This document shows, piece by piece, positions 1 to 64,000 of a DNA stretch of 64,000 bases. Source of the DNA: Candidatus Aenigmatarchaeota archaeon. GTDB lineage: Archaea; Aenigmatarchaeota; Aenigmatarchaeia; GW2011-AR5. A program made the translations under genes and the position numbers. Each line of letters begins with the position of its first letter. Positions within the stretch are counted from its first letter, which is position 1. The notes below the pieces were generated by a model. It had not been told where the DNA came from. It made no database searches and saw nothing but the letters and a program-made list of their open reading frames with translations. The stretch lies in NCBI GenBank assembly GCA_016198685.1, contig JACQID010000004.1, positions 117,864 to 181,863 of the forward strand. Reading direction: 5' to 3'.

Positions 1-1
1 C

Positions 2-1603
2 AAGGCCGTTATACAGGTCTATGAAGATACATCAGGCATTGCGCCGGGAGAACCGGTGGAAACAACAGGAATGCCGCTTATGGTAGAACTTGGGCCTGGA
101 ATACTCAATAACATATACGACGGAATTCAGAGGCCGTTGCCGGAATTGCAGAAATTGATGGGCGATTTCATAAAGCGTGGCGCAAGCGTCAATTCCTTGG
201 ACAGAAAGAAGAAATGGAAATTTATCCCTTCACTGAAGAAGGGCGAGGAAATCACAGAGGGTGAAATTCTCGGCACTGTAAAGGAAACAAACACGATAGA
301 GCACAGAGTGCTTTCGCCATGCTCCGGAAAAATCGACGAGATAAAGGAAGGATCATATACTGTTGAAGAAACAATAGGCAAGGTAGGCGGCAAGGAAATT
401 ACTCTTATGCAGCGCTGGCCTATCCGTGCTGCAAGGCGCGTAAAGGAGAAGCTTGTTCCGGATACGCCACTTATAACCGGAATAAGAATACTCGATTCGC
501 TTTTCCCCCTGGCAAAAGGAGGAACCGCCTCGATTCCGGGACCATTCGGAGCGGGAAAAACAGTGACCCAGCAAAGCCTTGCGAAGTGGAGCGATGCCGA
601 TATAATAGTTTATGTGGGATGCGGCGAGCGAGGCAATGAGATGACCGAGGTACTTGTGGAATTCCCTGAGCTGATAGACCCGAAGTCCGGAAATCCTCTT
701 ATGGAAAGAACAACTCTCATAGCAAACACAAGCAACATGCCTGTTGCAGCAAGAGAAGCCTCAATATACACCGGCATAACTATAGCCGAATATTATAGGG
801 ACATGGGTTATGACGTAGCATTGATGGCCGACTCTACATCGCGATGGGCTGAAGCCATGCGTGAAATCTCTTCCAGAATGGAGGAAATGCCAGGAGAAGA
901 AGGATATCCCGCTTATCTTTCCGCAAGACTTTCAGAATTCTATGAAAGAGCAGGCAAGGCGATATTACTTAGCGGCAGCATGGGTTCAATAAGCATAATC
1001 GGTGCTGTATCACCTCCAGGCGGCGATTTCTCAGAGCCTGTGACACAGTCAACGCAAAGAATAACGAAAGCTTTCTGGGCTCTGGATGCGGCGCTTGCAA
1101 ATAGAAGGCATTTCCCGTCCATAAACTGGATGAATTCCTATAGCCAGTACGAATCTTCTCTTGCGCCGTGGTATAATGAGAATATCACTCCGCAATGGAC
1201 TACTATCATAAGCAAAGTGAAGAAAATACTCTCAGAAGAGCAGAGGCTGCAAGAAATAGTTCAACTCATAGGCTCAGATGCGCTGCCCGAAAAAGAGCAG
1301 TTGACTCTGGAAGTAGCAAGACTGATAAGGGAATTCTTCCTTCAGCAGAACGCATTCCATGACGTTGACAGCTACTGTGCTCCTGCAAAAAGTGCAAGAA
1401 TACTGCAGTCAATATTGTACTTTGAGGAAAAAGCACGCGCTGCAATAGAGGCAGGCGTGAGTGCAAGGGAAGCCGTTGCTATAAAATCGAAAAACAAAAT
1501 AGGCGACGCCAAGTTCTATAAAGATTACGAAAAAATATTGAATGAAGCTGATGCCGGAATGGAAAATGAAATAAACGAGATGGTGAGGAAAAATGCTGCT
1601 TAA
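2..1603 (+). CDS. atpA: A-type (A1AO) ATP synthase catalytic subunit A, 5'-truncated at window edge
   Basis: Frame is open from position 2 ([33 protein letters not shown]...). Walker A GPFGAGKT and [13 protein letters not shown] are present. Stop TAA is at 1601-1603. The ORF track shows only the part from the first internal Met. Confidence 0.9.
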
Positions 1604-2966
1604 GGACTACAAGACGATAAGCCGGATAACGGGCCCGCTGCTCTTTGTTGAAAAGACGCATGATGTCGGATACAACGAACTTGTGAACATAACATTGCCC
1701 AATGGGGAGAAGCGCCTTGGGCAGGTTCTTGACACGTCCAAAGACGCAGTCACAGTGCAGGTTTTTGAAGGCACGACAGGCATAGACAAGAATGCTTCTG
1801 TGCGTTTTTTGGGGGACGTGATAAAGGCCAAAGTCAGCGAGGATATGCTCGGACGAGTGCTTGACGGTTTCGGGAATCCCATCGATGGCGGCCCGGACAT
1901 AATACCCGAAGACGAAATTGACGTTACAGGGGCCGCAATGAATCCTTATTCCCGCGCATCTCCCCAGGACTTCATACAGACAGGAATATCAACGATAGAC
2001 GGCATGAATACGCTCGTTAGAGGCCAGAAGCTCCCAATATTCTCAGGTTCTGGTCTTCCTCATAATGACATAGCGCTGCAGATTGCAAAGCAGGCCAAGG
2101 TTGTAGGCAAAGAAGAAAATTTCGCAATAGTATTCGCAGCAATGGGTATAACGAACGAGGAAGCACGAAAATTCATGAAGAGCTTTGAGGAAACAGGCGC
2201 GATAGAACGTGCCATCGTCTTCCTTAACCTTGCAGACGACCCGGCAACGGAAAGGCTTATCACACCGAGAATGGCCCTCACTGCTGCAGAATATCTTGCT
2301 TACAAGAAGGACATGCATGTGCTCGTGATACTAACGGATATGACCAATTATTGCGAGGCGCTGCGGCAAATTTCTTCCGCCCGAAGCGAGATTCCTGCAC
2401 GAAGAGGCTATCCGGGTTACATGTACACGGACTTGGCATCCATATACGAAAGAGCAGGCATAATCAAGGGAAGGAAAGGGAGCATAACCCAGATCCCGAT
2501 ACTTACGATGCCCGGAGATGACAAAACGCACCCGATACCGGATCTTACCGGTTACATAACAGAAGGCCAGATACAGTTGGGTCGAGATCTTCATAGAAAG
2601 GCTATCTATCCTCCGATCGATGTAATGCCGTGCCTCTCAAGACTCATGAACCTTGGCATAGGCAAGGGCAAGACAAGAGAGGATCACAAGAACGTTTCTG
2701 ACCAGCTTTATGCATTCTACGCCCAGGGCCGCGATCTTCGGAGCCTTTCCGCCGTGGTAGGCGAGGAAGCGCTTTCTGAGCGTGACAAAAGGCTGCTGAG
2801 ATTTGCAGAGATGTTCGAGCAGAAGTTCGTGAACCAGGGTCATGAGGAAGACAGGAGCATCGAAAGGACGCTTGACATAGCATGGGAGCTTCTCTCGCAA
2901 ATGCCCGAGGACGAACTCACAAGGATATCGCCTGAGCTGAAGCAAAAATATTACAAGGGAAAATAA
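1593..2966 (+). CDS. atpB: A-type ATP synthase regulatory subunit B
   Basis: 457 aa. ATG overlaps the atpA stop by 11 nt. Typical B-subunit sequence ([40 protein letters not shown]). Confidence 0.9.
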
Positions 2967-3593
2967 ATGCAGAACCTGAACCCGACGCGTGCCGAATTAC
3001 AGAACGTCAAGAACAGGATAAAGCTTGCGGAGTCGGGCCACAAGCTCCTGAAGAAAAAGAGAGACGGGCTGATAATAGAGTTCTACAATGTGCTCAAGGA
3101 TGCCAAGAGCATGAGGAGCGAGCTCAATGAAATCTACAGGAGAGCTTACACTTCCATGCTTGAAGTTGCGGCCCTTGAGGGAATAATGGAGATAAAGAGC
3201 CTTTCCCTTGCCCTGAAAGACAAGCCGTCTGTTGAGTTGACTGTCAAGAATATCATGGGCGTCAGGATACCGCAGATAGCCAAAGGCAAAATCCGCAAGA
3301 GCCTCGAAGAGCGCGGCTACGGATTATTATCGGCTTCGATGCGAATGGATGATATGGCCGGGAATTATGAAGCCCTCCTTGAAAAGACTCTTGATGTGGC
3401 GGAAATCGAAACCAAGCTTCGCAAGCTTCTCATGGAAATAGAGAAAACCAAGCGACGCGTGAACGCGCTTGAATACGTATTGATACCGCAGCTGCAGCAG
3501 CAGAAGCGCATAATCGCACTCCACCTTGAAGAAATGGACAGGGAAACCACCTTCCGCCTCAAGAAGATCAAGCAGAAGGTTATTGCGAAGTAA
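2967..3593 (+). CDS. atpD: A-type ATP synthase subunit D
   Basis: 208 aa. Starts 1 nt after the atpB stop. N-terminus MQNLNPTRAELQNVKNRIKLAESGHKLLKKKRDGL is typical of V/A-ATPase D. Confidence 0.85.
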   Translation: MQNLNPTRAELQNVKNRIKLAESGHKLLKKKRDGLIIEFYNVLKDAKSMRSELNEIYRRAYTSMLEVAALEGIMEIKSLSLALKDKPSVELTVKNIMGVRIPQIAKGKIRKSLEERGYGLLSASMRMDDMAGNYEALLEKTLDVAEIETKLRKLLMEIEKTKRRVNALEYVLIPQLQQQKRIIALHLEEMDRETTFRLKKIKQKVIAK

Positions 3594-3634
3594 GGCTTTT
3601 CGCAATTTTAATACTTTTTTATCTGATTCTTGTC

Positions 3635-4537
3635 ATGGCGCATCATGTAAAGGGCAGTCTCATGTTTGATGACGGAATCAAGGTCCCTACAGGAATGAAG
3701 TATGGAAGCGATTTTTCTCTTAAATTATCGTATGTGCCTGTGAGCAAGGAAGGCACGCCTGTTGTGTATAAAGGGCGGTTTGATGTGGACTGTTTCGATC
3801 TAACTCATTCCGTCAAGGACATGGTATCATCTCATAATGTTCCTGTCATGACAAAGGGTCTTGTACATGAAGGACATAGTGAAGGTGAAATATCCGAGGC
3901 AAATCCTCTTCTTATTACATTGAGAATAAAAGAAGACAGGCTAAGCAGGCCTCCTTCCCAAAGGCAACCTATGCTAGGTTTTGCGTATGTATCTACCAGC
4001 GAAACCGACGAGTTCCTGAAAGAATTAGGGAATTCCTTCAATCCAGAATATCTAGGGGCGGCTTTAGAAAAGATACGACAGAACATAAAATACGGCACGG
4101 AAGCGGAGAATCTTCTTGATGATATTGTACTAAATAGAACAGGCATCTGCAAGGATTTTGCGTGTCTTCTGGATTATGCGGTGAAAAAGGTCGGAGGTAT
4201 TTCTGATATCGCCAAGGGCAGAGCAATGAATCTGCGTGTCAGAGACATACCGGTCTTTCGTACGATAGATGAGGGGGCATACGGTTTCCATGGCTGGAAT
4301 GAAATTTACCATAATGGTAAGTGGAATCTTGTGGATCCTACAATCTACACAAATTCTCCAGATGAAGTCAAAGAACGAGCGATAAATGAAGTACGCGACA
4401 TTTATTTTCTGGAGCCGCCCGTACCCTCGATTTATCTTATAGACGGGCTTAAAGTGTCGGTGAATAAGGGCATGATTATATTGAACGAGCCACTAGTGAC
4501 AGCAAACCTGGTTTCATGCGAAATAGCCGATAAATAG
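3635..4537 (+). CDS. transglutaminase-like cysteine protease superfamily protein
   Basis: Cys-His-Asp core motifs GICKDFACLLDYA and FHGWNEIYHNGKWNLVDPT. 300 aa. Follows atpD after a 41-nt gap. Confidence 0.6.
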   Translation: MAHHVKGSLMFDDGIKVPTGMKYGSDFSLKLSYVPVSKEGTPVVYKGRFDVDCFDLTHSVKDMVSSHNVPVMTKGLVHEGHSEGEISEANPLLITLRIKEDRLSRPPSQRQPMLGFAYVSTSETDEFLKELGNSFNPEYLGAALEKIRQNIKYGTEAENLLDDIVLNRTGICKDFACLLDYAVKKVGGISDIAKGRAMNLRVRDIPVFRTIDEGAYGFHGWNEIYHNGKWNLVDPTIYTNSPDEVKERAINEVRDIYFLEPPVPSIYLIDGLKVSVNKGMIILNEPLVTANLVSCEIADK

Positions 4538-4557
4538 CCAAAAAAACAAATAAAATC

Positions 4558-4758
4558 ATGCGTAAACTGAGTCGCAATCACAAGCTCCTTTTTGCCCTTG
4601 TCATAAGTTTCGGCATCATATTATTCTGGCGTGGAGTTTGGGGGCTTCTTGATATTTACCTGTTTCCTGCAAACCTGGAAACGAGCTTCTGGATTTCCGC
4701 TATTGCAGGAGTCGGCATACTTATTGTCACGGGTTACATGTCCAAAAGCCTCAGGTGA
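4558..4758 (+). CDS. small hydrophobic protein (2 predicted TM helices), hypothetical
   Basis: 66-aa ORF with ATG at 4558 and two hydrophobic stretches. No recognisable family. Confidence 0.3.
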   Translation: MRKLSRNHKLLFALVISFGIILFWRGVWGLLDIYLFPANLETSFWISAIAGVGILIVTGYMSKSLR

Positions 4759-4875
4759 ATCCGGAAAAACTTTAAAGTTTCTGTGCCGCAATGATTTATC
4801 ATGATAGAGCGGCTCTTTCTGCGAATGAAAAGTAAGGAAGAGTAAGCAGGCTGATAGAATCGCCAAGAATTTAAA

Positions 4876-4960
4876 CATCGAATTCCGCCGTATTAATACG
4901 GTGGATGAAACAACGGGAATTCGATGTGAAAATCCACCGCTTGAAAGCGGTGGATTTTTA
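4876..4960 (+). other. tandem hairpin RNA-structure element (possible terminator or structured leader) upstream of tfs
   Basis: 11-nt perfect inverted repeat CATCGAATTCC/GGAATTCGATG (4876-4886 and 4916-4926) encloses the near-palindrome CCGCCGTATTAATACGGTGG. A second perfect 11-bp hairpin AATCCACCGCT-TGAA-AGCGGTGGATT (4931-4956) is followed by TTTTT (4955-4959). TTTAAACAT direct repeats flank the element. Confidence 0.4.
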
Positions 4961-4979
4961 AACATTGCATGTAAGAAAA

Positions 4980-5279
4980 ATGATGCAATTCTGTGAGTGT
5001 GGCGGCATGGTAGTTTCTTCAGGCGAGATTTCAAAGTGCCGCAACTGCGGCAAGGCTCAGGCCATGAAAGCGCAGAAGATAACGACGCACTCCGAAAAAA
5101 AGAATACCATAGTCATAGAAAACAACAAGCCGGATCTGCCTGAGACCGATGTCCAGTGCCCGAAATGCAGCCATAGCCGGGCTTATTGGTGGCTTATCCA
5201 GACGCGTTCTTCAGATGAGCCTCCGACCCAATTCTATCGCTGCACAGAATGCAAGCATACGTGGAGAGAATACAAGTAA
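4980..5279 (+). CDS. tfs: transcription factor S / RNA polymerase subunit M-like zinc-ribbon protein
   Basis: N-terminal Zn ribbon FCECGG...CRNCG. C-terminal TFIIS-type ribbon CPKCSHSRAYWWLIQTRSSDEPPTQFYRCTECKHTW. The track ORF starts at TTG 4965; the first ATGs are at 4980/4983. Confidence 0.8.
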   Translation: MMQFCECGGMVVSSGEISKCRNCGKAQAMKAQKITTHSEKKNTIVIENNKPDLPETDVQCPKCSHSRAYWWLIQTRSSDEPPTQFYRCTECKHTWREYK

Positions 5280-5637
5280 AACGATAAATATTAACGATAA
5301 AATAATAGTTATATGGATTTTCGGAAAGTGCTTGAAGCATTCATGTCCCCCAGTCCGGCTCCTAATTTTGGGGATGATTATACAGGACCAGTTACGTTTG
5401 CAAACGCTTACTCCAGTCCCGGGATATTTTCGGATGACGGGAGACGTGAATTCGACCGTGCAGCTATCGGCTTATTGAGCGACCCCGATATAGGAATAGA
5501 CGTTAAATACGGAAAATTTCTGCATACAAAATGATGGACAATGGAAATCTATTGCCAGTGGTTGAGCAATTGAAATTGGGGGATCCATGTAAGTTATACC
5601 GTATACGTTTTGGTGAAAGCCGGCGAGGGAATATGAA

Positions 5638-6045
5638 ATGAAAGGATATGTAGACGGGTTTGTTATTCCTATAAAGAAAAAGAACGTGAAAGCTTACCTT
5701 AAGATGGCCAGGCTTGGATGCAGGATATGGATGAAGTATGGGGCTCTTGACTACTGGGAATGTGTCGGGGATGAACTCACGGTGAAGATGGGTCCGCCAG
5801 AATCAAGCCCAAGACCAATGTCGCCGTTCATAAAAAAATTCAGCCTCAAGCCGGACGAGACAGTGATATTTTCCTGGATATTATTCAAGTCAAAAGCGCA
5901 CCGCAACAGCGTCAATGCGAAAGTGATGAAAGACCCGGCTATGCAAATGGAGAACTTTGACCCGAAGGAAATGCCTTTTGACGATAAGCGGATGCTCTAC
6001 GGTGGGTTTTCGCCGATTGTTTCTGCAAAACGCAGGCGCGCATGA
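5638..6045 (+). CDS. DUF1428 (YbaA-like) family protein
   Basis: N-terminus MKGYVDGFVIPIKKKNVKAYLKMA...WMKYGALDYWECVGDEL resembles DUF1428 proteins. 135 aa. Confidence 0.5.
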   Translation: MKGYVDGFVIPIKKKNVKAYLKMARLGCRIWMKYGALDYWECVGDELTVKMGPPESSPRPMSPFIKKFSLKPDETVIFSWILFKSKAHRNSVNAKVMKDPAMQMENFDPKEMPFDDKRMLYGGFSPIVSAKRRRA

Positions 6046-6051
6046 TAAAAT

Positions 6052-6081
6052 TATTTTTCTTAGTTCTTTTGCAAAACTAAG
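6052..6081. terminator. hairpin with flanking T-tracts between convergent genes
   Basis: TTTTTCTTAGTTCTTTTGCAAAACTAAG. A 7-bp stem CTTAGTT/AACTAAG lies between the 3' ends of 5638..6045(+) and 6094..7179(-). Confidence 0.4.
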
Positions 6082-6093
6082 TAAATTAGTCTA

Positions 6094-7179
6094 TTATCTA
6101 TTATACACAGACGGACTGACAAATGAATAAGTGCCTGAGCATGTTCCTGATTGGTGCTCTATATTAAGTGTATACGGATCAACTAATTGGATAAGAATTT
6201 TTCCTGTAGGCCCTTTTTCATAATTCCAATACAGACCATTGCGGTCATTCTCATAGCAAAATATGTTGCCATGAGTTATATGCTGGAATCCAACATTCCT
6301 TGTCCCAGTGCTTTCAGGAACGAACATCCACTTCAATGGTTCTGAGATCACGCCCCCTACAGAAATTACAGCAGCTTCTGGGAACCGGTTATCATATCCT
6401 AAATAAAGGTGATTTACCCAGTCTCCGTGCATCCTGTTTCCAGAGTCCCCGTGGAACCATTCGCCCTGGGGTGTCCCGAAAATATCATGCATTACGGTGC
6501 CACAATTTTTATCTTGCCTCTCAATCAAAGCGGTAAGCTGCTCTTTGACCGGGCTCGAGTAATAATCAAAAGGGCATGTTGAATGCAAAGATTTTATTCC
6601 ATATCTTTGCGGATTTATGAAGTTATTATTATGCCTTAAGTCCCATGTCCCGAAATTAAAATTGCCCTGCATTCTCCCGACCGTTCCAAGAACTGTTCCT
6701 GCCTTCACAGGCTTGAGAAGCAGTATAGGGCATTGATTGTCGCCCGGCGTTCCTCCGTATTTGCACTCATAATTCCGGATAAGATCTCGCATCTCCGGCG
6801 AAAATGACTTCACATGATCGACTATGCCGAACACATCCTTGCAGAGCGCATAATGAATCACGTGATCCTCCGGATCTGATGTCACGCCGTATCTTGGCTG
6901 GATGAGGGTTATCCATATGTCCCCGGGCGCATAAAGGGAAACAGTCTTCTCAGTTCCCTGCGTGTCAACGGCGATATAGGTATCAGTGCTGCTGCTGGCA
7001 GCTGCATGTTCCGGAGGGCTTGTCGATCCTATGGGCTCTATTGTCGTTATTTCTTCAATATCAACAGGGGACCGCGTGAAGAAGACATCGTCGCAGTCTG
7101 GCAGAAGCGCCTTCTCAGATGAGGTTAGTATTTCATAAGAAGGCCTGAAGTCGGTTTCCTGCGGAGCGAAGATTCCCAT
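6094..7179 (-). CDS. hypothetical protein, probable body of a secreted/membrane-anchored protein (see frameshift finding)
   Basis: 361-aa ORF with no signal sequence of its own. The upstream overlapping ORF 7125..7337 encodes a signal-anchor. The two frames are joined by an A AAA AAU heptamer. Confidence 0.5.
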   Translation of the reverse strand: MGIFAPQETDFRPSYEILTSSEKALLPDCDDVFFTRSPVDIEEITTIEPIGSTSPPEHAAASSSTDTYIAVDTQGTEKTVSLYAPGDIWITLIQPRYGVTSDPEDHVIHYALCKDVFGIVDHVKSFSPEMRDLIRNYECKYGGTPGDNQCPILLLKPVKAGTVLGTVGRMQGNFNFGTWDLRHNNNFINPQRYGIKSLHSTCPFDYYSSPVKEQLTALIERQDKNCGTVMHDIFGTPQGEWFHGDSGNRMHGDWVNHLYLGYDNRFPEAAVISVGGVISEPLKWMFVPESTGTRNVGFQHITHGNIFCYENDRNGLYWNYEKGPTGKILIQLVDPYTLNIEHQSGTCSGTYSFVSPSVYNR

Positions 7180-7337
7180 GCCGACATCAAAAGGCTCAGA
7201 TTTTTTGGATCCCTCGTTCCAAAGTCACTGGTCTGGTTTCGGCTGCCTTCGTATGCGGCATTCTTATACTGCAAGCTAATGGCAAATATGATGGCAAATA
7301 CCATGATTATTGCAATGATTGGAATGGCGTTCTTCAC
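7125..7337 (-). CDS. signal-anchor peptide ORF, likely N-terminal part of the 6094..7179 protein
   Basis: GTG start. MKNAIPIIAIIMVFAIIFAISL is a hydrophobic anchor. Overlaps the downstream ORF in a different frame. Confidence 0.3.
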   Translation of the reverse strand: MKNAIPIIAIIMVFAIIFAISLQYKNAAYEGSRNQTSDFGTRDPKNLSLLMSAWESSLRRKPTSGLLMKY

Positions 7338-7401
7338 ATTAATTCATGTTCTGGGCGCATATTAATTTCTGAATTTGCCAAGAAATGCATTCTTCATGCA
7401 A

Positions 7402-8598
7402 TCAATAGCGTCTTCCGAAACTGCGTCTTCTTCCGCCAAACCCGCTGCCGCCTCTTCTTTGGCCGCTGCGGTCGTGCATGCGGATGTTGACTTTTATTTT
7501 CGGGAAATCCGATTCTTCTGCTTTTTCTATGTCCTTGACCTGTCTTATGATACGCCTGAAAGGCTCGTGATCCTTGACAGAAAGCAATGTTATAGCCTTG
7601 CCTTCGGCCTCCATTCTTGCGGTTCTGCCTATCCTGTGCGTGTAGGAGTCAGGGTCATTGGGAACATCGAAGTTGAATATATGAGTCACGTCCTTGATGT
7701 CAAGCCCTCTTGATGCGACATCAGTAGCTACAAGCACGTGCGGCCTGCCCTGATGGAAGCTTTCCATGACTTTCATTCTTCTTGCTTGTGGCATGTCGCC
7801 ATGTATTGCTTCAGCATCAACGTTGTTTTCCTTTAGAACACCAGCGAGTATATCCGCCATTCTTTTGGTGCCTGCGAATACTATTGCGCGAGAAGGTTTT
7901 TCTTTCTTGACAAGATGTACCAAGAGTGACAATTTCTCCTCATCCCTTACGTTATAATAATACTGCTTCAGTTTGTGTTTTGGCACGAAAATTTGGGCCT
8001 TGATTTTTATAGGATCCTTCATGAAGTTCCTTATTATGAACATTATTTCATCGGGTATCGTTGCTGAAAACAGCATGGTCTGCCTTTGCTTCGGCAAGCC
8101 AGACATTATCCTCCGTATGTCATCTATGAAACCCATATCAAGCATCCTGTCAGCTTCATCAAGAACGAAGTACTTGACGCCATGAAGGTCTATTGTTCTT
8201 CTTTCCATGTGGTCGAGTATCCTTCCTGGCGTGCCCACGACGACTTCTGCCCGGCGCAGATGGCTTATCTGCGGCTCTATAGATACGCCGCCGAATACGC
8301 GGCAAACCTTTATACCGCCGAAAGAAACCGAATGCATGAAATCGGCTACTTGGTTGGCCAATTCTCTTGTCGGAACAAGAATAAGTGCCTGTACGCCTCC
8401 ATCGCGTTGCACCCCATGAAGTATAGGAACAGAAAAGGCGAGAGTCTTGCCCGAGCCGGTCATGCTCTGGCCTATAACGTCCTTGCCAATCATTCCCGGA
8501 GGTATAGACTTCTCCTGTATCTCGGTAGGCTCGGTTATGCCAAGCTTGTGTATAAGCTCCAGCATTCTTGGGTCTATGTTCATTTCTTCAAACTTCAT
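7402..8598 (-). CDS. DEAD-box ATP-dependent RNA helicase with C-terminal RGG-rich tail
   Basis: Motifs GSGKT, DEAD, SAT, HGD and RGLD. C-terminal tail SGQRRGGSGFGGRRRSFGRRY. Confidence 0.9.
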   Translation of the reverse strand: MKFEEMNIDPRMLELIHKLGITEPTEIQEKSIPPGMIGKDVIGQSMTGSGKTLAFSVPILHGVQRDGGVQALILVPTRELANQVADFMHSVSFGGIKVCRVFGGVSIEPQISHLRRAEVVVGTPGRILDHMERRTIDLHGVKYFVLDEADRMLDMGFIDDIRRIMSGLPKQRQTMLFSATIPDEIMFIIRNFMKDPIKIKAQIFVPKHKLKQYYYNVRDEEKLSLLVHLVKKEKPSRAIVFAGTKRMADILAGVLKENNVDAEAIHGDMPQARRMKVMESFHQGRPHVLVATDVASRGLDIKDVTHIFNFDVPNDPDSYTHRIGRTARMEAEGKAITLLSVKDHEPFRRIIRQVKDIEKAEESDFPKIKVNIRMHDRSGQRRGGSGFGGRRRSFGRRY

Positions 8599-8775
8599 AC
8601 CAAGATAGGTTAGAACGGAATGGTTAAATACCTTTTACGGATCGAAAGCGCTTAGTTTTAGGCTTCGAAATGATGAAAAATGCATGCAAAAGCTAAAGAT
8701 TTCCTTTGTGCAACGGTCTGATTATCAAAATACACGCCTCTTACAAATAAGAATCATCTGCAAACTTTAAATCAT

Positions 8776-9330
8776 ATGATAAGAATATTAATGCCAATGA
8801 CAACCCATCAGGAAAAAGAGGAAAGAAGGCAGAAAAGAGAGGAAACTGTCGAAGAGGAGCGCAAGAAGCGCGATGCCAAGAAAAAAGTCAAGCAAATGAT
8901 AGTCATTTCTACAGGTCTTGCAATAGTAGCAGTCGTTGCTTTTTTTCTTTCCAACATCTCGCCTGCCATGCCTGACAGGCCTCTGATCGGTGACCATTGG
9001 CATGCAGATTATTCTATAGAAATATGTGGCGAGATGCAGCCTATTATTCCCGAGTTTCCTGGAGGAGTCCACACACACGGCGACGGGAAGATACACATCC
9101 ATCCATACGTCCAGGAAGAAACAGGAAAGCAGGCTAACTTAGCATTGTTCTTCGACAATGCAGGCTTGAAGGTTAGCAATTCTTCTATCCAGATGCCTGA
9201 AGGCGCGGAGATAACGCAATGCAACGGCAGCCGGGCTGAAACATCCGTGACTCTGAATGGAAACGCGCTTGCCGATTATTTGTCTTATGTAATGCAGGAT
9301 GGAGATGTAATCGGCATTAAGTTTTCATGA
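8776..9330 (+). CDS. membrane-anchored His-rich hypothetical protein
   Basis: Charged K/E/R-rich N-terminus, then a TM helix (IVISTGLAIVAVVAFFL), then GDHWHADY...HTHGDGKIHIHP histidine cluster. Confidence 0.45.
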   Translation: MIRILMPMTTHQEKEERRQKREETVEEERKKRDAKKKVKQMIVISTGLAIVAVVAFFLSNISPAMPDRPLIGDHWHADYSIEICGEMQPIIPEFPGGVHTHGDGKIHIHPYVQEETGKQANLALFFDNAGLKVSNSSIQMPEGAEITQCNGSRAETSVTLNGNALADYLSYVMQDGDVIGIKFS

Positions 9331-9378
9331 CCCCAAAAAAGCCGGGAATCGCCTGTTTTATATTTTGCCTGCCATTCT

Positions 9379-10389
9379 ATGAAAATGAAGAGGATGCTCC
9401 TTGCAGAGGAAACGCTGTTCAAGGATGAAGAAATCTTTTCCTTTGACCACGTTCCGGAAGTTTTCTCTTTTCGCGATAACCAGCTCAATGCCATGGCAGC
9501 TTCGCTGAAGCCTGCAAAGCGCAACAGGAAAGCCTCTAATCTTCTTCTCATAGGAGGTCCGGCAACAGGCAAGACTACTGCAGTAAAGATAGTTTTTGAG
9601 CAACTATCCGGGCCTCTGTGTGTCAGGGTAAACAGCGAAATAGCCGCTTCGCCGTATAGGGTTTTTTCGGAAATCCATAAAAAGGTATTCGGATTTCTGC
9701 CGCCGGATACGGGCATATCGCTTCCCGCTATCTACGACAAGATATTCGGCCGGCTTCTCAGGGAAAAGAAGTATATTGTAGTCGCGCTTGACGATATACA
9801 GTATCTGCTTTCAGAGATGAACAAGGTGCTTTATGACCTGCTGAGAGCAGGCGAAAGCTATCCGGGCGCAGGCGTATCGGTCATGGCAATCACGGACAAG
9901 AATATAATGCAAAAGCTCGACGACAAGGTGCGCTCAGTGTTCCATCCGCAGGAAATAAGGTTTCCGGAATACACGGCAGAGGAAACGTTCCAGATACTAA
10001 AGCAACGCCGTGATATAGGCCTGTACGCAGGCGTCCTTGAAGACGCGCTGCTAAAACAAGTGGCAGAGGCTAGTTATGCAAAGCATGATCTGCGTTTTGG
10101 CATAGAAGCCATCCGCAAAGCTGCTGTGAGTGCAGAAGCGGATGCTTCTTCATCAATAGAAAGAAAACATATAGTTCTTGAAGAGACTTCTCTGCCGAAG
10201 GAAGAGTCCGAATTACTCGCATTCATTCCCGCAGAAGGTATAAAGTCAGGCGATCTTTACGCTCTTGTGGAAAGCAAGATGGGATATACCAAGTTTTATC
10301 GTGTTCTGCAAAGGCTTGAAGCCGGGGGCATTATAGAAGCGGAATCTATAAGAGGTGTCGGCAACACTAGATTAATAAAAAAGAGGTGA
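9379..10389 (+). CDS. orc1: Orc1/Cdc6 family AAA+ replication initiator
   Basis: Walker A LLIGGPATGKTT. Walker B VVALDDIQYL. C-terminal winged-helix region. 336 aa. Confidence 0.85.
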   Translation: MKMKRMLLAEETLFKDEEIFSFDHVPEVFSFRDNQLNAMAASLKPAKRNRKASNLLLIGGPATGKTTAVKIVFEQLSGPLCVRVNSEIAASPYRVFSEIHKKVFGFLPPDTGISLPAIYDKIFGRLLREKKYIVVALDDIQYLLSEMNKVLYDLLRAGESYPGAGVSVMAITDKNIMQKLDDKVRSVFHPQEIRFPEYTAEETFQILKQRRDIGLYAGVLEDALLKQVAEASYAKHDLRFGIEAIRKAAVSAEADASSSIERKHIVLEETSLPKEESELLAFIPAEGIKSGDLYALVESKMGYTKFYRVLQRLEAGGIIEAESIRGVGNTRLIKKR

Positions 10390-10393
10390 ATAC

Positions 10394-10567
10394 ATGATAG
10401 GAAAACTTCTCGGTAAGAAGAAAGCTCCTTTCGGCGGTTATTCCATAAGCTTTGCCGGCAGGACAGAAACTGTTGAAGAAATCTTCGGTAACAAGCCCAT
10501 AACTCCTAGTGAGATGACTAAGAAGCTCTGGGAATTTGTCAAGAAGAAGAAACTTGCAAACAGGTAA
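10394..10567 (+). CDS. 57-aa protein with SWIB/MDM2-like C-terminal motif (below track size cutoff)
   Basis: Perfect SD GAGGTGA lies 4 nt before ATG 10394. Protein is MIGKLLGKKKAPFGGYSISFAGRTETVEEIFGNKPITPSEMTKKLWEFVKKKKLANR. TAA at 10565-10567. Confidence 0.35.
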   Translation: MIGKLLGKKKAPFGGYSISFAGRTETVEEIFGNKPITPSEMTKKLWEFVKKKKLANR

Positions 10568-10593
10568 AATGTGTTATTATTTTTCCCATTAAT

Positions 10594-10791
10594 TTAACGG
10601 ATTTTTCTTTTCATTATAACTGCGCCTGCGGCGCCTAAAAGAATTAGCGCCAAGAGCGGCATGCTATAACCGGTGATATCATCTGGCATTTGCAAACCTG
10701 GACTGTCCGGAGCAATGCCGACCGCTATATCGCCGGAGACTTCCCCCTGAATCAGCAATATAAGAAACAGGAGAATCACGACCGGCTTCAT
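10594..10791 (-). CDS. small secreted/membrane peptide (signal peptide plus C-terminal TM and basic tail)
   Basis: MKPVVILLFLILLIQGEVSG ... PLLALILLGAAGAVIMKRKIR. ATG overlaps the stop of the upstream ATPase gene (ATGA). Confidence 0.4.
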   Translation of the reverse strand: MKPVVILLFLILLIQGEVSGDIAVGIAPDSPGLQMPDDITGYSMPLLALILLGAAGAVIMKRKIR

Positions 10792-12260
10792 TTCTTTCCC
10801 CTCGATCGCATGAAGCCTGCTATCATGAGTGAAAGCAAGAAAACTCCTGTGACTGCGGCGGCAAATCTGAATTCAAGGAATGAATAAGCAAATCCCATGA
10901 CAACTGCGAATAATGCACCTCTCTTAATGCTGGAAAAATATGCTTTCATGCCGCGTACAAACCATAATAGCGGGGGGAAATATCTGTACTCATCCCTTAT
11001 GTATATCGCATCGTCCTCTTCTTCAAGGACTATAGGTTTCTTGCGTTCTTGCGCAGGCGTTTCTTCTGATCGCTCGTCTTCCTCTTTTTCTTCTTTTTTT
11101 GCCGGCTCTTTCTGCTTGGTTTCGTGCGGTTTTTCAGCTTTTCTTTCTTTCTTGACTGTTTTCAGGCCTTTTCTTTTCCACAGCGGCGTTATTTTCACTT
11201 TTTCATTGCCATTTTTTGATGAAAGATTGACAAAACCGGTTCCAACTTCAGTGAGGTTCTTGATTTCTTCGAAGTTTATCCCCATTTGCCTGCCTACAAA
11301 GATAGCATCTTTCTCCAATCGGCATTGGAACGCTATTATGCCTCCGACATTTGCAAGGACGGTATCCGAGAAGTCAGAAGGCCTCTGCGAAGACAAAATA
11401 ACTCCTGTGCCGTACTTTCTTGACTCTCTGAGCAGATCATTCAGAGGCGATTTTTCGTCTATGAGTCTGTGTGCTTCATCCACTATGCAATAAAGCACCA
11501 TCTTGTCTGTTTTGCCTCTGGCATAGAGCTCGTACTTTAGTTTATTGATAAAGAACTCAGCAATTGCGTACTTTACCTCTTCAGTTGGCATATTCTTGAG
11601 CTTCAGCACGGTTGTTTCGGCAAAAATGTTCTTGAATGGTATTGCGCTCTTCTTTGAAGTGAAGAAACCGGTATTAAAGAGCGGTCGCAGTCTTACAAGC
11701 AGCGTTTCTATCGTTTGTGATGACCTTTTTTCCTCTTTTAGGTACTCCGCTTTGTTTTCAAGCACGTTTTTTACGTCCTCGAAGGTCGGGGCATCCTGCT
11801 TTTCCATGCTCTTGATGTCTATTCCTTTGTCCCGATAGGCCGAGAGTATGGCGTCTTGTAATACTCCTTCCTGTTGCACGCCAAGCACGAAAATCTTTTT
11901 CAATATGTTTGAGACCTTGTACATTGCAGCTTCGGGTGTTTCGGGGGCATATTCGAGCGGGTTTATCGTCATATTCGTGAAGTCAAGGACATTATCAGCA
12001 ACATTATCGAAGTCCTGATGGAAATCCACAATGAAAGAAGGAACGCCGCCTGCCGAAAGCTCATGAATAATTGCTTTTAGCGTTTCTGTTTTGCCGGAAC
12101 CCGAAGTTCCGACGACCATGAAGTGCGGATTTTTTTCGTTCTTTGGCGCCCATTTTATTTCGTTTCCGTTGTCGCCCTTGCCAAGTATGATCTCCAAAAC
12201 CATCATAATCATTGCACAATGAAGGACATAAAATAATATCACGTCCGTTTTTGTAAACAA
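10788..12260 (-). CDS. DUF87/HerA-FtsK-like P-loop ATPase with K/E-rich linker and C-terminal TM hairpin
   Basis: Walker A VVGTSGSGKT. Walker B CIVDEAHRL. Linker KKEEKEEDERSEE. C-terminal hydrophobic helices. Track start is TTG at 12260; alternative ATGs at 12212/12206/12203. Confidence 0.6.
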   Translation of the reverse strand: MFTKTDVILFYVLHCAMIMMVLEIILGKGDNGNEIKWAPKNEKNPHFMVVGTSGSGKTETLKAIIHELSAGGVPSFIVDFHQDFDNVADNVLDFTNMTINPLEYAPETPEAAMYKVSNILKKIFVLGVQQEGVLQDAILSAYRDKGIDIKSMEKQDAPTFEDVKNVLENKAEYLKEEKRSSQTIETLLVRLRPLFNTGFFTSKKSAIPFKNIFAETTVLKLKNMPTEEVKYAIAEFFINKLKYELYARGKTDKMVLYCIVDEAHRLIDEKSPLNDLLRESRKYGTGVILSSQRPSDFSDTVLANVGGIIAFQCRLEKDAIFVGRQMGINFEEIKNLTEVGTGFVNLSSKNGNEKVKITPLWKRKGLKTVKKERKAEKPHETKQKEPAKKEEKEEDERSEETPAQERKKPIVLEEEDDAIYIRDEYRYFPPLLWFVRGMKAYFSSIKRGALFAVVMGFAYSFLEFRFAAAVTGVFLLSLMIAGFMRSRGKK

Positions 12261-12432
12261 AAATCACTTCTTTGAGTCCAATGCGTAAATTTATATTGTA
12301 AAAAATCGGAATACTTAAATATAACTTCAGGAAATATAATTACAGGTGAACACAAATGGCAGCCAAGAAAGCAAAAAAGAAAAAGTAATTAACTAAATAA
12401 ATCATATATAATTTTTATTTTCTTTTTTTATT

Positions 12433-13140
12433 TCATTCTGTTTTCAGCGTGTAATAAATTCTTCTGTTGTTCTTTCCTTTGTTCTCGAGCTTCAGAAGCT
12501 CGATTATGCCTACTTCTTTTGTATTTCCAACGTGTGTTCCGCCATCGGCTTGCTTGTCAATGTCGCCTATCTCCATGATGTGAAGTTCGTTGACAGAAGG
12601 CGGCAAGGCCTTTGCCAGCTTTATGACGCCTTCTATCTTCATTGCGTCTTCCGTTGGCAAGAAATAGTGCTTCACTTCTATGTTTCGGGCCATCGCCTCG
12701 TTTGCCATCCTGACATATTCCGTTATTTTGTCACGGTCCAAATTCTCCAAAGAAAAATCTATCCTGCTTTCCGCAACGCCGAGCTGGTTTCCGGTTATAA
12801 GAGCCCCGGTTTCCTTGTGCATTATTGCGCTCAGGACATGCGCTGCGGTATGCATTTTCATGAGGGCGTAGCGTCTTGGCCAATCAATAGTGCAATGAAC
12901 CTTGTCGCCTTCCTTCAGGCCTTCCTTGTCTACTTCATGAGACACGTTTCCATCTTTCTTGATGGCAAAAACAACCCTGAACTCCTCATCGCCGCGGCGA
13001 ACCGTTCCCGTATCGCTTGGCTGGCCGCCGCCGCTGGGGTAGAATGCGGTGTTGTCAAGAACTATCAATTTGCCGTCGGCTCTGACAATCGTTGCATCAA
13101 ACTCCTTAAGGTAAGAATCTTCAAGATAAAGAGGGCGCAT
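12433..13140 (-). CDS. alaX: alanyl-tRNA synthetase editing-domain homolog AlaX
   Basis: Zinc motifs HTAAHVLSAIMH and ADGGTHVGNTKEVG. 235 aa. Confidence 0.85.
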   Translation of the reverse strand: MRPLYLEDSYLKEFDATIVRADGKLIVLDNTAFYPSGGGQPSDTGTVRRGDEEFRVVFAIKKDGNVSHEVDKEGLKEGDKVHCTIDWPRRYALMKMHTAAHVLSAIMHKETGALITGNQLGVAESRIDFSLENLDRDKITEYVRMANEAMARNIEVKHYFLPTEDAMKIEGVIKLAKALPPSVNELHIMEIGDIDKQADGGTHVGNTKEVGIIELLKLENKGKNNRRIYYTLKTE

Positions 13141-13219
13141 TTGCTATCCTTGTAGGGAGTGTTTTTATTTGTTAGGGTTACTAAGTAACTTCATGAAGCA
13201 CGAAAAAACTCTATAGTCG

Positions 13220-13504
13220 TCATTGTATGATATCGAGATAGCGTTCAATTTCAGTTCTGTAATCAACATCACCGCTTAATTTGTTCATTATTGTGATTAC
13301 TGGGTCTTTTATGGCATCCAATAAAAGACCGGAATCTATTTCATGGCGAATTCCCTCGTAAGACAGCATCCCGGTGCGCACAACGGCCGCTACCCCTATC
13401 GAAAGAGCCGTATGCACATCATATCCGCGTTCCATGGCTCTAGACATGGTTGTGGTCATTATATCCGTCATTTGTAACATATGTGCATATTCCATATATA
13501 TCAT
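13220..13504 (-). CDS. hypothetical protein
   Basis: Start placed at the internal ATG (MIYMEYAHMLQM...), which lies 2 nt after the stop of the upstream zinc-ribbon gene. The track ORF extends to 13600. Confidence 0.4.
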   Translation of the reverse strand: MIYMEYAHMLQMTDIMTTTMSRAMERGYDVHTALSIGVAAVVRTGMLSYEGIRHEIDSGLLLDAIKDPVITIMNKLSGDVDYRTEIERYLDIIQ

Positions 13505-13506
13505 CT

Positions 13507-13710
13507 TCACTTCTTCTCGGTCTTGATTTCCTTCGAAGAACAGGACGGGCACTTCAGGGTATTGTAGAACCATACATAGCTGCAAGAATGGCACTTCCAT
13601 TTATCAACGAACTTCTTCTTGTGTTTCAGTACACGAGCCGATGCTTTTTCCAGCATTTCTACGTCTTCTCTAGTCAGAAAGCCGATTATCTTTCTCTTTA
13701 ATTCACTCAT
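13507..13710 (-). CDS. small zinc-ribbon protein
   Basis: CHSCSYVWFYNTLKCPSCSS provides two CxxC pairs. 67 aa. Confidence 0.5.
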   Translation of the reverse strand: MSELKRKIIGFLTREDVEMLEKASARVLKHKKKFVDKWKCHSCSYVWFYNTLKCPSCSSKEIKTEKK

Positions 13711-13787
13711 AAGTAGTATATTAGAATAGAAATCTTTTTAAGGCTTTGTGTTTGTTCTGATTTAGTGGTAACTAAACCCATAGTGGG

Positions 13788-14450
13788 ATGCCTGATTTTT
13801 ATCCTTTTACAGTCTTAAAAACGGACATGAAAGTCGTGCTCGGAAAGCCGGCTGCTATAAGCATAATTCTTTCAGCCGTGGAAGTGTACAAAAAAGAGAC
13901 TTACGGCATACTTTTGGGCGAGCGCAACGGCCAAACAATAAAAGTCAACCAGGCTCTCAGCTTTCAATCGGCAAACCGTGATTATGAATATGTTTCGATG
14001 GAAACAGCGAGGGAAAACAGGATAAATTACATTCTTCGCTACCTTTCCGGCTTCAAAGTAGTAGGAGATTTCCATTCCCATCCTGATTTTCCTGAGAAAC
14101 TAAGCAAGCATGATACAGAAGAACTCAGGAAAGCTGGAGAAGGCACTGTTTCGGTATTGATTCTCATAAAAAAGACCTCTGCCGGGAAGAAATGGAGGTA
14201 TGATGCCGCAGGCAAAAGGATAGCCGGCGTATTGGCCGGCCGATACTTCATAGGCATTACAGCTTCGATCTACAATTACAAGAAAAAAAAAGCCGAACGC
14301 ATACCTTTAATCTGTAGGCATCTCAAGGAAATGAACCAGAGGATCAGGCTCTATTCTAAACTGGAAAAGAAGCTGGAGAAACTTGAGAAGGAAGAAATGC
14401 GGGCAAAACGGCTTAAAAAAATGCTCGTGGCCTTGAAAATGAAGGTATAA
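13788..14450 (+). CDS. JAMM/MPN+ metalloprotease domain protein with coiled-coil C-terminal tail
   Basis: Exact JAMM motif HxHx7Sx2D in GDFHSHPDFPEKLSKHD. Upstream Glu in ETYGILLGE. C-terminus KLEKKLEKLEKEEMRAKRLKKML. Confidence 0.7.
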   Translation: MPDFYPFTVLKTDMKVVLGKPAAISIILSAVEVYKKETYGILLGERNGQTIKVNQALSFQSANRDYEYVSMETARENRINYILRYLSGFKVVGDFHSHPDFPEKLSKHDTEELRKAGEGTVSVLILIKKTSAGKKWRYDAAGKRIAGVLAGRYFIGITASIYNYKKKKAERIPLICRHLKEMNQRIRLYSKLEKKLEKLEKEEMRAKRLKKMLVALKMKV

Positions 14451-14607
14451 GGGCAGACATCATTCTTTTTATTCTCCCGCTGCAATTATAGCTCTGCATA
14501 TTATATTGAAGGACATAATAAACGGGAGTTATATGCTCCTTCAGGTCCAGAGATCTTATCTGTGCGAAAATCAATGCATTTGATTATAAAACAAGGGAGG
14601 CGATTGA

Positions 14608-14778
14608 ATGTCTTATAGCGTGGCATCCAAAGTAAAGGAGCTCATAAAAGCAAGGGAGATGAACTGTGCAGGCGACTTCTGTGACGCCCTGGATAAAATG
14701 ATTGAACAGAAAATTGACAGGGCCGTGGAAAGAGCCAAAGCCAATGACAGAAAGACCGTTAGAGGAAGCGACCTCTGA
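14608..14778 (+). CDS. 56-aa histone-fold-like DNA-binding protein candidate (below track cutoff)
   Basis: SD GGGAGG upstream. [56 protein letters not shown] aligns with the archaeal histone pattern (...AKHAGRKTIKAEDI). Confidence 0.4.
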   Translation: MSYSVASKVKELIKAREMNCAGDFCDALDKMIEQKIDRAVERAKANDRKTVRGSDL

Positions 14779-14870
14779 GGGCATATTTTTTCCTTTTTTG
14801 CTTCATTCTTGACGTATAAATATTTTCCTCCAAAATTTACTATAAAAACCTTCGCAGGGATGAGTTTCGG

Positions 14871-17117
14871 ATGGTAATGTTTTTACAAAACGGGCTTATG
14901 GGCCATATTATGTCTCTTGCCAAAGTACAGCCTCATTTACCAGCACTGCTTTCATGCGACGAAGAGGGCAGAATCATCCATACGATTGACTATTCGGACC
15001 TTTATGAAAAGCTGCAAAATATAGGTTCCTGGTTCGAGTCCATAAAATTGTCCAGCGGAGATACAGTTGCGCTTGCCATGCATAACAGGGCAGAGTTGCT
15101 GCTCGTCAGCTGGGCCGCATGGTCTCTTGGCATAATAACAGCTCCGCTTGATGTAAGAAGAGATGCCGAAGAGCAGCATCTGTATAAAATAGGACTTACC
15201 AAGCCGAAGCTTCTATTGGGAGATAAAAAATTTTCCGGTCTCATGAGGAATTTTGAAGACATTGAAAGCATTTCATCGCTTTCTGCGGCCAAGCCGGTTG
15301 CGTGGAAAAAAGGAATCGAGCATCCGGCGTTGATACTTTTTACATCCGGAACAACTTCCCATCCGAAAGGCGCAAAGCTCAGCCTCAAGAACCTCATGAC
15401 TAATGCCGACGGCATCAGAGACTGGTTCAAGATTACAGAGAAAGACAGGTTTCTTGTTTTGCTGCCGCTGCATCATATAAATTCCACGAGTTTCACGCTT
15501 GCGACGATATTAGGCGGGGCAAGCATAGCGATACCGCCTGCTTATTCGAGCTCAAAATTCTGGTCACAACTGGCAAATAGCCAAAGCACATTTACCTCTA
15601 TTGTGCCGACAATATGCTTCGACCAGCTATCACAGGAGTCTGCTTTCAAATCAGAAAATCTGCATGTTACAAGGATACAGATAGGCTCTGCCCCGGTCAT
15701 CGCGGGCGACGCAAAGAAGTTCATTGAGATGTACAAAATACCCCTTTATCAGGGATATGGGCAGACGGAAACTGCCCTGCGCGTCACAGGAGTGCCTCTT
15801 GATTTGGATAAGAAAAGTTATAGCCGTCTCGTCGATGAAAATAGCATAGGCAAGCCGATGAAATGGGCGGATGTAATAATAATGGGGAAGGACGGAAAAG
15901 CTCTGCGTGAAGGTGAAGAAGGCGAGCTTGCAGTAAAGGGAGATGCAATAATGGAGGGATATCTTGGGAATCAGAATAACAACGATGTCTTTAGAAATGG
16001 GTACTTCCTTACAGGTGATATAGGCTTCTACAATAAAATAAATGGGGAGTCATTTTTCTTCCTTAAGGGCAGATCCAAAGAGATAATAATCAAGGGCGGA
16101 GTCAATATTTCTCCGGCGTCCGTGGAAGATCGTTTGAAGCAATGCGATTCTGCTATAGACCAGGTCTATGTGATAGGCCTGCCTGACAGGCGATACGGCG
16201 AAGAAGTTGCTGCCGTCGTCTGCTGGAAGAAGGGCGAAGATGCAGTAAAGGCCGAAGCCAAACTAAGGTACAGGCTTATGAATCCGCTTCCAAACATAAG
16301 GTCATTCGAGGTTCCGCAGTATATAACGACTATAAACGCTTCGGAACTGCCTATGACATCGACAGGCAAAGTTCAGCGTTCTGTAATCAAAAAAATGATC
16401 GCTCCTGAAAAATTCCGGCATGTAAACACGATAGTTAAGAGCGAAAAATACGAATTCATGCGCCTTGCTGCTTACGATAAGCCACGAATGAAAGAGGCGC
16501 TTGAGCTTTTCAATCGCTGCTGGCAGCCGCTTAGTATTGATGCCCAGAAATTCCATGAGCATGTAAGCAATGGTTTTGTCATGGTATGCGTGCCTAAGAA
16601 AGGCGGCGCAATTGAAAGCATGATAAGCCTGCTGCGCACAGATCTTACAGACAAAGAACTTTCAAAATCAACATATGATAAACTGACAGGAAATTTGTCA
16701 ATGTCAACAAGCAAGCTTTACGGGAAGAACATAGTCTGCGTTTCCATATGCAGCTCTGCCTATGTGCCTCAAGAGCCAAAACAAGCCAAACCGCCGTCTG
16801 TTTCTTACATGGAAAAATATCTTGAAGCAGGCAAGGACCCTGTTTATGGATTCCATGCAAAAAAGAAAGGCGGCATAGAAGGTGCCAAGCTGCTCTCTTT
16901 GTTGCCGAATGCGAGACCGGATGACAAGCTTTCCTTGGGCTATTGCATGCTTCTTGAATATGCGCGAATACCTAATGCGCCTTGCATACCAGAAAGTGCA
17001 TCGCCTGCCTCGCAGCTTATAGAAGCTGTCATGGAATTTGCAAGGCAGCAGGACGTGGAGCGCGTATTTGCTTTCTCAAGGCCCGCAGGGGCATCCGAAT
17101 ATTTTAGCAGGAAATAA
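14871..17117 (+). CDS. AMP-dependent synthetase/ligase (ANL family) fused to a ~250-aa C-terminal domain of unknown function
   Basis: AMP-binding motif LFTSGTTSHPKGA, GYGQTE and a KGG...K C-terminal ANL motif fall within the first ~500 aa. Residues ~500-748 have no recognised motif. TATAAAAA lies ~20 nt upstream. Confidence 0.75.
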   Translation: MVMFLQNGLMGHIMSLAKVQPHLPALLSCDEEGRIIHTIDYSDLYEKLQNIGSWFESIKLSSGDTVALAMHNRAELLLVSWAAWSLGIITAPLDVRRDAEEQHLYKIGLTKPKLLLGDKKFSGLMRNFEDIESISSLSAAKPVAWKKGIEHPALILFTSGTTSHPKGAKLSLKNLMTNADGIRDWFKITEKDRFLVLLPLHHINSTSFTLATILGGASIAIPPAYSSSKFWSQLANSQSTFTSIVPTICFDQLSQESAFKSENLHVTRIQIGSAPVIAGDAKKFIEMYKIPLYQGYGQTETALRVTGVPLDLDKKSYSRLVDENSIGKPMKWADVIIMGKDGKALREGEEGELAVKGDAIMEGYLGNQNNNDVFRNGYFLTGDIGFYNKINGESFFFLKGRSKEIIIKGGVNISPASVEDRLKQCDSAIDQVYVIGLPDRRYGEEVAAVVCWKKGEDAVKAEAKLRYRLMNPLPNIRSFEVPQYITTINASELPMTSTGKVQRSVIKKMIAPEKFRHVNTIVKSEKYEFMRLAAYDKPRMKEALELFNRCWQPLSIDAQKFHEHVSNGFVMVCVPKKGGAIESMISLLRTDLTDKELSKSTYDKLTGNLSMSTSKLYGKNIVCVSICSSAYVPQEPKQAKPPSVSYMEKYLEAGKDPVYGFHAKKKGGIEGAKLLSLLPNARPDDKLSLGYCMLLEYARIPNAPCIPESASPASQLIEAVMEFARQQDVERVFAFSRPAGASEYFSRK

Positions 17118-17163
17118 TGATGATTTTACAGTTTGAGATTAATAAAATAGAAATGCAAAAATG

Positions 17164-17352
17164 TTAGTCGAGGTCCGTATCTATATCATCCAGAGTATTC
17201 TGAAGACTCTCAACGTTAGTGGCTATATCACCCACTGCTTCGGAAGCCTGTTCCTGCGTTTTCACGGGGTTGTCGTTGCCTATGCAGCCGCTCATGAAAA
17301 CGAGAGAACTGATCACAACGAGCAGCATGAAAACAGCTTTTACGTTCATCAT
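17164..17352 (-). CDS. small lipoprotein-like secreted protein
   Basis: MMNVKAVFMLLVVISSLVFMSGC has a signal peptide plus lipobox-like Cys. ATG overlaps the stop of the upstream large gene (ATGA). Confidence 0.45.
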   Translation of the reverse strand: MMNVKAVFMLLVVISSLVFMSGCIGNDNPVKTQEQASEAVGDIATNVESLQNTLDDIDTDLD

Positions 17353-19523
17353 ATTTCACCTTGTTCATTTATACTTGGCTCTGAAACAACGGGTTCTGAA
17401 GGCTCCCTTCGTGCAGGCGGTTGCGGGTTATTGAAGCCGGATTGAGGCTGGCCCTGGAAAGGCTGTGGCTGAGAGAAGCTTTCACCCTCAAAACCTTGGT
17501 CAGGTGCCGGGTTCCTCGGCCTGAAATTATCTCCCTGAGCTGGGTACTGGATACCCGGACCTTGATTATCTATTGGCATGTAAGGATCTCTGTAATTGTC
17601 GCCGAACTCATCGCTAAAACCGGGTTGCCTGAAGTTTCCAGGTGGAGGCCTGCCGAATTGCTGATCCTGCAGGTCAGTTCTGAATTCATCATCTCTTCTC
17701 ATCCCCTGCTGGCTTCTGTAATCTTGTGGAATTGGCTGATACTGGTCATATTGATTGTTATATTGGAACTGGCTTCTTCCTTCTATCAATGCGGTCAATC
17801 CCTGTTTCGCTTCAGGCGGAAGTCGGTTGCCAAAAGTATCCAGGCACTTTTTGGCGTTTTCGGCATTTTCAAAGCATGCCTGCTTGCAATCCTCGCCCTG
17901 GCATACTCCTTCAACTGCACCGCCTGCCTGAACGCCTTCCTGTTTCATCATCTCGTAAAGTGGCCCTTCACAGTAAGGCAAAACGTCGGTTTCAGGATCT
18001 CTTATGCCCAGGCTGTATTTCTCTATTTTGCATGTCATCGACTGGCTCTCGCTTCCTTGCGTCATGGTTGCCTGAAGTATGCACTTGTTATCTTCGAGTC
18101 CTGTAATCTCAACTGTAGGCCCGTTTCGTCCTTCAGGCAGGAATTTCACGGGGCTGCATATGCGGATTGCCTTGTCAAAGCACCTCTCATCAGTGCCGCA
18201 GTCACTGCCGCTCCCCGAAACTATATTTTGCACATCATCGTTTGAGCTAAGCATCACGTAAACTATGTCTTTTATGGCGACATCCTTGAGATATTTTATG
18301 TCATGTTTTATTTCTGTCATGTCTTCAATCGTAAGGGTGTCAAGCCTTTCTTTCATCTTGTCCTTTATGTCTTGAACGTTGCCCTTGGCAGATTGGAACA
18401 TGTCGGCAACCCTTCTGAATCTGTTCTCATCTGTTGAACCCGTTGATTTATAATAATCAGCGACATCATCTGCCTGCTTGGAAAGTTTATCAAGCTCGAC
18501 CACTAATTTTTCCAATTTGAATGCTATTGACAGTACTTCGGTTGAGTCCGGCACGTTGGAAGGTCTTTCCACGTAGACATCGTTCTCGTCACCCTGACGG
18601 ACGCATTCAGCAAAACTTACGCAGCCGTTGCGGTCTCTTTTGACTATCATCTCGCCGCCGTTCTGATGGCAAGTGCTATACGCAGCATCTTCGACATTCT
18701 GCCTGCAATAATTCTGTTCTGCGCATCTGTAGAAAATGCAGCCGCTTTGGTCAAAATCTTTTGTTATGCTCAGGCCGCGAGAGCTGCACTCATTTTCAGC
18801 CGTTACGCGGGATTGCTGAGTGCTTGGGCATATCTTATTTTGTTCTGTCTGTATGCATGATGCAACGCCGCATCCGTTTTCCTGTCTTACAACGCCCTTG
18901 AGACCTGAAGACTCGCAGCTTCTGAGTGTCGTATCTATCTGTTCGCGGGAGGGGCATTGATCATATTTCTTAAATAGCTGGCCCTGCAGTTGCCCGCCTT
19001 GGTCGAATTGGCAATAGAACATATCGCATCCGTTAGGCGATTTGGAAAATTGGGGCATTCCGCCGCCGTTCCTGCATGCATCAATGCTTTCTTTGGGTGC
19101 AGGCTGGCAGGAGACCGCTCCTTCGCATATGACTCTTACAAAACCGGTCTCGTCACGTTCTTCTCTGCATCCGGGAGGCGGACCTCTGTGCTCAGGAACA
19201 GTTTGGGGAGGCATGCCTTCAGTATCACCACCTTCTTGAGTTCCGTCAGGAGTATCTGCCTCTTGTCTGCTATTTGCATCTTCCGTATCTCCGGCAGGCA
19301 TTTCTTCAGAGGAAGGTTCGGAAATATCATTCGTTGATTCTTCATTTGCAGGCTCCGAAGGTGGTGTTGATTCTTGAGGCGTTGATTCTTCATTTGCAGG
19401 CTCCGAAGGTGGTGTTGATTCTGCTGGCGGCTCTGCAGTTTCGGTCTGGGCAGACGAAACAGAAAGAATTAATATCGCAGCGGCAAATAGAATGAATATG
19501 CTTTTTGTGGAGTTATTGGCCAT
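17349..19523 (-). CDS. large secreted cysteine-repeat protein with P/E/S/T repeats, a coiled-coil segment and a Q/N/P/Y-rich C-terminal low-complexity tail
   Basis: Start moved to ATG 19523 (MANNSTKSIFILFAAAILILSVSSAQT signal peptide). Four ~35-aa repeats of type C..NGC...[FY].C..Q. The final ~140 aa are rich in Q, N, P, G, F, D and Y. No C-terminal TM. Confidence 0.7.
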   Translation of the reverse strand: MANNSTKSIFILFAAAILILSVSSAQTETAEPPAESTPPSEPANEESTPQESTPPSEPANEESTNDISEPSSEEMPAGDTEDANSRQEADTPDGTQEGGDTEGMPPQTVPEHRGPPPGCREERDETGFVRVICEGAVSCQPAPKESIDACRNGGGMPQFSKSPNGCDMFYCQFDQGGQLQGQLFKKYDQCPSREQIDTTLRSCESSGLKGVVRQENGCGVASCIQTEQNKICPSTQQSRVTAENECSSRGLSITKDFDQSGCIFYRCAEQNYCRQNVEDAAYSTCHQNGGEMIVKRDRNGCVSFAECVRQGDENDVYVERPSNVPDSTEVLSIAFKLEKLVVELDKLSKQADDVADYYKSTGSTDENRFRRVADMFQSAKGNVQDIKDKMKERLDTLTIEDMTEIKHDIKYLKDVAIKDIVYVMLSSNDDVQNIVSGSGSDCGTDERCFDKAIRICSPVKFLPEGRNGPTVEITGLEDNKCILQATMTQGSESQSMTCKIEKYSLGIRDPETDVLPYCEGPLYEMMKQEGVQAGGAVEGVCQGEDCKQACFENAENAKKCLDTFGNRLPPEAKQGLTALIEGRSQFQYNNQYDQYQPIPQDYRSQQGMRRDDEFRTDLQDQQFGRPPPGNFRQPGFSDEFGDNYRDPYMPIDNQGPGIQYPAQGDNFRPRNPAPDQGFEGESFSQPQPFQGQPQSGFNNPQPPARREPSEPVVSEPSINEQGEI
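19332..19427. repeat. 2 x 48-bp tandem repeat inside the secreted protein gene
   Basis: CGTTGATTCTTCATTTGCAGGCTCCGAAGGTGGTGTTGATTCTTGAGG repeated from 19332 and 19380. It encodes the PPSEPANEESTPQEST repeat. Confidence 0.7.
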
Positions 19524-19569
19524 ACAGAGTTTTGGATTTGAGTGATATATATAGTTATCGTGATTTGGC

Positions 19570-20049
19570 ATGAAAACTGAATTGATTGCGCTTGCAGGGA
19601 TTGGATTATTTTTACTTATTGTTTTGGTTCGCCCGACCGCTCCTGCTTCTTTGCCGGAGATATCAGTCGAGGGTTTCGTGCCCGTGAAAATAGAAATCAA
19701 CGGAAGCGATATGATATTGTCAGGCGAATGCAGAAGCATCTTAATGGCAGTAAGCGAACATCAGGCGCTTTCCATCGCAAGTGCATTGAACAACGAATAT
19801 TATATCAGGCCGCTCACGCACGATCTTATGAGAGACATATTTGAGAATTATAAGATAGAACTGAATTCGGCAAGAATAGATTCTTTTACAGACGGTGTAT
19901 ATACTGCCAAGATATACGTGACCAAGGATTCAAAAATTCTTGAAATGGATGCAAGGCCAACCGATGCGGCAGGAATTGCATTGAGGATGGGAGTGCCGCT
20001 CTATTTCAATGAAGATCTATTGAAGATCAACGGTGAAAAAATATGCTGA
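19570..20049 (+). CDS. membrane-anchored bifunctional-nuclease (BFN/DUF151) domain protein
   Basis: N-terminal TM helix. HQALSIASAL, RPLTHDLM, ARIDSFTDGVYTAKI and EMDARPTDAAGIALRMGVPLY match the DUF151 pattern. Confidence 0.55.
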   Translation: MKTELIALAGIGLFLLIVLVRPTAPASLPEISVEGFVPVKIEINGSDMILSGECRSILMAVSEHQALSIASALNNEYYIRPLTHDLMRDIFENYKIELNSARIDSFTDGVYTAKIYVTKDSKILEMDARPTDAAGIALRMGVPLYFNEDLLKINGEKIC

Positions 20050-20792
20050 ACAATCGTCAGGGGATGAACAACAATATGGTTGCAGCAGGCTTCATATTCA
20101 TATTCATTGCTGGGCTCGCTGGCGGATATTATTATCACAATCTGCAGAATGAGAGCGTAGGGGTCATAGTTGACGAGCAGGATAGCCGGACAGTAGAAAT
20201 GATCATAGCTGCGGTTGATTCCGAAGGAAAGGGCGTCACGGGCAAGCTCTTCACAACAGTGCGTCCGGCTGCGTCACCGGGCTCTGGACAGGTTCTTGTC
20301 AGCGTAAACAACGTTCTCTCGCAGCTTGACACACAGGCTTCAGCAAGGACTGCCGTTCATGCCGCAGGCAGATATACTGACAAGAAGATTAGCGACTACG
20401 ATGTCATCTATGTCATGGAGGTCAATGCACGTTCGATAGAAGGGCCGTCTGCAGGTGCAGCCATGGCCGTTTCGGCGTTAGCTGCATTGAATAACCGGCT
20501 CATAGACCCGCACGTTTCAATAACCGGCGCCATAAGAGAGGATGGCACGATAGCGCCGGTGGGGGGAGTTGAAGAAAAATTCGCAGCGGCAAAAAATGCC
20601 GGCATACGCGTATTCCTCGTGGCCGGCGGTCAATCCGTTGAGAGCACTGCCGAAAGATCCAAAACATGTACTACATCCAACGGTTATGAATATTGTAAGG
20701 TATCTTATAGCGTCAAAAAAACCAGCATAAGTGATGACTTAAAAGAAGTCTCGGATATTGGCGAGGCTTTGGAATATTTTGTCAAGAACTAA
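20043..20792 (+). CDS. membrane-anchored Lon C-terminal-like (S16) serine peptidase domain protein
   Basis: N-terminal TM helix. GPSAGAAMAVSALAAL (catalytic Ser) and GGVEEKFAAAKNAG (Lys). ITGAIREDGTIAPVGG. Overlaps the previous gene by 7 nt. Confidence 0.6.
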   Translation: MLNNRQGMNNNMVAAGFIFIFIAGLAGGYYYHNLQNESVGVIVDEQDSRTVEMIIAAVDSEGKGVTGKLFTTVRPAASPGSGQVLVSVNNVLSQLDTQASARTAVHAAGRYTDKKISDYDVIYVMEVNARSIEGPSAGAAMAVSALAALNNRLIDPHVSITGAIREDGTIAPVGGVEEKFAAAKNAGIRVFLVAGGQSVESTAERSKTCTTSNGYEYCKVSYSVKKTSISDDLKEVSDIGEALEYFVKN

Positions 20793-23310
20793 TTTCTTTT
20801 CTTTTTATAGACGATTGGGCGGCTGCAAGCCTTGCAATCTTTATACTGTAAACCGAGCATGACACATAATCAAGTCCAAGAGAATCGAAGAATTTTATCG
20901 ATGCCGGATCGCCTCCATGCTCGCCGCATACACTCATCCTGACATTTTTTCTCTTGCCTGCCACGCTAGCTATCCTGATCAGTGCTCCCACGCCATTTTT
21001 ATCTATGGTCAAGAAAGGGTTTTCTTCAAGCAGGTGGCTTTCGAGGTATCTTGCCAGGAATTTTTTTTCAGCATCGTCACGCGAAAAGCCGTATGTAGCC
21101 TGCGTAAGATCGTTAGTCCCGAAAGAAAAGAATGCAGCGTAGTCAGCGATCCGGTCTGCCGTGATGCAGGCTCTCGGCAGTTCAATCATTGCACCAATAG
21201 AGTAATTGGCCCATTTCTTCTGTTTTGCCATGAAATCCGCGGCAGCCTTGTCAATAATGCTTCTCGTTTCCTTCATTTCTTCCCATGAGCTGACAAGCGG
21301 AATCATTATTTCGGGAGTAGCCCCTGTTTCCATCGCAGCCGCGATTATTGCCTTTGTCTGCATAGCGTATATTTCCGGAAACATTATGCCGAGCCTGCAG
21401 CCCCGGAGACCCATCATAGGATTCTTTTCTTTTAGGGACATGACATTTTCCAGCATCCTTTCTTTTTCTGCGGTATTCTGCCCTTCTTTTTTGAGCAAAG
21501 CAAGCTCCTCTTTCAGCTTATCCGGATCCGGCAAAAATTCGTGGAGTGGAGGATCAAGGAGTCTTATGGTTACAGGAAGACTTCCCATAATTTTGAATAT
21601 CCCGATGAAATCCTGCTTCTGGAATTCCATCATCTTTTCCAGGCTCTTGCCTTTATCGTCTTCCATTATCATCTTCTGAATTTCTTGAAGACGCTCGCCG
21701 AAGAACATATGCTCTGTCCTGCAGAGTCCTATGCCGCGCGCTCCGGCTTTTATCGCCTTTTCAGCGTCCTCTGGATTGTCGGCATTCGCAAAAACTCTGA
21801 TGCTGGCAAAAGAATCGCACCATGAAAGCAGTGTGTTAAAATATTTGGATGCTGCAGGTTCGCCCATCAATACTTCGCCTTCTATGATGTCTCCTGTCGA
21901 GCCGTCTACTGTGATTATGCTCCCTTCGGCAACCGAAACGCCTCCCGCAGAAATATTGCGGCCTGCGTAGTCTAATTTTATCCCGGCACTGGTTATGCAA
22001 GGCATCCCCATGCCTCTTGCTATTACTATAGCATGCGAAGTCGCTCCGCCGCCAGCCGCTACGAGCGCTTGGCAGGAAGGTATGACAGGTATATCGTCTG
22101 GTGATGTATCTTTGACTACAAGTATGACTTTTCTGCCTTTTGCCGTCAGTTCGGCAGCTTTTTGCGTATCGAATATTATTTCTCCTGATGCTGCGCCAGG
22201 CGATGCGCCAATGCCCTTTGCTATCGTGCGTTTCTCTGCCGACGGGTCTATCCGTTTTTGCAAAAGTCTTCTTGCTTCATAAGGATCGACCCTCATTATA
22301 GCTTCTTCGCGCGTTATCAGGCCTTCTTCCGCCATCTCGACTGCCGCGCGCACTGCAGCTTCCGATGTTCTTTTGGCTCTTGCAACTTCGAGAATGTAAA
22401 GCTTGCTTTTCTCGATGGTGAATTCCATATACTGCATGTCCCTGTAATGCGATTCAAGAAGTGACGCTATCGTGCCTATCTCTGCGTATGCCGATGGAAA
22501 GATATCCTTCATGCGGTCTATCGGCTCAGGCGTCACGATGCCTGATACGAGGTCTTCGCCTTGCATGCCGCTGATGAATTCCCCGTAAATCTTCTTCTTG
22601 CCGGTTGACGGATCCCGCGAAAAGCATACGCCGGTGCCGGAGGCGGGCAGATTTCCGTAAATCATGCTCTGAACTATGCATGCTGTGCCTATGGCGCTGT
22701 CAATGCCATTTTTCTTCCTGTAATCTGCCGCTTTCGGCGAATTCCACGAGCGGAACATGCCCCGTACGCATTCAAGTATCTGCTCTTCGGCATCCTGTGG
22801 GAAAACGTGTTTTTCCGATTCTATAATCCTCTTGAAAGATTCGCAGTCGTTTTTTGCGCTGGCCGTTGACTTGAACCTTTCTGGAGGTATGCCAAGTATC
22901 ACGATGCCGAAAGTTTTTATGAAACGCGCGTAAGAATTATACGCAAAGTTTTCCCCGCTTTGTTGCGCAAAAATTTTCACCGTTTGATCATTCAGGCCTG
23001 CATTGAGGATGCTTTCAACTATTCCCGGCATGGAAATTTCAGAACCATGACGGACTGAGACTGTACGCCCCTCTCCGAATTTTTTATCCGTGCCATCCTC
23101 AAGGCACGGAAGCCGCGCCCTTATTTGCTCTTCGCATTCTTCAGGCAGCCTGCCTGAGCGTAGGAAATATGCGCAGGCATCCGTCGTCACAATGAATCCA
23201 GGGGGAACGGGCAAGCCCATACCGGTCATTTCTGCAAGATTCGCGCCCTTTTCTCCAAGAAGTCCGGATGCATTAGCCGTACCCTCGCGCAGAGTGTAGA
23301 CATATCTCAT
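20782..23310 (-). CDS. ppdK: pyruvate, phosphate dikinase
   Basis: N-terminus MRYVYTLREGTANASGLLGEKGANLAEMTGMGLPVPPGF. Phosphohistidine region GGGATSHAIVIARGMGMPCI. PEP-utilising C-terminal barrel (FGTNDLTQ). 842 aa. Confidence 0.85.
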   Translation of the reverse strand: MRYVYTLREGTANASGLLGEKGANLAEMTGMGLPVPPGFIVTTDACAYFLRSGRLPEECEEQIRARLPCLEDGTDKKFGEGRTVSVRHGSEISMPGIVESILNAGLNDQTVKIFAQQSGENFAYNSYARFIKTFGIVILGIPPERFKSTASAKNDCESFKRIIESEKHVFPQDAEEQILECVRGMFRSWNSPKAADYRKKNGIDSAIGTACIVQSMIYGNLPASGTGVCFSRDPSTGKKKIYGEFISGMQGEDLVSGIVTPEPIDRMKDIFPSAYAEIGTIASLLESHYRDMQYMEFTIEKSKLYILEVARAKRTSEAAVRAAVEMAEEGLITREEAIMRVDPYEARRLLQKRIDPSAEKRTIAKGIGASPGAASGEIIFDTQKAAELTAKGRKVILVVKDTSPDDIPVIPSCQALVAAGGGATSHAIVIARGMGMPCITSAGIKLDYAGRNISAGGVSVAEGSIITVDGSTGDIIEGEVLMGEPAASKYFNTLLSWCDSFASIRVFANADNPEDAEKAIKAGARGIGLCRTEHMFFGERLQEIQKMIMEDDKGKSLEKMMEFQKQDFIGIFKIMGSLPVTIRLLDPPLHEFLPDPDKLKEELALLKKEGQNTAEKERMLENVMSLKEKNPMMGLRGCRLGIMFPEIYAMQTKAIIAAAMETGATPEIMIPLVSSWEEMKETRSIIDKAAADFMAKQKKWANYSIGAMIELPRACITADRIADYAAFFSFGTNDLTQATYGFSRDDAEKKFLARYLESHLLEENPFLTIDKNGVGALIRIASVAGKRKNVRMSVCGEHGGDPASIKFFDSLGLDYVSCSVYSIKIARLAAAQSSIKRKEISS

Positions 23311-23438
23311 GGATTAATAATGGCTTTCGTATTTAATAAATGAGGAAAATATTCATTTAGGTTATAAAAATCGCAGGTTTCTTTTGAGATAATTTATTAT
23401 TTCCTCTTGCCAAACTTTCTTTCACTCTCGATCCAGCC

Positions 23439-25013
23439 TTATTTGGCGTTTTCAGCGAACCTCATGGATCTTTTTTTCCTGTTGTAGGTGACAGCAAACC
23501 TATGCGTCTCGTCTCTTATTGATCTTACGAGAAGCATCATCGAAGAGTTCTTGGGAAAGCGCATGGGTATCTCGTTCTCCGGCGTGAAGATCTCTTCATC
23601 TTTTTTAGCAAGTGATATTATCGGTATTTTAAGACCGAGATCTTTCAATGCGCCAAGCGCGGAATTCAGCTGCCCCGGCCCGCCGTCTATGATTATAAGA
23701 TCCGGCATAGAGTCATTCTGGTCGCGGAGTCTGCGGTATCTCCTGTGCACCACTTCTTTCATGGCTGCAAAATCGTCACTTTTTCCGCTAAAGGTCTTTA
23801 TTTCAAACTTCCTATAACCCTGCTTATCCTTTGCGCCTTCGGTGAATCTCACCATTGAAGCGACAATGTAGTCATATCCAAGATTAGAGATATCAAAGCA
23901 TTCAATGATTCTTGGCAGTGAAGGCAAATTCAGCTTCTCTTGGAGTTCATTCAACGCCTTATTGCCTATTTTCAGCGCGGCATTCTTTTCTGCAATGGCT
24001 ACAAGTGCCATGTTTTCTTTTGTTTCCGGCGGAAGAAGTCTTATGCTTCTTCCTGACAATTTTTCAAAATATGATTGAAGCGTCTCATCGTCCCAGAATT
24101 TCCTGTTGACTATTATCTCATCGGGGATTTCATTACTAAGATAGTAGGTTTTTATGAAATTCTCAAAGACCTCATTTTCAGATTCTTCAAAATGAGGCGT
24201 TATCATGTACTCATTTTTTCCCGAAATAACGCCGCGCTTTATATAAAATACCTCGAAGATGAAGCGTTCCCCGTCTTGAATACCGGCAATGACGTCCTGA
24301 TCGACCTTTTTGGCGATATTTATTTTCCGTTTTCCTGATACCCTGTCTATTATCTCTATCTGGCGTCTTTTTTCCAGGGCAAGCTCATACTTCATGGATT
24401 GGGAAGATGCTTTAAGTTCTTCATTGAGCTTGTTTCTCAAAGGCGATGTATCCCCGGAAAGAAATTCTATGGCATGACGAACCTGGTCTAGATATTGTTC
24501 ATGGCTGACCAGTTTGATGCATGGAGCTGTGCAGATTCCGATATAATAGTTAAGGCATGCTTTTCTTGGCAGTTTTTTGCAGGTGCGAAGCCGTAATGAC
24601 TTGACCAGAAGCTCTATTGTATCATCTCTTAGCCTTGAATCAATATACGGGCCGAAATAAGTTCCGTCTCCCTTGGCGTTCCTTGATATCATAACGCGCG
24701 GAAATTTTTCGTTGGTTATCTTGATATAAGCGTAGGTCTTTGAATCCTTGAGGGATATGTTATATTTCGGCCAGTGCTTTTTTATAAGCTGGTTCTCAAG
24801 AAGCAGAGCTTCAGTCTCGTTATTGACGACTATGAATTCTATGTCGTTTATTTTATGCACAAGTGCCTGAGTTTTTGCATTTTTCTTCCCTGAAAAATAA
24901 GATAAGACCCGCTTTTTAAGTATCTTGGCTTTGCCTATGTAGATTATTTTCCCAGACGAGTCCTTGAACAGGTAAACTCCGGGGTCATCCGGAACGTTCG
25001 GTATCATAATCAT
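23439..25013 (-). CDS. uvrC: excinuclease ABC subunit C (no C-terminal HhH region)
   Basis: GIY-YIG N-terminus GVYLFKDSSGKIIYIGKAKILKKRV ... ENQLIKKHWPKYNI. 524 aa. Stop is 3 nt before uvrA start. Confidence 0.85.
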   Translation of the reverse strand: MIMIPNVPDDPGVYLFKDSSGKIIYIGKAKILKKRVLSYFSGKKNAKTQALVHKINDIEFIVVNNETEALLLENQLIKKHWPKYNISLKDSKTYAYIKITNEKFPRVMISRNAKGDGTYFGPYIDSRLRDDTIELLVKSLRLRTCKKLPRKACLNYYIGICTAPCIKLVSHEQYLDQVRHAIEFLSGDTSPLRNKLNEELKASSQSMKYELALEKRRQIEIIDRVSGKRKINIAKKVDQDVIAGIQDGERFIFEVFYIKRGVISGKNEYMITPHFEESENEVFENFIKTYYLSNEIPDEIIVNRKFWDDETLQSYFEKLSGRSIRLLPPETKENMALVAIAEKNAALKIGNKALNELQEKLNLPSLPRIIECFDISNLGYDYIVASMVRFTEGAKDKQGYRKFEIKTFSGKSDDFAAMKEVVHRRYRRLRDQNDSMPDLIIIDGGPGQLNSALGALKDLGLKIPIISLAKKDEEIFTPENEIPMRFPKNSSMMLLVRSIRDETHRFAVTYNRKKRSMRFAENAK

Positions 25014-25016
25014 GAT

Positions 25017-27866
25017 TTAGAGCATTCGCTTTAAAAATTGGCCAGTATAAGACGCAGGTTCCATGGCAACTTCTTCCGGCGTTCCCATGGCTATTATTCT
25101 TCCTCCATCTCTTCCGCCTTCCGGGCCCATGTCTATCAGGTAATCGCAGGATTTTACGATATCAAGATTATGCTCGATGACAAGCACGCTGCTTCCTTTT
25201 TCAACCAGCCTATTGAGTACCATTATGAGCTTTCTTACATCCTCAAAATGCAATCCGGTGGTGGGTTCATCAAGCATATAGATCGTATCCCCTGTTTTTT
25301 GCTTTGATAGTTCTCTTGTCAGTTTTATTCTCTGCGCTTCGCCTCCTGAAAGCGTATTGGAGCTTTGCCCTAGCTTGATGTATCCCAGACCAACGTCGTA
25401 TAATGTCTTTATTTTTCTCGACATACCCGTGTGATTTTCAAAGAATTTCGTGGCGTCTTCAACGCTCATGTCAAGAACATCAGATATGTTTTTTTCTTTG
25501 TAGGTGATTGCAAGAGTCTCCTTGTTGTACCGTTTGCCTTTGCAGTCTTCACATTGCACATAAACATCGGGTAAAAAGTTCATTTCTATTTTTATTACGC
25601 CGTCCCCTTTGCAGCTCTCGCAGCGCCCGCCTTTGACATTGAAGGAGAATCTCCCTTCTTTGTATCCTTTGGCGCGGGCGTCTTTGGTGGAAGAAAAAAT
25701 CTTTCGGATTTCATCGAATATTTTGGTATAAGTAGCTGGATTGGATCTCGGTGTTTTTCCTATAGGATCTTGGTCTATGACTATCACATTTTTGACCGAT
25801 TTCGGGATTTCTATGCCGTTGTTTTTCCCTATTTTCTCGGCGATCATGCCGGCATGCTTCTTCAGTAAGGGAACAAGCGTCTGGTTTATCAGGGTCGATT
25901 TTCCGGATCCTGATACACCCGTTATTCCGCAAAGCACGCCTGTCGGCAACGAAACGTATATGTTTTTCAGATTATTCTCGGAAGCGCCTTTTACAACTAT
26001 GAAGTCTTTTGGTTCTCTTCTGTGCTCTGGTATCTCTATTTTTGTATGTCCTGAAAGGTAGCGGCCGGTTATGCTGTTCTTGTCTTTGGCTATATCATCA
26101 GGTGTTCCCTGTGAGGCAACATGACCTCCATGCACGCCTGCGCCGGGTCCCATGTCAATTATATAATCCGCGGCCTTTATCGTGTCGTAATCGTGTTCGA
26201 CAACTATGAGCGTATTTCCTATGTCCCTGAGCCTCTGAAGGGTTGCAATAAGCTTGTTATTGTCCCTTTGATGCAGCCCTATGGAGGGCTCATCAAGAAT
26301 GTAAAGAACGCCCATGAGGTTCGATCCTATCTGCGTTGCAAGACGTATTCGCTGCGCTTCGCCGCCCGATAGGGTCTTTGAGCTTCTCGAAAGCGACAGG
26401 TAGCCAAGGCCTACGTTTGTAAGAAAGCTGATTCTGTCATTGATTTCCTTGAGTATCTGCTTTGATATTATCTTGTCTTTTTCCGAAAGGCTCTCTGCAA
26501 GATGGATGAAAAATTTGGCGCAAGCATCCAGGTCCATCTCCGTAATGTCAATTATGGATTTTCCTGCTATGCTGACCGAAAGCACGGTTTCCTTGAGCCT
26601 CTTTCCTTCGCATACGCGGCATAGCTTCCCTATCATGAATCTTTCAAGGTCTTCCTTTCTTTCGTCGGATTCTGTCTGTTTGTACAGTCTTAGCGTTTGG
26701 GGTATTATTCCTTCCCAGCCGTTTTCCATGTTCATTGAAGCGCCGTTGCTCCATCTGCCGTCTATTCTTTCAGTCGTTCCATTAAGAAGTACATCGAGTT
26801 GTTTTTTTGAAAATGCAGATATGGGGGTGAAAATGTCGAATCCGAATTTTTTCCCGACAACAGCAATCTGCTGGCATCTCCATTGCAAATCCATTCTCCC
26901 ATAGACCGCAATGGTGCCATCAATGATAGATTTGCTTTTATCCGGAATCAAGAGATCCTGCGATATTTCCAGCGTTTCTCCGAGGCCCAAGCACCCCGCG
27001 CACGCGCCGAAAGGGGAATTAAATGAGAACATTCTGGGTTCTAGCTGCTGGAACAAAACTTCAGGATGCTTGGGGCACGCGCCGAAAGTTGAATAGATTG
27101 TCTCACCTGCGCCTCGTTGTATCTCTTTTGTTTTCTTTTGTATTTTAGCCGGGTCAAGAATTATTACGGTTCCCTTGCCGGCATGCACCGCCTGCTCAAC
27201 GTCTTCCGATATTCTGGAGCGATTATCGTCGCTGGCCTCCAGCCTGTCCACAACCGCTTCTATCCAGTGCTTTTCATAGCGAGCTAATTTCATATTATCT
27301 TTTATCTCATCAAGCCTGCATATTTCTCCGTCAATGCGCACGCGGCTGAATCCGTCTGATAACATTCCTTCGAAAATTTTCTCATGGGCTCCTTTAACTC
27401 CGCTAATCAGCGGAGCAAGAATTATAATCTCCTTTTTTTCAGACATGATCAGGTTTACTATGTTTTCCACTGACTGCGGCCTGATTTGGGATTTGCACTT
27501 AGGGCAGTGTATTGTCCCTATGCGTGCAAATAGAAGCCTGAGATAATCATATATCTCAGTTACCGTGCCTACCGTTGATCTTGGGTTTTTTGAGGTCGTT
27601 TTTTGCTCTATGGATATTGCAGGCGAAAGCCCATCTATCAAATCTATGTCCGGTTTATTCATCAATCCCAAGAACTGGCGGGCATATGCAGAAAGTGATT
27701 CGACATACCTGCGCTGGCCTTCGGCATATATTGTGTCAAACGCCAAAGTAGACTTCCCCGAGCCTGACATGCCCGTTATTACGACAAGCTTGTTCCTTGG
27801 TATTTCCACGTTTATGTTCTTCAGGTTGTGTTCCCTTGCTCCTCTCACTACTATTTTATCCAGCAT
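25017..27866 (-). CDS. uvrA: excinuclease ABC subunit A
   Basis: Two ABC ATPase modules ([28 protein letters not shown] x2). Zn-finger cysteines. 949 aa. Confidence 0.95.
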
Positions 27867-27870
27867 AATA

Positions 27871-29793
27871 TCAATTCTTTATTGAACTCTCAAGTTCTTG
27901 CATCGCATCGCGCAGTTCTATGGCCCGCTCAAAATTAAGATTTTCCGCTGCAGTCCTCATCTCGGCTTCCAGCTCGATGATTTTTCTTTCAATATCAATT
28001 CTTGCCATGTGCTTGAATCCTTTTATTTTGCCGGGCTTGACTATGTTTTTGATGATCGTTTCAGGGGTTATGCCATGTTTTTTGTTATATGCCTGCTGCA
28101 TGCGCCTTCGTTCATCTGTTATCTTTACCGCCCGCCTTATCGAATCAGTCATCTGGTCGGCAAAAAGTATTACACGACCGTTTATGTTTCTTGCGGCCCT
28201 TCCTATGGTTTGGATCAGGCTCCTTTCGTTTCTTAAAAATCCTTCTTTGTCGGCATCCAGTATGCATACGAGCGAGACTTCTGGTATATCCAGTCCTTCT
28301 CGCAAAAGATTTATTCCGACAAGAATGTCAAACTCACCCGACCTAAGCTGCCGTATTATCTCTATCCTATCAAGGCTTTCGATATCGGAGTGCATGTACC
28401 GAACCTTCAGCCCTTCTTTTGCAAGATAATCTGTCAGATCCTCAGCCATCCTTTTTGTCAGTGTCGTGATAAGAATCCTTTCACCTTTTCCAATGGCTTT
28501 TCGCATTTCATTCACCATGTAAGGTATATGGTCTTTTATCGGCCTCACGGATACCTCCGGATCAATCAAGCCTGTCGGACGTATTATCAGGTTCACAACT
28601 TGCCCTGACATCTGCAGTTCATATTCGCCGGGAGTTGCTGAAACAAAGATTGTATGGCGGAAGTACTGCTCAAACTCCGGGAATTTAAGCGGGCGGTTGT
28701 CAAATGCGCATGGCAGTCTGAATCCAAAATCGACAAGATTCTTTTTGCGCGAATAATCCCCTTTATACATGGCTCTAGACTGGGGTAGTGTCTGATGGCT
28801 TTCATCTATTATCAGAAGAAAATCCTTCGGGAAATAATCAAGGAGAACAAATGGTGGTTGGCCCTTTTTGCGATTATCGAAATGCCTCGAATAATTTTCT
28901 ATTCCGCTGCAATAACCGACTTCTTTTATCATTTCTATGTCGTATTTGACGCGTTTTTCAAGCCGTTGTGCTTCAATGCCAGACAATTCCGGCAGTCTTT
29001 CTGCAAGCTCTTTTTTAATCTCTTCTATGGCGGCTTCATGCTTTTGTTCCGGCGTTGCAAACTGTTTTGCAGGAAAAATTGTTGCACTTTCGAGGACATT
29101 GATCACGCTTCCCGTTATGCCGTCCATCTCGGATATCTTATCAACAGCGTTTCCGAACAGCTCTATTCGTGCTATGTTATTCCCGTACGCCGGGATGATG
29201 TCTATTACGTCGCCCCTTGCGCGGAATTTTCCCGGCTCAAGGTACTGATCGCTTCTTTCATACTGCATCTCTATCAATTTTCTTATCAAGTCATTTCTCG
29301 TAATCTTGTCGTTCTTTACCAGCGTAAGCGAGAGGCTCTTGAAGTCATCAGGATTGCCAAGGCCGTATATGCAGGATATTGAGGCGACAATTATAGTATC
29401 CGGCCTTGATATGAGGGAGGTCACGGCCTTCAGCCTCATTTTTTCTATCTGTTCGTTGATTGTCGCATCTTTCTCTATATACAAGTCGGTTGTGGGCACA
29501 TAACTCTCCGGCTGATAATAATCATAATATGAAATGAAATACTCCACGCAGTTTTTGGGAAACATTTCCTTAAGCTCTGCATATAGCTGAGCTGCGAGTG
29601 TTTTGTTGTGTGCAAGTACAAGGGTAGGCTTTTGTATCCTGCCTATTAAATTAGCCATGACAAATGTCTTCCCGCTTCCCGTTATGCCGAGCAATGTCTG
29701 CATGGGGTATTTTCCGTAGCCTTCGTGAAGCTTTTCTATGGCCTCTGGCTGCCCTCCTGCCGGCTTGAACGGCGAGTGCAGTTCGAATTTCAT
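27871..29793 (-). CDS. uvrB: excinuclease ABC subunit B
   Basis: Start moved to ATG 29793 ([22 protein letters not shown]). Helicase motifs GITGSGKT and DESH. Confidence 0.95.
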
Positions 29794-29858
29794 GCGATCG
29801 CAATAATATAAAATATAATTAAGCTTAAACGTCGATTCGGGACAATAATGCAAGGAAC

Positions 29859-30320
29859 TTACAGCCTGCCCATTTCCCGCATTATCTCTTCGTCCAGAGC
29901 GGCGCTTTTCTTTCGTGTGAGTTTGGATGCCATATCATCCAGTTCCTTTTCGTCAGTCTGCTTCCTTGGGTAGCTTATGACAACGCTGTCACCCTGGTTT
30001 CTTGGTATGACATGAAAATGTACATGGCTCACTATCTGGCCTGCAGCCTTGCCGTTGTTTTGGACTATGTTCACGCCCTGGCAGCCTGTCCTCTCCTTGA
30101 TCATTGATGTGACCTTCTTGACTGCAACAATTGCACCCTTCAAGCTCTCGTCATCAGCGTCAAAAATATTCTCAGAATGCCTTTTTGGCACAACGAGGGT
30201 ATGCCCCGGATTTGCGGGGTTTATGTCAAGAAATCCGACGCTAGAAGCGTCTTCATAGATCTTTTTTGATGGTATCTCGCCGCTAATAATCTTGCAAAAC
30301 AGGCAATCCATCTGTACCAT
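29859..30320 (-). CDS. HIT (histidine triad) family hydrolase
   Basis: HVHFHVIPR triad. N-terminus CLFCKIISGEIPSKKIYED. Confidence 0.85.
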   Translation of the reverse strand: MVQMDCLFCKIISGEIPSKKIYEDASSVGFLDINPANPGHTLVVPKRHSENIFDADDESLKGAIVAVKKVTSMIKERTGCQGVNIVQNNGKAAGQIVSHVHFHVIPRNQGDSVVISYPRKQTDEKELDDMASKLTRKKSAALDEEIMREMGRL

Positions 30321-30557
30321 TGCAAAGAAAATGATTTAAAATCTTTTTTTGGAGTTCTGGGCGGTAACTGTCGATTATCGTCCTGCCATAAGCGATAAGT
30401 ACAGAAATGATATGATTGAGGTATATGGTGATTTCAGAAATTATGTCAAAAGGTTAGAAGCAACCGTTTGACATCATGGCTTCTCGAAAGGTATCCGGAA
30501 GACCCTACTATCTGAATGGTGGCTCAGCGTGATCAATTTGTCCCGATTTTAAATCCT

Positions 30558-30854
30558 TCAGATGATGGCTGGCAGCGTGAAGAAGATTGTCGCAAAGACG
30601 GATATCGTTGTCATGACTGCAAAGATTATCTTGAATGCGTTCTCATGATACTTGGCCATTTCGGTGCCTGCAAGAAGCATGATCATAGGTGCAAGAGGCG
30701 CAAATATGAGAAGAAGATAAACGTAAAACTCGGCGTAAGGGGTAAGCACGGGGAATGCCGGCAGAATAAAATAGAATATATTGATTATCAAAACGATGAA
30801 ATAAGACGTGCTTACTGCCAAAAATTTAGGCGAAAGCCCTTCAGGAATGTTCAT
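30558..30854 (-). CDS. small polytopic membrane protein, hypothetical
   Basis: 98 aa, hydrophobic. ATG overlaps the stop of the upstream paralog A (ATGA). The opposite-strand ORF 30516..30911 is judged antisense. Confidence 0.4.
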   Translation of the reverse strand: MNIPEGLSPKFLAVSTSYFIVLIINIFYFILPAFPVLTPYAEFYVYLLLIFAPLAPMIMLLAGTEMAKYHENAFKIIFAVMTTISVFATIFFTLPAII

Positions 30855-31837
30855 TTGACTTCACCAATGAATTTTTCAAAGTTGCTCCAGCGTGCCTTCT
30901 GTGATGCATAATAAATGACATCCTGTATCAATTTCATCGAAGTTTTCGGGTACATCTCGTTGAGAAATGCCGAAGTCTCGAACATTATAGCGTTTCCTCC
31001 CGTCTTTTCTAGCATTTTTTTCACGTTTCCGTCTCCTCTTTTGCCGGTAAAGGATTTCTGGTAGGTCATCCGGAATTCCGTGGCTTCTATGCTTTCTTCA
31101 AGCATCTTTTCATATTTGTCCCAATTCAGGCCCTTTTCCATGTCCTCGGCATTCCTGCCAAGTATCCTTGCAGCGTTTGCTATATCCCTTTTAACGTCGT
31201 TCCTGTAGCTTCCCTGCATGGCTCTCAGGTTAAACTTCTTGAACCTGTAACCTATGCTTCTTCTGAGCCAATTGCCGGCCCATGACACGGCATACGCCTT
31301 CATGTGGTTTTTTATATGGACAAGCCTCTCTGCGTTTTTCTTGTTGGCTTTCTCAACAGCTTCCTTCACGACATTCTCGTTGAACCATTTTCCGCCATTT
31401 GTGCAAACATCGAGTATTGACGGGAAGTTCTTGAGACGCATTGCCTGGGCATGGATGATAACGTATAAGGGCGTTTTTGGAGCGAGTGTTTCAGCTGCCA
31501 TCCAGAAATGGTTGTGGACATTGACCTTTTCGAGATATTCTTCCTGATCCTGAGAATAGAAAGCATATTTTTTCTCAAAAAGCATCCTTTTCTTGTAATT
31601 ATCTGCGCCTTTGAACATCTGAAGCGCCTCGTCCATATTGGCCGGTTTCCTGAAAAAATCAACGCCATATCGGCCTGCGCGCGGAACCGTGCAGATGATG
31701 CCCAGACTGCCCATGCGTTTTGTGAGCATTGATGTAATGAATTCACATCCTGCATCCCCTCGCATAACCGGAGATAGCGTAGTTGTCGCATGCGGTGCTA
31801 TGAAGACAGGGCCTGAATTATTGTTCTTGAGAAGCAT
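30851..31837 (-). CDS. paralog A of a three-member hydrolase-like family (possibly N-formylglutamate amidohydrolase/Zn-carboxypeptidase-like)
   Basis: Start placed at ATG 31837, preceded by SD AAGGAGGG. Motif GPVFIAPHATTT is shared with paralogs B and C. The track ORF begins at TTG 31873. Confidence 0.5.
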   Translation of the reverse strand: MLLKNNNSGPVFIAPHATTTLSPVMRGDAGCEFITSMLTKRMGSLGIICTVPRAGRYGVDFFRKPANMDEALQMFKGADNYKKRMLFEKKYAFYSQDQEEYLEKVNVHNHFWMAAETLAPKTPLYVIIHAQAMRLKNFPSILDVCTNGGKWFNENVVKEAVEKANKKNAERLVHIKNHMKAYAVSWAGNWLRRSIGYRFKKFNLRAMQGSYRNDVKRDIANAARILGRNAEDMEKGLNWDKYEKMLEESIEATEFRMTYQKSFTGKRGDGNVKKMLEKTGGNAIMFETSAFLNEMYPKTSMKLIQDVIYYASQKARWSNFEKFIGEVK

Positions 31838-31874
31838 GAAGCCCTCCTTGTAGTATGCACGCATTTGAATCAAG

Positions 31875-31882
31875 TTATTTAT
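31875..31882. promoter_or_regulatory. shared TATA-like element between divergent paralogs A and B
   Basis: TTATTTAT lies ~21 nt upstream of the B ATG at 31900 and ~41 nt upstream of the A ATG at 31837 (A has an SD). Confidence 0.35.
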
Positions 31883-31899
31883 GGCCGTCCGAGGATAAA

Positions 31900-32853
31900 A
31901 TGTTTATGCTCTCATTCCGTTATATGCCCGGCTTCAACATCATAGAAAGTGGAAAACCGGGGCCTATATTCGTTGCTCCTCATTCTACCCTCACTTATCG
32001 TTCCGCTGAACGTGAAGATGTAGGCGCCGAGAACTTGGCATTTGCCGGCGTTGACATCATGGGAGGGTCGGCAATTATCTCATCTATTCCGCGTCACGGC
32101 ATGCTCGGCATAGACTACAACCGTAGCGTCCCAAAGAAGACCCAGCTCGTAAAGGACATGAGTTACATTAAGGGCAACGACAATCTGACTTTATATTACA
32201 AAAATTATGCGTGGATGGCCCAGAATCCGGCTCAGGATGCTTATAAGAAAAAAATATATTCCAGTTTCTGGAAAACCGCTGAAATGATGGGCAAACGACA
32301 CAAAAAACCTCTCTTTCTGTTTTGCCATACCTTAAGTTCAAGGATAAAGAACCTGCCTTCGGCAGTGGATCTCATAACAGGCCGGGGCACATGGTTCGAT
32401 AAAGGGAAACTAGAAAGGATGGTTGCCAAATTAAACAGAAAATACGATTTCGCCCAGTATCGGGAAGACTGGATTCTCGATATGAAATTCCATGCCATGA
32501 TGGAAAAAAAGATATTCGGGCGGCACTTCACATCAATCAAGGATTCGAAAGGCATGCGCAGGGAGTGGATGCTGCAGGATATAGAAAAGGCAAACAGGAT
32601 ATTAGGAAAAAAATTAGACATAAAGACAATTGATTTTCTCGAATATTACCGTGCGATAGAAGATGTAATGAAAAAGAGCGAGATAAAGATCACGGTCGAG
32701 AATGTATATTTCGGCGATACTGCAAGGCCTGTATCACGGCTTCTTGAAAGAACGAACGGCTCAGGACTCGAAGTCGAGGCGCAGTCGTTTTTGAACGAGA
32801 ATCATGCCGAAGACGTTGTCAAAATAATACAAGAACTTGTCCGGCAATTTTGA
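31900..32853 (+). CDS. paralog B of the hydrolase-like family
   Basis: GPIFVAPHSTLTY, PRHGMLGIDYNRSVP, RIKNLPSAVDLITGRGTWF and SFLNE align with paralog A. Start moved from 31855 to ATG 31900, which avoids a divergent start-codon overlap. Confidence 0.5.
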   Translation: MFMLSFRYMPGFNIIESGKPGPIFVAPHSTLTYRSAEREDVGAENLAFAGVDIMGGSAIISSIPRHGMLGIDYNRSVPKKTQLVKDMSYIKGNDNLTLYYKNYAWMAQNPAQDAYKKKIYSSFWKTAEMMGKRHKKPLFLFCHTLSSRIKNLPSAVDLITGRGTWFDKGKLERMVAKLNRKYDFAQYREDWILDMKFHAMMEKKIFGRHFTSIKDSKGMRREWMLQDIEKANRILGKKLDIKTIDFLEYYRAIEDVMKKSEIKITVENVYFGDTARPVSRLLERTNGSGLEVEAQSFLNENHAEDVVKIIQELVRQF

Positions 32854-32854
32854 A

Positions 32855-33319
32855 TCATCTGGGATCTATTGCATAGACTATATGGCCGGGCTCTCTCAGA
32901 TAAGTTCTCGTGTCTTCGGTGTTACTTGCTGCATTATAAATTCTTGATGTAATGAGGTTCGCGGCGTTTTTGTCCGTATAAGCGTTAAAATAGGCGTTTT
33001 TGCCATAAATAAGGGTTGTCAGATGCGCAGGAGCCCCGGCAGTCAATGAGTTGAGTTCTTCCCGTATTTTTGCTATGCGGGCATTCTTGTTTAAGAGAGG
33101 CAGTCTTTCCTGCCAGCTAACGCAATATACCCTAAAGAGCCCGATGTTTTGGAGTTCTTGCTCTTCAATTTCAGGATCTGGACCTGTATATCGGTATACG
33201 TTGCTGCCATAGCCATCCTGGTTTGGCATATGTACAGGAACCCAGTTTTCAGGATTATGATTCCATTCTGGCATTATGGCAAACAAAGGGCTGTCATCCT
33301 CGTTCCAGATTTCTACCAT
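32855..33319 (-). CDS. hypothetical protein
   Basis: Start at ATG 33319 (MVEIWNEDDSPLF...). TTTATAAAAAAT element ~28 nt upstream. Stop abuts the stop of paralog B tail-to-tail. Confidence 0.4.
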   Translation of the reverse strand: MVEIWNEDDSPLFAIMPEWNHNPENWVPVHMPNQDGYGSNVYRYTGPDPEIEEQELQNIGLFRVYCVSWQERLPLLNKNARIAKIREELNSLTAGAPAHLTTLIYGKNAYFNAYTDKNAANLITSRIYNAASNTEDTRTYLREPGHIVYAIDPR

Positions 33320-33371
33320 TATAATATTTGACAGAAATTTATAAAAAATAGTTAAATTTCCACAAATATAG

Positions 33372-34250
33372 CTATGCTTTTTCAGCCGTCTGCTTTTCAA
33401 CCCATTCTTCCGCACACTCAGCAAGAACCTGCGCCGCTATCTGGTAGCGCAATTTCGGCAAAGAAGGATGTTCTTTCATGACGCGTCCATGGCGGTTAAA
33501 TTCCACGTGAATTCCGAAGCGTATGTCACTGTTTTTTTCGTTGTATTCCTTGACGTGCCTATATAGGGTATAATTCTTGCTTCCGGTAAACAGGCTTTTG
33601 CTTACCTTTACGGTGATGTCTATCCTGACATTGCGTTCTTTCAGCCGCTCCTTGAGTCTCTTCACGAAGAATCTGCGGAAGGAGAAAGCATTCTTGCTGC
33701 CGCCAATATAAGATCTGTCGGGGCCGAACCCCAAAAGCACATCGGCTTGCCGGTGGGAATGCATGCCATGGTAAGAAAGTATTAGCTTAGGGTTCAGGGA
33801 CTCAATAGTTTTATGATAGAACTCAAAAATATGCATCAGGTTTTTGTTCGTACTGATTGGAATATGCGATTCCGTCTCCTCATGCCCTTCGTCTGCCATG
33901 AACGGCAAGACCCTTAACCTCATGCCTTCGGCATCGGAGGGCCTGGCTAAATCAAGCTCTGTTCTCAGAATTGTTGGTATTATGTACGCAGATTGGGAAT
34001 GCCATGCACCAAGTTTGGCTAGGGTTGCCGTATTCGCATCGCCTATTCCGATGTAGGCTTTCTTGCCGTGCTTAGGAGATTTTATTCGTGTAGTTTGCGC
34101 ATGCTCGGCAACAATGAGTATTTTGTTACGAGAATAGTCTTCCAGCGTCTGAAAGAGAAGGTTGTTGGCGTTCTGGGGCCTGAAATTAGACTCGAACGCG
34201 GAAAGGTCTTCTTCGCTTTTCAAAAGGTTGAGCGTTTTTATCTGCCCCAC
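33372..34250 (-). CDS. paralog C of the hydrolase-like family
   Basis: ILIVAEHAQTT and LILSYHGMHS. GTG start at 34250 with SD GAGGAG 5 nt upstream. Overlaps the stop of the upstream ATP-grasp gene. Confidence 0.5.
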   Translation of the reverse strand: MGQIKTLNLLKSEEDLSAFESNFRPQNANNLLFQTLEDYSRNKILIVAEHAQTTRIKSPKHGKKAYIGIGDANTATLAKLGAWHSQSAYIIPTILRTELDLARPSDAEGMRLRVLPFMADEGHEETESHIPISTNKNLMHIFEFYHKTIESLNPKLILSYHGMHSHRQADVLLGFGPDRSYIGGSKNAFSFRRFFVKRLKERLKERNVRIDITVKVSKSLFTGSKNYTLYRHVKEYNEKNSDIRFGIHVEFNRHGRVMKEHPSLPKLRYQIAAQVLAECAEEWVEKQTAEKA

Positions 34251-35161
34251 GTCATCTCCTCTACTGCCTTGAAAATAGGAGCTATCAGCCTGTCTTTCTT
34301 GGATATTTCCGCTTCATGTTTGACGTAATCCATCATCAATGCTGCAACGTTCGTTCCGGTTGCATGAGTTATGCCTTCAAAGTGCACGTTCACATTCGCC
34401 TCTATGACTACAGGCCCTTTCTTGCCTTCTATTATGTCTATCCCTGCTATGCCAAGACCCAATGCTTTAGCGCTGCGTATAGCAAGCTTTGTCATTTCTT
34501 GACTGAGTCTTATTTTCTTGCCGGTTCCGCCGGCGCCTATATTGGCCCGTCTTTCTCCTTTCTCGGCTATCCTTTTCATTGAAGCTGGCACATCGTGCCC
34601 GATTACAAGGGCTCTTATGTCTTCGCCCGGGTTGCCGACAAATTCCTCAAGCATTATGGGCTGCTTCATGCCTTCTATCGTATCGAGTATAGGCAAGGCC
34701 GAAGACGGGCTTTCTGCAAACATAACGCCCTTGCCTAATGAACCCTGCAGCAGCTTTATCACTACAGGATACTTCATGCTTTTGATTATAGGTTTCATGC
34801 CCTTTACCGTTGAACTAAGGTAGCTCAGGGGCGTTGGTATGCCGGCTTTCTCAAGCTTCAATAATGTAAGGAATTTGTCATGCGTTATTATTATAGATTC
34901 CGGCGTTATAGGCATATACGTTTTGCCTTCCAAAAGCTTGCATATCACATAACCGTAATTTCTATAGGTTCTCGGTATTCTGGGAAAGACGATATCGTAC
35001 GATGATAAAGGAGTGCCCTTGAGAAGAACAGGGTCGCCGTTCTGTATTCTTACGTCAGGTATCTGGGCATAAGTAACCTTCTCGAATCTTTTCTTCGCTT
35101 CTTCAAGAAGCCAAAGATCCTGAGGCTTCTTCTCCCTTGAGCCCAAGATACATATTTTCAT
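34238..35161 (-). CDS. RimK-type ATP-grasp ligase
   Basis: EDIRALVIG, RANIGAGGTGKKI and GIDIIEGKKGPVVIEANVN motifs. 307 aa. Confidence 0.75.
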   Translation of the reverse strand: MKICILGSREKKPQDLWLLEEAKKRFEKVTYAQIPDVRIQNGDPVLLKGTPLSSYDIVFPRIPRTYRNYGYVICKLLEGKTYMPITPESIIITHDKFLTLLKLEKAGIPTPLSYLSSTVKGMKPIIKSMKYPVVIKLLQGSLGKGVMFAESPSSALPILDTIEGMKQPIMLEEFVGNPGEDIRALVIGHDVPASMKRIAEKGERRANIGAGGTGKKIRLSQEMTKLAIRSAKALGLGIAGIDIIEGKKGPVVIEANVNVHFEGITHATGTNVAALMMDYVKHEAEISKKDRLIAPIFKAVEEMTWGR

Positions 35162-36009
35162 TGTTTCACTCCGAAAAGATCAAGTATGCGGCTGAGTATG
35201 CCTCTTGGGGTAATAGGCGTCTTGACATTAGCCTTGGCATATTCAAGCAAAGCCGTGAATACATCCTTGCCGGACAGTCTTTCTATGGTTGCAAAAGGAG
35301 GAGATAGTGAAAAAGATGCTACCGTGTCGCCGGCAAATGTGACAAACCCGTAGGCAGAACCCATTGTTTTTGTTGCCCGTATGGCTGCATCCTTAATGCC
35401 GGTTCCTACTCCAGTGCCTCTCATTTTGCCTTTGATTATCTCAACCGATGAAACGATATCGTTACCTACAACAAAACATCCGATAATCTTGTCAGAAACC
35501 GGCTTCCTTATCGTAATTCCCTGCCCGCTTTTTCTCAGCCGTATCATGGATTTCATGTGCCTTGCGTCTTCAATAAGTGATGAACGTTCGCCTATGGTAA
35601 CTCTTATGGGAAACTCAAGTTCCGGAAGTATTTGCTCTGCTGCGTTTTCGCTTATGGCATAATAAGTTTGAGGCAGCTCAAAACCCGCCTGCTTGAGCTT
35701 CATCGCGCCTACAAGCTTCTTTTGGTAGGCTAAGAGCCCATCAAGCCCATAAGGAATGTAAGTTGATGAGGCTTCAAGTGATGTCACGATCGAGAGAAAA
35801 AGATCGCTGTGCCTTGCTGAGGGGAAAGGCAGGACTGCTTCAAACTTGGCTATGTCATGGTCACCAAAAATAAGCCTTGTTTTGCCTTCCCCGCTTTCTA
35901 TCCTTATTTCATCTGCAGGCACATATACACATTCCTCAAAAATGCCCTCTGCCTTCTTGGTGAATGGGGATTCCTCCCTTGAATCCATACCTATGATTGC
36001 AATCCTCAT
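35158..36009 (-). CDS. second, divergent RimK-like ATP-grasp paralog (possibly non-catalytic)
   Basis: Same overall layout as 34238..35161 but degenerate nucleotide-binding motifs. ATGA overlap with the downstream gene. Confidence 0.5.
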   Translation of the reverse strand: MRIAIIGMDSREESPFTKKAEGIFEECVYVPADEIRIESGEGKTRLIFGDHDIAKFEAVLPFPSARHSDLFLSIVTSLEASSTYIPYGLDGLLAYQKKLVGAMKLKQAGFELPQTYYAISENAAEQILPELEFPIRVTIGERSSLIEDARHMKSMIRLRKSGQGITIRKPVSDKIIGCFVVGNDIVSSVEIIKGKMRGTGVGTGIKDAAIRATKTMGSAYGFVTFAGDTVASFSLSPPFATIERLSGKDVFTALLEYAKANVKTPITPRGILSRILDLFGVKQ

Positions 36010-36085
36010 GGTAAAACAATCTTGCCGTTTTCTTATAAAAAGACATCCTGCTGCGAAAAATACTAGATTAAGCGAGGGATGGATA

Positions 36086-36238
36086 TGGGGTCGGGAGGAT
36101 TTGAACCCCCATTAGCTGGTTTCTTCTAAATCATCGCCGCTTGCGCGGCTCTTAGCTCCAAAAGAGCCTCTCGGCCTGTCTTTTTACGGAAAGACCGGGA
36201 CTGGAGCCAGCGATCCTGCCTGGTTAGACTACAACCCC
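36086..36238 (-). tRNA. tRNA-Trp (CCA) with ~80-nt intron at canonical 37/38 position
   Basis: Acceptor GGGGTTG/CGACCCC. Anticodon stem GCTGG/CCAGC. Loop CTCCAG|A. T-arm GGGGGTTCAAATCCTCC. Intron contains hairpins GGCTCTT...AAGAGCC and GCCGC-GCAA-GCGGC. Confidence 0.75.
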
Positions 36239-36369
36239 TTCTGAAACCCAATATATAGAGTGAAATTTATAAAGCAGGAAATCCGGGCGCTTTATGGACG
36301 AAGTATATATAAAGCTTGTTCGAAGGCAAAATGCTTAAATATGGCATTAGAATCAAGCTAATTGGTGAC

Positions 36370-36741
36370 ATGAAAATGGAAACCAAAAAGATAGGAGAGT
36401 ACGCGTTCCTCGCAGGCATAGCAATCGCTGTGCTCGCTGGTCTCGTGTCCGGAGTGGCATCGAGTGCCATCGCCGCCTATGCAGCACCTATATCGATGCT
36501 GCTGGTCGTGCTTGGAATAGTAGTGGGCCTCCTCAACATATCTGAGAAGGAAACCACAGCGTTCCTCGTGGCTGCCATAGCCCTCGTAACGGCCGGTACA
36601 GCAAGCTTTGCTGCTATCGACATGGCCGGCGTAGGCGCAATTCTTGACAAAGTTGTCGGGAATATAGCAGTGCTGGTAAGCCCGGCTGCCGTAATAGTGG
36701 CGGTTAAGGCAATATACAGCCTTGCACAGGGACGAAAGTAA
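36370..36741 (+). CDS. Ala/Val-rich membrane protein, hypothetical
   Basis: Start moved to the ATG at 36370 (MKMETKKIGEYAFLAGIAI...). About 4 TM helices. Confidence 0.4.
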   Translation: MKMETKKIGEYAFLAGIAIAVLAGLVSGVASSAIAAYAAPISMLLVVLGIVVGLLNISEKETTAFLVAAIALVTAGTASFAAIDMAGVGAILDKVVGNIAVLVSPAAVIVAVKAIYSLAQGRK

Positions 36742-36748
36742 GACTCAG

Positions 36749-37957
36749 CTATTTTTTGTTTTTATTATTTTTCATTAGATTATGTTCTTCCTGTTTTGAC
36801 AGTATCAGTACCATCAAAGTCGTATAAACTATGCTCAGGAAGACAACGCTCATAACTATCTTGGAAAACAGGTCTGCATCAGGAATCGTATATAATATAG
36901 GCAATTGTGTCAGAAGTACAGGGATAAAGTCCTTAGGGACCATGATGCGCATGACATTTTTCTCATAAACGCTCAATTTGGCTCCTATCGTGCTTGCATT
37001 AACTGCAAGGAATCTAGCTAATATAACGGCAAGCGCTACGGCATGACCTATCAGGAGCGTTTCCTGGTTCAAGGAGACAACCATTCCTATGTAAACGAAG
37101 AAGAACGACCTTACAAAGAAGGATATTTCTGACTGGAAATTCTTGAGTAGATGGTTGACTGTGAATTTTTTCTGGGTTTTCAGTATCTCGGAGAACGTAG
37201 AGGCGTTGCCCAGAACTATTCCGAACAATAGGGCGGCAATGGCCCCGCTTCCGCCGGCGTATTCTGTGAAGGTATACAGAAGCAGAAGCGCCCCTAAAGT
37301 AAGCATATAGTCAAACTGCCTGCCTTTTAGGTCATCCAAAACAAATAACCAGATAATTCCGGCAGCGAGGCCAAGCATTGCCCCTACTGAAAAGACGCTG
37401 AGAACGCCGCTCACTGGGTTACTGACCATGCCGCCTGTCATGATGCTCATGACTGCAAGTGAAAGCACTATGACCATGGGGTCGCTGAATATGGACTCAA
37501 AATCTATTATGGCCCGTACATTACCTCTTATCTTAAGCTTTGTAACAAGCGGCACTACTATCGCCGAGCTGCTGCCGGCAAGAAGGCAGCCGATAAGCAA
37601 TGAAGGAAGAAATCCTAGACCAAATAGGATGCAGATGCCTGTTATAGCAGCTATGGAGAAGCCTGCAGTAAGCACGGAAAGCAGCATGCTCCGTGAGAAC
37701 TGCCTCACCATCTGATAGAAGTTTATGTTGAGACCGGCATCAAACAATATCATGAACAGCGCAACTGACGCGAGGAAACCTGATATCGAAAAGAAGAATG
37801 ATGTGTCTATTATTTTGAAGGTTGAGACAAGATAGCCAAAGAGTATGAGCCAAAGAACATCAGGTATCTTTGTTTTCTCAAAAATTATAGAACCTGCATA
37901 GCCAATTATGATTGTCAGTCCCGCAATCACCATCAGCCCCGGGACATCAAACGCCAT
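36749..37957 (-). CDS. Na+/H+ (cation:proton) antiporter, NhaP/CPA1-like
   Basis: 402 aa, polytopic. N-terminus GLTIIIGYAGSIIFEKTKIPDVLWLILFGYL is typical of NhaP. Confidence 0.65.
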   Translation of the reverse strand: MAFDVPGLMVIAGLTIIIGYAGSIIFEKTKIPDVLWLILFGYLVSTFKIIDTSFFFSISGFLASVALFMILFDAGLNINFYQMVRQFSRSMLLSVLTAGFSIAAITGICILFGLGFLPSLLIGCLLAGSSSAIVVPLVTKLKIRGNVRAIIDFESIFSDPMVIVLSLAVMSIMTGGMVSNPVSGVLSVFSVGAMLGLAAGIIWLFVLDDLKGRQFDYMLTLGALLLLYTFTEYAGGSGAIAALLFGIVLGNASTFSEILKTQKKFTVNHLLKNFQSEISFFVRSFFFVYIGMVVSLNQETLLIGHAVALAVILARFLAVNASTIGAKLSVYEKNVMRIMVPKDFIPVLLTQLPILYTIPDADLFSKIVMSVVFLSIVYTTLMVLILSKQEEHNLMKNNKNKK

Positions 37958-38027
37958 GAAGTTAATCTTAACTCAACCGATATATAAACGGCTTGGCACC
38001 TTCGCATAGAGTTTCGTTCTTGCTTTT

Positions 38028-38933
38028 CTATATCATCCCGATCTCTGTGAGGTATTCTTGAACGGCTTTCTGAAGCGTGTATTTTGATTTGAAACCCAGG
38101 AGTTTTTGCGCGTTTTCAGTAGATGCCTGGGTGTTATTCTGGTATCCGTTCTTGTACGGATTGTCTATGTATTCGGGTTCGAGATCTTTGCCCAACACTT
38201 CATTCAAAATAGCAACGACGTCGTTAAAGCTTGTGGCCTTGCCAGTGCCTACGTTGACTATGCAGCTCTCCTTGGCTTTCATGGCCATCACGTTAGCTTG
38301 CACGACGTCTTTAACGTAGATATGATCCCTCATCTGTTCGCCGTATTTGAAAATTTTAGGCCTCTTGTCTGCGGCCATCTGCAATGCAAGCTGGTATATC
38401 ATGCTCGCCGCCTTCTTCTTGTAGAGTTCGCGCGGTCCGAAAACGTTGAAATAGCGCAAGCCTATGATTTTTATTCCGCTGTTCCAGTGCCTTTTTGCAA
38501 GATTATCCATGGCAAGTTTTGAAGACCCATAACTGTTCAAAGGCGAGCTTTGGCCTTCTTTCATCGGCACAGGCCCATTGCCGTAGACGCCCGCGGATGA
38601 TGCATACACAAGGTTTATGCCTTTTGTAATCGCATAGTCAAGGACATTGCGGAATCCTTCCACATTGACTGAAAAAACCGTGCCTTGATCTGTTATTGTG
38701 GTGTCTGTTATGGCTGCCTGATGAAATATAATATCAGGCTCTGAAATTTTTGCTATTGTTGCGCTATCACGTATATCGCCATTTATAATGTTGCCGTCAA
38801 AGCCTTCAAGATTTTTGTCGTCAGTGGAAGAAAAATTATCAAGGACCGATACTTCATTGCCATCCTGCAACGATACGGCAAGGTTGCTTCCGACGAAGCC
38901 CGCGCCTCCTGTGACGAGAACTTTCATAATCAT
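38028..38933 (-). CDS. NAD-dependent sugar-nucleotide epimerase, HldD-like
   Basis: VTGGAGFVGSN Rossmann motif. YASSAGVYG and RYFNVFGPRE resemble ADP-L-glycero-D-manno-heptose 6-epimerase. Confidence 0.7.
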   Translation of the reverse strand: MIMKVLVTGGAGFVGSNLAVSLQDGNEVSVLDNFSSTDDKNLEGFDGNIINGDIRDSATIAKISEPDIIFHQAAITDTTITDQGTVFSVNVEGFRNVLDYAITKGINLVYASSAGVYGNGPVPMKEGQSSPLNSYGSSKLAMDNLAKRHWNSGIKIIGLRYFNVFGPRELYKKKAASMIYQLALQMAADKRPKIFKYGEQMRDHIYVKDVVQANVMAMKAKESCIVNVGTGKATSFNDVVAILNEVLGKDLEPEYIDNPYKNGYQNNTQASTENAQKLLGFKSKYTLQKAVQEYLTEIGMI

Positions 38934-38966
38934 AATTTCCAGAAAGGCTTATATATTGAGAAGCTC

Positions 38967-40043
38967 CTAGAAATATTCTTTGACTCTTTCGAAGAAACCT
39001 TTTTTCGTTTCCGCATTTTTTTCAAAAGCACCGCGTATGCCATCCTCCTGTTGTCTTGTGAGCTTCTTGGGTATTTCGACAACGACTCTAACCATTTGGT
39101 CACCGCGTTTTGCCGAGCCTGGGGTTGGCATGCCTTCTCCTTTCATGCGGAATATAGTATGGCTTTGCGTCCCTGGCGGTATAATAAGCTTCGCTTTGCC
39201 GTCAATTGTCTGGACATCCACTTCTCCCCCAAGCATGGCAGTGCCAAGATCAATGTATACTGTGCAGTAAAGATTATTGCCTTCGCGTTCGAAGATACTG
39301 TGCTCTTTTACCCGGATGAGAACATACAGGTCGCCGTATGGCCCGCCATTCTCGCCTGGTCCGCCTTCGCCTGTGAATCTTATGTACTGGCCATCGTCCG
39401 CTCCGGCCGGTATTTCAATTTCCATTTCCTTCTCAATCTGGCTGCCACCCGAGCCTCCGCATTCACGGCAAACTTTCTCTGCCATCTTGCCGGTTCCGCG
39501 GCACCTCGTGCATGTGGTGACGCTGATGAACTGTCCAAGAAAACTCCGTTGCACCCTCTTTATTTCGCCTGAACCATGGCACTCATTGCATGTTTTGAGT
39601 ATGCTTGCGCCTGTGCCTTTGCATGTGCGGCATTCCTCAAAGTGCGGAAATCTTATCTTTTTTGTGATGCCGTCAAATGCCTGCTCGAGGGTCATTTCAA
39701 TATCATATCTCAGGTCGCTGCCTTTTCGTTTTTTCTGCGTCTGACTGAATCCAAATGACTCGAAAATATCCTCAAAGCCTCTGCCAAATATGTCTTCAAA
39801 TCCCGCTCCTGAAGAAGCCTGTCCGTTCGGAGCTGACCCGAACTGGTCGTAATGCTTTCTTTTTTCCGGCTCGCCGAGCGTCTGGAAAGCCTCATTGATT
39901 TCCTTGAACCTCGCTTCTGCTCCAGTATTCTTGCTTACGTCCGGATGCCATTCGCGAGCGAGCTTCCTGAATGCCTTCTTTATTTCCTCCTGTGTTGCGT
40001 TTCTTGAAACGCCGAGTGTTTCATAATAATCCTTGGCGACCAT
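38967..40043 (-). CDS. dnaJ: chaperone DnaJ
   Basis: Start moved to ATG 40043 (MVAKDYYETLGV...). J-domain with HPD. G/F region. Four CxxCxGxG zinc repeats. Confidence 0.9.
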   Translation of the reverse strand: MVAKDYYETLGVSRNATQEEIKKAFRKLAREWHPDVSKNTGAEARFKEINEAFQTLGEPEKRKHYDQFGSAPNGQASSGAGFEDIFGRGFEDIFESFGFSQTQKKRKGSDLRYDIEMTLEQAFDGITKKIRFPHFEECRTCKGTGASILKTCNECHGSGEIKRVQRSFLGQFISVTTCTRCRGTGKMAEKVCRECGGSGGSQIEKEMEIEIPAGADDGQYIRFTGEGGPGENGGPYGDLYVLIRVKEHSIFEREGNNLYCTVYIDLGTAMLGGEVDVQTIDGKAKLIIPPGTQSHTIFRMKGEGMPTPGSAKRGDQMVRVVVEIPKKLTRQQEDGIRGAFEKNAETKKGFFERVKEYF

Positions 40044-40114
40044 AGCAATTGTTATTTTATACCGAAATGGCTTAATTAGTAACAGAATGCCCTGTAAAGG
40101 CTTGCCACCCATTT

Positions 40115-40693
40115 ATGAAAACTATTAGTGAGATTAATGGGATTATACATATGCGATTCTTCGATTCCTCTTTCGGCGAAATCCTTACGTCACAGATAGC
40201 ATCTGTCGGAGGCGGCCTCATAGCCGGTACGATTCTTGCCCTTTATACCGATAAATTGCTCCTGCTTCCAGGAATGCTTGTCCTTATACCGGGATTCTTG
40301 GAGATGCGGGGGAACATAAGCGGCTCTTTTTCATCACGCCTGACATCCGGTCTCTTTCTGGGCGCAATAAAGCCAAAAAATCTATGGTCAAGCATTGTAA
40401 AAGGCAATCTTGTGGCTTCTTTCATTCAGGCTTTATTCATTTCTCTATCCCTCGGAATTATCGCATTCGTTTTCAATTACCTAATTTTCGGTGTTTCGTC
40501 TTTGCAAATAATTGCTATTCCCGTTATTGCCGGCGCCATAGCAAATGCAATAGAAATACCGCTTGCACTTTTTGCGACATTCTACTTATTCCGGAAAGGC
40601 CATGATCCGAACAACGTCATGGGCCCGCTTATCACGTCTACGGGCGATGTGATAAGCATAGTCTCGCTTCTTGCAGCCGTGGCGATAATATGA
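40115..40693 (+). CDS. MgtE transmembrane-domain-only protein (no cytoplasmic CBS domains), copy 1
   Basis: PGFLEMRGNISGS ... GHDPNNVMGPLITSTGDVISIVSLL matches the MgtE integral-membrane domain. Confidence 0.6.
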   Translation: MKTISEINGIIHMRFFDSSFGEILTSQIASVGGGLIAGTILALYTDKLLLLPGMLVLIPGFLEMRGNISGSFSSRLTSGLFLGAIKPKNLWSSIVKGNLVASFIQALFISLSLGIIAFVFNYLIFGVSSLQIIAIPVIAGAIANAIEIPLALFATFYLFRKGHDPNNVMGPLITSTGDVISIVSLLAAVAII

Positions 40694-41400
40694 TTCTTTC
40701 TAAAAAGCGTTTTCTGGCAAGACACCTCCAAAGCCTGCGGAAAATAAAGAAAGGCCGTACCCATCCGCTTCTGTATCATATTCACAAAAAATATGGCATA
40801 TCGAAGAAAACGCTCTTCTATATGCAGGAATATGGACCCCATTCTAACGTGATGGCAACTATATTAAAGGAGAGCACGAAGATGCTGCTTTTTGCGTCAA
40901 TATTAAGTTCATTGGGCGGCCTTTCCTTGGAGGCTATAAGGCCGCTCTTGCTTTCGGTAATGCCGTTACTGATACTTCTGCCAGCGTTAAGCGATATGAT
41001 AGGCGATTATGGTATTATATTCTCCTCAAAGCTGGCTACAATGCTGCATGAAGGTCGCATAGGCAAAAAGTGGTGGAATAACAGTGATTTGAGAAGATTA
41101 CTCTGCCAGATTCTGATAATATCCATTCTCACTGCGTTCATTAGCTCGGTTGCGGCCCTTGCCATATCATGGGCATTCGGTTATGAACTTACATTTCTTC
41201 TCGCAACCAAGATAATGGCGATAAGCCTCCTTGATACAATCTTCCTGGTGTCCGTTCTCTTCGTAGTAGCGATTACTGCGGGCATTCATTACTTCAGAAA
41301 GAAGGAAGACCCGAACAACTTTTTGATACCCATAACGACGTCAGTTGCAGACTTTGGTAATATGATAGTTTTATCACTACTCGTGCTCTTTTTCTTCTAG
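40690..41400 (+). CDS. MgtE transmembrane-domain-only protein, copy 2
   Basis: EDPNNFLIPITTSVADFGNMIVLSLL. Start overlaps the copy 1 stop (ATGA). Confidence 0.6.
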   Translation: MILSKKRFLARHLQSLRKIKKGRTHPLLYHIHKKYGISKKTLFYMQEYGPHSNVMATILKESTKMLLFASILSSLGGLSLEAIRPLLLSVMPLLILLPALSDMIGDYGIIFSSKLATMLHEGRIGKKWWNNSDLRRLLCQILIISILTAFISSVAALAISWAFGYELTFLLATKIMAISLLDTIFLVSVLFVVAITAGIHYFRKKEDPNNFLIPITTSVADFGNMIVLSLLVLFFF

Positions 41401-41928
41401 GCTTGTTTCCCTTTGTTCCTTTAGAATCTCAAATAATGCGCGGATATGCTTTGTTGAGATATTGCGCTCGGCATTCTGCCAGAAATCCTCGAGATAGGCG
41501 CCATGCTTTTTTTCATATTCCAATGCCTGCAAAGTCATTTCCAGCTTGTCGATGTCATGCACGAACAGCGATTCAGGCGTTTTCCTTTCCTCGTACTCAT
41601 GCCATAGATTGATGATTTCCTTATCATCCAGATCCCTGAGAAGCGTTTCAAACGCTTTCTCTTCTTTTTCATGTTTTTCGTTCTTGGCGATGCCATCTTC
41701 CGGCGTTATGTCGCCGACTATGGATTCGGCTAAATCATGGACAAGCGCCATTTTCATCGTTCTTTCCTTGTTGACACCGGCCATATCCGCGAGAACGAAA
41801 GCGGCCAACGATGCCATGAAGCTGTGTTCAGCGACAGACTCGGGATTAGGGACTTTCCTGAGCACCCAACCTGCACGTTTGACCTTCTTTAGCTTGGCTG
41901 CGTTTTCCAGAAATTTTATTACATCCAT
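41377..41928 (-). CDS. HD-domain phosphohydrolase (YfbR-like 5'-deoxynucleotidase family)
   Basis: Start moved to ATG 41928 (MDVIKFLENAAKLKKVKRAGW...). ESVAEHSFM and LVHDLAESIVGDITP form the HD motif. Confidence 0.75.
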   Translation of the reverse strand: MDVIKFLENAAKLKKVKRAGWVLRKVPNPESVAEHSFMASLAAFVLADMAGVNKERTMKMALVHDLAESIVGDITPEDGIAKNEKHEKEEKAFETLLRDLDDKEIINLWHEYEERKTPESLFVHDIDKLEMTLQALEYEKKHGAYLEDFWQNAERNISTKHIRALFEILKEQRETSLEEKEHE

Positions 41929-42036
41929 TAGTATACGAATATAGAGAAAGCTTAAACACCAAATTCTGTAACATTGATAATGCAAAAATTCGGCATGTAA
42001 GCCGCTCCTTAAGACGATTTCTCTTTAAACTGGAAA

Positions 42037-42603
42037 TCAGAATTTGACTTTGACATCCTTTCTTTCGTGTTCCGAGGCGACGAAGAGTTCTTCATCCTTG
42101 TAGCCAAGCATGTTGGCGAAGAACATGTCAGGGAATGTATGGATTTTTATGTTGTAAGTATTCACGCTGTCGTTGTAGAACTCCCTGCGGTCCGCAAGTT
42201 CGTTCTCAATTCCGCTTATCCTGTTCTGGAGCTGCACAAAATTTTCGTTTGCCCTGAGTTTGGGATAATTCTCTGCTACTGCAAAAATCGTCTTCAAGGC
42301 ATCGGTTATCATGTTGTCAGCTTCGGCTTTCTGTGACGTGGTTTTGGCCTTCAAGAATTGGGTTCTTGCCTTGGTAAGGTCTATAAGCGTGCTCTTTTCG
42401 TGTTTCATATACCCTTTTACAGATTCTATGAGCTTGGGCAATTCATCGCTTCTTTGCTTGAGTAAAACATCTATGTTAGACCGGGATTTCTTTATGTTAT
42501 TATGCAGTGTGACGAGTGCATTGTATATTGCTATAATGAACAGAGCGAAACCTATTACAAAGAAGCCTATCACGGCCAAAATTACCATGTCAATGCCCGG
42601 CAT
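42037..42603 (-). CDS. LemA family protein
   Basis: N-terminal TM. YNALVTLHNNIKKSRSNIDVLLKQR...VKGYMKHEKSTL...ENYPKLRANENFVQLQ...FPDMFFANMLGY. Confidence 0.85.
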   Translation of the reverse strand: MPGIDMVILAVIGFFVIGFALFIIAIYNALVTLHNNIKKSRSNIDVLLKQRSDELPKLIESVKGYMKHEKSTLIDLTKARTQFLKAKTTSQKAEADNMITDALKTIFAVAENYPKLRANENFVQLQNRISGIENELADRREFYNDSVNTYNIKIHTFPDMFFANMLGYKDEELFVASEHERKDVKVKF

Positions 42604-42621
42604 CCGATTCCCTTTAATCTC

Positions 42622-43431
42622 TTATAACAGACCGAGATATAAAAGCGTTATTGCAAGGCCGCCCACAGCCATAATTGCGCCTCCTGCAGTACTTGCCGCG
42701 ACTTTCCACGCCATAGAAGAAACTACGTCTTTCTCATGCTTGTCCGAGATATAAAAGAAATTCTCCCCTTTTTGTATCATTATGTCTTCCTCATTCTTCA
42801 TTCCTCTGCCTTCCTCTATATGCGGGTTGTCTGCGGCAGTTCCCATGATGTAAACCTTGTCGCCGGGAGCTATGAAGTATTCCCGGTACCTCATGGTTGA
42901 ATTTATCCCGAAGAGCCCTTCAAATCCCAGAGCGCTGGATTTCAAAAATTTCTTGACCCTTGCCGGCGGGTCTTTTCCGAATCCTGAATCGCAATGGTAA
43001 TCCATGGGAACGTCTACTTCGGCTCCTTTAGGATTAACAAGAACAGAACCCGTTTCATCCTTGACAAAAAAAGGCACTCCGCTGTCACCATTCTTGACAA
43101 GCGCCCAGTAATGGTGCTTGCCGCTTGTCCTGTATTCTTCGATTGTATACCTATACCAGACGCATTTCCTGCCGGAAAAAGGGCTTTCCATGATATTTTT
43201 TTCTGCCGGCAATGCCTTGCCGTGGACTTCAACAGGACCCATGGCCATTGACCTTATTTTTGACGTAGGGGTATTTTGTATCATCTGTCTTCTTTTCAGA
43301 AGAGTAAACCCGTGGAAGAAAAGCCCGGTTCCTATGATGATGCCGCCAACGCCCAGCAACAAAATTCTCCCGTCCCAGTCACTATGCATGACGATGTTGG
43401 TACTATACGCAAAAGCCTGTGATTCCTGCAT
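42622..43431 (-). CDS. membrane protein with TM helices at both ends flanking a soluble domain (GIDE-like?), LemA partner
   Basis: Start moved to ATG 43431 because the track start is TTG. Hydrophobic helices near both termini. Directly downstream of LemA. Confidence 0.4.
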   Translation of the reverse strand: MQESQAFAYSTNIVMHSDWDGRILLLGVGGIIIGTGLFFHGFTLLKRRQMIQNTPTSKIRSMAMGPVEVHGKALPAEKNIMESPFSGRKCVWYRYTIEEYRTSGKHHYWALVKNGDSGVPFFVKDETGSVLVNPKGAEVDVPMDYHCDSGFGKDPPARVKKFLKSSALGFEGLFGINSTMRYREYFIAPGDKVYIMGTAADNPHIEEGRGMKNEEDIMIQKGENFFYISDKHEKDVVSSMAWKVAASTAGGAIMAVGGLAITLLYLGLL

Positions 43432-43484
43432 GATATATAAGATGCCGCAGGGCAATATTAATCTTTGACCGTCCTTTATGATTT

Positions 43485-43943
43485 ATGCTGAAAGTTTTTC
43501 TGGCGCTTCTTATTTTCTCCCCGGCGTTTGCCCATCTTGATGCAGGACAGGACGTTGCAGTAGGTGGCTATCTTGCGGATTTTGGCCATTCTCCTGGCAA
43601 TATCAGTTCAGGAGAGAGCGGCATATTGGCTTTCAACCTTGCGAACGTAACAACCGGAGATGCATTAATACCGCAGAACGTATGGGTGAGGATATCCAAG
43701 GGCGATGATGTCACATTTGCAGGCAGTTTTGCGCCGCATGGCGGAAGCGTCACGTTTACATACCTTTTTCCGGAAGCCGGCGTATATACCATTAAAGCCC
43801 GTTATTTCGGCAACGAAAGCATTCTTGCAGAAGCGGATTTTGCAGTGCGAATCGAAGAAAGAGCGTCTGATAATACTTTTACAACTGCATTTTTATTCCT
43901 GCTCGGACTTTTTGTTGTAATCTTATATACGGGAAGATATTAA
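43485..43943 (+). CDS. secreted protein with signal peptide and C-terminal membrane anchor
   Basis: MLKVFLALLIFSPAFAHL signal peptide. C-terminal FTTAFLFLLGLFVVILYTGRY. Confidence 0.4.
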   Translation: MLKVFLALLIFSPAFAHLDAGQDVAVGGYLADFGHSPGNISSGESGILAFNLANVTTGDALIPQNVWVRISKGDDVTFAGSFAPHGGSVTFTYLFPEAGVYTIKARYFGNESILAEADFAVRIEERASDNTFTTAFLFLLGLFVVILYTGRY

Positions 43944-44370
43944 TAGTTTTGTACTTACTATAAAGTAATGACTATAAATTTAACAGAAATGCAAGCTTGC
44001 CGGGATAAAACTGCGCCGGAAGAGTGCATAAAAAATGGCGGGCATTATCCAACATACTGGAAAGGCGAGCAACCAGGTTACAGCCCTATACCGCCCATGG
44101 ATATGTATGATTGTCTTGGATGCCTAACGACCGTAGCCGTGCCAAGGGGCTTGGATTTGCCCTACGTAGGAATGGTGAGCGATCCGTCTGATCCGCAAAT
44201 AACGCACTTCGTCTACAAGCTGATTTAGGCTTTGCGAAGAAAGCGACGCGTGCATTGTATGACAGCGCATAACCAAATGTTTGCGCGGCACAACTTTCAC
44301 CATGCGTTTTCTTAATGTAAATGGCATGCATGAAAAAAACGCTTAAGTCAAAGAAGGCACAATTAGCTAT

Positions 44371-45897
44371 ATGATATTCTTCGCGTCCGCATTTGCAGCA
44401 GTTCTATTTTTCGTATCCGTTCTCGGAGCGCTCTTTGCGGTGCCCATTCTTGCAGGAAATATTTCGTTCTCTCTTGCCGCAATCATTACGCTGGCTTTCA
44501 TTGTCGCGTTATGCCTGGCAGCTCCGGTCATCCTTGACAGAATCTTCGCTCGTTTTTACGGTCTTCAATTCATAAGCCTTTCAGAGCTACGTCTCAGGAG
44601 CCCTGCATCAGCGTCGTTCATAGAAGAAGCGTGCAAGAGGCATTCATGGAAAGTTCCGCGTCTTGCACTCATAAAAGAGCCAAGCCCTAACTCTTTTGTG
44701 TACGGTCACGGAATATGGAATGCAAGGCTTGCAGTTACAGAAGGCCTATTAAATAACCTCGATGAGAATGAGCGCGTTTCCGTTTATGCGCATGAAATGG
44801 GGCATCTGAAGAACAGGGATTTTATACTGATGACGCCTATGGCAGCCCTGCTTCAACTATTTTTTGAACTCTGCCTGCGTTTCAAATTTCTTGCACTGCC
44901 TTTGCAGGGCATACGCATGGTGCTTGAGTTTGCCGTCCTGCCTCTAAGCCGCGAGAAAGAATATCTTGCTGATGAATATGCATCTCATGAAACGCATCAT
45001 AACCATCTGGCGATGGCCCTGCTGAAAATATCCTACGGTATAGCGCACTCCGAAAGCAGGCGCCTTGCCGATTCGGCGAGATACATGGGCATAATGGATG
45101 CCCAAAGCGCAGCTTCCGGTGGCATAGCGTATCATAATGCAAAGAACTCCCGCAGCTTTGAATCTCTCAAGAGGAGCTTGTCGCACGATTTCACAAACCC
45201 TTGGGCGTCATTTGCAGAGCTGGGCCTAGCACATCCGCTTCTTGGCAAAAGGCTCAAGCGGCTTTCGGGTTTTTTCAAGGATGCGGCACTTGATTTCGAT
45301 GCAATGGAAACGAATCTGAAAGAAGGAAAGATGCAGCCCGCTTTTGCCAAAGATATCTTCTCCTTGGCGTTCCCATTTTGCCTTTCAGCCGGCTTTCCTC
45401 TCTTATATTTATTGTTGGCATTTGCCGGTATTCCCTTTCGTCTGGGCGATCTGGCAGGCGGCTGGCTTATAAGTGCAGGGATCGCAAGCGTTCTTTTGAC
45501 AATGTACAAATACCCTTCTGGAGTGCCGCGTGCAGTAACTGCCGCCGAACTCGCGCTTTATCCTAATGCGTCTCCTGTACACGGAAAATTAGTATCCTTA
45601 AGGGGCAGATTATTGGATGGAATTATCGCCATAGGAAACGTTTTTCAGGATAAAACAGGCTTTCTTCGCGTTGATTACAAAAGCAATATGCCTAGCTTCC
45701 TAGGACCTTCGTGCAAGGAACTTGCAGGCAAATATGCTAAGGTCACAGGCTGGTTTACTCATGACACCTGCGGAACGCTAATAGTCGATACAGTTGAATC
45801 CCCGGAAGGCAAGGCGAACAGTTTCGTAAAATCAGCATGCCTAATGGAAGCTGCAGTGCTAATGATTGCCGGAATAATTGTTTTTCTAATTCACTGA
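44371..45897 (+). CDS. M48 family zinc metallopeptidase (HtpX-like) with extra C-terminal TM/soluble region
   Basis: HEMGH (HExxH) in VYAHEMGHLKNRD. N-terminal TM helices. 508 aa. Confidence 0.7.
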   Translation: MIFFASAFAAVLFFVSVLGALFAVPILAGNISFSLAAIITLAFIVALCLAAPVILDRIFARFYGLQFISLSELRLRSPASASFIEEACKRHSWKVPRLALIKEPSPNSFVYGHGIWNARLAVTEGLLNNLDENERVSVYAHEMGHLKNRDFILMTPMAALLQLFFELCLRFKFLALPLQGIRMVLEFAVLPLSREKEYLADEYASHETHHNHLAMALLKISYGIAHSESRRLADSARYMGIMDAQSAASGGIAYHNAKNSRSFESLKRSLSHDFTNPWASFAELGLAHPLLGKRLKRLSGFFKDAALDFDAMETNLKEGKMQPAFAKDIFSLAFPFCLSAGFPLLYLLLAFAGIPFRLGDLAGGWLISAGIASVLLTMYKYPSGVPRAVTAAELALYPNASPVHGKLVSLRGRLLDGIIAIGNVFQDKTGFLRVDYKSNMPSFLGPSCKELAGKYAKVTGWFTHDTCGTLIVDTVESPEGKANSFVKSACLMEAAVLMIAGIIVFLIH

Positions 45898-45903
45898 GAA
45901 GGC

Positions 45904-47748
45904 TTATTTACCTTCCTTCTTGAATTCGCCGTCAACTATGTTTTCGTCTTTGTTGTTTTGCGTTTTTTCTTCTGTTGTGCTCTGTGGCGCGCCACTCTGC
46001 GCCTGCTGATAAATCGAGGCTCCTGCTTCCTGCACTACTTTCTGGAGCTTTTCCATCTCCTGTTTTATCGCTGCCGTGTCCCTGCCGTTCATGGCATCCT
46101 TGGTAGACTTGAGCGCTGCTTCCATCTTCGTTTTCTGCTCGCTTGCCAGCTTGTCCGATAGTTCCGAAAGCGTCTTCTCGGCCATGTATATCATGGAATC
46201 TGCGTTGTTTCTTACTTCAATTTCTTCCTTTTTTCTTTTATCCTCTTCCTCATGCTCTTTTGCCGACTTGACCATCCTCTCAATTTCTTTATCATTGAGT
46301 TTTGTTGAAGATGTTATGGTCATCTTCTGCTCTTTTTGGGTTCCAAGGTCCTTTGCAGACACGTTCAGTATGCCAGAAGCATCTATGTCAAACGTGACTT
46401 CTATTTGCGGCACGCCACGAGGTGCAGGCGGTAATCCTACAAGGTTGAACTGCCCCAAACTTGTGTTGTCCGAAGCAAGCGGTCTTTCGCCCTGCAATAC
46501 GTGTATCGTGACAGCGGTCTGGCTGTCGGCGGCTGTTGAAAATACCTGGCTTTTCTTTGTCGGAATTGTTGTGTTTCTGTCAATGAGCGGCGTCATCACG
46601 CCGCCGAGAGTTTCAATGCCAAGAGTGAGCGGCGTCACGTCAAGCAGTACCATATCCTTGACGTCGCCTGCGAGTATGCCTCCTTGTATTGCAGCGCCCA
46701 TGGCTACGCATTCCATCGGGTCTATCGTTCTTTCGACTTTCTTGCCCACTTTTTCTTCCAGGAATTTCTGGATTACGGGCATTCGTGTAGGTCCGCCTAC
46801 TAGAACGATCTTCGAGATATCAGAAGGCGAGAGCTTTGCATCGCTAAGCGCCTGATCCACCGGGTGCGCGCATCTGTCTATAATAGGCTGTATAAGCTGC
46901 TCGAGTTTTGCTCTGGATATCTTGAGGGAAAGGTGCTTGGGTCCGTTGGCATCCGCCGTTACATAAGGCAGGTTTATTTCCGTTTCAAGAGTAGTTGAAA
47001 GCTCTATCTTTGCTTTCTCACCAGCCTCGCGCACACGCTGCATGGCCATCTTGTCCTTTTTCAGGTCAGATCCTTCCTGTTTCTTGAATTCCTCGCATAT
47101 CCAATCTATAATGGCGGTATCCATGTCAGTCCCGCCTAGGCTCGTGTCGCCTGATGTTGAAAGCACGTTGAATGTTCCGTCGCCGAATTCCATTATCGTG
47201 ACGTCAAGTGTGCCCCCACCAAGGTCAAAAACTAGTATCTTGTGTTCTCCTTCCTTGTCAAGGCCATAGGCCATGCTTGCCGCCGTAGGCTCGTTGACAA
47301 GCCTGACAACATCAAGGCCTGCTATTTTTCCGGCATCCTTGGTTGCTGTACGTTGGTTATCGTTAAAGTATGCTGGTACTGTTATGACTACTTTTGTCAC
47401 CTTTTCTCCCAGAAATGCTTCGGCATCCGCCTTGATTTTCTGGAGTATGAATGCTGAAATCTGCTGCGGCGTATATTCCTTGCCATTGATGCTATACCTA
47501 TGGTCTGTGCCCATCTTTCTTTTTGCAGTGAATACCGTGCCTTCAGGATTGGAGACAGCCTGCCTTCTTGCAGGTTCCCCTACAAGCAATTGACTGTCTT
47601 TAGCGAATGCCACTACAGACGGAAACATTTTCCCAGCAACTGTTGCGCCCTCTGCTGAGGGAATGATCGTGGGTTTGCCCCCCATCATTACAGCAGCCTG
47701 TGAGTTTGATGTTCCCAAATCTATGCCTATTATTCTTTCTTTAGCCAT
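45904..47748 (-). CDS. dnaK: chaperone DnaK (Hsp70)
   Basis: Start at ATG 47748 ([16 protein letters not shown]). [11 protein letters not shown]. Full-length Hsp70. Confidence 0.95.
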
Positions 47749-48214
47749 TGATATCACCTTTCATCGAAATTTTTACCTTAGAGGTTCTCAGAACCTTTCC
47801 ATTGAGCATATAGCCCTTCTGAAATTCTTCGAGTATTACCCCGTCTTCGTCGCCTTTTTCACTGACCAGCGCCTCATGATGAGCGGGATTGAAACGCCTG
47901 CCTTGGGTATCTATTGCAATAAGCCCATGTTTTTCGAGAACGCTTAAAAGTTTTTTGTGAAGGGCTTCAGCACCCTGTCCGGCTTTGGCTGCGGCATCAA
48001 ATGCGTCAAGAACCGGCAGCATGGAAAACATCAATTCCTCGTTTGCCAGCGCTATTATCGCTTTTCTCTCTTTCTCAAAATGCTTCCTGTAATTGTCAAA
48101 ATCTGCCTGGAGGTATTTTATCTGCGACAGTCGCTCCTCTGCGAGCTTTTTCATTTCCGTAAATTCATCATTCTTTTCAGATGGCTGTTCGACTTCAGTT
48201 TTCGGTTCGTCCAT
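47741..48214 (-). CDS. grpE: nucleotide exchange factor GrpE
   Basis: Start moved to ATG 48214 because the track start is TTG. C-terminus [35 protein letters not shown]. Confidence 0.85.
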
Positions 48215-48252
48215 CTGTAACAATCTTTCAAAAATTATAAAAAGAAACAGAA

Positions 48253-48678
48253 CTACTTTATTTCAACGGTATTCTGTTCGTCTTTTTTTGGCGTTTTCGC
48301 CTTTTGGCATGGGTTACTTTGAGTACGCCGTTTGTAGGTAGCTTGAACTTGGTTAGGGATGATTCTGGAAGGAAGCCCAATTGCCCTGTAAAACGTTCTA
48401 TAGATTCTTTCCTCCCTTATCACATCCTCATCTTCCACGCTTACGTCATCCCTCTTTTCTACCATTACCTCGAGCCTTCTATCCGTAACTGTGAGCTGTA
48501 TGGCTTCTTTTTCAACTCCATGCAGTTCTATCATATTTTCGTTTGTTTCTTTCAAGTTTGTGAGCGATTCGCGAATGTCTATATATTCATCACTTAGATT
48601 AGGCAGCAGCCTGTAAGAACCTAACATTCTGTTCATCTCCGGCTGCATCCTGCGGATTTCCCCCACAATGTCTCTCAT
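48253..48678 (-). CDS. Hsp20/alpha-crystallin family small heat-shock protein (atypical C-terminus)
   Basis: MIELHGVEKEAIQLTVTDRRLEVMVEKRD...ERIYRTFYRAIGLP...ATYK matches the ACD core. SD GGAGGTG upstream. Track start is GTG at 48687; ATG at 48678. Confidence 0.6.
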   Translation of the reverse strand: MRDIVGEIRRMQPEMNRMLGSYRLLPNLSDEYIDIRESLTNLKETNENMIELHGVEKEAIQLTVTDRRLEVMVEKRDDVSVEDEDVIREERIYRTFYRAIGLPSRIIPNQVQATYKRRTQSNPCQKAKTPKKDEQNTVEIK

Positions 48679-48737
48679 GGCAGCCACCTCCGGTTCAATA
48701 GAACAAAATCTTGAATTGTTTTAATAACACATTAAAG

Positions 48738-48748
48738 TATTTAAATAT
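48738..48748. promoter_or_regulatory. palindromic TATA-like element TATTTAAATAT shared by divergent hsp20 operon and regulator gene
   Basis: Centred ~25 nt upstream of ATG 48768 (leaderless regulator). About 60 nt upstream of the hsp20 ATG, which has an SD. Confidence 0.4.
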
Positions 48749-48767
48749 GGGTATATATTATTTGGAA

Positions 48768-49175
48768 ATGCAAGAGATTATTGTAAGACGATTATGGGCT
48801 CCGCTTCGGTCGGAAGAAGATATGGAATGGTTTTGTCGTTCTTTGGGGCTTTTAGGCAAACGAGACAGGGGCAAGACCGGAATGAGGATTTTTCTGTTAT
48901 TAGCCTATGCTGCCAGGGAAAACCAGACAATGGATATTGATAAGCTAGCAGAAAAAATGAACATGACCCGCACCGCAATTATCCATCATATCAAAGCCAT
49001 GGAAGCTAAGGGTCTTGTTGAAAGGAGAAATGGCAAAGTTGGATTGCGCGCCTACAATTTCGAGAGCATCGTTAATGAGATAAGAAAAGATATGCTTCGC
49101 ACAATAGAATCCATCCGGGAAATAGCTGAAGAGATGGATCGGAAGATGAATATGCCTGTACGAAAGAAAGACTAA
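48768..49175 (+). CDS. winged-helix (MarR/ArsR-like) transcription regulator divergent from hsp20-grpE-dnaK
   Basis: HTH DIDKLAEKMNMTRTAIIHHIKAMEAKGLVERRNGK. Start chosen at ATG 48768. Track start is TTG at 48711. ATG 48747 is also possible. Confidence 0.5.
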   Translation: MQEIIVRRLWAPLRSEEDMEWFCRSLGLLGKRDRGKTGMRIFLLLAYAARENQTMDIDKLAEKMNMTRTAIIHHIKAMEAKGLVERRNGKVGLRAYNFESIVNEIRKDMLRTIESIREIAEEMDRKMNMPVRKKD

Positions 49176-49243
49176 TTATTTATTCGACTTGATAGTATGA
49201 TTATACAACCGGTGAGACTCTGAATATTACAATTTACGATTAC

Positions 49244-49960
49244 ATGATAGTTGCACTTTCTGCGCTTGCCGCTTTTAGTATATATACAAGTGGGATTTCA
49301 ACAATTACGCATTTTGCCATAATAATAGGAATTGCAACCGCCCTTGATATATTCATAAACTATTTTCTATACAAAGAAAAACCAATGCCTAAAAGCGCGA
49401 TAATAACAGGATTCATAATTGCCCTGATACTTGCGCCATCTTCAGCATTATGGGCGCAAGTTGGCATCCCGCTATTCGCCATAGCTTCAAAACATATCAT
49501 AAAATGGAAAAAAGTGAATGTTTTTAATCCTGCCGCCCTTGCATTGCTTATAGGAGGTTTTGTAGGTGCCCTGCCTTCATGGTGGGCAGTGTCTCCTCTC
49601 GTATGGCCGCTTGGCATTTTCATAAGCTGGAAGATGCGAAAACTCGAAATTTCACTTTCGTTTCTTGCCGCTTATTTCATTCTTTTCACAGCTCTTGGCA
49701 GGATAGATCCTGGAATGGAAGTTATGGGCTCTGCCGCGATGTTTCTTGCGTTCTTCATGGCCACTGAACCGAAAACAACCCCTTCATCAGGGAACGGAAA
49801 AATTATTTTTGGAATTCTATTGGCAATACTAAGCTTAGGTATTGCGATGGTTGTGCCGGCAGTTGATTTTCTGCTGGGAGCGCTTCTTATATCTAATATT
49901 TTCAAGAACCATTTGAATGCTGTAAAATTTGCGTTCTTTGGGAATAAGCTATTTTTATAG
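49244..49960 (+). CDS. polytopic membrane protein with RnfD/NqrB-like FMATEPKTTP motif
   Basis: 238 aa, about 7 TM helices. FFMATEPKTTPSSGNGK resembles the RnfD/NqrB FMN-attachment region. Shorter than RnfD. Confidence 0.4.
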   Translation: MIVALSALAAFSIYTSGISTITHFAIIIGIATALDIFINYFLYKEKPMPKSAIITGFIIALILAPSSALWAQVGIPLFAIASKHIIKWKKVNVFNPAALALLIGGFVGALPSWWAVSPLVWPLGIFISWKMRKLEISLSFLAAYFILFTALGRIDPGMEVMGSAAMFLAFFMATEPKTTPSSGNGKIIFGILLAILSLGIAMVVPAVDFLLGALLISNIFKNHLNAVKFAFFGNKLFL

Positions 49961-50049
49961 AATACCGTTTCTTCATATTCCGCTATATGCCTGTAAGATT
50001 GCATCTTTGTTCGTCTATTATTTCTGAAAAGAACGCCCGACGGTACATT

Positions 50050-50316
50050 TTACCTATCCGTTTGACAGAACCCAGAGATGCATGGTATCATCGCCTTCTT
50101 TCTCGCCCTGCTCATGGATTTTATTTCTATTTCCCTTCGCATGGCCTCGCTTTTTGTTGCATATTCTTCGCTGTAAATCAGAAGAAACGGCAGCCTAGAC
50201 CTTACGTATTTTGATCCTTTGCCGTTTTGATGCGCTTCAAGGCGCTTCTTTAGATCCTTGGCGATGCCAGTATACAAAGAGCCGTCGCTGCATTCAAGGA
50301 TGTAGAGATGATACAT
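50050..50316 (-). CDS. GIY-YIG nuclease superfamily small protein (UPF0213/YhbQ-like)
   Basis: MYHLYILECSDGSLYTGIAKDLKKRLEAHQNGKGSKYVRSRLPFLLIYSEEY. Confidence 0.75.
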   Translation of the reverse strand: MYHLYILECSDGSLYTGIAKDLKKRLEAHQNGKGSKYVRSRLPFLLIYSEEYATKSEAMRREIEIKSMSRARKKAMIPCISGFCQTDR

Positions 50317-50330
50317 TTTGCTATAGGCAC

Positions 50331-50654
50331 ATGGATAAATTTATAGTATCTATGATCGGAAAAGCTATTTATGTTCTCCGTTTAAATGAAAATATGCCTA
50401 TTGAATATCGGATCGTAGATTTGCGGGATATACAAGGTCGCGGCGGAGTTAAACCCGTTGAAGCATATTTACCAATGCCGCCCCATCATGATTTGCCATT
50501 TGTCAGGGTAAAATATATGGTTAATGGCACGCAGATGCTCAATGTATTCGACCGTGATAAACGCGTAAATTTTATGCACGATCAGGGAGAGCCATGGTAT
50601 AACGATCTAAAGGAATTATTGCCCGATATATTGGAACGTACAGATAGAAAATAA
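50331..50654 (+). CDS. hypothetical protein
   Basis: Internal ATG chosen to avoid overlap with the GIY-YIG gene. No recognisable motifs. Confidence 0.3.
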   Translation: MDKFIVSMIGKAIYVLRLNENMPIEYRIVDLRDIQGRGGVKPVEAYLPMPPHHDLPFVRVKYMVNGTQMLNVFDRDKRVNFMHDQGEPWYNDLKELLPDILERTDRK

Positions 50655-50729
50655 TGACGTAATGGATCATCTGCATACAAAGTTAATGATGATTCATGAA
50701 CATTCGCAATCCACTGGATATTGCTTCTC

Positions 50730-51041
50730 CTACAACTCGGAAAACGCTTCAGCGTTATATGTCCATAGTTTGCACATGCGTCTTCCGCGAACAGGACCCC
50801 TTTGTATTTCATAAATGTTGGATGTAAAATCGCGTATGTCGGTACCTGCTTGGAAAAATAGAGAGAATTTGCCGTGAAGTATTGCGTTTACGCGTGCTGT
50901 GTCATAAAGAGGACCGTAGTAGGATCGTAAATGATCCCTTATTTCAGGGACAGTTGCATATCCACCTTTTGTGTTTATTGCTTCTTTTATTCTCCCCCAT
51001 ACGAGAGGATTGCTTAAATCATCAGCTTTATATTTCATCAT
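50730..51041 (-). CDS. hypothetical protein downstream of EF-2
   Basis: ATG at 51041, 13 nt after the EF-2 stop, on the same strand. 103 aa. Confidence 0.4.
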   Translation of the reverse strand: MMKYKADDLSNPLVWGRIKEAINTKGGYATVPEIRDHLRSYYGPLYDTARVNAILHGKFSLFFQAGTDIRDFTSNIYEIQRGPVRGRRMCKLWTYNAEAFSEL

Positions 51042-51054
51042 CAAGTGATGTCAA

Positions 51055-53223
51055 TCAGACTACAGGATCAGGAAGTCCCTTGCGTTGCCTGATTTTGCGG
51101 ACGACTTCTTGTCTGAGTTCTTCGGGCATTCTTTCAAATGTGACGTCAACCAAAGAGTAAAATCCCTTGCCTCCTGTGTTGCTCTTAAGAGCCGCTTCCA
51201 TGCCGAACGTGTCGGCTACGGGTATCTTAGCTTTGACCGCGGCAGTACCCTGCTCTATTGTCGTGTCCAGAACCTGGCCTCGTCTGTTCTGAACAAGGCT
51301 CATGACATTGCCTACCGTTTCTTCAGGAGTATCGATTCTTATTACCTGCAGCGGCTCAAGGAGTGAAGGCTTTGCGTTCATCATGGCGCGCTTGATAGCC
51401 TGTGCAACGGTCGGGATGACCTGCGCGGGGCCTCTGTGGACGTTGTCCTCGTGCAGGTTAGCATCTGTGATTATGACTTTCATTTCGCTGCATGCTTCGC
51501 CTGCGAGAGGGCCGGATTCTGTGACGCTCTCGAAAGCCTCGATAACGAGCTTCATGACTTCATGCAAGTATTGGACTCCTTTAGTGCCATCTATGAGCAG
51601 GTTCTTGTTGTGTGAAGCCACTATCTTTTTGGCTTCATCCCTGTTCATGCCTGCATCTACAAGCAATTGTACAGCGCCTTTGAGGTTCTTCTTTATCATC
51701 GTATCGTCAACCTTGCCCTCCTCAAGGACCTTGAAGACTTCAGGCTCTATAGGTTCAACACGCACAACAAATTTGTTGTGCTTGTTAGGCGATTTTTCTT
51801 CCACTTCAGGCGATAAAGCGCGTATGGTTTCTCTATACATGACTATTGGCAAGGATGTCTTGACTGCTATGCCCCTGTCTTTCAACGGACGCTCGATCTT
51901 GGCATCTATGTGAAGTTCGCCAAGCCCTGAAATGAGAGTCTCTCCTGTTTCTTCATTAATCTTGGAAACAAGAGTCGGGTCTTCCCTTGTTGCGTTCCTT
52001 AAGAATGATATGAGCTTGGCGAGATCGCCCGGGTTCTCGCATTCAACGCTCTTGGTAACCACGGGTTCAAAGATGTGCTTTATGCTTTCGAATGGATAGA
52101 TTTCTTTGGAAGATATCGTTTCTCCGGAGAAAGCGTCGTTCAGGCCTACTATGCCTACTATGTTGCCTGCAGTGATCTCGTCCATTTGGATTCTCTGCGG
52201 ACCCTTGTAAATAGAAACTTGCTGGACTCTTTCCTTCTTTTTCTGGCCTATCAGATAAACCTCATCACCCTTTCTGATGGTGCCCGAGAACAATCTTGCT
52301 GTAGCAACGTATCCTGCGTGAGGGTCTGGATTGACTTTTGTTATTATTGCAGAAAGCGCGCCGTGCTCATTGAGCTTAATCATGTCCTGGCCTTCAGGCA
52401 ATGTGACATCGCCCTTCCATATTTTGCCTATTCTGTATGCCTGAGCCTGTCTTGGGTCTGGCAAATGCTTGATGACCATGTTTAATATAATCTTGTGCAA
52501 CGGCGCCTTTTTATTGAGTTCGTCATCCTTGCCCTGGGAAGACAGGTCTATTATTTCCTTGAAGGTGAGGCCGGTTGCCTTCATATAAGGCACGGATATA
52601 GCCCATTTCCTATAGGCGCTTCCGAATGCGACAGAGCCGTTATCGACCTTGACGTACCACTTTTCGGCAAATTCCTTCTCTGCATACTTGCTTATGAGAC
52701 CGTTGACTTGGCCGATTATTCTTACGAATCTTTCCTGCATCTGCTCAGGAGAGAACTGCAATTCTTTGATTAGCCTGTCGACCTTATTTATGAAAAGAAC
52801 AGGCTTTACTCTTTCTCGGAGAGCCTGCCTTATCACCGTTTCAGTCTGCGGCATTACTCCTTCGACCGCATCAGTAAGTATGACTGCGCCGTCTACTGCA
52901 CGCATGGCTCTTGTAACATCGCCTCCAAAATCCACATGGCCCGGAGTGTCGATAAGGTTGATAAGATAATTCTCGCCATTAAGCTCATGCACCATGGAGA
53001 CGTTGGCTGCGAATATGGTAATGCCTCTTTCCTGCTCCTGCTTGTCGAAATCCATGAACTGCTGCTGTCCTGCGAGTTCTTCGGCTATCATGCCTGCACC
53101 TGCCACAAGATTATCAGACGTTGTAGTCTTTCCGTGGTCAATATGTGCGGCTATTCCTATGTTCCTTATGTATTCAGGCTTATGCATGAGGCCCTTAATA
53201 ATTTCAGTCTTGTCTTTTGCCAT
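51055..53223 (-). CDS. fusA: translation elongation factor aEF-2
   Basis: Start moved to ATG 53223 (MAKDKTEIIKGLMHKPEYIRNIGIAAHIDHGKTT). G-domain motifs. 722 aa. Confidence 0.95.
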   Translation of the reverse strand: MAKDKTEIIKGLMHKPEYIRNIGIAAHIDHGKTTTSDNLVAGAGMIAEELAGQQQFMDFDKQEQERGITIFAANVSMVHELNGENYLINLIDTPGHVDFGGDVTRAMRAVDGAVILTDAVEGVMPQTETVIRQALRERVKPVLFINKVDRLIKELQFSPEQMQERFVRIIGQVNGLISKYAEKEFAEKWYVKVDNGSVAFGSAYRKWAISVPYMKATGLTFKEIIDLSSQGKDDELNKKAPLHKIILNMVIKHLPDPRQAQAYRIGKIWKGDVTLPEGQDMIKLNEHGALSAIITKVNPDPHAGYVATARLFSGTIRKGDEVYLIGQKKKERVQQVSIYKGPQRIQMDEITAGNIVGIVGLNDAFSGETISSKEIYPFESIKHIFEPVVTKSVECENPGDLAKLISFLRNATREDPTLVSKINEETGETLISGLGELHIDAKIERPLKDRGIAVKTSLPIVMYRETIRALSPEVEEKSPNKHNKFVVRVEPIEPEVFKVLEEGKVDDTMIKKNLKGAVQLLVDAGMNRDEAKKIVASHNKNLLIDGTKGVQYLHEVMKLVIEAFESVTESGPLAGEACSEMKVIITDANLHEDNVHRGPAQVIPTVAQAIKRAMMNAKPSLLEPLQVIRIDTPEETVGNVMSLVQNRRGQVLDTTIEQGTAAVKAKIPVADTFGMEAALKSNTGGKGFYSLVDVTFERMPEELRQEVVRKIRQRKGLPDPVV

Positions 53224-53245
53224 AAAAGCACCTTTAAAAATCAGC

Positions 53246-53926
53246 TTAGCGCGCTCCCATTGCTTCTCTTTCAAGTCTTTCTTTCTCCTTGAAAGCATGG
53301 CTGTCTGTGGAAGCATTAGATGCAGCTATAATCTCTTCGGCCAAGGCTTCTTCTGCGCTCCTCTTCTTGCCAAAAGAAGCCTTGTATACGCCTTGTGCCA
53401 TTATTCTTAGGGTCTTGTCTATCCTTCTCTGAGGCGACATTATGACGGCATCTCTGGCCATTATGCTACCCATTTGGTAGGATGTGATTTCTTCCCTGGG
53501 GGCTGCGTTCTCTATGGCTTTTACGAGAACCTGTACAGGATTTGTCTTGGTTCTGCTTTCAATTATTTCAAATGCTTTCTCGATTGTGGCGAGGTTCCTG
53601 TCGCATTTTCCGCCGAGCTGGCCGGATGTAAGTCTGTGCCTCTTTCCAGCGTGACCGGGCACCATCATATGAAGTGCGAGTCTTTCCACGATATGCATCT
53701 TAGACTTGTGGAATCTCTGGCTGCTCATAGCGCCATAATTCTTGGGTATCATCACAGGCCTTACTGTTATGTATTTCTGCAGACCGGGTTCTGTGAATTC
53801 AGCCGTGTTTGACCATCTGCCGAAGAGCTTGATATCAGGAAGCTTGATGCTGGCTTCCTTGGAAACATGCTTAGGAGCAGGCTTCTGTTCTGTTGCATTG
53901 TCAAAACGTTTTCTTCTAATCATCAT
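53246..53926 (-). CDS. rps7: 30S ribosomal protein S7
   Basis: KLFGRWS...VERLALHMMVPGH...uS7 core. 226 aa. Confidence 0.9.
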   Translation of the reverse strand: MMIRRKRFDNATEQKPAPKHVSKEASIKLPDIKLFGRWSNTAEFTEPGLQKYITVRPVMIPKNYGAMSSQRFHKSKMHIVERLALHMMVPGHAGKRHRLTSGQLGGKCDRNLATIEKAFEIIESRTKTNPVQVLVKAIENAAPREEITSYQMGSIMARDAVIMSPQRRIDKTLRIMAQGVYKASFGKKRSAEEALAEEIIAASNASTDSHAFKEKERLEREAMGAR

Positions 53927-53932
53927 AGCACC

Positions 53933-54358
53933 TTATCTTGCAGGTTTCTGCTTCTTGCCAAGACGCAGCATTTCCAGGGAAATGCCATTGACCTTGAAGA
54001 CTTTCCACTTGACGCCAGGGATAGAACCGACCGGACCGCCTTGTGAGCCGCCTATTCCTTCCACTGTGACCTGGTCGTGTTCTGTTATCTGGTTGATCGC
54101 CGCGGTCTTGGGAACGTGGGCGGTTATCTGCTTTCCGTTCTTGACAAGCCTGATACGAACGCATTTGATCATGCCGGATGAAGGCTGCTTTTGCTCCATC
54201 TGTCTCTTCTCAAGAACTATGCCTTTTGCCTGGGGTGCGCCCTCCATAGGATCCATCTTGTCCTGGAAGTGGAATACGCGGTCCCTGAATATTTCTTTCT
54301 TGAGTTTGAATTTCTTCCTGTTTTTCTTCAGTTTCCTAGCTGCAAAGTTTCCTGCCAT
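53933..54358 (-). CDS. rps12: 30S ribosomal protein S12
   Basis: Start at ATG 54358 (MAGNFAARKL...). DPMEGAPQAKGIVLEKRQMEQKQPSSGMIKCVRIRLVKNGK. Confidence 0.9.
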   Translation of the reverse strand: MAGNFAARKLKKNRKKFKLKKEIFRDRVFHFQDKMDPMEGAPQAKGIVLEKRQMEQKQPSSGMIKCVRIRLVKNGKQITAHVPKTAAINQITEHDQVTVEGIGGSQGGPVGSIPGVKWKVFKVNGISLEMLRLGKKQKPAR

Positions 54359-54496
54359 AATTGAACTAATCTCTTTCATTGTAAAAGGTTAAAAAGGTTC
54401 TTGTCGCAACGGAAATTCAAATGGCGCTATAGATAAGATTTATAAAAATATTCTTATAGAGATTTAAGGATATTGAAATTTCCAAGTTCCCGGGCA

Positions 54497-54964
54497 TCAA
54501 ATGCAATTCATTGATTTGCGTGCATGCGGATATTTTTTCATCGTATCGCGCAGGAGCGCATCTGCCGCATCAAACTTTTTTCTTTGACCAAGATAATCGT
54601 TGTCCCGCGTCAAAAGTTCCTTGAGCTTGTATGAATCAGAATCAGCTCCATGCACTTGAATTCTGTCTACATTGCCGTTGCCGTCAGTGTCGTGATAAAA
54701 TTCTGCATCGCCAAACCGGTGGCCGATAGGAGAATAAACATGCATCTCCTGCGAGCAGTCTGGATAGACCATATAGTCGACATGCCCAAAAGGACCTCTT
54801 GGATAGGAAATTAGGTGATATCCAGAAGTTCTCTGATCCGCAGTGTTTTGCGTTTCATTGGAATTTTTGCTTAGTAAATAAGCTGCGCCAAGAATGCCAG
54901 GCATGGCTAGTATTGTAAGGCCAAGCAGCCAGTACACGGGTTCCCCGGGAATCCTGATTTTCAT
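54497..54964 (-). CDS. membrane-anchored hypothetical protein inserted between nusA and rps12
   Basis: Start at ATG 54964 (MKIRIPGEPVYWLLGLTILAMPGILGAAYLL). The remainder is soluble and His/Asp-rich. Confidence 0.45.
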   Translation of the reverse strand: MKIRIPGEPVYWLLGLTILAMPGILGAAYLLSKNSNETQNTADQRTSGYHLISYPRGPFGHVDYMVYPDCSQEMHVYSPIGHRFGDAEFYHDTDGNGNVDRIQVHGADSDSYKLKELLTRDNDYLGQRKKFDAADALLRDTMKKYPHARKSMNCI

Positions 54965-54997
54965 AGAATTAAGCAATATATGAAAGATAAAAATGCG

Positions 54998-55417
54998 TTA
55001 TAATCTCATGGGCGTCAAAAGCTTGATGTTCTTCTTGCTGTAAAGGCGCTCAATTAAATTATTGAGTATCTTTATTTTTCCGCCATTGCGTCCTATGACT
55101 TTTGGGCGGTCATGACCGTTGATATTTATTTCCACGGCATCATCTTTAGCGGCTATTTTTTTTGCTTCAGGGATTGCATTTTTAAGAAAATCTTCGACTG
55201 TATCGGCATATTCAAATATCCTGATCCTTTTCTTGAAAAGAGCTTCTGCTTTCTTGATTTTTTCGCCGCTTTTCCCGACAGCCATTCCGTACTGCCCCTT
55301 GTCAACCACAAAATACAGAGTGTCCTCATCTGTCATGGAATCTATGACATATGCTCCTGTCAATTTCTGGAAGAAACTGATTGACTGTATAGTCTGTTCG
55401 TCTAAAATAACTTTCAT
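54998..55417 (-). CDS. nusA: archaeal NusA-like KH-domain transcription factor
   Basis: Start moved to ATG 55417 (MKVILDEQTIQ...). Two KH GxxG motifs (GKSGEKIK, GRNGGKIK). Confidence 0.8.
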   Translation of the reverse strand: MKVILDEQTIQSISFFQKLTGAYVIDSMTDEDTLYFVVDKGQYGMAVGKSGEKIKKAEALFKKRIRIFEYADTVEDFLKNAIPEAKKIAAKDDAVEININGHDRPKVIGRNGGKIKILNNLIERLYSKKNIKLLTPMRL

Positions 55418-55430
55418 AGGAATCAGGCTA

Positions 55431-55661
55431 CTACTCAAATCCTGCCATAGCTACAGGGAACGGCTTTCCGAGCTTGGTTGCAAGCTCTCTTTCATTTCCT
55501 TCAAATATGTGCACTTGCGTGTTGCCAAGTTTATTGACAAGGTCTTGAGGGCAATTGTTTGCTACGATAACTTCCTTCACTTTTCCGGTTGCGATAGCCT
55601 TGATTATTTCTCTTGTGCCGATAACGGCTTTCTTTTCAGGAAGTTTCGAAATTGTTTCCAT
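55431..55661 (-). CDS. rpl30e: 50S ribosomal protein L30e
   Basis: METISKLPEKKAVIGTREIIKAIATGKVKEVIVANNCPQDLVNKL. 76 aa. Confidence 0.85.
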   Translation of the reverse strand: METISKLPEKKAVIGTREIIKAIATGKVKEVIVANNCPQDLVNKLGNTQVHIFEGNERELATKLGKPFPVAMAGFE

Positions 55662-55696
55662 AGATTAATCATCCAGTCAAAGGATAAAAAGCTGAC

Positions 55697-56821
55697 TTAC
55701 TTCTCCGCATCCTTGCCTTTTTTTATGCTTTCTCTCATCTTCTGCATATCTATGGAGAGGTTCACAACGCCTGTTCCGATGGGCGCGACCTGCCCGACCA
55801 TGACGTTTTCTATGACTCCAGTCATTTCATCGGCCTGTCCATAGAATGAAGCGTTGACAAGATGCTTCTTTGTTTCTTCGAAGTTAGCACGGGCAAGCAC
55901 AGAGTATTTCTTTCCGGATACTCCGTATCTTCCAATGGATTTTATTGTTCCATCGAAAGTCATTGTATCAGCGAGCAGGTGCAAATACCTGTCATCGACA
56001 TCTAATCCCTGCTCTTCGAGCGTATCTTTTGTTTCCATGAAAATCATGTTGCGTGCAGCCTCAACGCCCAGAACCTCATAGACCTGGTAAAGGTCGTTTG
56101 TGACGGTCCTGGAAATGTCGACTTCTTCCATCTTGAAAACCTTCTCAAGATTGCTGCCGACTGTCTGAACTATCCAGTCTTCGCCTTCCTTGACCACGAG
56201 CACATTGGTGATTCCTTTTATGCCTGCCACATGGAATGAAAGTATTTTGTTTCTGATCTTTCGCAGGTCCTTCTGGTCATCTTCTTTTGGCTTGACGTAC
56301 ACTTTGTTATCGCGGGCCGTTACTTCAGAACCTTTCATGTATTTTTCTATGACCCTTTTTACCTCATCTTTATGGACCACATCGTCAAGTTCCAGTTCAA
56401 TTTTCATGTCAATGAGATCTATTGAGTCGGATGTGATAACGTCTGCGATTTTGAGTTCCTTCACCTTTGATGCAACTTCCTTTGCTTTCTCTTTGGTGTT
56501 ATAGTTTGGCTTCAGGTATATTGTCATGTTTTTCTCGAACGTCTTGCGTGCATCAAAAATTTCTATGAGTCTTGGTAGTCCCTGCGTGACCTTGCTCAGT
56601 CTGTCGCTCTGCGATGCAAGCGTATAAGAACGCATGGTCATTTGCGTGGCCGGTTCAGAAAGGCTTTGAGCCGCTATTATGCCAATAGCTTCGCCCGGCT
56701 CGTAAAGGTATCTGTCCATGACCTCTTCAAGTTTCTTGAGCTTCTGTTCTCGCTCTTTGCCGGTAATGCCTTTCTTAATGCAATACTCATCAAATTTTTT
56801 CATGACGTTCTCAGGTATCAT
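55697..56821 (-). CDS. rpoA2: DNA-directed RNA polymerase subunit A''
   Basis: Rpb1 C-terminal third homolog. Start placed at ATG 56821. Track start is TTG at 56839. Confidence 0.95.
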
Positions 56822-56825
56822 TTCA

Positions 56826-59285
56826 TCACCATCTATCAAAGTCTATCTTTCCTGCGTCGGACTTTGCGGGATCTACTCCATCGCCGCCGACGAAGAACTG
56901 GATTATGTGGCCCCTGCTGTTTCTTACTGTGCCGTCATATTCAACGCGCAAATCCTGCAGTGCATTGACAAGTCTCCTCTCCATGTATCCGGAATGTCGC
57001 GTGTGAAGCGACTTATCCATGAGGTTTTCCCTCGAGTTCATGGCATCGAAGAAGAATTCAAACGGATCAAGGCTTTCTTTGTAACCGTGGGATACGAACC
57101 CTCTTGCCTTAAGGCCAAGGTCGCCGGCTGCAAAGTGCGACAGCGTCCTTCCTATGAATCCTCTGTGTATTCTTTCGCCTTCAAGCGCTTCCTGGCCGAC
57201 GAAAGCGCACATCTGCGTCAGGTTAACGTAGCTGCCTCTTGCGCCGCTTACTGCCATTATGACTGAAGAGTTCAAGGGCAGATCCTTCTTGATTATGTCG
57301 CTTGCCTTGTTGGAAGCCTCTCCTCCAAGCTGCAGGATTCTGCTCTCAAGCAACATTCTTGGATCCATGCCAGATGCCTTGTCTTCCTTGCCTTTGTGGT
57401 ATTCCTTCACAAGAGTCTTTACTGCATTGTCATATTCTTCGGATATTTCTTCAAGCTTTTTCTTGCTCTTGTCGCTTATGTCTTCATCGCCGGACGATAT
57501 GCTGAATCCTTTTTTGGATATGACTTCCAGTGCAAGTCGCGAAACTTTGTCAATGAAATCTCTGGCTTCTGCATGGGAATATTTCTTTTCTATGACATCT
57601 ATAAGCTTGCCTTTCTTTTCTCCCAGTGCATTGTCGTCTATTACGCCCTTCTTCAGAGAGCCATTCTTTATTTCGACGGTCTCTCCGGAAGCGGATGTGT
57701 AGGTAATGTTGAAGTCCTTGGGAAGTATATAGCTGAATATTTCTTTTCCTGTGTATTCGTCCTTGATTTCAAAGTCTTCTATACCTATGGCCGTAAGAAG
57801 TTCTGTCGCCTGTCTTCTGTTGAGCTTGGTTGTATCCTGCGTCAGAAGGAAGGAACCTGTTATATGGTCGTGCTTGCACGCGATGACAGGCTTTCCGTAT
57901 CTTGGGGACCTGATGTGATTCTCAACTGCCATGAGCATTTCAGCTTCAGTTCTGGCTTCCTCGGTTTGAGGAACGTGTATATTCATTTCGTCCCCGTCAA
58001 AGTCTGCATTGTAAGGTATTGTCACTGCCAGGGAGAGTCTGATGGTTCTATAAGGCATTATTCTGGCCTTGTGCGCCATCATGCTCATTCTGTGCAACGA
58101 CGGCTGCCTGTTGACTATTACAATGTCTCCGTTGTCAAGGTGTCTTTCAACGATATATCCTGGCACTATTTCGTTGGATACGTCTTCCTTGTTTTCTTCT
58201 GTTATTTTCTTCCTTACGCCATCCGGCCTTATCACATAATTAGCTCCCGGGTGCGTTGTCATGTTCTTTACGATTGATCTCATGTGTTCAAGGTTTAGGG
58301 TAGTTACTCTTGCAGGAATTGTCAGCTCTTTGGCTATCTCAAGCGGTATGCCAACTTCGCTTATTGATAATCTGGGGTCGGGGGAGATGACCGTACGTGC
58401 CGAGAAGTTAACCCTTTTTCCGCTCAGGTTGCTTCTGAAGCGTCCTTCCTTCTTGCTGAGTCTCTGAACAAGCGTCTTCAGTGCCCTTCCGGATCTATGC
58501 CGTGCCGGCGGTAGCGTTGAGATTTCATTGCTCATCAAAGTAGAAACATGGTATTGTAAAAGTTCCCATATGTCTGCTATTATGAAGTCAGGAGCTCCAA
58601 GTTCGAGATTCTTTCTTAGTCTTTCATTTATTCTGACTATGTCGACGAGCTTGTGCGTCAAATCGTCCTCGCTTCTCTCACCTGTTTCCAGCGTTATTGA
58701 CGGCCTTACTGTCACCGGAGGCACAGGCAGTATCGTGAGTATGAGCCATTCGGGCCTGGTCTTTATTTTGAGGATTGCAAGATCATCATCGGTTATCTTT
58801 TCAAGGCGCTGTCTGACTTCTTCAGACGTTAGGTCCGTGTTGCCCTCTCTGTAGGAGGTAGGCTTGAAATAGGTGATTTCCTTTTGCTTCTCGCCGCATG
58901 CAGGGCATGTCTTGATCTTCTTCTTGTATATATGGGTCAATCTGTTGCCTTTGATCTTCTCTGATTCGTCCTTAGGAATAAGATTTGCAGAGCACTTTCT
59001 GCATGTCGATTTGAGAAGCATGTATATCTTCTTCCCGTAAAGCGGATGGACTATGGGCTTGGTAAGCTCAAGGTATCCGAAGTGGCCGAGGCATTGTCCT
59101 ATTGTGCCGCCGCATGTCCTGCATCGAAGCCCCGGGTCAACGACACCAAGATGCAGATCAGCAAGACCGCCATCTATAGGATATCCGTCCGGGTCATAAA
59201 GCTCGGGTTGCTCTATCTTGATTGCGCTCATGTCCTTGATTATTTTTGGCGACAGGAATCCGAATTCTATGCTTTTGATTTTCAT
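56826..59285 (-). CDS. rpoA1: DNA-directed RNA polymerase subunit A'
   Basis: Start at ATG 59285 ([16 protein letters not shown]), 1 nt after the rpoB stop. Zn motif CRTCGG and the [10 protein letters not shown] catalytic loop. Confidence 0.95.
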
Positions 59286-59286
59286 A

Positions 59287-62200
59287 TTAATCACCCACTT
59301 TGACCTTGGGATAGACACCCAGGCACTTCAATTCGTCAAGCATAAGCTTGAATGCATAGCTCATTTCAACTTCATCGATCTTGGATTTGGTGCATACTGG
59401 GCAATATTTCTTACCCTTGACTTTGTCTTCAACCGCAAACATGCCGCACTTGCTGCAGATAGGTACAGTATACTTGTCACTGCTGAATCTTTCCTTGAGC
59501 AGCAGAGAAGCTCCGTGAGCAAGCAGGCAATCCTTCTCCATTTCTCCCAGTCTTAGGCCTCCCTGCTTTACTCTTCCTGCCGTAGGTTGCTTGGTGAGCA
59601 GTGTTACAGGACCTCTTGCTCTGGACTGCACCTTGTTTGCAACCATGTGGTGGAGCTTTTGGTAATAGCATGGTCCTACGAGTATCTGGGATTCGAAACG
59701 CTTGCCTGTTATACCGTCATACATGACTTCCTTGCCGTCATCTCTGAATCCAAGTTCTTCGAGATTCTTTCTCAGGTCCTCTTCTTTGATTCCGTTGAAC
59801 GCAGATGCGTCAACTTTTTTCCCGCTTACAGCGGAGACCTTCGCCGCCACTATCTCAAGCAGCTGGCCTAGAGTCATTCTGCTTGGTATTGCGTGCGGGT
59901 TCAATATAATGTCAGGCGTTATGCCGCTTGCCGTAAATGGCATGTCCTCCTCAGGGAGTATCAATGCTATGACACCCTTTTGTCCGTGCCTGGATGCAAA
60001 CTTGTCACCGAGTTCAGGGAGTCTTTCGCTTCTGACATTTATCTTGACAAGCTTGTTTCCGCTCGACGTTTGGGTTAATATAACATTATCCACAACGCCT
60101 TCTTCTCCATAGCGTATTGTTTCAGATGTTTCTCTTCTGTTTTCTGTTTCGACCATGAAGCTTTCCATCGGGCCGAAGAATCTCAGAGGAGATATCTTGC
60201 CGACGATTACATCGCCTTCCTTAACATCAGTTTCGCGGTTTACTATGCCATCCTGTGACAGGTTTGCGTATGCTTCCTCGGAGCGATAGCCGGAAACGGC
60301 TTTGTCGGGTATTCTTATTTCGTCTTTTTCTATGCCCCAATATCTCATTTCCTCGGTTGAATAATCACGAAGGAAGTAGCTGTGGCCGAATCCTCTTTCA
60401 ATTGATGCCTTGTTAAGTACTATTCCGTCTTCCATGTTGTAACCATGGAAGCTCATTATGGCTATGACGACATTATGACCCTGAGGATGAACCTTGAGGC
60501 CTACTTCGTCACCGACTATTGTGCTGACAAGAGGCATCTGAGGATAAAGCAGAACATCTGCTTTCGTGTCTGCTCTCACGAGGAAGTTTGCTGCATAGAG
60601 TCCGAGCGACTGGCCGGACATCTTTGCACCGAAGTTTACTCGGTCTCCTCTGTTGTGCGTCGGGAAAGGCACGAGTGATGCAGATAATCCTAGCATCACG
60701 CCAGGATTGATTTCCAGATGAGTATTTTCTTTTGTTATGGCGCTTTCGTCTATGGCTACAAGTGCGTTGTTTTCCTCTTCTGCATCAAGGTATTCTATCA
60801 CTCCTTCCCGGAGCAGGTCGTTCCAGCCTAATTCTTTGGAGATAACCTTTTCGCCCAAATCCTTGGTCATCTTAGACTTTCCGTTTTCAACTATTATCAG
60901 CGGTCTCTGGACTCTGCCTGCATCTGTGTTGATATGGACTTCTGCAAATTCAGGAACCCATGATATGTTTACAGATGAGCTGATGTCTGAATTCCTTCTC
61001 TTCTGCTTTATCGCTTCAACGATCTTTTCTGGGTTGTCCGTTCCGCCGGCAATAAAGCCGTCAAGGAATATTGCATTGTCTCCGTTCTCCTTCTTGAGGA
61101 GCGATTCTATGACAGTCTTGTCCTTCTGCGTGGCAGTGTCTGTTATGATTGCGAATATTGCAAGGTATTTTCTCAAGCCTATGTTCACGCCTTCGGGCGT
61201 TTCTTCGGCGCAGAGTCTTCCCCAGTGCGTAGGATGAAGAGCTCTTGCTTCAAAATGCTCTTGGGAAGAGCTGAGAGGCGAAATGACGTTTCTCAGGTGA
61301 GCGACTGTTCTGACAAAGTTCGTTCTTTCGAGTCTTTGGCATACTCCAGTTCTTCCGCCTACCCACTGGCCTGTAGCCATGTGCGATATTATTCTCTTTG
61401 TCAGGTACTCGCTTTCGACAATAGACTGTATAGAAGGCATTTTGCCCCTCTTAACAAGCTTCTGGTAAGAATACACAATTCTGGACACAAGCCCGTATTT
61501 GCCGAGCAGTACGGAGCGGAACAGTATTTCAAAGAAATCCGCGACCATTCGCAGCCTCTTGTTGCCATAATGGTCTATGTCCTGTTCTTCAACGTCGTTG
61601 AGTCCTAGTCTTATGACTTTTCTAACAACCTTGGTCATGTATGTTGCCTTGGTTAATCTATCCTTCTTTGTCTGACCAAGGTGAGGCAAAAGATACTTGT
61701 CTAAAAGATCGTTTATTCTTTTGTCCCTGTATTCCTTCTGGGGTATCTTGATCTTCTTGCCAATATATTCCTTGGCATCATCGACGCTGTTGACGTTCGT
61801 TTCGTAAAGGTTGAAATATATTTCCTGCATTTCTCTTGGTTCCGTGGAAATCGATTCTATTATTTCCTTGTCAGTCTCAACTCCGAGCGCACGGAGTATG
61901 ACAACAACCGGTATCTTCTTTATGTTGGCAAAAGAAATCGTGACTATTCCGCCCTTCCTTTCAATGAGATGTCTCTGCACAAAGCCTGCGGATTCAGAGT
62001 TTATTCTTGCAGTTTCAACGCCGCCTCTTTTCTCAATGATGGGTCTGTTGGAAAGAACTTCCTCCATCATGACGATGGCCCTTTCTGTTCCGTTTATTAT
62101 AAAGTATCCGCCTGGGTCATCGGGGTCTTCTCCGGATTCAATCAATTGGTCCCTGCCCATGCCTGATATCGTGCACAAGCCGGACTTAACCATGACAGGC

Positions 62201-62565
62201 AGATCGCCAATCTTGACTTCCTGAGCCTCCTGCTCAACGCCGTTTATTACAGGAATCATTTCAATGAAAATAGGGGATGCATAAGTTAGGTTTCTTATTC
62301 GGCATTCGTTTGGCGTGACTGTTCTTACAGCGCCGTCTGCCTCCTTAATGTTGGGCTTGGGAATTCTGACTTTGCCTAAACGTATTTTAAACTCGGCAAG
62401 ATCAGGCGTCTCAAGCTGGATTTCTCCTATGTCACCAAAAATCTTCTGAATACGTTTTTCGACGAATTCATTGAATGATTTTATGTGATGACCGTCAAAG
62501 CCAACCTGCTCTCTGAAACTGCCGACAAGAGACTTGTATATTTTTGCGCTTTCATTCACTTGCAT
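59287..62565 (-). CDS. rpoB: DNA-directed RNA polymerase subunit B (unsplit)
   Basis: Single ORF of ~1090 aa containing both B'' and B' regions. ATG at 62565. Track start is GTG at 62574. Confidence 0.95.
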   Translation of the reverse strand: MQVNESAKIYKSLVGSFREQVGFDGHHIKSFNEFVEKRIQKIFGDIGEIQLETPDLAEFKIRLGKVRIPKPNIKEADGAVRTVTPNECRIRNLTYASPIFIEMIPVINGVEQEAQEVKIGDLPVMVKSGLCTISGMGRDQLIESGEDPDDPGGYFIINGTERAIVMMEEVLSNRPIIEKRGGVETARINSESAGFVQRHLIERKGGIVTISFANIKKIPVVVILRALGVETDKEIIESISTEPREMQEIYFNLYETNVNSVDDAKEYIGKKIKIPQKEYRDKRINDLLDKYLLPHLGQTKKDRLTKATYMTKVVRKVIRLGLNDVEEQDIDHYGNKRLRMVADFFEILFRSVLLGKYGLVSRIVYSYQKLVKRGKMPSIQSIVESEYLTKRIISHMATGQWVGGRTGVCQRLERTNFVRTVAHLRNVISPLSSSQEHFEARALHPTHWGRLCAEETPEGVNIGLRKYLAIFAIITDTATQKDKTVIESLLKKENGDNAIFLDGFIAGGTDNPEKIVEAIKQKRRNSDISSSVNISWVPEFAEVHINTDAGRVQRPLIIVENGKSKMTKDLGEKVISKELGWNDLLREGVIEYLDAEEENNALVAIDESAITKENTHLEINPGVMLGLSASLVPFPTHNRGDRVNFGAKMSGQSLGLYAANFLVRADTKADVLLYPQMPLVSTIVGDEVGLKVHPQGHNVVIAIMSFHGYNMEDGIVLNKASIERGFGHSYFLRDYSTEEMRYWGIEKDEIRIPDKAVSGYRSEEAYANLSQDGIVNRETDVKEGDVIVGKISPLRFFGPMESFMVETENRRETSETIRYGEEGVVDNVILTQTSSGNKLVKINVRSERLPELGDKFASRHGQKGVIALILPEEDMPFTASGITPDIILNPHAIPSRMTLGQLLEIVAAKVSAVSGKKVDASAFNGIKEEDLRKNLEELGFRDDGKEVMYDGITGKRFESQILVGPCYYQKLHHMVANKVQSRARGPVTLLTKQPTAGRVKQGGLRLGEMEKDCLLAHGASLLLKERFSSDKYTVPICSKCGMFAVEDKVKGKKYCPVCTKSKIDEVEMSYAFKLMLDELKCLGVYPKVKVGD

Positions 62566-62576
62566 ATGATTCACCT

Positions 62577-62813
62577 TTAGACAACCACTCTATAATATAG
62601 GGTCGTTTCCCCTTCAGAAACTCTTGTTATTTTGACTACATCGCCTTTCTTTGCGCCCAGCTTTTTGGAAACAGAATCGTCTGCATTCATTCGTGGAAGC
62701 TGATTCAGGCTCGCATTAAGCTCATTCAGGAGAAGAGCTTTCTCTTCGTCATTAAGGAGTTCATGCTTCGGTACAATATGGCTCTCGAATATATTGATTT
62801 CTTTTTCTTCCAT
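62577..62813 (-). CDS. rpoH: DNA-directed RNA polymerase subunit H (Rpb5-like)
   Basis: 78 aa. HIVPKHELLNDEEKALL ... GDVVKITRVSEGETTLYYRVV. Confidence 0.85.
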   Translation of the reverse strand: MEEKEINIFESHIVPKHELLNDEEKALLLNELNASLNQLPRMNADDSVSKKLGAKKGDVVKITRVSEGETTLYYRVVV

Positions 62814-62826
62814 TGAACTCCCTCCA

Positions 62827-62933
62827 TGGGCCCGACGGGATTCGAACCCGCGACAGTCGGCTTTCTGCGGGCCCGGTGCCCTGCTGGCACAGGCTTAAAA
62901 GGCCGATGCTCTACCAGGCTGAGCTACAGGCCC
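62827..62933 (-). tRNA. tRNA-Lys (UUU) with 33-nt intron at canonical 37/38 position
   Basis: GGGCCTG-TA-GCTCAGCCTGGTAGAGC-A-TCGGC-CTTTTA|intron|A-GCCGA-CTGTC-GCGGGTTCGAATCCCGT-CGGGCCC-A. All stems pair. Confidence 0.75.
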
Positions 62934-62956
62934 TAGCGACTGGGTTGGTGCGAATA

Positions 62957-63059
62957 CGCCCTGGCCGGGAAATTCAAGATGATGCGGTCTGCAGCATCTT
63001 TTTGAACCCGGGTCGCAGCCTTGACAAGGCTGCATGCTAGGCCGCTACACCACCAAGGC
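62957..63059 (-). tRNA. tRNA-Asp (GUC) with ~30-nt intron inside the T-loop (position ~59/60)
   Basis: GCCTTGG-TG-GTGTAGCGGCCTAGCAT-G-CAGCC-TTGTCAA-GGCTG-CGAC-CCGGG-TTCAAA[AAGATGCTGCAGACCGCATCATCTTGAATT]T-CCCGG-CCAGGGC-G. Removing the 30 nt restores a 7-nt TTCAAAT loop. Confidence 0.65.
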
Positions 63060-63164
63060 AACAGAGAAACATAGATTCAAGTAAAATATTAAAACTCATA
63101 AAGAATAGTCTTAAATCTAGTCCCCAATCCACACACCCTCCTGACGCAATCGCTTAATTATAAT

Positions 63165-63282
63165 GGCCAGCAACGTTCTGGTGTTCCCGGCTTGTAGGCC
63201 AGTACTTGCCATGTCGCAGGAGAGCTTGACTTCCAAGTTCGGAATGGGTTTGGGTATCGCCTCTCCGCTATGATCGCCGACC
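63165..63282 (-). rRNA. 5S ribosomal RNA (solitary)
   Basis: GGTCGGCGATCATAGCGGAGAGG...CCCATTCCGAACTTGGAAGTCAAGCTCTCC...GTACTGG...GGGAACACCAGAACGTTGCTGGCC. Helix I pairs 5' GGTCGGC with 3' GCTGGCC. 118 nt. Confidence 0.8.
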
Positions 63283-63301
63283 ACATTTATTAAGGGCGAT
63301 G

Positions 63302-63312
63302 TTTATTTAAAA
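63302..63312 (-). promoter_or_regulatory. archaeal BRE/TATA promoter for the 5S rRNA
   Basis: On the minus strand, AAAC-TTTTAAATAAA is centred ~26 nt upstream of the 5S 5' G. Confidence 0.45.
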
Positions 63313-63335
63313 GTTTCTTTTGCCCTGTCTACGGC

Positions 63336-63956
63336 CTAACCTGCTTCTTTTGAAGGAAAAATGGCGCTAGACTGATTCGGCCACTTTATTGTCCGCCTCA
63401 ACAACACCATCATGACAAAGATTGCGTTTGCAACAACAAGCGAGGCAGGATACAACCATGTTGTTAATTCTAAATTATCAAAGGCTAGAATAGAGAGGGC
63501 AAATGTAACCGAACCTGCTGCAAAGGTTATGACAGTTTCCGAGTAGGGTTCGTAATATGCCTTCCTAAAAGTAGGTATGAATCCAAGAATATCAACAAGC
63601 GTCACTATTATTACTGCGCTCAAAGGATCGCTTGTAATTTTCCAAATGACAATGCCTGCCAATGCCGCAACCAAACATAACCAATCGGATTTTTTTACAT
63701 AGCTTATTCCTGATTTGAGAAAAGCTATTGATGAAATAGCAAAGCATGTTGCTGCGGTTACTCCGGTAACCCACGCGCCTGCCCCGGCATTTTTTTCTAT
63801 CTGCGCAAAGAAAGCGATCGCCGTCAATAGTCCCCAGATAAACCACGAGAATACATGAGGTTTGGTTCTGTTTCTGAATATATTCAGGAAATAAGGAACA
63901 TAACTTGCAAGACTGACAGCGACTGCAAGAATTGCAAGAGTGGTTTTATATTCCAT
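63336..63956 (-). CDS. polytopic membrane protein, hypothetical
   Basis: 206 aa. About 6-7 hydrophobic helices. ATG at 63956. Confidence 0.45.
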   Translation of the reverse strand: MEYKTTLAILAVAVSLASYVPYFLNIFRNRTKPHVFSWFIWGLLTAIAFFAQIEKNAGAGAWVTGVTAATCFAISSIAFLKSGISYVKKSDWLCLVAALAGIVIWKITSDPLSAVIIVTLVDILGFIPTFRKAYYEPYSETVITFAAGSVTFALSILAFDNLELTTWLYPASLVVANAIFVMMVLLRRTIKWPNQSSAIFPSKEAG

Positions 63957-64000
63957 AGTGTCTTCTAATATTAGAATTGGGTCTTTTAATTGGCTGTACT

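What the first reader, a model, noticed from the sequence alone, without database searches (positions are those of the whole stretch)
7125..7337. Candidate -1 frameshift at an A-AAA-AAU heptamer joining a signal-anchor ORF to a 361-aa body
On the minus strand, a 70-aa ORF encodes a hydrophobic signal-anchor and ends at 7125. It overlaps, in a different frame, the start region of a 361-aa ORF (6094..7179) that has no secretion signal of its own. Reading the mRNA, the zero-frame codons CCA AAA AAU (plus coordinates 7200-7208, T6 run 7201-7206) form a classical X-XXY-YYZ slippery heptamer. A -1 slip continues as UCU GAG CCU UUU GAU GUC GGC AUG, which is SEPFDVGM... and runs into the 361-aa frame. 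The predicted fusion is ...GTRDPKN-SEPFDVGMGIFAPQ... The same heptamer drives -1 programmed frameshifting in the Sulfolobus fucA1 gene. The alternative is a homopolymer indel, either a sequencing error or a pseudogene.
Basis: partly seen in the sequence, partly recalled or inferred. Interest (0 to 1): 0.6.

Follow-up and report, generated by a model that had tools for sequence, protein, structure and literature searches.

The report
Frameshift-broken surface protein gene at A-run
A gene for a membrane-anchored, cell-wall-hydrolase-like surface protein in a DPANN archaeon is split in two by a genuine one-base frameshift at a run of six A's, and it looks like a recent ordinary mutation, not a programmed recoding signal.

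Summary
On the minus strand a 70-aa signal-anchor ORF (7337..7125) overlaps a 361-aa ORF (7179..6094). The zero-frame codons CCA AAA AAT place an A-AAA-AAT heptamer at 7206..7200. A -1 shift there joins the two ORFs.

The break is not a random sequencing error. Four separate assemblies from four SRA runs are 100% identical to the window, including the A6 run.

Nothing supports "programmed":
- The frameshift is unique to this genome.
- The downstream RNA folds no better than shuffled sequence (z -0.3 and -1.2).
- In-frame A-AAA-AAH heptamers occur 22 times in 53 kb of ordinary coding sequence, as often as in the other two phases.

The body shows no decay: all invariant residues and all 8 Cys are kept, and its rate is normal. 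The most likely reading is therefore a recent 1-nt deletion at or just before the A-run. Any full-length protein would come only from incidental slippage. Interest is low to moderate.

The parts
7125..7337 (-). ORF1 in the zero frame, 70 aa, GTG start. Residues 1-46 (7337..7200) are the true N-terminus of the gene: a signal anchor and the start of the linker. Residues 47-70 are out-of-frame read-through ending at TAA 7127..7125.
   Evidence: Hydropathy maximum 2.96. The N-terminus aligns with the anchors of homologs.
7200..7206 (-). A-AAA-AAT heptamer in the zero frame (CC[A AAA AAT]). The A6 run is 7206..7201. This is the candidate slip site and the most likely site of the 1-nt deletion.
   Evidence: Identical in 4 independent assemblies. 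Relatives carry a codon-aligned AAA AAA TCN in the linker.
7225..7227 (-). TGA that closes the -1 (ORF2) frame upstream. It sets the 5' limit of the interval in which the frames can be joined.
   Evidence: read by hand. frame-1 translation '...DQ*LWNEGSKKSEPFDVGMG'.
6094..7224 (-). Open -1 frame. ORF2 as called starts at ATG 7179 and is 361 aa. It encodes the rest of the linker and the whole conserved Cys-rich body, which has an M23/LytM-fold domain plus a C-terminal beta domain. Stop codon TAA at 6096..6094.
7359..7368 (-). AAATTAATAT, a TATA-box-like element. 21 nt separate it from the ORF1 GTG, which would imply a leaderless or short-leader mRNA starting at ORF1. This is inference only.
   Evidence: Sequence read. 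Not tested.

Best explanation
This is one gene that has been broken by a real frameshift mutation. It encodes an extracytoplasmic protein with three parts: an N-terminal membrane anchor, a variable linker, and a conserved body with 8 cysteines and an M23/LytM (peptidoglycan-hydrolase-like) fold. The break is a 1-nt deletion. It lies in the non-conserved linker, at or immediately 5' of an A-run (A7 to A6 if the lost base was an A). The mutation is fixed in this Aenigmarchaeota population.

Standard decoding yields only a 70-aa anchor peptide. The 361-aa body has no signal, no recognisable ribosome-binding site and an internal ATG, so it would be made poorly and would stay in the cytoplasm. There a disulfide-rich wall-active domain is unlikely to work.

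The lesion is recent, because the body carries no second lesion and no rate acceleration. A-AAA-AAT is intrinsically slippery, so a few per cent of ribosomes may restore the full-length protein, as in fucA1. That would be a by-product of where homopolymer indels happen, not a selected recoding signal.

Shown here: the ORF geometry, the single-ORF state of homologs, identity across assemblies, the fold, and the absence of a stimulatory structure. Inferred: the direction and age of the mutation, the lack of export of ORF2, and the slippage.
For: - Homologs are 400-480 aa single ORFs with an N-terminal anchor, a lipobox or a KRGF motif, then a variable linker and a conserved body.
- All 10 genome loci are single ORFs of this kind.
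- Among 20 JGI metagenome loci examined, the ones that reach the N-terminus are single ORFs except two odd cases.
- The window sequence, including the A6 run, is 100% identical in Logan assemblies of SRR12113430, SRR12113385, SRR12113384 and SRR12113383. No contig breaks at the run.
- No intact allele is in the protein database or in JGI contigs.
- The -1 frame reads AAA AAA TCT GAG CCT (KKSEP). This matches the codon-aligned GAC AAA AAA TCG GAA CCC (DKKSEP) in P0005 and GCG AAA AAA TCG in P0003. The downstream frame is therefore already the ancestral one at the run, and the lost base lies at its 5' edge.
- RNA downstream of the heptamer is unremarkable: z -0.30 over 60 nt and -1.17 over 100 nt.
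- In-frame A-AAA-AAH heptamers are as common as out-of-phase ones in normal genes (22 against 25 and 22).
- The body keeps every family-invariant residue and all 8 Cys. Its distance to outgroups is 0.453, inside the 0.425-0.480 range of intact relatives.
- The M23/LytM fold implies an extracytoplasmic site of action.
- No SD-like motif precedes the ORF2 ATG.
Against: - The intact, non-accelerated body is equally what a functional frameshift-expressed gene would look like.
- The heptamer is exactly the one proven to work in the archaeal fucA1 gene at 5-10% (PMC1616953). It is in the correct phase.
- fucA1 itself is frameshifted in only some strains and has only a putative stem-loop (PMC8211752). 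Lack of conservation therefore does not rule out use.
- The four SRA runs probably come from one study and site, so they show the allele is real there but not how old it is.
- Consensus contigs cannot reveal minor A7 alleles.
Confidence: 0.65

Rival explanations
1. Functional -1 ribosomal frameshifting of the fucA1 type. Ribosomes slip on A-AAA-AAU (tRNA-Lys in the P site, tRNA-Asn in the A site) and produce a set fraction of the full-length anchored protein. The organism depends on this, or uses it to keep the level of a potentially dangerous wall-active surface protein low.
For: - A canonical heptamer sits in the right phase, inside the only interval where the frames can be joined.
- The fusion restores the family architecture.
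- The body is undegraded and its rate is normal.
- The allele is fixed in 4 runs.
- The same heptamer gives 5% frameshifting in E. coli and about 10% in a Sulfolobus in vitro system.
Against: - The frameshift is unique among about 80 homologous proteins and loci.
- The site lies in a non-conserved linker.
- No stimulatory structure is present, and there is no Rfam hit.
- The heptamer is not avoided in 22 normal in-frame positions. So either it is not very slippery in this organism or slippage is tolerated as noise.
- The GAGGG element upstream is only 4 nt from the heptamer, and SD-like motifs are rare in this genome (6 of 45 genes).
Confidence: 0.15
2. Phase variation. The A-run is a contingency tract whose length changes by slipped-strand mispairing, which switches the surface protein on (A7) and off (A6) within the population.
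For: The homopolymer lies in the 5' part of a gene for a surface-exposed protein of an episymbiont. The gene is otherwise intact.
Against: - Four runs give the same A6 consensus, and no assembly breaks at the tract.
- No A7 product is in the database.
- Six or seven A's is short for efficient switching (general knowledge).
- 98 other A/T runs of 6-7 exist in this 64 kb, so the tract is not special.
Confidence: 0.07
3. Sequencing or assembly artefact. The true genome has A7 and a single 415-aa ORF.
For: The break is at a homopolymer, and the source is a metagenome-assembled genome.
Against: Five assemblies (the MAG plus 4 independent per-run Logan assemblies) agree base for base over 2.1-4.1 kb. 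An A6 tract is short for systematic short-read indel error (general knowledge). No other split genes were seen in the window.
Confidence: 0.05
4. Two working genes. ORF2 is translated from its own ATG (7179) as a signal-less protein, and ORF1 is a separate small membrane protein.
For: The ATG at 7179 lies just upstream of the first conserved residues, so the whole folded body would be made. One metagenomic homolog (L035) also lacks an anchor.
Against: - The family is anchored in virtually all members.
- It has 8 conserved Cys and an M23/LytM fold, which is typical of exported proteins.
- No SD-like motif precedes the ATG, which is internal to a probably leaderless mRNA (inference).
- The last 24 residues of ORF1 are unconserved out-of-frame sequence.
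Confidence: 0.05

Closest known systems
Sulfolobus solfataricus fucA1 (SSO11867/SSO3060), expressed by -1 frameshifting
   Same: An archaeal gene split into two ORFs related by a -1 shift. It has the identical A-AAA-AAT heptamer in the zero frame, and homologs in other organisms are full length (PMC1616953 and PMC8211752).
   Different: - fucA1 has experimental proof: mass spectrometry of junction peptides, site mutants and in vitro translation.
- It has a 40-nt overlap with flanking rare CAC codons and a putative stem-loop.
- Its slippery region is 100% conserved at the DNA level among Sulfolobales.
- Here there are no data on expression and no significant structure.
- The next zero-frame codon, CTG, is not rare (17.2 per thousand).
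- The site sits in a non-conserved linker with no close relatives available.
Interrupted coding sequences or pseudogenes at A/T tracts in archaeal genomes, as surveyed by van Passel et al. 2007 and Cobucci-Ponzano et al. 2010 (cited in PMC8211752)
   Same: A single frameshift in an A-rich tract that resembles a slippery sequence. The gene is otherwise intact and its expression is untested.
   Different: None of substance. This locus is one more example, in a DPANN genome.
E. coli dnaX -1 frameshift (A-AAA-AAG with an upstream SD-like element and a downstream hairpin). This comparison rests on my own knowledge.
   Same: A poly-A heptamer decoded by tRNA-Lys. A purine-rich GAGGG element lies upstream.
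   Different: dnaX has an SD-like element about 10 nt upstream and a strong hairpin downstream, and both are conserved. Here the spacing is 4 nt, SD use appears rare in this genome, and no hairpin stands out.
M23/LytM-domain proteins (Csd3, NMB0315, EnvC, SpoIIQ, lysostaphin)
   Different: - There is no Pfam Peptidase_M23 hit and no PDB sequence hit.
- The position expected for the HxH zinc motif appears to read N-F-N-F. This is inference from a non-significant hhalign register.
- There is an extra C-terminal beta domain and there are 8 conserved Cys.
- The family is restricted to DPANN archaea and CPR bacteria.

Membership tests
Programmed -1 ribosomal frameshift site | An X-XXY-YYZ slippery heptamer in the zero frame, inside the overlap of the two ORFs | tested here: met
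   CC[A AAA AAT] at 7206..7200. The overlap interval is 7224..7125.
Programmed -1 ribosomal frameshift site | A stimulatory RNA structure (hairpin or pseudoknot) 5-9 nt 3' of the heptamer | tested here: not met
   The MFE of the 60 nt and 100 nt downstream is not better than shuffles: z -0.30 (68 of 200 shuffles as good) and z -1.17 (23 of 200). Pseudoknots are not evaluated by this tool. No Rfam element was found.
Programmed -1 ribosomal frameshift site | The frameshift and the slippery site are conserved among orthologs | tested here: not met
   52 database proteins, 10 genome loci and the JGI loci are single ORFs. The linkers are unalignable and none carries the frameshift. Caveat: the closest relative has only about 77% amino-acid identity and is not syntenic.
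Programmed -1 ribosomal frameshift site | The trans-frame protein is actually produced, and production depends on the site | not testable with these tools
   This needs proteomics, a reporter or in vitro translation.
Frameshifted (interrupted) gene from a homopolymer indel | Homologs encode both parts as one ORF, and the break lies at a mononucleotide run | tested here: met
   The A6 run is the only run of 5 or more bases in the joinable interval.
Frameshifted (interrupted) gene from a homopolymer indel | The lesion is present in the organism's DNA and is not an assembly error | tested here: met
   100% identity, including A6, in 4 independent per-run assemblies. Raw reads were not inspected.
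Frameshifted (interrupted) gene from a homopolymer indel | Signs of relaxed selection: further lesions, lost invariant residues, or an accelerated rate | tested here: not met
   There are no further stops or shifts. All invariant columns and all 8 Cys are kept, and the distance to outgroups is 0.453 against 0.425-0.480 for intact relatives. This fits a recent lesion or a gene still in use.
Phase-variable contingency locus | Tract-length polymorphism between or within samples | tested here: not met
   All 4 runs have an A6 consensus, with no contig break at the tract. Minor alleles are not visible in contigs.
Peptidase M23 / LytM domain | The characteristic beta-rich fold | tested here: met
Peptidase M23 / LytM domain | The HxxxD and HxH zinc-binding and catalytic motifs | tested here: inconclusive
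   There is no PF01551 hit. hhalign against lysostaphin is not significant (probability 1.1%), but its register puts GNFNFG where PHLHF is expected. Invariant His and Asp residues exist elsewhere (H58, D105 and near-invariant H122 in ORF2 numbering). A structural superposition was not available.

The most novel reading that the evidence does not exclude
The frameshift is used. A DPANN (Aenigmarchaeota) archaeon would express a membrane-anchored LytM/M23-like surface protein only through -1 ribosomal slippage at A-AAA-AAU, setting a low fixed dose of a wall-active protein. This would be only the second cellular archaeal -1 frameshift after fucA1, and the first in an episymbiotic lineage.
Probability: 0.12. 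Interest if true: 0.6.

Novelty: new member of a known kind. Interest (0 to 1): 0.22.

Why it matters
As it stands, this is one more interrupted gene at an A-tract, a well-known class in archaeal genomes. Its practical value is as an annotation correction. HY364_01225 (361 aa, 'hypothetical protein') and the 70-aa ORF upstream are two pieces of one gene for an anchored LytM/M23-fold protein.

If frameshifting were shown experimentally, it would extend cellular archaeal -1 recoding beyond the single fucA1 case. It would also give a natural example that lacks an obvious stimulatory structure.

The protein family itself may be the more interesting lead. It is uncharacterised, matches no Pfam family, is Cys-rich and LytM-like, and is shared at more than 50% identity between DPANN archaea and CPR bacteria. 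It could be relevant to how episymbionts deal with host envelopes.

Tried and rejected
- **Sequence searches for the protein.** Pfam on both ORFs gave only sub-threshold noise (GATase_7, DUF6520). A PDB sequence search with the family profile returned only a spurious TBP hit at E 0.28.
- **Rfam.** A permissive scan of 6900..7450 found nothing relevant.
- **Intact allele.** An exact-flank search for A4-A9 alleles in JGI metagenome contigs gave 0 hits. This population is evidently not in that collection.
- **Catalytic register.** I use it only as a hint for register.
- **Other split genes in the window.** Same-strand overlapping ORF pairs at about 53.3 kb (S7 and EF-2) are separate, well-known genes with an over-called start. 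The pairs at about 33.4 kb and 50.7 kb have no Pfam hits and were not pursued.
- **Termination-reinitiation coupling.** I considered this between ORF1 and ORF2. I rejected it because the ORF2 ATG lies 54 nt upstream of the ORF1 stop.
- **Transcriptional slippage as the main route.** I considered this unlikely because A6 is shorter than the tracts known to give appreciable RNA polymerase slippage (my own knowledge). It was not tested.
- **dN/dS against relatives.** I did not attempt this. The closest homolog is only about 77% identical in protein, so synonymous sites are saturated.

Full report
**1. The observation**

On the minus strand, ORF1 runs from a GTG at 7337 to TAA at 7127..7125. It is 70 aa and begins MKNAIPIIAIIMVFAIIFAISLQ. 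ORF2 runs from ATG 7179 to TAA 6096..6094 and is 361 aa.

The zero-frame codons are GAT CCA AAA AAT CTG. The A6 run is therefore 7206..7201, and the heptamer A-AAA-AAT is 7206..7200. A -1 slip continues TCT GAG CCT TTT GAT GTC GGC ATG, which is SEPFDVGM, into ORF2.

The -1 frame is closed upstream by TGA 7227..7225, so the frames can only be joined within 7224..7125. ORF1 has a strong hydrophobic segment (KD19 maximum 2.96). The first 60 residues of ORF2 do not (0.39).

**2. One gene or two**

A search with the conceptual fusion found 52 proteins. Apart from the 361-aa product of this very genome (P0001, 'Candidatus Aenigmarchaeota archaeon HY364_01225'), complete homologs are 400-480 aa. They share the same plan (alignment A1):
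- an N-terminal anchor, which may be a plain TM segment, a lipobox-like xGC, or a K(R)GF motif followed by a hydrophobic stretch;
- a linker of very variable length and sequence;
- a conserved body that begins at R..YE.LTE.ER..LP.C.

Ten loci from GTDB species representatives all encode this as one ORF. So do the JGI metagenome loci that reach the N-terminus, with two oddities, L023 and L035.

The window's break falls in the linker. ORF1 residues 1-46 supply the anchor, and ORF2 supplies the whole conserved body. The two ORFs are therefore halves of one gene, and only this genome has it split.

**3. Is the break real**

The 361-aa protein is encoded on four Logan contigs. These were assembled separately from four SRA runs: SRR12113430, SRR12113385, SRR12113384 and SRR12113383. 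All four are 100% identical to the window over 2.1-4.1 kb, including the A6 run, and none ends at the run.

No full-length 100%-identical product exists in the protein collection. An exact-flank search allowing 4-9 bases in place of the run found nothing in JGI contigs.

A random assembly or sequencing error is therefore unlikely. Minor alleles cannot be judged from contigs, and the runs probably come from one study.

**4. Where and what was the lesion**

Two relatives carry a codon-aligned AAA AAA TCN in their linkers:
- P0005 has GAC AAA AAA TCG GAA CCC, which reads DKKSEP.
- P0003 has GCG AAA AAA TCG, which reads AKKS.

The window's -1 frame reads AAA AAA TCT GAG CCT, which is KKSEP. If this short match is homology and not chance in a K/S/E/P-rich linker, the downstream frame is already the ancestral one at the run. 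The missing base then lies at its 5' edge: GAT CCN AAA AAA TCT became GAT CC- AAA AAA TCT. That is an A7 to A6 contraction if N was A. Either way the lesion is a 1-nt deletion.

**5. Is there evidence for programming**

- *Conservation.* There is none. The frameshift and heptamer are unique, and the linker is not conserved.
- *Stimulatory structure.* The 60 nt and 100 nt following the heptamer fold no better than dinucleotide shuffles, with z -0.30 and -1.17. There is no Rfam hit.
- *Motif statistics.* In 45 long ORFs (53,127 nt), AAAAAA[ATC] occurs 22 times in the slippery phase and 25 and 22 times in the other phases. The genome neither avoids nor enriches the heptamer, so its presence here carries little weight. 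A/T runs of 6-7 occur 98 times in the window. A deletion in a 7-run beginning at codon position 3 produces X-XXY-YYZ automatically.
- *Flanking codons.* The next zero-frame codon, CTG, is not rare (17.2 per thousand). This differs from the rare CAC codons flanking the fucA1 site.
- *Upstream element.* A GAGGG lies 4 nt upstream of the heptamer, but SD-like motifs precede only 6 of 45 genes here.

**6. Is the gene decaying**

No. There is no second lesion. All family-invariant residues and all 8 cysteines are kept. The mean distance of the body to seven outgroup sequences is 0.453, within the 0.425-0.480 range of seven intact relatives. This fits either a recent mutation or a gene still expressed. 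It does not discriminate between the two.

**7. What the protein is**

There is no Pfam family and no PDB sequence relative. AlphaFold2 with the 49-sequence alignment gives a confident model, with pLDDT 93.2 and pTM 0.88.

The expected HxH position seems to read N-F-N-F, by a non-significant hhalign register. The domain may therefore be a degenerate LytM domain of the EnvC or SpoIIQ kind. This is inference.

Such domains act outside the cytoplasmic membrane. Together with the 8 conserved Cys, this argues that ORF2 made from its own ATG, without an anchor, would not be functional.

**8. Comparison with the known case**

fucA1 of S. solfataricus has the same heptamer. It is expressed by -1 frameshifting at about 5% in E. 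coli and about 10% in vitro in Sulfolobus, and this was proven by junction peptides and site mutants (PMC1616953).

The review PMC8211752 notes that many archaeal interrupted genes have frameshifts in A/T tracts resembling slippery sites, and that their expression is untested. The present locus belongs to that class. It shares the heptamer with fucA1 but none of the supporting evidence.

**9. Verdict**

- Most likely (about 0.65): a recent, genuine 1-nt deletion at an A-tract splitting a gene for an anchored LytM-like surface protein, with at most incidental slippage.
- Functional frameshifting: about 0.15.
- Phase variation: about 0.07.
- Artefact: about 0.05.
- Two independent genes: about 0.05.

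The finding is real and correctly described, but ordinary. The decisive data cannot be obtained with these tools. They are read pile-ups, junction peptides and a reporter assay.

Noticed in passing
window 6094-7179 (-), and loci L008-L039: The protein family has no Pfam model and no name. It is shared at 50-58% identity between DPANN archaea (Aenigm-, Woese- and Micrarchaeota) and CPR bacteria (Paceibacterota, Saccharibacteria, Uhrbacteria). It has an M23/LytM-fold domain, a C-terminal beta domain and 8 conserved Cys. The cross-domain distribution among episymbionts suggests horizontal transfer and a role at the host interface.
   Followed up: partly
ORF2 residues about 165-180 (window about 6640-6690, minus strand): The invariant motif GxxQGNFNFGTWDLR sits where M23 peptidases have the PHLHF (HxH) zinc motif, judging from the VKAGTxLG strand that precedes it. 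The domain may be catalytically degenerate or may use a different site. This rests on a non-significant hhalign register.
   Followed up: partly
N-termini of homologs P0003, P0005, P0006, P0013, P0025, P0030 (alignment A1), and L029, L030, L032: Many homologs start with M..K(R)GF followed by a hydrophobic stretch. This resembles a class III (prepilin-like) signal peptide cleavage motif. Others have a lipobox-like xGC. The window copy has MKNA-IPIIAII instead.
   Followed up: no
L023 about 1740-1790 (Ga0209518_1017202) and L035 about 1974-2000 (Ga0209542_10034948): These are two other irregular copies. In L023 a stop codon lies just before the TM segment, and the first start codon is a GTG inside it (compare the intact L032). 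L035 is a 324-aa copy that starts at MPPVPMGKIVSIEPIGS and lacks the anchor, the linker and the LPxC motif.
   Followed up: partly
window 7359-7368 (-): AAATTAATAT is separated by 21 nt from the ORF1 GTG and looks like an archaeal TATA box. This would make the mRNA leaderless or nearly so. SD-like motifs precede only 6 of 45 long ORFs in the window.
   Followed up: no
window 6059-6081: An inverted repeat, CTTAGTT-N9-AACTAAG, is followed by an A/T-rich stretch. It lies between the convergent ORF2 and the DUF1428 gene (5638-6045, +). It may be a bidirectional terminator.
   Followed up: no
window 32855-34250 (-) and 50582-51044 (-): These are same-strand ORF pairs overlapping by 53 nt and 83 nt, with no Pfam hits. 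They could be start over-calls or further split genes.
   Followed up: partly
window 3635-4537 (+): A 300-aa ORF has a sub-threshold transglutaminase-core hit (E 2e-4, 22 bits against a cutoff of 23).
   Followed up: no

Follow-up and report, generated by a model that had tools for sequence, protein, structure and literature searches.

A stand-alone HerA/FtsK-superfamily ATPase with a C-terminal membrane module in an aenigmarchaeotal genome, a probable membrane-tethered nucleic-acid translocase

The ATPase described here is an intact member of the HerA/FtsK/VirB4 ring-ATPase superfamily and a new architectural variant within it. Its gene lies on the reverse strand of the window, the whole 64,000-nucleotide stretch of archaeal DNA that was analysed. 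The protein is probably a stand-alone, tail-anchored ring ATPase of the HerA/FtsK superfamily acting as a membrane-tethered nucleic-acid translocase, with the small ORF that overlaps the end of its gene being no conserved partner. The features are as follows.

10788 to 12212, reverse strand: ATPase coding sequence, 474 amino acids, stop included (ORF call; 100% match to NCBI protein P0001)
11172 to 12212, reverse strand: HerA/FtsK-superfamily P-loop motor domain, residues 1-347, without an N-terminal HAS barrel
12087 to 12110, reverse strand: Walker A GTSGSGKT, residues 35-42 (G, G and GKT invariant in 69 homologues)
11673 to 11936, reverse strand: four-helix insertion between core strands, residues ~93-180 (AlphaFold2 helices; alignable to the corresponding region of DptH, 7es4)
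11469 to 11480, reverse strand: Walker B DEAH, residues 245-248 (D, E and H invariant in 69 homologues)
11379 to 11429, reverse strand: RESRKYG, candidate arginine-finger region (262-268), then strand-4 SSQRP with the sensor-1 Gln (275-278)
10977 to 11171, reverse strand: K/E-rich flexible linker, residues ~348-412 (composition; pLDDT <50)
10791 to 10976, reverse strand: C-terminal membrane module, an amphipathic helix (PPLLWFVRGMKAYF) and two hydrophobic helices, with RSRGKK at the end (AlphaFold2, hydropathy)
10788 to 10791, reverse strand: ATGA overlap of the ATPase stop and the small-ORF start (same AAATGA in locus L033)
10594 to 10791, reverse strand: 65-codon ORF with a signal-peptide-like N-terminus, a Pro/Asp-rich segment, a TM segment and a KRKIR tail (NCBI: hypothetical protein)

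The ATPase gene and its motor domain

Both the ATPase and the small ORF were found exactly where the first-pass annotation of this DNA had placed them. Read from an upstream TTG, the ATPase ORF spans 10788 to 12260 (reverse strand), and the TTG at 12260 adds 16 residues which are not conserved. The N-termini of homologues (MIMMALE.., MMLEIF..) and P0001 ('ATP-binding protein [Ca. Aenigmarchaeota archaeon]', 472 aa, 100% identical, start at 12206) place the true start instead in a cluster of ATG codons at 12212, 12206 and 12203. P0001 numbering begins two residues later than the 474-aa numbering. From the corrected start, Walker A occupies residues 35-42; it is indeed near the N-terminus, as had been claimed, but not at the ~50 residues given for it. 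The claim that a HerA-type N-terminal barrel is missing is strengthened by the correction of the start, and no barrel is present in the AlphaFold2 model.

Since the N-terminal domains of HerA and VirB4 are lacking, the gene could be a truncated pseudogene, what is left of a larger HerA/VirB4 gene, a possibility which the first-pass annotation had itself raised. However, about 94 relatives share the start point, roughly 30 residues before Walker A, and the length class, and the starts of all N-short relatives agree to within a few residues. In addition, none of the catalytic residues varies among 69 homologues, the upstream spacer is conserved but non-coding, with TATA-like boxes and no decayed coding sequence, and the fold is predicted with high confidence. 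The pseudogene reading is refuted by these start, motif, spacer and fold data and retains practically no probability.

The proposal of a DUF87/HerA-FtsK-like ATPase is borne out by Pfam, with scores above the gathering thresholds for DUF87 (43.5 bits, cut-off 23.2) and HerA_C (52.1 bits, cut-off 22), by the presence of all motifs in intact form and by the fold. The E, K, G and Q of the RESRKYG/SSQRP region are invariant in the 69 homologues and its two R at least 90% conserved; the motif logic is that given for the HerA/FtsK clade (PMC10853773). In the AlphaFold2 monomer model (pLDDT 87.5), a motor of 345 aa with a four-helix insert is followed by a K/E-rich linker, which is disordered, and by a helical hairpin at the C-terminus. 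The insert helices, in P0001 numbering, are 91-106, 110-126, 142-158 and 164-178, and a 4-helix-insert type of HerA/FtsK has been described (PMC10853773). PADLOC models gave matches to DndH's C-terminal region (E 4e-35) and to mad8 (E 1e-26), and a profile of the family matched the DptH C-domain (PDB 7es4) with E 5e-31 over profile positions 7-280. Within the superfamily, the motor falls on the HerA/VirB4/DptH side.

Membrane module, relatives and genomic setting

The long K/E-rich linker noted at first reading is confirmed by its composition, the 67 residues 346-412 including 14 K, 16 E, 6 R and 4 D, and by the AlphaFold2 prediction of disorder at P0001 residues 356-405 (pLDDT <50). It is ~55-65 aa long, and its length and sequence differ between relatives, whose tails range from 83 to 255 aa. 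The C-terminal hydrophobic hairpin or membrane anchor that had been proposed is likewise upheld. AlphaFold2 predicts C-terminal helices at P0001 residues 411-423, 427-443 and 446-471 (pLDDT 92-96), of which 427-443 and 446-471 are hydrophobic, and the Kyte-Doolittle peaks (15-residue windows, 474-aa numbering) are 1.9 at window 432 and 2.35 at window 450. Basic residues flank the hydrophobic helices on both sides, compatible with a hairpin having both ends in the cytoplasm. As the hydrophobicity of the first of these two helices is only marginal, the anchor could also be a single TM segment with an interfacial helix. One to three TM segments are predicted in the tail after the charged linker in 43 of the 69 aligned homologues, and a short N-terminus together with a TM tail was found in 50 of 234 fetched relatives.

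This architecture differs from those of the characterised systems. The HerA/FtsK module of DptH/DndH (7es4) is homologous to the motor at only ~20-22% identity. DptH, of the DndFGH/DptFGH DNA-restriction system, is ~1,700 aa long, has helicase-like, TRD, inactive methylase and REase domains before the ATPase and works with the partners DptF and DptG, whereas here the module is free-standing, begins at residue 1 and carries a C-terminal anchor. The ~1,300-aa N-terminal region with its REase is absent, as are dptF/dptG and other dnd/dpt neighbours. VirB4, CedB and CedD are ATPases of type IV secretion and of the crenarchaeal Ced DNA-import system. In CedD and CedB a TM segment and a VirB4-like domain stand at the N-terminus, and their partners are CedA (VirB6-like) and pilins; the present protein has no such N-terminal domain, is anchored at its C-terminus and has no CedA/VirB6 gene nearby. 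Models of the VirB4/CedB/CedD group match only in their C-terminal ATPase part (CedD 222-516 of 527; VirB4_plasma 496-810 of 894), scoring 54-67 bits against cut-offs of 590-700 (67 versus 600; 54 versus 700). In the membrane-anchored DNA translocases FtsK/SpoIIIE an N-terminal anchor is followed by a linker and a C-terminal motor. The arrangement here is the mirror image, in which the motor leads and the anchor closes the protein, and there is no alpha domain, no gamma domain (wHTH, KOPS-reading) and no N-terminal TM segment. Pfam FtsK_SpoIIIE matches the Walker A region only (residues 41-68; 23.9 bits, cut-off 24). Canonical archaeal HerA, of the HerA-NurA-Mre11-Rad50 end-resection system, has a HAS barrel and NurA, Mre11 and Rad50 neighbours, neither of which is present here; NurA and Mre11/Rad50 genes were absent from the window and from 31 related loci, and the NCBIfam HerA models scored far below their cut-offs (NF040937 37.7 versus 800; NF040819 19.3 versus 970). 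The N-terminal TM anchor, all-alpha domain and relaxase/T4SS linkage of coupling proteins (VirD4/TrwB) are lacking too.

Two family-specific peptide patterns were used to scan 185,579 GTDB species representatives, 32 of which matched, giving 32 loci. The ATPase family is found in Aenigmarchaeota and Woesearchaeota. Sequence identity follows taxonomy, and this suggests vertical conservation of the family in Aenigmarchaeota and related DPANN lineages. The distribution looks patchy, which is unexpected for an essential housekeeping motor, though the scan is limited by the patterns used. The C-terminal appendage varies among relatives, being TM segments, a coiled coil, a zinc ribbon or nothing. 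Close relatives carry fused DNA-binding or nuclease domains. P0056, with a motor 44% identical, has an N-terminal extension which shows a repeated helix-strand pattern when modelled and may on that pattern be read as several winged-helix units. P0087 has a PD-(D/E)XK nuclease domain, P0117 gives weak, sub-threshold RAMA and DUF4357 matches in its N-terminal extension, and P0059 has a weakly EVE-like N-terminus with an EVE gene adjoining. Among the 234 fetched relatives, 23 are DndH-sized proteins. No relative of the ATPase was present in the 2.9 million contigs of IMG/VR. The view that this is not a described archaeal system agrees with the literature on DPANN archaea with HerA, VirB4 or DUF87, in which no description of the family was found; that on YjgR/DUF853 held nothing informative.

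The ATPase sits in an ordinary core chromosomal context without a conserved partner gene. Genes of the window include those for RNA polymerase subunits, EF-2, UvrABC, DnaK, AlaXM and a canonical Orc1. The neighbours of the ATPase are AlaXM on one side and the small ORF, a 57-aa gene and Orc1 on the other, and the order AlaXM / ATPase / 57-aa gene / Orc1 is kept from 66% to 100% ATPase identity. All-against-all clustering of ORFs in 31 loci and a Pfam census of 89 neighbours both found no neighbour family common beyond close relatives. VirB6/CedA, pilin and relaxase genes were absent from the window neighbourhood and from the related loci. The adjacent Orc1 (336 aa) is end-to-end an ORC1-type replication protein (NF001624 323 bits; TIGR02928 181.7 versus a cut-off of 181.3), is transcribed convergently 400 nt from the ATPase gene and adjoins it only in close relatives. 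It has no inserted inactive restriction-endonuclease (iREase) domain, the mark of defence-type Orc/Cdc6, and no REase gene is present. A search of 8550-12500 for repeats as mobile-element borders found nothing beyond short AT-rich matches of a quality expected by chance.

The small downstream ORF

The signal peptide, Pro/Asp-rich middle, TM segment and KRKIR tail attributed to the 65-aa peptide are all seen in the ORF at 10594 to 10791, the sequence of which runs MKPVVILLFLILLIQGEVSG / DIAVGIAPDSPGLQMPDDITGYSM / PLLALILLGAAGAVIM / KRKIR. The stop codon of the ATPase (TGA, 10790-10788) overlaps its ATG (10791-10789), and an SD-like GAGGGG lies 8-13 nt upstream of the start. Translational coupling of the two genes had been claimed; the 4-nt overlap is real, but it argues only weakly for a functional partnership. 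Both the overlapping ATG and the purine-rich run follow necessarily from the RGKK-stop coding of the ATPase (AGG GGA AAG AAA TGA), other 4-nt gene overlaps occur within the window (e.g. 35158-35161 and 40690-40693) and antisense ORFs of similar size are present in the same stretch. In locus L033 the ATG, the purine run and AAATGA are all present without the small ORF, only a 14-codon stub following.

The peptide matched nothing but itself among 5.8 billion proteins, and tblastn with it over the window and all fetched loci gave no paralogues. Its sole positional orthologue is a 70-aa ORF, also called by gene finders, in L001 and in L038-L044. The two peptides are 40% identical over 63 aa (E 7e-7), next to ATPases that are 89% identical, and the ORFs show in-frame net length differences at only 57% nucleotide identity; the eight contigs with the L001-type pair have identical sequence and hence are uninformative for dN/dS. 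The small ORF is absent from L033 and L029. Relatives whose ATPase is 80% or 66% identical lack it, as do all other loci. Inspection of each of the downstream regions of the 32 loci found the peptide only in L001. By the refuting condition that the first-pass annotation had itself set, the ATPase-peptide pairing fails: the small ORF is not conserved and serves the ATPase neither as a conserved substrate nor as a conserved subunit.

Archaeosortase/sortase CTERM models (PGF-CTERM, PEF-CTERM etc.) gave no archaeal CTERM match to the peptide, and a match to a bacterial NPXTG anchor model was sub-threshold (16.9 bits versus 23.5, E 0.006). The ORF fills the spacer between two convergent genes. Most likely it encodes a real small membrane protein, young and evolving fast, of a narrow lineage. 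No RNA elements were found by Rfam over 10300-12600, and a promoter and terminator scan with bacterial-type models gave nothing above shuffled controls.

Rival readings and the proposed role

The original suggestion was a minimal secretion, translocation or conjugation ATPase with the small secreted peptide, coupled to it, as substrate or membrane partner. The ATGA overlap with its SD-like sequence, the predicted membrane association of both products and the export of protein by some superfamily members (EccC matches) speak for this, as does the fact that one other species-level lineage keeps the arrangement, its reading frame intact despite the nucleotide divergence. However, the peptide exists in only two closely related lineages and is lacking at ~29 other loci, so this is not a conserved secretion pair; the start codon and purine run are by-products of ATPase coding; no channel, pilin or VirB6/CedA-like gene is nearby; and with a Sec-type signal of its own the peptide has no need of a dedicated ATPase. 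The nearest relatives of the motor are DNA-directed modules, and no relaxase or other conserved neighbour was found. The suggestion is largely refuted by lack of conservation and is now very improbable. Even less credible is a remnant or module of an inovirus-like element with a pI-type morphogenesis ATPase and a major-coat-like peptide. Coat proteins of the pVIII type have a signal peptide, an acidic N-terminus, a TM segment and a basic tail, a layout which the peptide resembles. The order of an ATPase with a downstream TM segment, then such a peptide, is superficially that of pI and pVIII, and inovirus sequences have been reported in Aenigmarchaeota (Roux et al. 2019, PMC6813254). Against this, there is no match to the Zot/pI family in Pfam or PHROGs and no relative in IMG/VR, the flanks are core chromosomal and syntenic, and no compact provirus of short genes, integrase or convincing flanking repeats were found. 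This reading was rejected.

A role in defence against invaders deserves more weight but is still unlikely. In such a role the HerA/FtsK module, of the kind 'captured' by DptH/DndH and MADS, would be a sensor or pump of foreign DNA at the membrane, with the variable C-terminal part (here TM helices) as effector or localiser; defence proteins, too, are typically built from a conserved ATPase and a variable C-terminal module. The best profile matches are to DndH and mad8, DndH-sized relatives exist, many N-terminal extensions may be read as DNA-binding or nuclease-type, the distribution is apparently patchy and a few loci have toxin-antitoxin or restriction-related neighbours (PIN/MazE in L037; T1RH-like in two loci). 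The orc1 gene 400 nt away resembles in placement the HerA/FtsK and Orc/Cdc6 defence operons described in PMC10853773, in which an Orc/Cdc6 protein with an inserted inactive REase, an active REase and a wHTH shares the operon with the HerA/FtsK gene. However, this Orc1 is canonical, convergent, free of the iREase domain and a neighbour in close relatives only, and an Orc/Cdc6 defence operon was kept only as a minor rival. Nuclease, Sir2, dptFG and mad genes are absent nearby, the neighbours are housekeeping genes, synteny is stable across a wide range of identity, identity tracks taxonomy as would be expected from vertical descent, and IMG/VR holds no relative. A similarly small chance is given to a tail-anchored DNA pump specific to DPANN archaea whose function would be cellular and not defensive. 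It could be a functional counterpart of FtsK/SpoIIIE that clears or segregates chromosomal DNA at the division membrane, or the motor of a minimal route for DNA uptake or exchange at the site of contact with the host.

For the favoured membrane-tethered translocase, the conserved trans-acting arginines and the homologues suggest that the motor would form a ring at the cytoplasmic side of the membrane, with six subunits as in its relatives and with the flexible linker serving as a leash to hold it there. ATP would drive the translocation of nucleic acid, most likely double-stranded DNA. We infer translocation of DNA from homology only. The nearest characterised relatives of the motor (DptH/DndH, VirB4-C, HerA) are all DNA motors, and PMC10853773 argues for DNA-pump action of these HerA/FtsK modules. 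The fused domains read as DNA-binding or nuclease-type in some relatives, and the DndH-sized relatives, point indirectly the same way. The superfamily also includes protein movers (EccC/EssC, and VirB4 in pilus biogenesis), which counts against a DNA substrate. Genomic associations point to no specific process. As candidate roles, the protein could clear or segregate DNA at the membrane or the division site, or could move it across or along the membrane.

The original point of interest, a motor with a secreted partner peptide, fails, and on present evidence the ATPase is one more uncharacterised branch of a large and well-known superfamily. The ATPase module of DptH/DndH also exists free-standing, with interchangeable C-terminal appendages (TM hairpin, coiled coil, zinc ribbon). 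If the protein is a membrane DNA translocase of normal cell biology, it would be a candidate FtsK-like pump, a role without a known player in archaea. Alternatively, it may be part of a route of DNA acquisition in DPANN archaea, whose dependence on their hosts is poorly understood, and the DNA-uptake reading, if true, would bear on how genome-reduced episymbiotic archaea obtain DNA or nucleotides.

The ATPase gene and its product

Both ORFs were found where the first-pass annotation had put them, and the sole correction concerns the start codon of the ATPase. The features are as follows.

10788..12260, minus strand: ATPase ORF, as read from a TTG
10594..10791, minus strand: small ORF downstream of the ATPase
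ATPase residues 35-42: Walker A, GTSGSGKT
ATPase residue 245: DEAH
ATPase residue 262: RESRKYG
ATPase residue 275: SSQRP

The N-termini of homologues and the NCBI gene model place the true start at a cluster of ATG codons at ~12212-12204, giving a protein of 472-474 amino acids. Walker A had been placed ~50 residues from the N-terminus; it does lie near the N-terminus, at residues 35-42 once the start is corrected. NCBI lists the protein, at 100% identity, as an "ATP-binding protein", the source of the window being a Candidatus Aenigmarchaeota MAG. The K/E-rich linker and C-terminal hydrophobic helices noticed at first reading are present: residues 346-412 are 60% charged (14 K, 16 E, 6 R and 4 D in 67), and the final 60 residues comprise one amphipathic helix, then two hydrophobic ones, ending in RSRGKK.

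Pfam matches to DUF87 and HerA_C exceeded threshold, confirming the proposed DUF87/HerA-FtsK-like assignment. The NCBIfam models for CedD, VirB4, CedB, TraC and HerA were matched 10- to 40-fold under their cut-offs and in their ATPase part only. A profile of 69 homologues matched the DptH C-domain (PDB 7es4) at E 5e-31 along a stretch taking in both Walker motifs and the helical insert. The AlphaFold2 model, made from the alignment of these 69 homologues (pLDDT 87.5), has a compact domain at 1-345 with four inserted helices at 91-178, a disordered segment at 356-405 and confident C-terminal helices at 406-471.

The reading of the ATPase as a pseudogene, or as a fragment of a larger HerA/VirB4 gene, is refuted since the catalytic residues are invariant in the family, relatives with a short N-terminus all begin within a few residues of one common position, and the spacer upstream is conserved non-coding DNA with TATA-like boxes. 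The ATPase is an intact HerA/FtsK superfamily member whose closest affinities are with DptH-C and VirB4-C; it is a complete motor with all catalytic motifs and carries a flexible charged linker and a C-terminal membrane module.

Relatives and known systems

A first search gave 93 clusters, with names mostly from Aenigmarchaeota and Woesearchaeota, and an HMM searched in full against 1.84 billion representatives gave 660 proteins at E <= 1e-30. Architectures were counted in the 234 relatives that were fetched.

Architectures among the 234 fetched relatives
Short N-terminus, TM tail (the type of the window ATPase): 50
Short N-terminus with a soluble tail: 29
Short N-terminus without a tail: 15
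Extended at the N-terminus by 100-1000 aa: 85
DndH-sized, module preceded by over 1000 aa: 23
Partial: 32

Among the 69 aligned proteins, 43 have 1-3 TM segments past the charged linker; in about 13 the tail is K- and E-rich, ~110 aa long and coiled-coil-like, and 4 end in double CxxC zinc ribbons. N-terminally extended forms were found in Conexivisphaerales, Bathyarchaeota and Thermodesulfobacteriota. Four sister proteins (P0056, P0059, P0087 and P0117; 31-44% motor identity) have N-terminal extensions in place of the C-terminal tail. In P0056 (44%) the modelled extension shows a repeated helix-strand pattern, read as a putative array of several winged-helix units. P0087 has a PD-(D/E)XK nuclease domain, P0117 gives weak, sub-threshold RAMA/DUF4357 matches, and P0059 (6001-7545 of its locus, L045) has a domain weakly resembling EVE, the gene immediately upstream being an EVE gene itself. 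These extended architectures fit the account in which HerA/FtsK modules, some with a four-helix insert, have been shuffled into combinations with nuclease and DNA-binding domains and were "captured" by DndH (PMC10853773). In one Woesearchaeota genome (L028, 5983-7594) the ATPase frame stops after the motor, at 330 aa, and the coiled-coil tail goes on in an overlapping frame, either by frameshift or by assembly error.

The ATPase is homologous to the motors of DptH-C, VirB4-C and HerA and would work in the same way. It lacks the HAS barrel and NurA of HerA, the N-terminal domain of VirB4/CedB/CedD together with VirB6/CedA, and the alpha and gamma domains and N-terminal anchor of FtsK; nor does it have the defining features of coupling proteins, full-length DptH or inovirus pI. 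It is a new architectural variant within a well-known superfamily. It had not been recognised as a described archaeal system, and no publication describing this DPANN family was found in the literature.

The small ORF and the neighbourhood

The ATPase stop codon TGA overlaps the ATG of the 65-codon small ORF, whose product is 100% identical to hypothetical protein HY364_01250. Its layout is as first described, a signal-like MKPVVILLFLILLIQGEVSG, a Pro/Asp-rich stretch, PLLALILLGAAGAVIM and a KRKIR tail. Both the overlapping ATG and the run of purines are imposed by the ATPase's own C-terminal ...RGKK-stop coding, and 4-nt overlaps of adjacent genes occur elsewhere in the window. A search of 5.8 billion proteins returned the product itself alone. 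No archaeal sorting-signal model matched it, the only match being a sub-threshold bacterial NPXTG.

A 70-aa ORF with the same ATGA overlap and layout stands at the same place in the relative L001 (ATPase 89% identical) and in the identical contigs L038-L044; the two peptides share 40% identity along 63 aa (E 7e-7, from a search of a small database). DNA identity to L001 is 57% in the small-ORF slot, 82% in the ATPase and 90% in the neighbouring 57-aa gene, and the slot has internal length differences of 3, 6 and 3 nt and terminal ones totalling 15. The slot identity and length differences argue for a product that is translated and very loosely constrained. In L033-L036 (ATPase 80% identical) the same AAATGA is followed by only a 14-codon stub and then an unrelated 365-nt spacer; nothing comparable was found in L029 (66%), nor an equivalent peptide at any other ATPase locus. 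The small ORF probably does encode a real small membrane protein, one that is young and evolving fast. As a partner of the ATPase it is not conserved, and the data do not support the suggested minimal secretion system and its substrate peptide. In L037 (ATPase 70% identical) the same slot holds a PIN/MazE toxin-antitoxin pair (3489-4065), the PIN gene overlapping the ATPase 3' end.

The ATPase gene stands alone in core chromosome, the window encoding RNA polymerase B and A', EF-2, UvrABC, DnaK and PPDK. The local order, AlaXM, ATPase, small ORF, convergent 57-aa gene and convergent Orc1, is retained apart from the small ORF in relatives with as low as 66% ATPase identity. Beyond close relatives, no common neighbour was found at 31 related loci in GTDB genomes; a Pfam census of 89 flanking genes gave a housekeeping mix including ScpB, Orc1, RadA, exosome subunits and GDPD, each at no more than 2-3 loci. 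The ATPase had no relatives in IMG/VR and no Zot signature, and no meaningful flanking repeats were found. The Orc1 covers the ORC1-type replication protein model from one end to the other and no nuclease domain is inserted in it, thus the Orc/Cdc6-linked defence operons of PMC10853773 do not apply.

The 57-aa basic protein (10394-10567, plus strand) starts 4 nt past the end of canonical orc1/cdc6 (9379-10389) and gives a weak, sub-threshold SWIB/MDM2-like match. Its gene is also present in L029 and L033-L036; a possible role is that of a small Orc1 partner, associated with chromatin or replication, in this lineage. The AlaXM-ATPase spacer (12213-12432), which holds the TATA-like boxes, is strongly conserved and contains a tiny ORF, MAAKKAKKKK (12356-12388, plus strand; GGTGA 6 nt upstream), kept as MAAKKKKKK in L001 and MAAKKKKK in L033; this stretch has no Rfam match. 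AlaX/AlaRS-type genes lie 0.2-5 kb from the ATPase gene in the window (12433-13140), L001, L004, L021, L030 and L045, spanning distant lineages (Aenigmarchaeota, a Thaumarchaeota-labelled MAG and a Woesearchaeota-like MAG); this proximity may be left over from old synteny or be due to chance. In one Aenigmarchaeota sub-lineage (L010, L012 and L013) scpB, for an SMC-ScpAB condensin subunit, lies directly downstream on the same strand, 26 nt off (about 7557-8072); no other neighbour is suggestive of chromosome segregation, and this one is lineage-restricted. Elsewhere in the window, a 796-aa protein (17349-19739, minus strand) without a Pfam match has a hydrophobic segment at its N-terminus, numerous cysteines that recur in patterns, and long ends of low complexity rich in Pro, Gln and Glu.

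Possible role of the ATPase

Its close structural relatives are without exception DNA motors, and sister proteins carry fused domains that were read as DNA-binding or nuclease-type. On these grounds the motor would assemble as a ring on the inner side of the membrane and translocate nucleic acid, probably dsDNA. Its topology would mirror that of FtsK/SpoIIIE. The purpose may be segregation or clearance, DNA transfer, or defence. A defence protein would be consistent with the way the C-terminal module varies, with a distribution that looks patchy (the patterns used matched only 32 GTDB species) and with the assignment of the closest annotated relatives to defence; even so, we consider this role improbable. 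The ATPase is likewise unlikely to be an FtsK-like or DNA-uptake pump specific to DPANN, though this would be notable if true.

Follow-up and report, generated by a model that had tools for sequence, protein, structure and literature searches.

An ANL ligase fused to a block-swapped, GNAT-like decarboxylase-type domain in a DPANN archaeon

A single gene for a ligase and a decarboxylase-type domain

We identified, in a tiny symbiotic archaeon, a gene whose product joins a complete enzyme of the ANL adenylate-forming type (residues ~18-505) to a C-terminal domain of ~235-240 aa. The closest characterised homologues of this second domain, by sequence profile as well as by structure, are the GNAT-like decarboxylases CurA GNAT_L, GphF, and SxtA DC. 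The gene lies in a 64-kb stretch of DNA that was analysed as a whole and is called the window below. Its product of 748 aa is read from a single ORF with an ATG start and 0 internal stops (ORF listing), and a single fused ORF of 729-883 aa was also found in 26/29 related genome loci, which argues, in agreement with the earlier note on this DNA, for one gene and not for a missed stop. We tentatively propose that the gene product is a bifunctional enzyme that activates an acid and then decarboxylates it, a reading that we regard as quite possible rather than probable.

14871-17117, + strand: whole gene, fusion of an ANL enzyme and a permuted GNAT-like decarboxylase-type domain (the end coordinate takes in the stop codon)

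The ANL half and its substrate class

Judged by its sequence, the N-terminal half is a member of the ANL superfamily, as it passes the Pfam thresholds and has a complete set of the core motifs A3, A5, A7, A8, and A10. Pfam AMP-binding was matched at residues 18-365 (182.1 bits; cut-off 29.9) and AMP-binding_C at residues 419-500 (28.8 bits; cut-off 24.5). The full ANL motif set previously reported for this protein was recovered, with TSGTTSHPKG, GYGQTE, and PMTSTGKVQR all located. The last of these is the A10 motif (residues 494-503), in which K500 is the catalytic lysine, and an A7-type motif, LTGDIG, is present at residues 380-385.

14922-15965, + strand: ANL N-terminal (adenylation) domain, residues 18-365 (Pfam PF00501)
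15342-15371, + strand: A3 motif TSGTTSHPKG, residues 158-167 (from the sequence)
15462-15488, + strand: A4 motif LPLHHINST (from the sequence)
15753-15770, + strand: A5 motif GYGQTE, residues 295-300 (from the sequence)
16068-16115, + strand: A8 hinge motif GRSKEIIIKGGVNISP, residues 400-415, just 5' of the C-terminal subdomain (from the sequence)
16125-16379, + strand: ANL C-terminal subdomain, residues 419-503 (Pfam PF13193)

The solved structures nearest to the ANL half are oxalyl-CoA synthetases, FadD13, MenE, and MatB. MatB and the oxalyl-CoA synthetases (AAE3/Pcs60) are thus among its nearest solved relatives (6QJZ, E 5e-48; 5IE0, E 4e-45; 4FUQ, E 1e-34), but none of them has a C-terminal GNAT domain, and their A4 motif reads LPLFHVHGL where our protein has LPLHHINST. 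The ANL half reached no NCBIfam equivalog cut-off. Assignment as a MatB equivalog was rejected, with a score of 186.2 bits against the NCBIfam malonyl-CoA synthase model PRK07514, far under the cut-off of 558. In AtAAE3, oxalate is bound by the pair Ser289 and His319 (PMC8905533). The matching Ser is present in our ANL half (IGSAPV), and the oxalate-specific His319 is replaced by Leu in GQTETALRV; we rejected an oxalyl-CoA synthetase of the AAE3 type because this His is absent. In the ANL acyl pocket we saw no conserved basic residue, and a dicarboxylate substrate is therefore a guess.

Fold and relatives of the C-terminal domain

The C-terminal ~240 residues had no match in Pfam (even at E <= 1) or NCBIfam, in line with the earlier observation that the last ~250 aa carry no recognised motif, and a single-sequence search of PDB sequences returned nothing significant. 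Structure prediction from a 3-sequence alignment (pLDDT 70.8) was superseded by a 32-sequence model, and in the predicted structure the domain has a three-dimensional fold like that of the GCN5-related acetyltransferases (GNAT). Its closest relatives are the GNAT-fold decarboxylases (CurA GNAT_L, GphF, SxtA DC, and malonyl-CoA decarboxylase) and not acyltransferases; ordinary N-acyltransferases scored behind the decarboxylases in every comparison made. The description of this region as acyltransferase-like in the earlier note therefore holds for the fold, since QLIEAVMEFARQQDVERVFAFS corresponds to the GNAT motif-A helix alpha3 and strand beta5, but not for the nearest relatives, which are decarboxylases with a His-Ser/Thr-Tyr signature. 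A canonical GNAT N-acetyltransferase was rejected on three grounds: no Pfam Acetyltransf_* model matched, the block order is swapped, and a His stands at the position of the general-acid Tyr.

16401-17114, + strand: GNAT-fold decarboxylase-type domain, residues 511-748
16509-16754, + strand: N-terminal half of the GNAT domain, with alpha1, beta2-beta3, and beta4 (secondary structure of the model)
16791-16973, + strand: block B (alpha4-beta6-beta7), residues 641-701 (HMM alignment to CurA, SxtA, and GphF)
16974-17114, + strand: block A, moved to the C-terminus, residues 702-748

The N-terminal GNAT half aligns to the 'E..CW' block of CurA, SxtA, and GphF. Its helix alpha1 carries the N548..W551 motif (FNRCW), with N548 kept in 64/75 relatives and W551 in 68/75, and its strand beta4 is NIVCVSICS (16728-16754).

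Catalytic residues and block swap

Residues were matched to CurA by HMM alignment (chain offset 215), and their roles in CurA, including the H389/T355 dyad and the Y419 that holds the His, follow PMC3701320. Block B contains DPVYGFH with the catalytic-type His662 (16854-16856), together with Arg682 (16914-16916) and Tyr697 (16959-16961), which match CurA Arg404 and Tyr419, respectively. Conservation in this block is high (H662 74/75, R682 69/75, D685 75/75, and Y697 75/75 relatives). Block A consists of a motif-A-like loop and helix alpha3 (ASPASQLIEAVMEFARQQ, 16998-17051), a strand beta5 that ends in Ser736 (17076-17078; CurA Thr355), then Arg737 and a short terminal helix. Position 736 is Ser or Thr in 74/75 relatives, and Arg737 is kept in as many. 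Going by these alignments, the decarboxylase catalytic set is present, with a His-Ser/Thr dyad (H662/S736) and the His-holding Y697, and it stays conserved across family sequences down to 22-30% identity. At the position of CurA Arg387, which binds the CoA 3'-phosphate, our protein has Gly660, and Arg or Lys is found there in 42/75 relatives. An insertion of 6-7 residues (KPKGG) follows His662 when compared with the PKS-type decarboxylase domains.

Block A precedes block B in CurA, GphF, and P0091-93, and this order is reversed in our domain. In its native order, hhalign gave two out-of-order matches (scores 171 and 54), whereas restoring the blocks in silico to the canonical order gave one match of 202 columns with a score of 228. 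As judged from these profile alignments, the GNAT domain is clearly a non-collinear rearrangement, in which two internal blocks have changed places without loss of the active-site residues. Standard domain libraries miss the domain because of this swap. The swapped-block domain is a quantifiable case of interest to protein evolution, and a Pfam or NCBIfam model of it would annotate a family that is now blank or 'hypothetical'.

Family distribution and gene neighbourhoods

The fusion family is rare. When 1.84 billion cluster representatives were searched exhaustively with an HMM, only 95 proteins were recovered, so that the domain is not the common ANL C-terminal extension that the earlier note named as a refuting outcome. 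Members came mostly from DPANN archaea and CPR/Patescibacteria, and all full-length representatives tested (10/10) had AMP-binding and AMP-binding_C followed by an unassigned domain. A word-indexed protein search yielded 2 relatives with a single sequence and 7 with a profile, so the exhaustive profile search was needed; the genome scan was run with a 6-sequence alignment.

Among the candidate stand-alone copies in the genome loci, L035 was rejected, since it too is the fused frame, with a TAA in frame at the codon for the A10 lysine, and L034 and L036 were set aside as their contigs are low-coverage or fragmented. L002 is the sole locus that looks truly stand-alone, with only 57 nt of upstream sequence there. 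One apparent new architecture (P0001, a xanthine-dehydrogenase hammerhead with an ANL tail) is probably an assembly chimera.

The neighbours of family genes include glmS/glmU, Wzm/Wzt/GT2, ddl, SLT, and PdaC-like genes. The fusion gene lies inside a glmS-yvcK-glmU operon in three related CPR loci only, and the GlmU-like genes of those operons have their own hexapeptide acetyltransferase domain. No operon was seen around the window gene or its Aenigmatarchaeota relative. In Kaiserbacteria-type loci the neighbours, ddl aside, are housekeeping genes (UvrC, CarA, RRM, RmuC, RecR, DnaB), and we therefore treated the shared gene order as inherited synteny and not as functional linkage. The swapped block order, the confinement to DPANN and CPR, and the glmS-glmU operon context all go beyond the earlier note.

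Proposed reaction and alternative explanations

In the activate-then-decarboxylate reaction that we propose, the ANL half would adenylate a small acid with another carboxyl group in the beta position (malonate or an alkyl-malonate) and would then thioesterify it, most probably to CoA. The GNAT half, of the CurA/GphF/SxtA type, would bind the malonyl-type thioester, and His662 and Ser736 would stabilise the enolate as CO2 departs, with Tyr697 holding the His and Arg682 near. The product would be acetyl-CoA or another short acyl-CoA, which in CPR bacteria may feed GlmU and cell-envelope glycan synthesis. In this scheme we infer the substrate, the CoA carrier, the decarboxylation chemistry, and the physiological role; the ORF, the identity of the two domains, the catalytic signature, the swapped topology, the range of organisms, and the gene contexts were observed. 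The earlier idea that the fusion channels the ANL product to a second reaction is plausible, with the qualification that this reaction is more likely decarboxylation of a thioester than acyl transfer and that the intermediate is more likely a CoA thioester than the adenylate.

Several points count against this proposal. The ANL half falls far short of the malonyl-CoA synthase cut-off and has no counterpart of the oxalate-specific His319, the glmS/glmU context is confined to three CPR loci, no operon surrounds the window gene or its Aenigmatarchaeota relative, and Gly660 stands where CurA has an Arg for the CoA 3'-phosphate. It is not obvious where DPANN or CPR cells would obtain malonate, and activating acetate costs equal ATP, which speaks against a malonate route. 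CurA Arg404 has been linked to acetyl transfer, and true malonyl-CoA decarboxylases have Asp there (PMC3701320); the family's retention of Arg682 at this position weighs against the proposal. The known PKS-type relatives use ACP-bound and not CoA-bound substrates, which by analogy would tell against a CoA-based reaction.

It is also conceivable, though in our view unlikely, that the fusion transfers acyl groups. The ANL half would then form an acyl-CoA (or acyl-AMP), whose acyl group the GNAT-like half would pass on, possibly after decarboxylation, to an acceptor such as a thiol, a precursor of peptidoglycan, or an amino sugar (GlcN-6-P, GlcN-1-P). This would fit the GNAT fold of the C-terminal half and a gene that adjoins amino-sugar and cell-envelope genes. 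CurA GNAT_L has been reported with acetyl S-transferase as well as decarboxylase activity (PMC3701320), and the Arg404 implicated in that transfer has a counterpart (Arg682) in 69/75 relatives, which malonyl-CoA decarboxylases lack. However, the lack of any match to an acetyltransferase Pfam model, the change of the acetyltransferase general-acid Tyr to His with conservation of the entire decarboxylase signature, and the lower ranking of ordinary N-acyltransferases in all comparisons argue against acyl transfer. A second N-acetyltransferase would moreover not be needed in the glmS-yvcK-glmU operons, because their GlmU-like genes bring an acetyltransferase domain of their own.

A carrier-protein version of the reaction appears improbable. 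In this version an ACP whose gene lies elsewhere would receive malonate or methylmalonate from the ANL half. The GNAT-like half would then decarboxylate the bound acyl group, as happens in PKS loading modules, and the resulting acetyl-ACP would serve GlmU or start lipid or polyketide synthesis. Some ANL enzymes, namely acyl-ACP synthetases and FAALs, do load carrier proteins. Nevertheless, when the ACPs of E. coli and B. subtilis were used as phmmer queries, neither the 29 loci (±10 kb) nor the 64-kb window yielded an ACP-like ORF, even at E <= 10. The annotated neighbours include no genes for PKS or FAS, and CPR and DPANN organisms generally lack fatty-acid synthesis. On the other side, PMC11685415 describes CurA, GphF, and SxtA DC as GNATs that depend on a carrier protein, and E. 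coli GlmU prefers acetyl-ACP, supplied by a malonyl-ACP decarboxylase (PMC8666670).

Least probable of all is that the C-terminal domain is inactive or regulatory and leaves the ANL product alone, serving for example in Pat-like acylation of the ANL catalytic lysine, as a CoA or acyl-CoA sensor, or in oligomerisation. It is established that GNAT protein acetyltransferases acetylate the A10 lysine of ANL enzymes and so regulate them, and stand-alone copies of the domain exist (e.g., P0002, P0026, P0033). Conservation of the His, Ser/Thr, Tyr, and Arg active-site set at 22-30% identity nonetheless argues for retained decarboxylase-type catalysis, and likeness to Pat-type GNATs never exceeded likeness to decarboxylases.

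Were the activate-then-decarboxylate reading true, the protein would be a natural single-chain enzyme from a malonate-type acid to an acyl-CoA, with the logic of MatB and MatA fused; we found no natural MatB/decarboxylase fusion in the literature. A GNAT-like decarboxylase, a kind so far known only from polyketide loading modules, would then be at work in primary metabolism, and in the smallest cells known. Given the glmS-yvcK-glmU context, there would also be a testable answer on how organisms with strongly reduced metabolism come by the acetyl donor that amino sugars and the cell envelope require. A wider scenario, speculative and in our estimate rather doubtful, is that DPANN and CPR share, probably via horizontal transfer, a one-polypeptide route from a scavenged malonate-type acid to acetyl-CoA or another short acyl-CoA. 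This route would combine an ANL ligase with a segment-swapped GNAT decarboxylase otherwise known only from polyketide loading modules, and in CPR it would be the missing acetyl-donor supplier for GlmU and UDP-GlcNAc, and with it the 'different gene family' about which Whaley et al. (PMC8666670) asked.

Comparison with known systems

The PKS loading-module decarboxylases (CurA GNAT_L, 2REE/2REF; GphF, 6MFC; SxtA MT-DC, 7UCI) are embedded in PKSs, where they are often preceded by a methyltransferase or adaptor and followed by an ACP, and act on carrier-bound substrates in cyanobacteria or myxobacteria. In our fusion, by contrast, the partner is an ANL ligase with no ACP near, motif A, alpha3, and beta5 have moved to the C-terminus, and the family's hosts are DPANN and CPR. 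Membership in the loading modules was rejected given this partner, the lack of a downstream ACP, and annotated neighbours free of PKS genes. Malonyl-CoA decarboxylase (MCD/MatA; human 2YGW, Cupriavidus 4KS9) showed no detectable sequence match to our protein. It has an N-terminal helical oligomerisation domain that our protein lacks, canonical block order, and an Asp where the fusion family and CurA have Arg; membership was rejected for want of the helical domain and of a sequence-family match, and for the Arg in place of Asp.

The same logic as we propose, decarboxylation of a malonyl thioester to an acetyl donor for GlmU and the cell envelope, is known for Mad (MadA/MadB) of Proteobacteria (PMC8666670). 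The Mad decarboxylase, however, is unrelated and of the hot-dog fold (Pfam PF09500), MadA's GNAT domain is not what decarboxylates, the substrate is ACP-bound, and there is no fused ANL. The closest relatives with ordinary GNAT order are P0091-P0093 and P0100-P0107, which JGI labels 'GNAT superfamily N-acetyltransferase'. They share the motifs VYAYSRP and RPEDxxxxGYNVLLEYP with the fusion family but are about 225-240 aa long, have canonical block order, and carry no ANL fusion (the locus L032 is without an adjacent ANL); P0091 passes Pfam Acetyltransf_1, whereas our domain does not.

Putative promoter

A TATA-like box, TATAAAAA, was read directly from the sequence ~26-30 nt 5' of the ATG. It is possible that this box is an archaeal promoter and that the mRNA is leaderless or near-leaderless.

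14841-14848, + strand: TATA-like box TATAAAAA

An additional TATA-like box can be read at 14815-14822.

The fusion gene and its ANL half

The window gene at 14871-17117 (+ strand) is a single 748-codon open reading frame that begins with ATG and is free of internal stops. The earlier note had read it as an AMP-dependent ligase (ANL) enzyme with a C-terminal part lacking any recognised motif, and both points were borne out exactly: the quoted ANL motifs were located, Pfam recognised the two ANL domains, and residues ~505-748 had no match in Pfam or NCBIfam.

Features of the ANL half
residues 18-365, AMP-binding (Pfam, 182 bits)
residues 158-167, A3, TSGTTSHPKG
residues 295-300, A5, GYGQTE
residues 380-385, A7, LTGDIG
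residues 400-415, A8, GRSKEIIIKGGVNISP
residues 419-500, AMP-binding_C (Pfam, 28.8 bits)
residues 494-503, A10, PMTSTGKVQR, with the catalytic lysine K500

Many acyl-CoA ligase models of NCBIfam matched the fusion, all of them sub-threshold (the top one scored 278 bits, its cut-off being 476). The nearest solved structures to the ANL half were oxalyl-CoA synthetases (E 5e-48 and 4e-45), and FadD13, feruloyl-CoA synthetase, MenE and the malonyl-CoA synthetase MatB were also near. The A4 motif, LPLHHINST, is family-specific, and no basic residue for holding a second carboxylate was identified in the ANL pocket. Two specific assignments were rejected. The NCBIfam malonyl-CoA synthase model scored 186 bits against a cut-off of 558, which speaks against a MatB equivalog; with regard to oxalyl-CoA synthetase, the published criterion is the oxalate-specific His319 of AtAAE3, which aligns to Leu here, while Ser289 is matched.

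Fold of the C-terminal domain

Searching PDB sequences with the C-terminal part as a single sequence returned nothing significant. A profile from a 32-sequence alignment, in which F661, H662, D685, G690, Y697 and R737 (full-protein numbering) are invariant, matched very few PDB entries: the SxtA methyltransferase-decarboxylase (7UCI/7UCL, E 3.4e-6), CurA GNAT_L (2REE/2REF, E 1.6e-4) and the GphF GNAT-like decarboxylase (6MFC, E 0.1), with no ordinary acetyltransferase below E = 1. Structure prediction, which had been proposed as a check, gave a confident AlphaFold2 model with this alignment (pLDDT 95.2, pTM 0.91), compared with a pLDDT of only 70.8 for an earlier three-sequence model.

Domain comparison (three values per row, in the order recorded)
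SxtA DC: 12.9; 166; 20%
CurA: 12.3; 152; 20%
GphF: 12.1; 146; 21%
Ordinary GNATs: <= 11.7; ~110; 7-16%
Human malonyl-CoA decarboxylase (MCD): 10.7; 150; 15%

Independently, Foldseek returned only five matches at E <= 1e-3, all of them CurA, SxtA and GphF chains (6e-6 to 2.6e-5), and the next-best matches were ~100-fold weaker. The domain therefore has the GNAT fold and belongs with its decarboxylases.

A swapped block order

The block 'aS.G.QLiEaa...A...g...V.a.(S/T)' (motif A, alpha3, beta5) precedes 'DP..RFH...GA...RPxD...Y' (alpha4, beta6, beta7) in CurA and GphF; the window family has it behind that second block, at the extreme C-terminus. The distant relatives P0091-P0093 keep the canonical order, and P0091 has its VYAYSRPS motif at the canonical place and passes Pfam Acetyltransf_1. 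When the family profile was aligned with canonical-order proteins by hhalign in its native order, two out-of-order matches were obtained (query 26-193 to template 12-229, score 171; query 207-242 to template 120-155, score 54). Swapping the blocks back in silico merged them into one 202-column alignment (score 228, E 1.3e-35), and the domain is thus a GNAT with swapped segments. The swap probably accounts for the failure of Pfam models, and probably also for the modest Foldseek TM-scores (0.42-0.47) despite significant E-values.

The canonical-order group P0105/P0091 consists of stand-alone archaeal proteins of ~230 aa with a weak Acetyltransf_1 match, and the window domain may descend from an un-permuted form of this group. 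The group's locus at L032:8001-8702, on a 599-kb archaeal contig, lies near eRF1 and Alba genes and has no ANL gene nearby.

Candidate catalytic residues

GNAT-fold decarboxylases differ from acetyltransferases by a His-Ser/Thr dyad (CurA H389/T355, human MCD H423/S329), with His at the position of the acetyltransferase general-acid Tyr and another Tyr holding the catalytic His (CurA Y419, human MCD Y456) (PMC3701320). CurA numbering equals 2REE chain numbering plus 215 in our HMM alignments, and conservation was counted over 75 family sequences.

Counterparts of CurA residues in the window protein
H389: H662, 74/75
T355: S736, Ser or Thr in 74/75
Y419: Y697, 75/75
R404: R682, 69/75
R387, which binds the CoA 3'-phosphate: G660, Arg or Lys in 42/75

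All 75 sequences share F661, D685 and G690, and 74 of them share R737. Like CoA-binding GNATs, the family has a motif-A-like loop, (R/A)-S-x-(G/A)-x-Q-L, ahead of helix alpha3 (32-sequence alignment). From homology, we infer that the residues of this signature would converge in space.

Size and distribution of the family

Only two relatives of the C-terminal part emerged when 5.8 billion proteins were searched by word index, whereas scanning 1.84 billion cluster representatives exhaustively with an HMM yielded 95 (77 at E <= 1e-10). These comprise ~15 full-length proteins (690-820 aa), stand-alone forms of ~240 aa, and longer stand-alone forms (~290-395 aa) that contain an insertion and extend further at the C-terminus. 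AMP-binding and AMP-binding_C preceded the unassigned domain in all 10 long representatives tested. Scanning a single genome for each GTDB species gave 29 loci, and 26 of these had the domain within a single ORF of 729-883 aa with ANL motifs. The fusion is therefore a real, rare and conserved family. Its archaeal hosts are DPANN (Aenigmatarchaeota, Woesearchaeota), and its hosts among CPR/Patescibacteria span many lineages: Kaiser-, Wildermuth-, Levyi-, Sacchari-, Peri-, Giovannoni-, Nomura- and Parcubacteria. Some further MAGs, few in number, bear the labels Gammaproteobacteria, Pseudomonadales or Methanosarcinales. Members are named 'hypothetical protein' at source, and neither Pfam nor NCBIfam has a model for the C-terminal domain.

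Among stand-alone proteins, one subgroup of 285-395 aa (P0042, P0052, P0060, P0063, P0068, P0070, P0076, P0080, P0083, P0084) has an inserted helical stretch of ~40-60 residues separating beta4 from the FH block and extends C-terminally beyond the SRP motif; no Pfam model exceeded its cut-off there. P0002 (L002:1-780; 239 aa, 41% identical, TTG start) appears, from its reading frame, to be a genuine stand-alone copy. Its own frame has stops upstream, within the 57 nt available in L002, and a second frame, which is already open where the contig begins, stops at nt 68-70 and overlaps the P0002 start.

Two further cases are of a different kind. P0097 (on L035, a Patescibacteria contig at ~3x coverage), an apparent 242-aa gene, looks stand-alone because, at L035:1018-1023, the ANL ahead of it has an in-frame TAA in place of the codon for its A10 catalytic lysine (...LPKTSTG*VQRVV..., asterisk for the stop). 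The TAA is a sequencing error, or else the ANL is a pseudogene that has lost its key residue. P0001, on the 2246-bp metagenome scaffold L001, joins an aldehyde-oxidase/xanthine-dehydrogenase hammerhead N-terminus to an ANL C-subdomain and the GNAT-like domain. The junction, near nt 1040-1050, falls exactly at RYIGEEVAAVV, a peptide resembling motifs of both families, and GC drops there from ~0.60 to ~0.53; it is probably an assembly chimera and was rejected as a new architecture.

Gene neighbourhoods and possible function

In three CPR loci, with two different internal orders, the fusion lies inside an overlapping or abutting string of UDP-GlcNAc-pathway genes, and several other loci have envelope-related neighbours.

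Gene order at related loci
L005: glmS, CofD/YvcK, HAD, fusion, glmU-like
L006: glmS, CofD/YvcK, fusion, glmU-like
L010: glmS, fusion, CofD/YvcK, glmU-like
L020: Wzm ABC-2 permease, fusion, Wzt ATPase, GT2 (cell envelope)
L028: fusion beside an SLT transglycosylase gene
L025: fusion beside a PdaC-like protein gene
Kaiserbacteria-type synteny group: fusion beside ddl

GlmU uses up an acetyl thioester. In Proteobacteria this is supplied by a malonyl-ACP decarboxylase of hot-dog fold, unrelated to the fusion's domain, and the authors of that study ask whether other bacteria use another gene family (PMC8666670).

We tentatively favour an activate-then-decarboxylate mechanism with CoA as the probable carrier. 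The ANL half would adenylate a malonate-type acid and then thioesterify it, probably to CoA; the GNAT-type half would remove the beta-carboxyl via an enolate stabilised by His662 and Ser736; and the resulting acetyl-CoA or other short acyl-CoA could serve amino-sugar N-acetylation and other needs. Operon support for this model comes only from the three CPR loci, which are related, not from the window itself. The main rival is that the enzyme transfers the acyl group, perhaps with decarboxylation, onto an amino sugar or other acceptor; this is possible if rather unlikely. In its favour, Arg682 is conserved and corresponds to Arg404 of CurA, which has been tied to S-acetyl transfer and is Asp in true MCDs (PMC3701320). 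The same chemistry on a carrier protein is a more doubtful proposition, and no ACP-like ORF occurs in any of the 29 loci or the 64-kb window. That the C-terminal domain, with its conserved dyad, is regulatory or inactive seems very improbable.

Each half falls in a known superfamily, and GNAT-fold decarboxylases are likewise known. Among the papers searched, none describes an ANL + GNAT-decarboxylase fusion. This fusion, the swapped block order of its domain, its confinement almost entirely to DPANN and CPR organisms and its glmS-glmU operon placement all appear undescribed.

At a single locus (L009:6849-7874), a gene with cytidylyltransferase-like (PPAT) and DUF359 parts lies two genes upstream of the fusion. 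Together they cover the last two CoA-synthesis steps. DUF359 is the dephospho-CoA kinase of archaeal type, and the 'Gammaproteobacteria' label of this MAG is doubtful for that reason.

Surroundings of the gene in the window

The window is of archaeal origin: besides its intron-containing tRNA genes, it encodes Orc1/Cdc6, HerA, AlaX-like, JAB, bifunctional-nuclease (BFN), Lon_C and PPDK proteins. Its genes for JAB, the fusion, a large protein without Pfam match (on the convergent strand), BFN, Lon_C, PPDK and UvrC follow one another as they do in the Aenigmatarchaeota MAG contig L003, whose C-terminal domain is 79% identical, which places the source of the window among DPANN archaea of that group. 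With a 420-nt upstream gap and a convergent downstream gene, the fusion gene looks monocistronic.

Other features of the window
14608-14778 (+), 56-aa ORF between the JAB and fusion genes, the sole ORF in the gap, without a Pfam match
14841-14848, TATA-like box ~26-30 nt ahead of the fusion ATG, a putative promoter
17349-19739 (-), 796-aa protein whose repeats are Cys-rich and whose tail is Pro/Gln-rich, without a Pfam match
23439-29853 (-), complete bacterial-type uvrC-uvrA-uvrB string in this DPANN archaeal DNA
36086-36238 (-), intron-containing tRNA gene, 153 nt (Rfam)
62827-62933 (-), intron-containing tRNA gene, 107 nt (Rfam)
63165-63281 (-), 5S rRNA gene (Rfam)

Both tRNA genes are missed by ARAGORN. 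The 796-aa protein, convergent to the fusion, may be secreted or surface-bound, and a 752-aa counterpart occupies the same position in L003.
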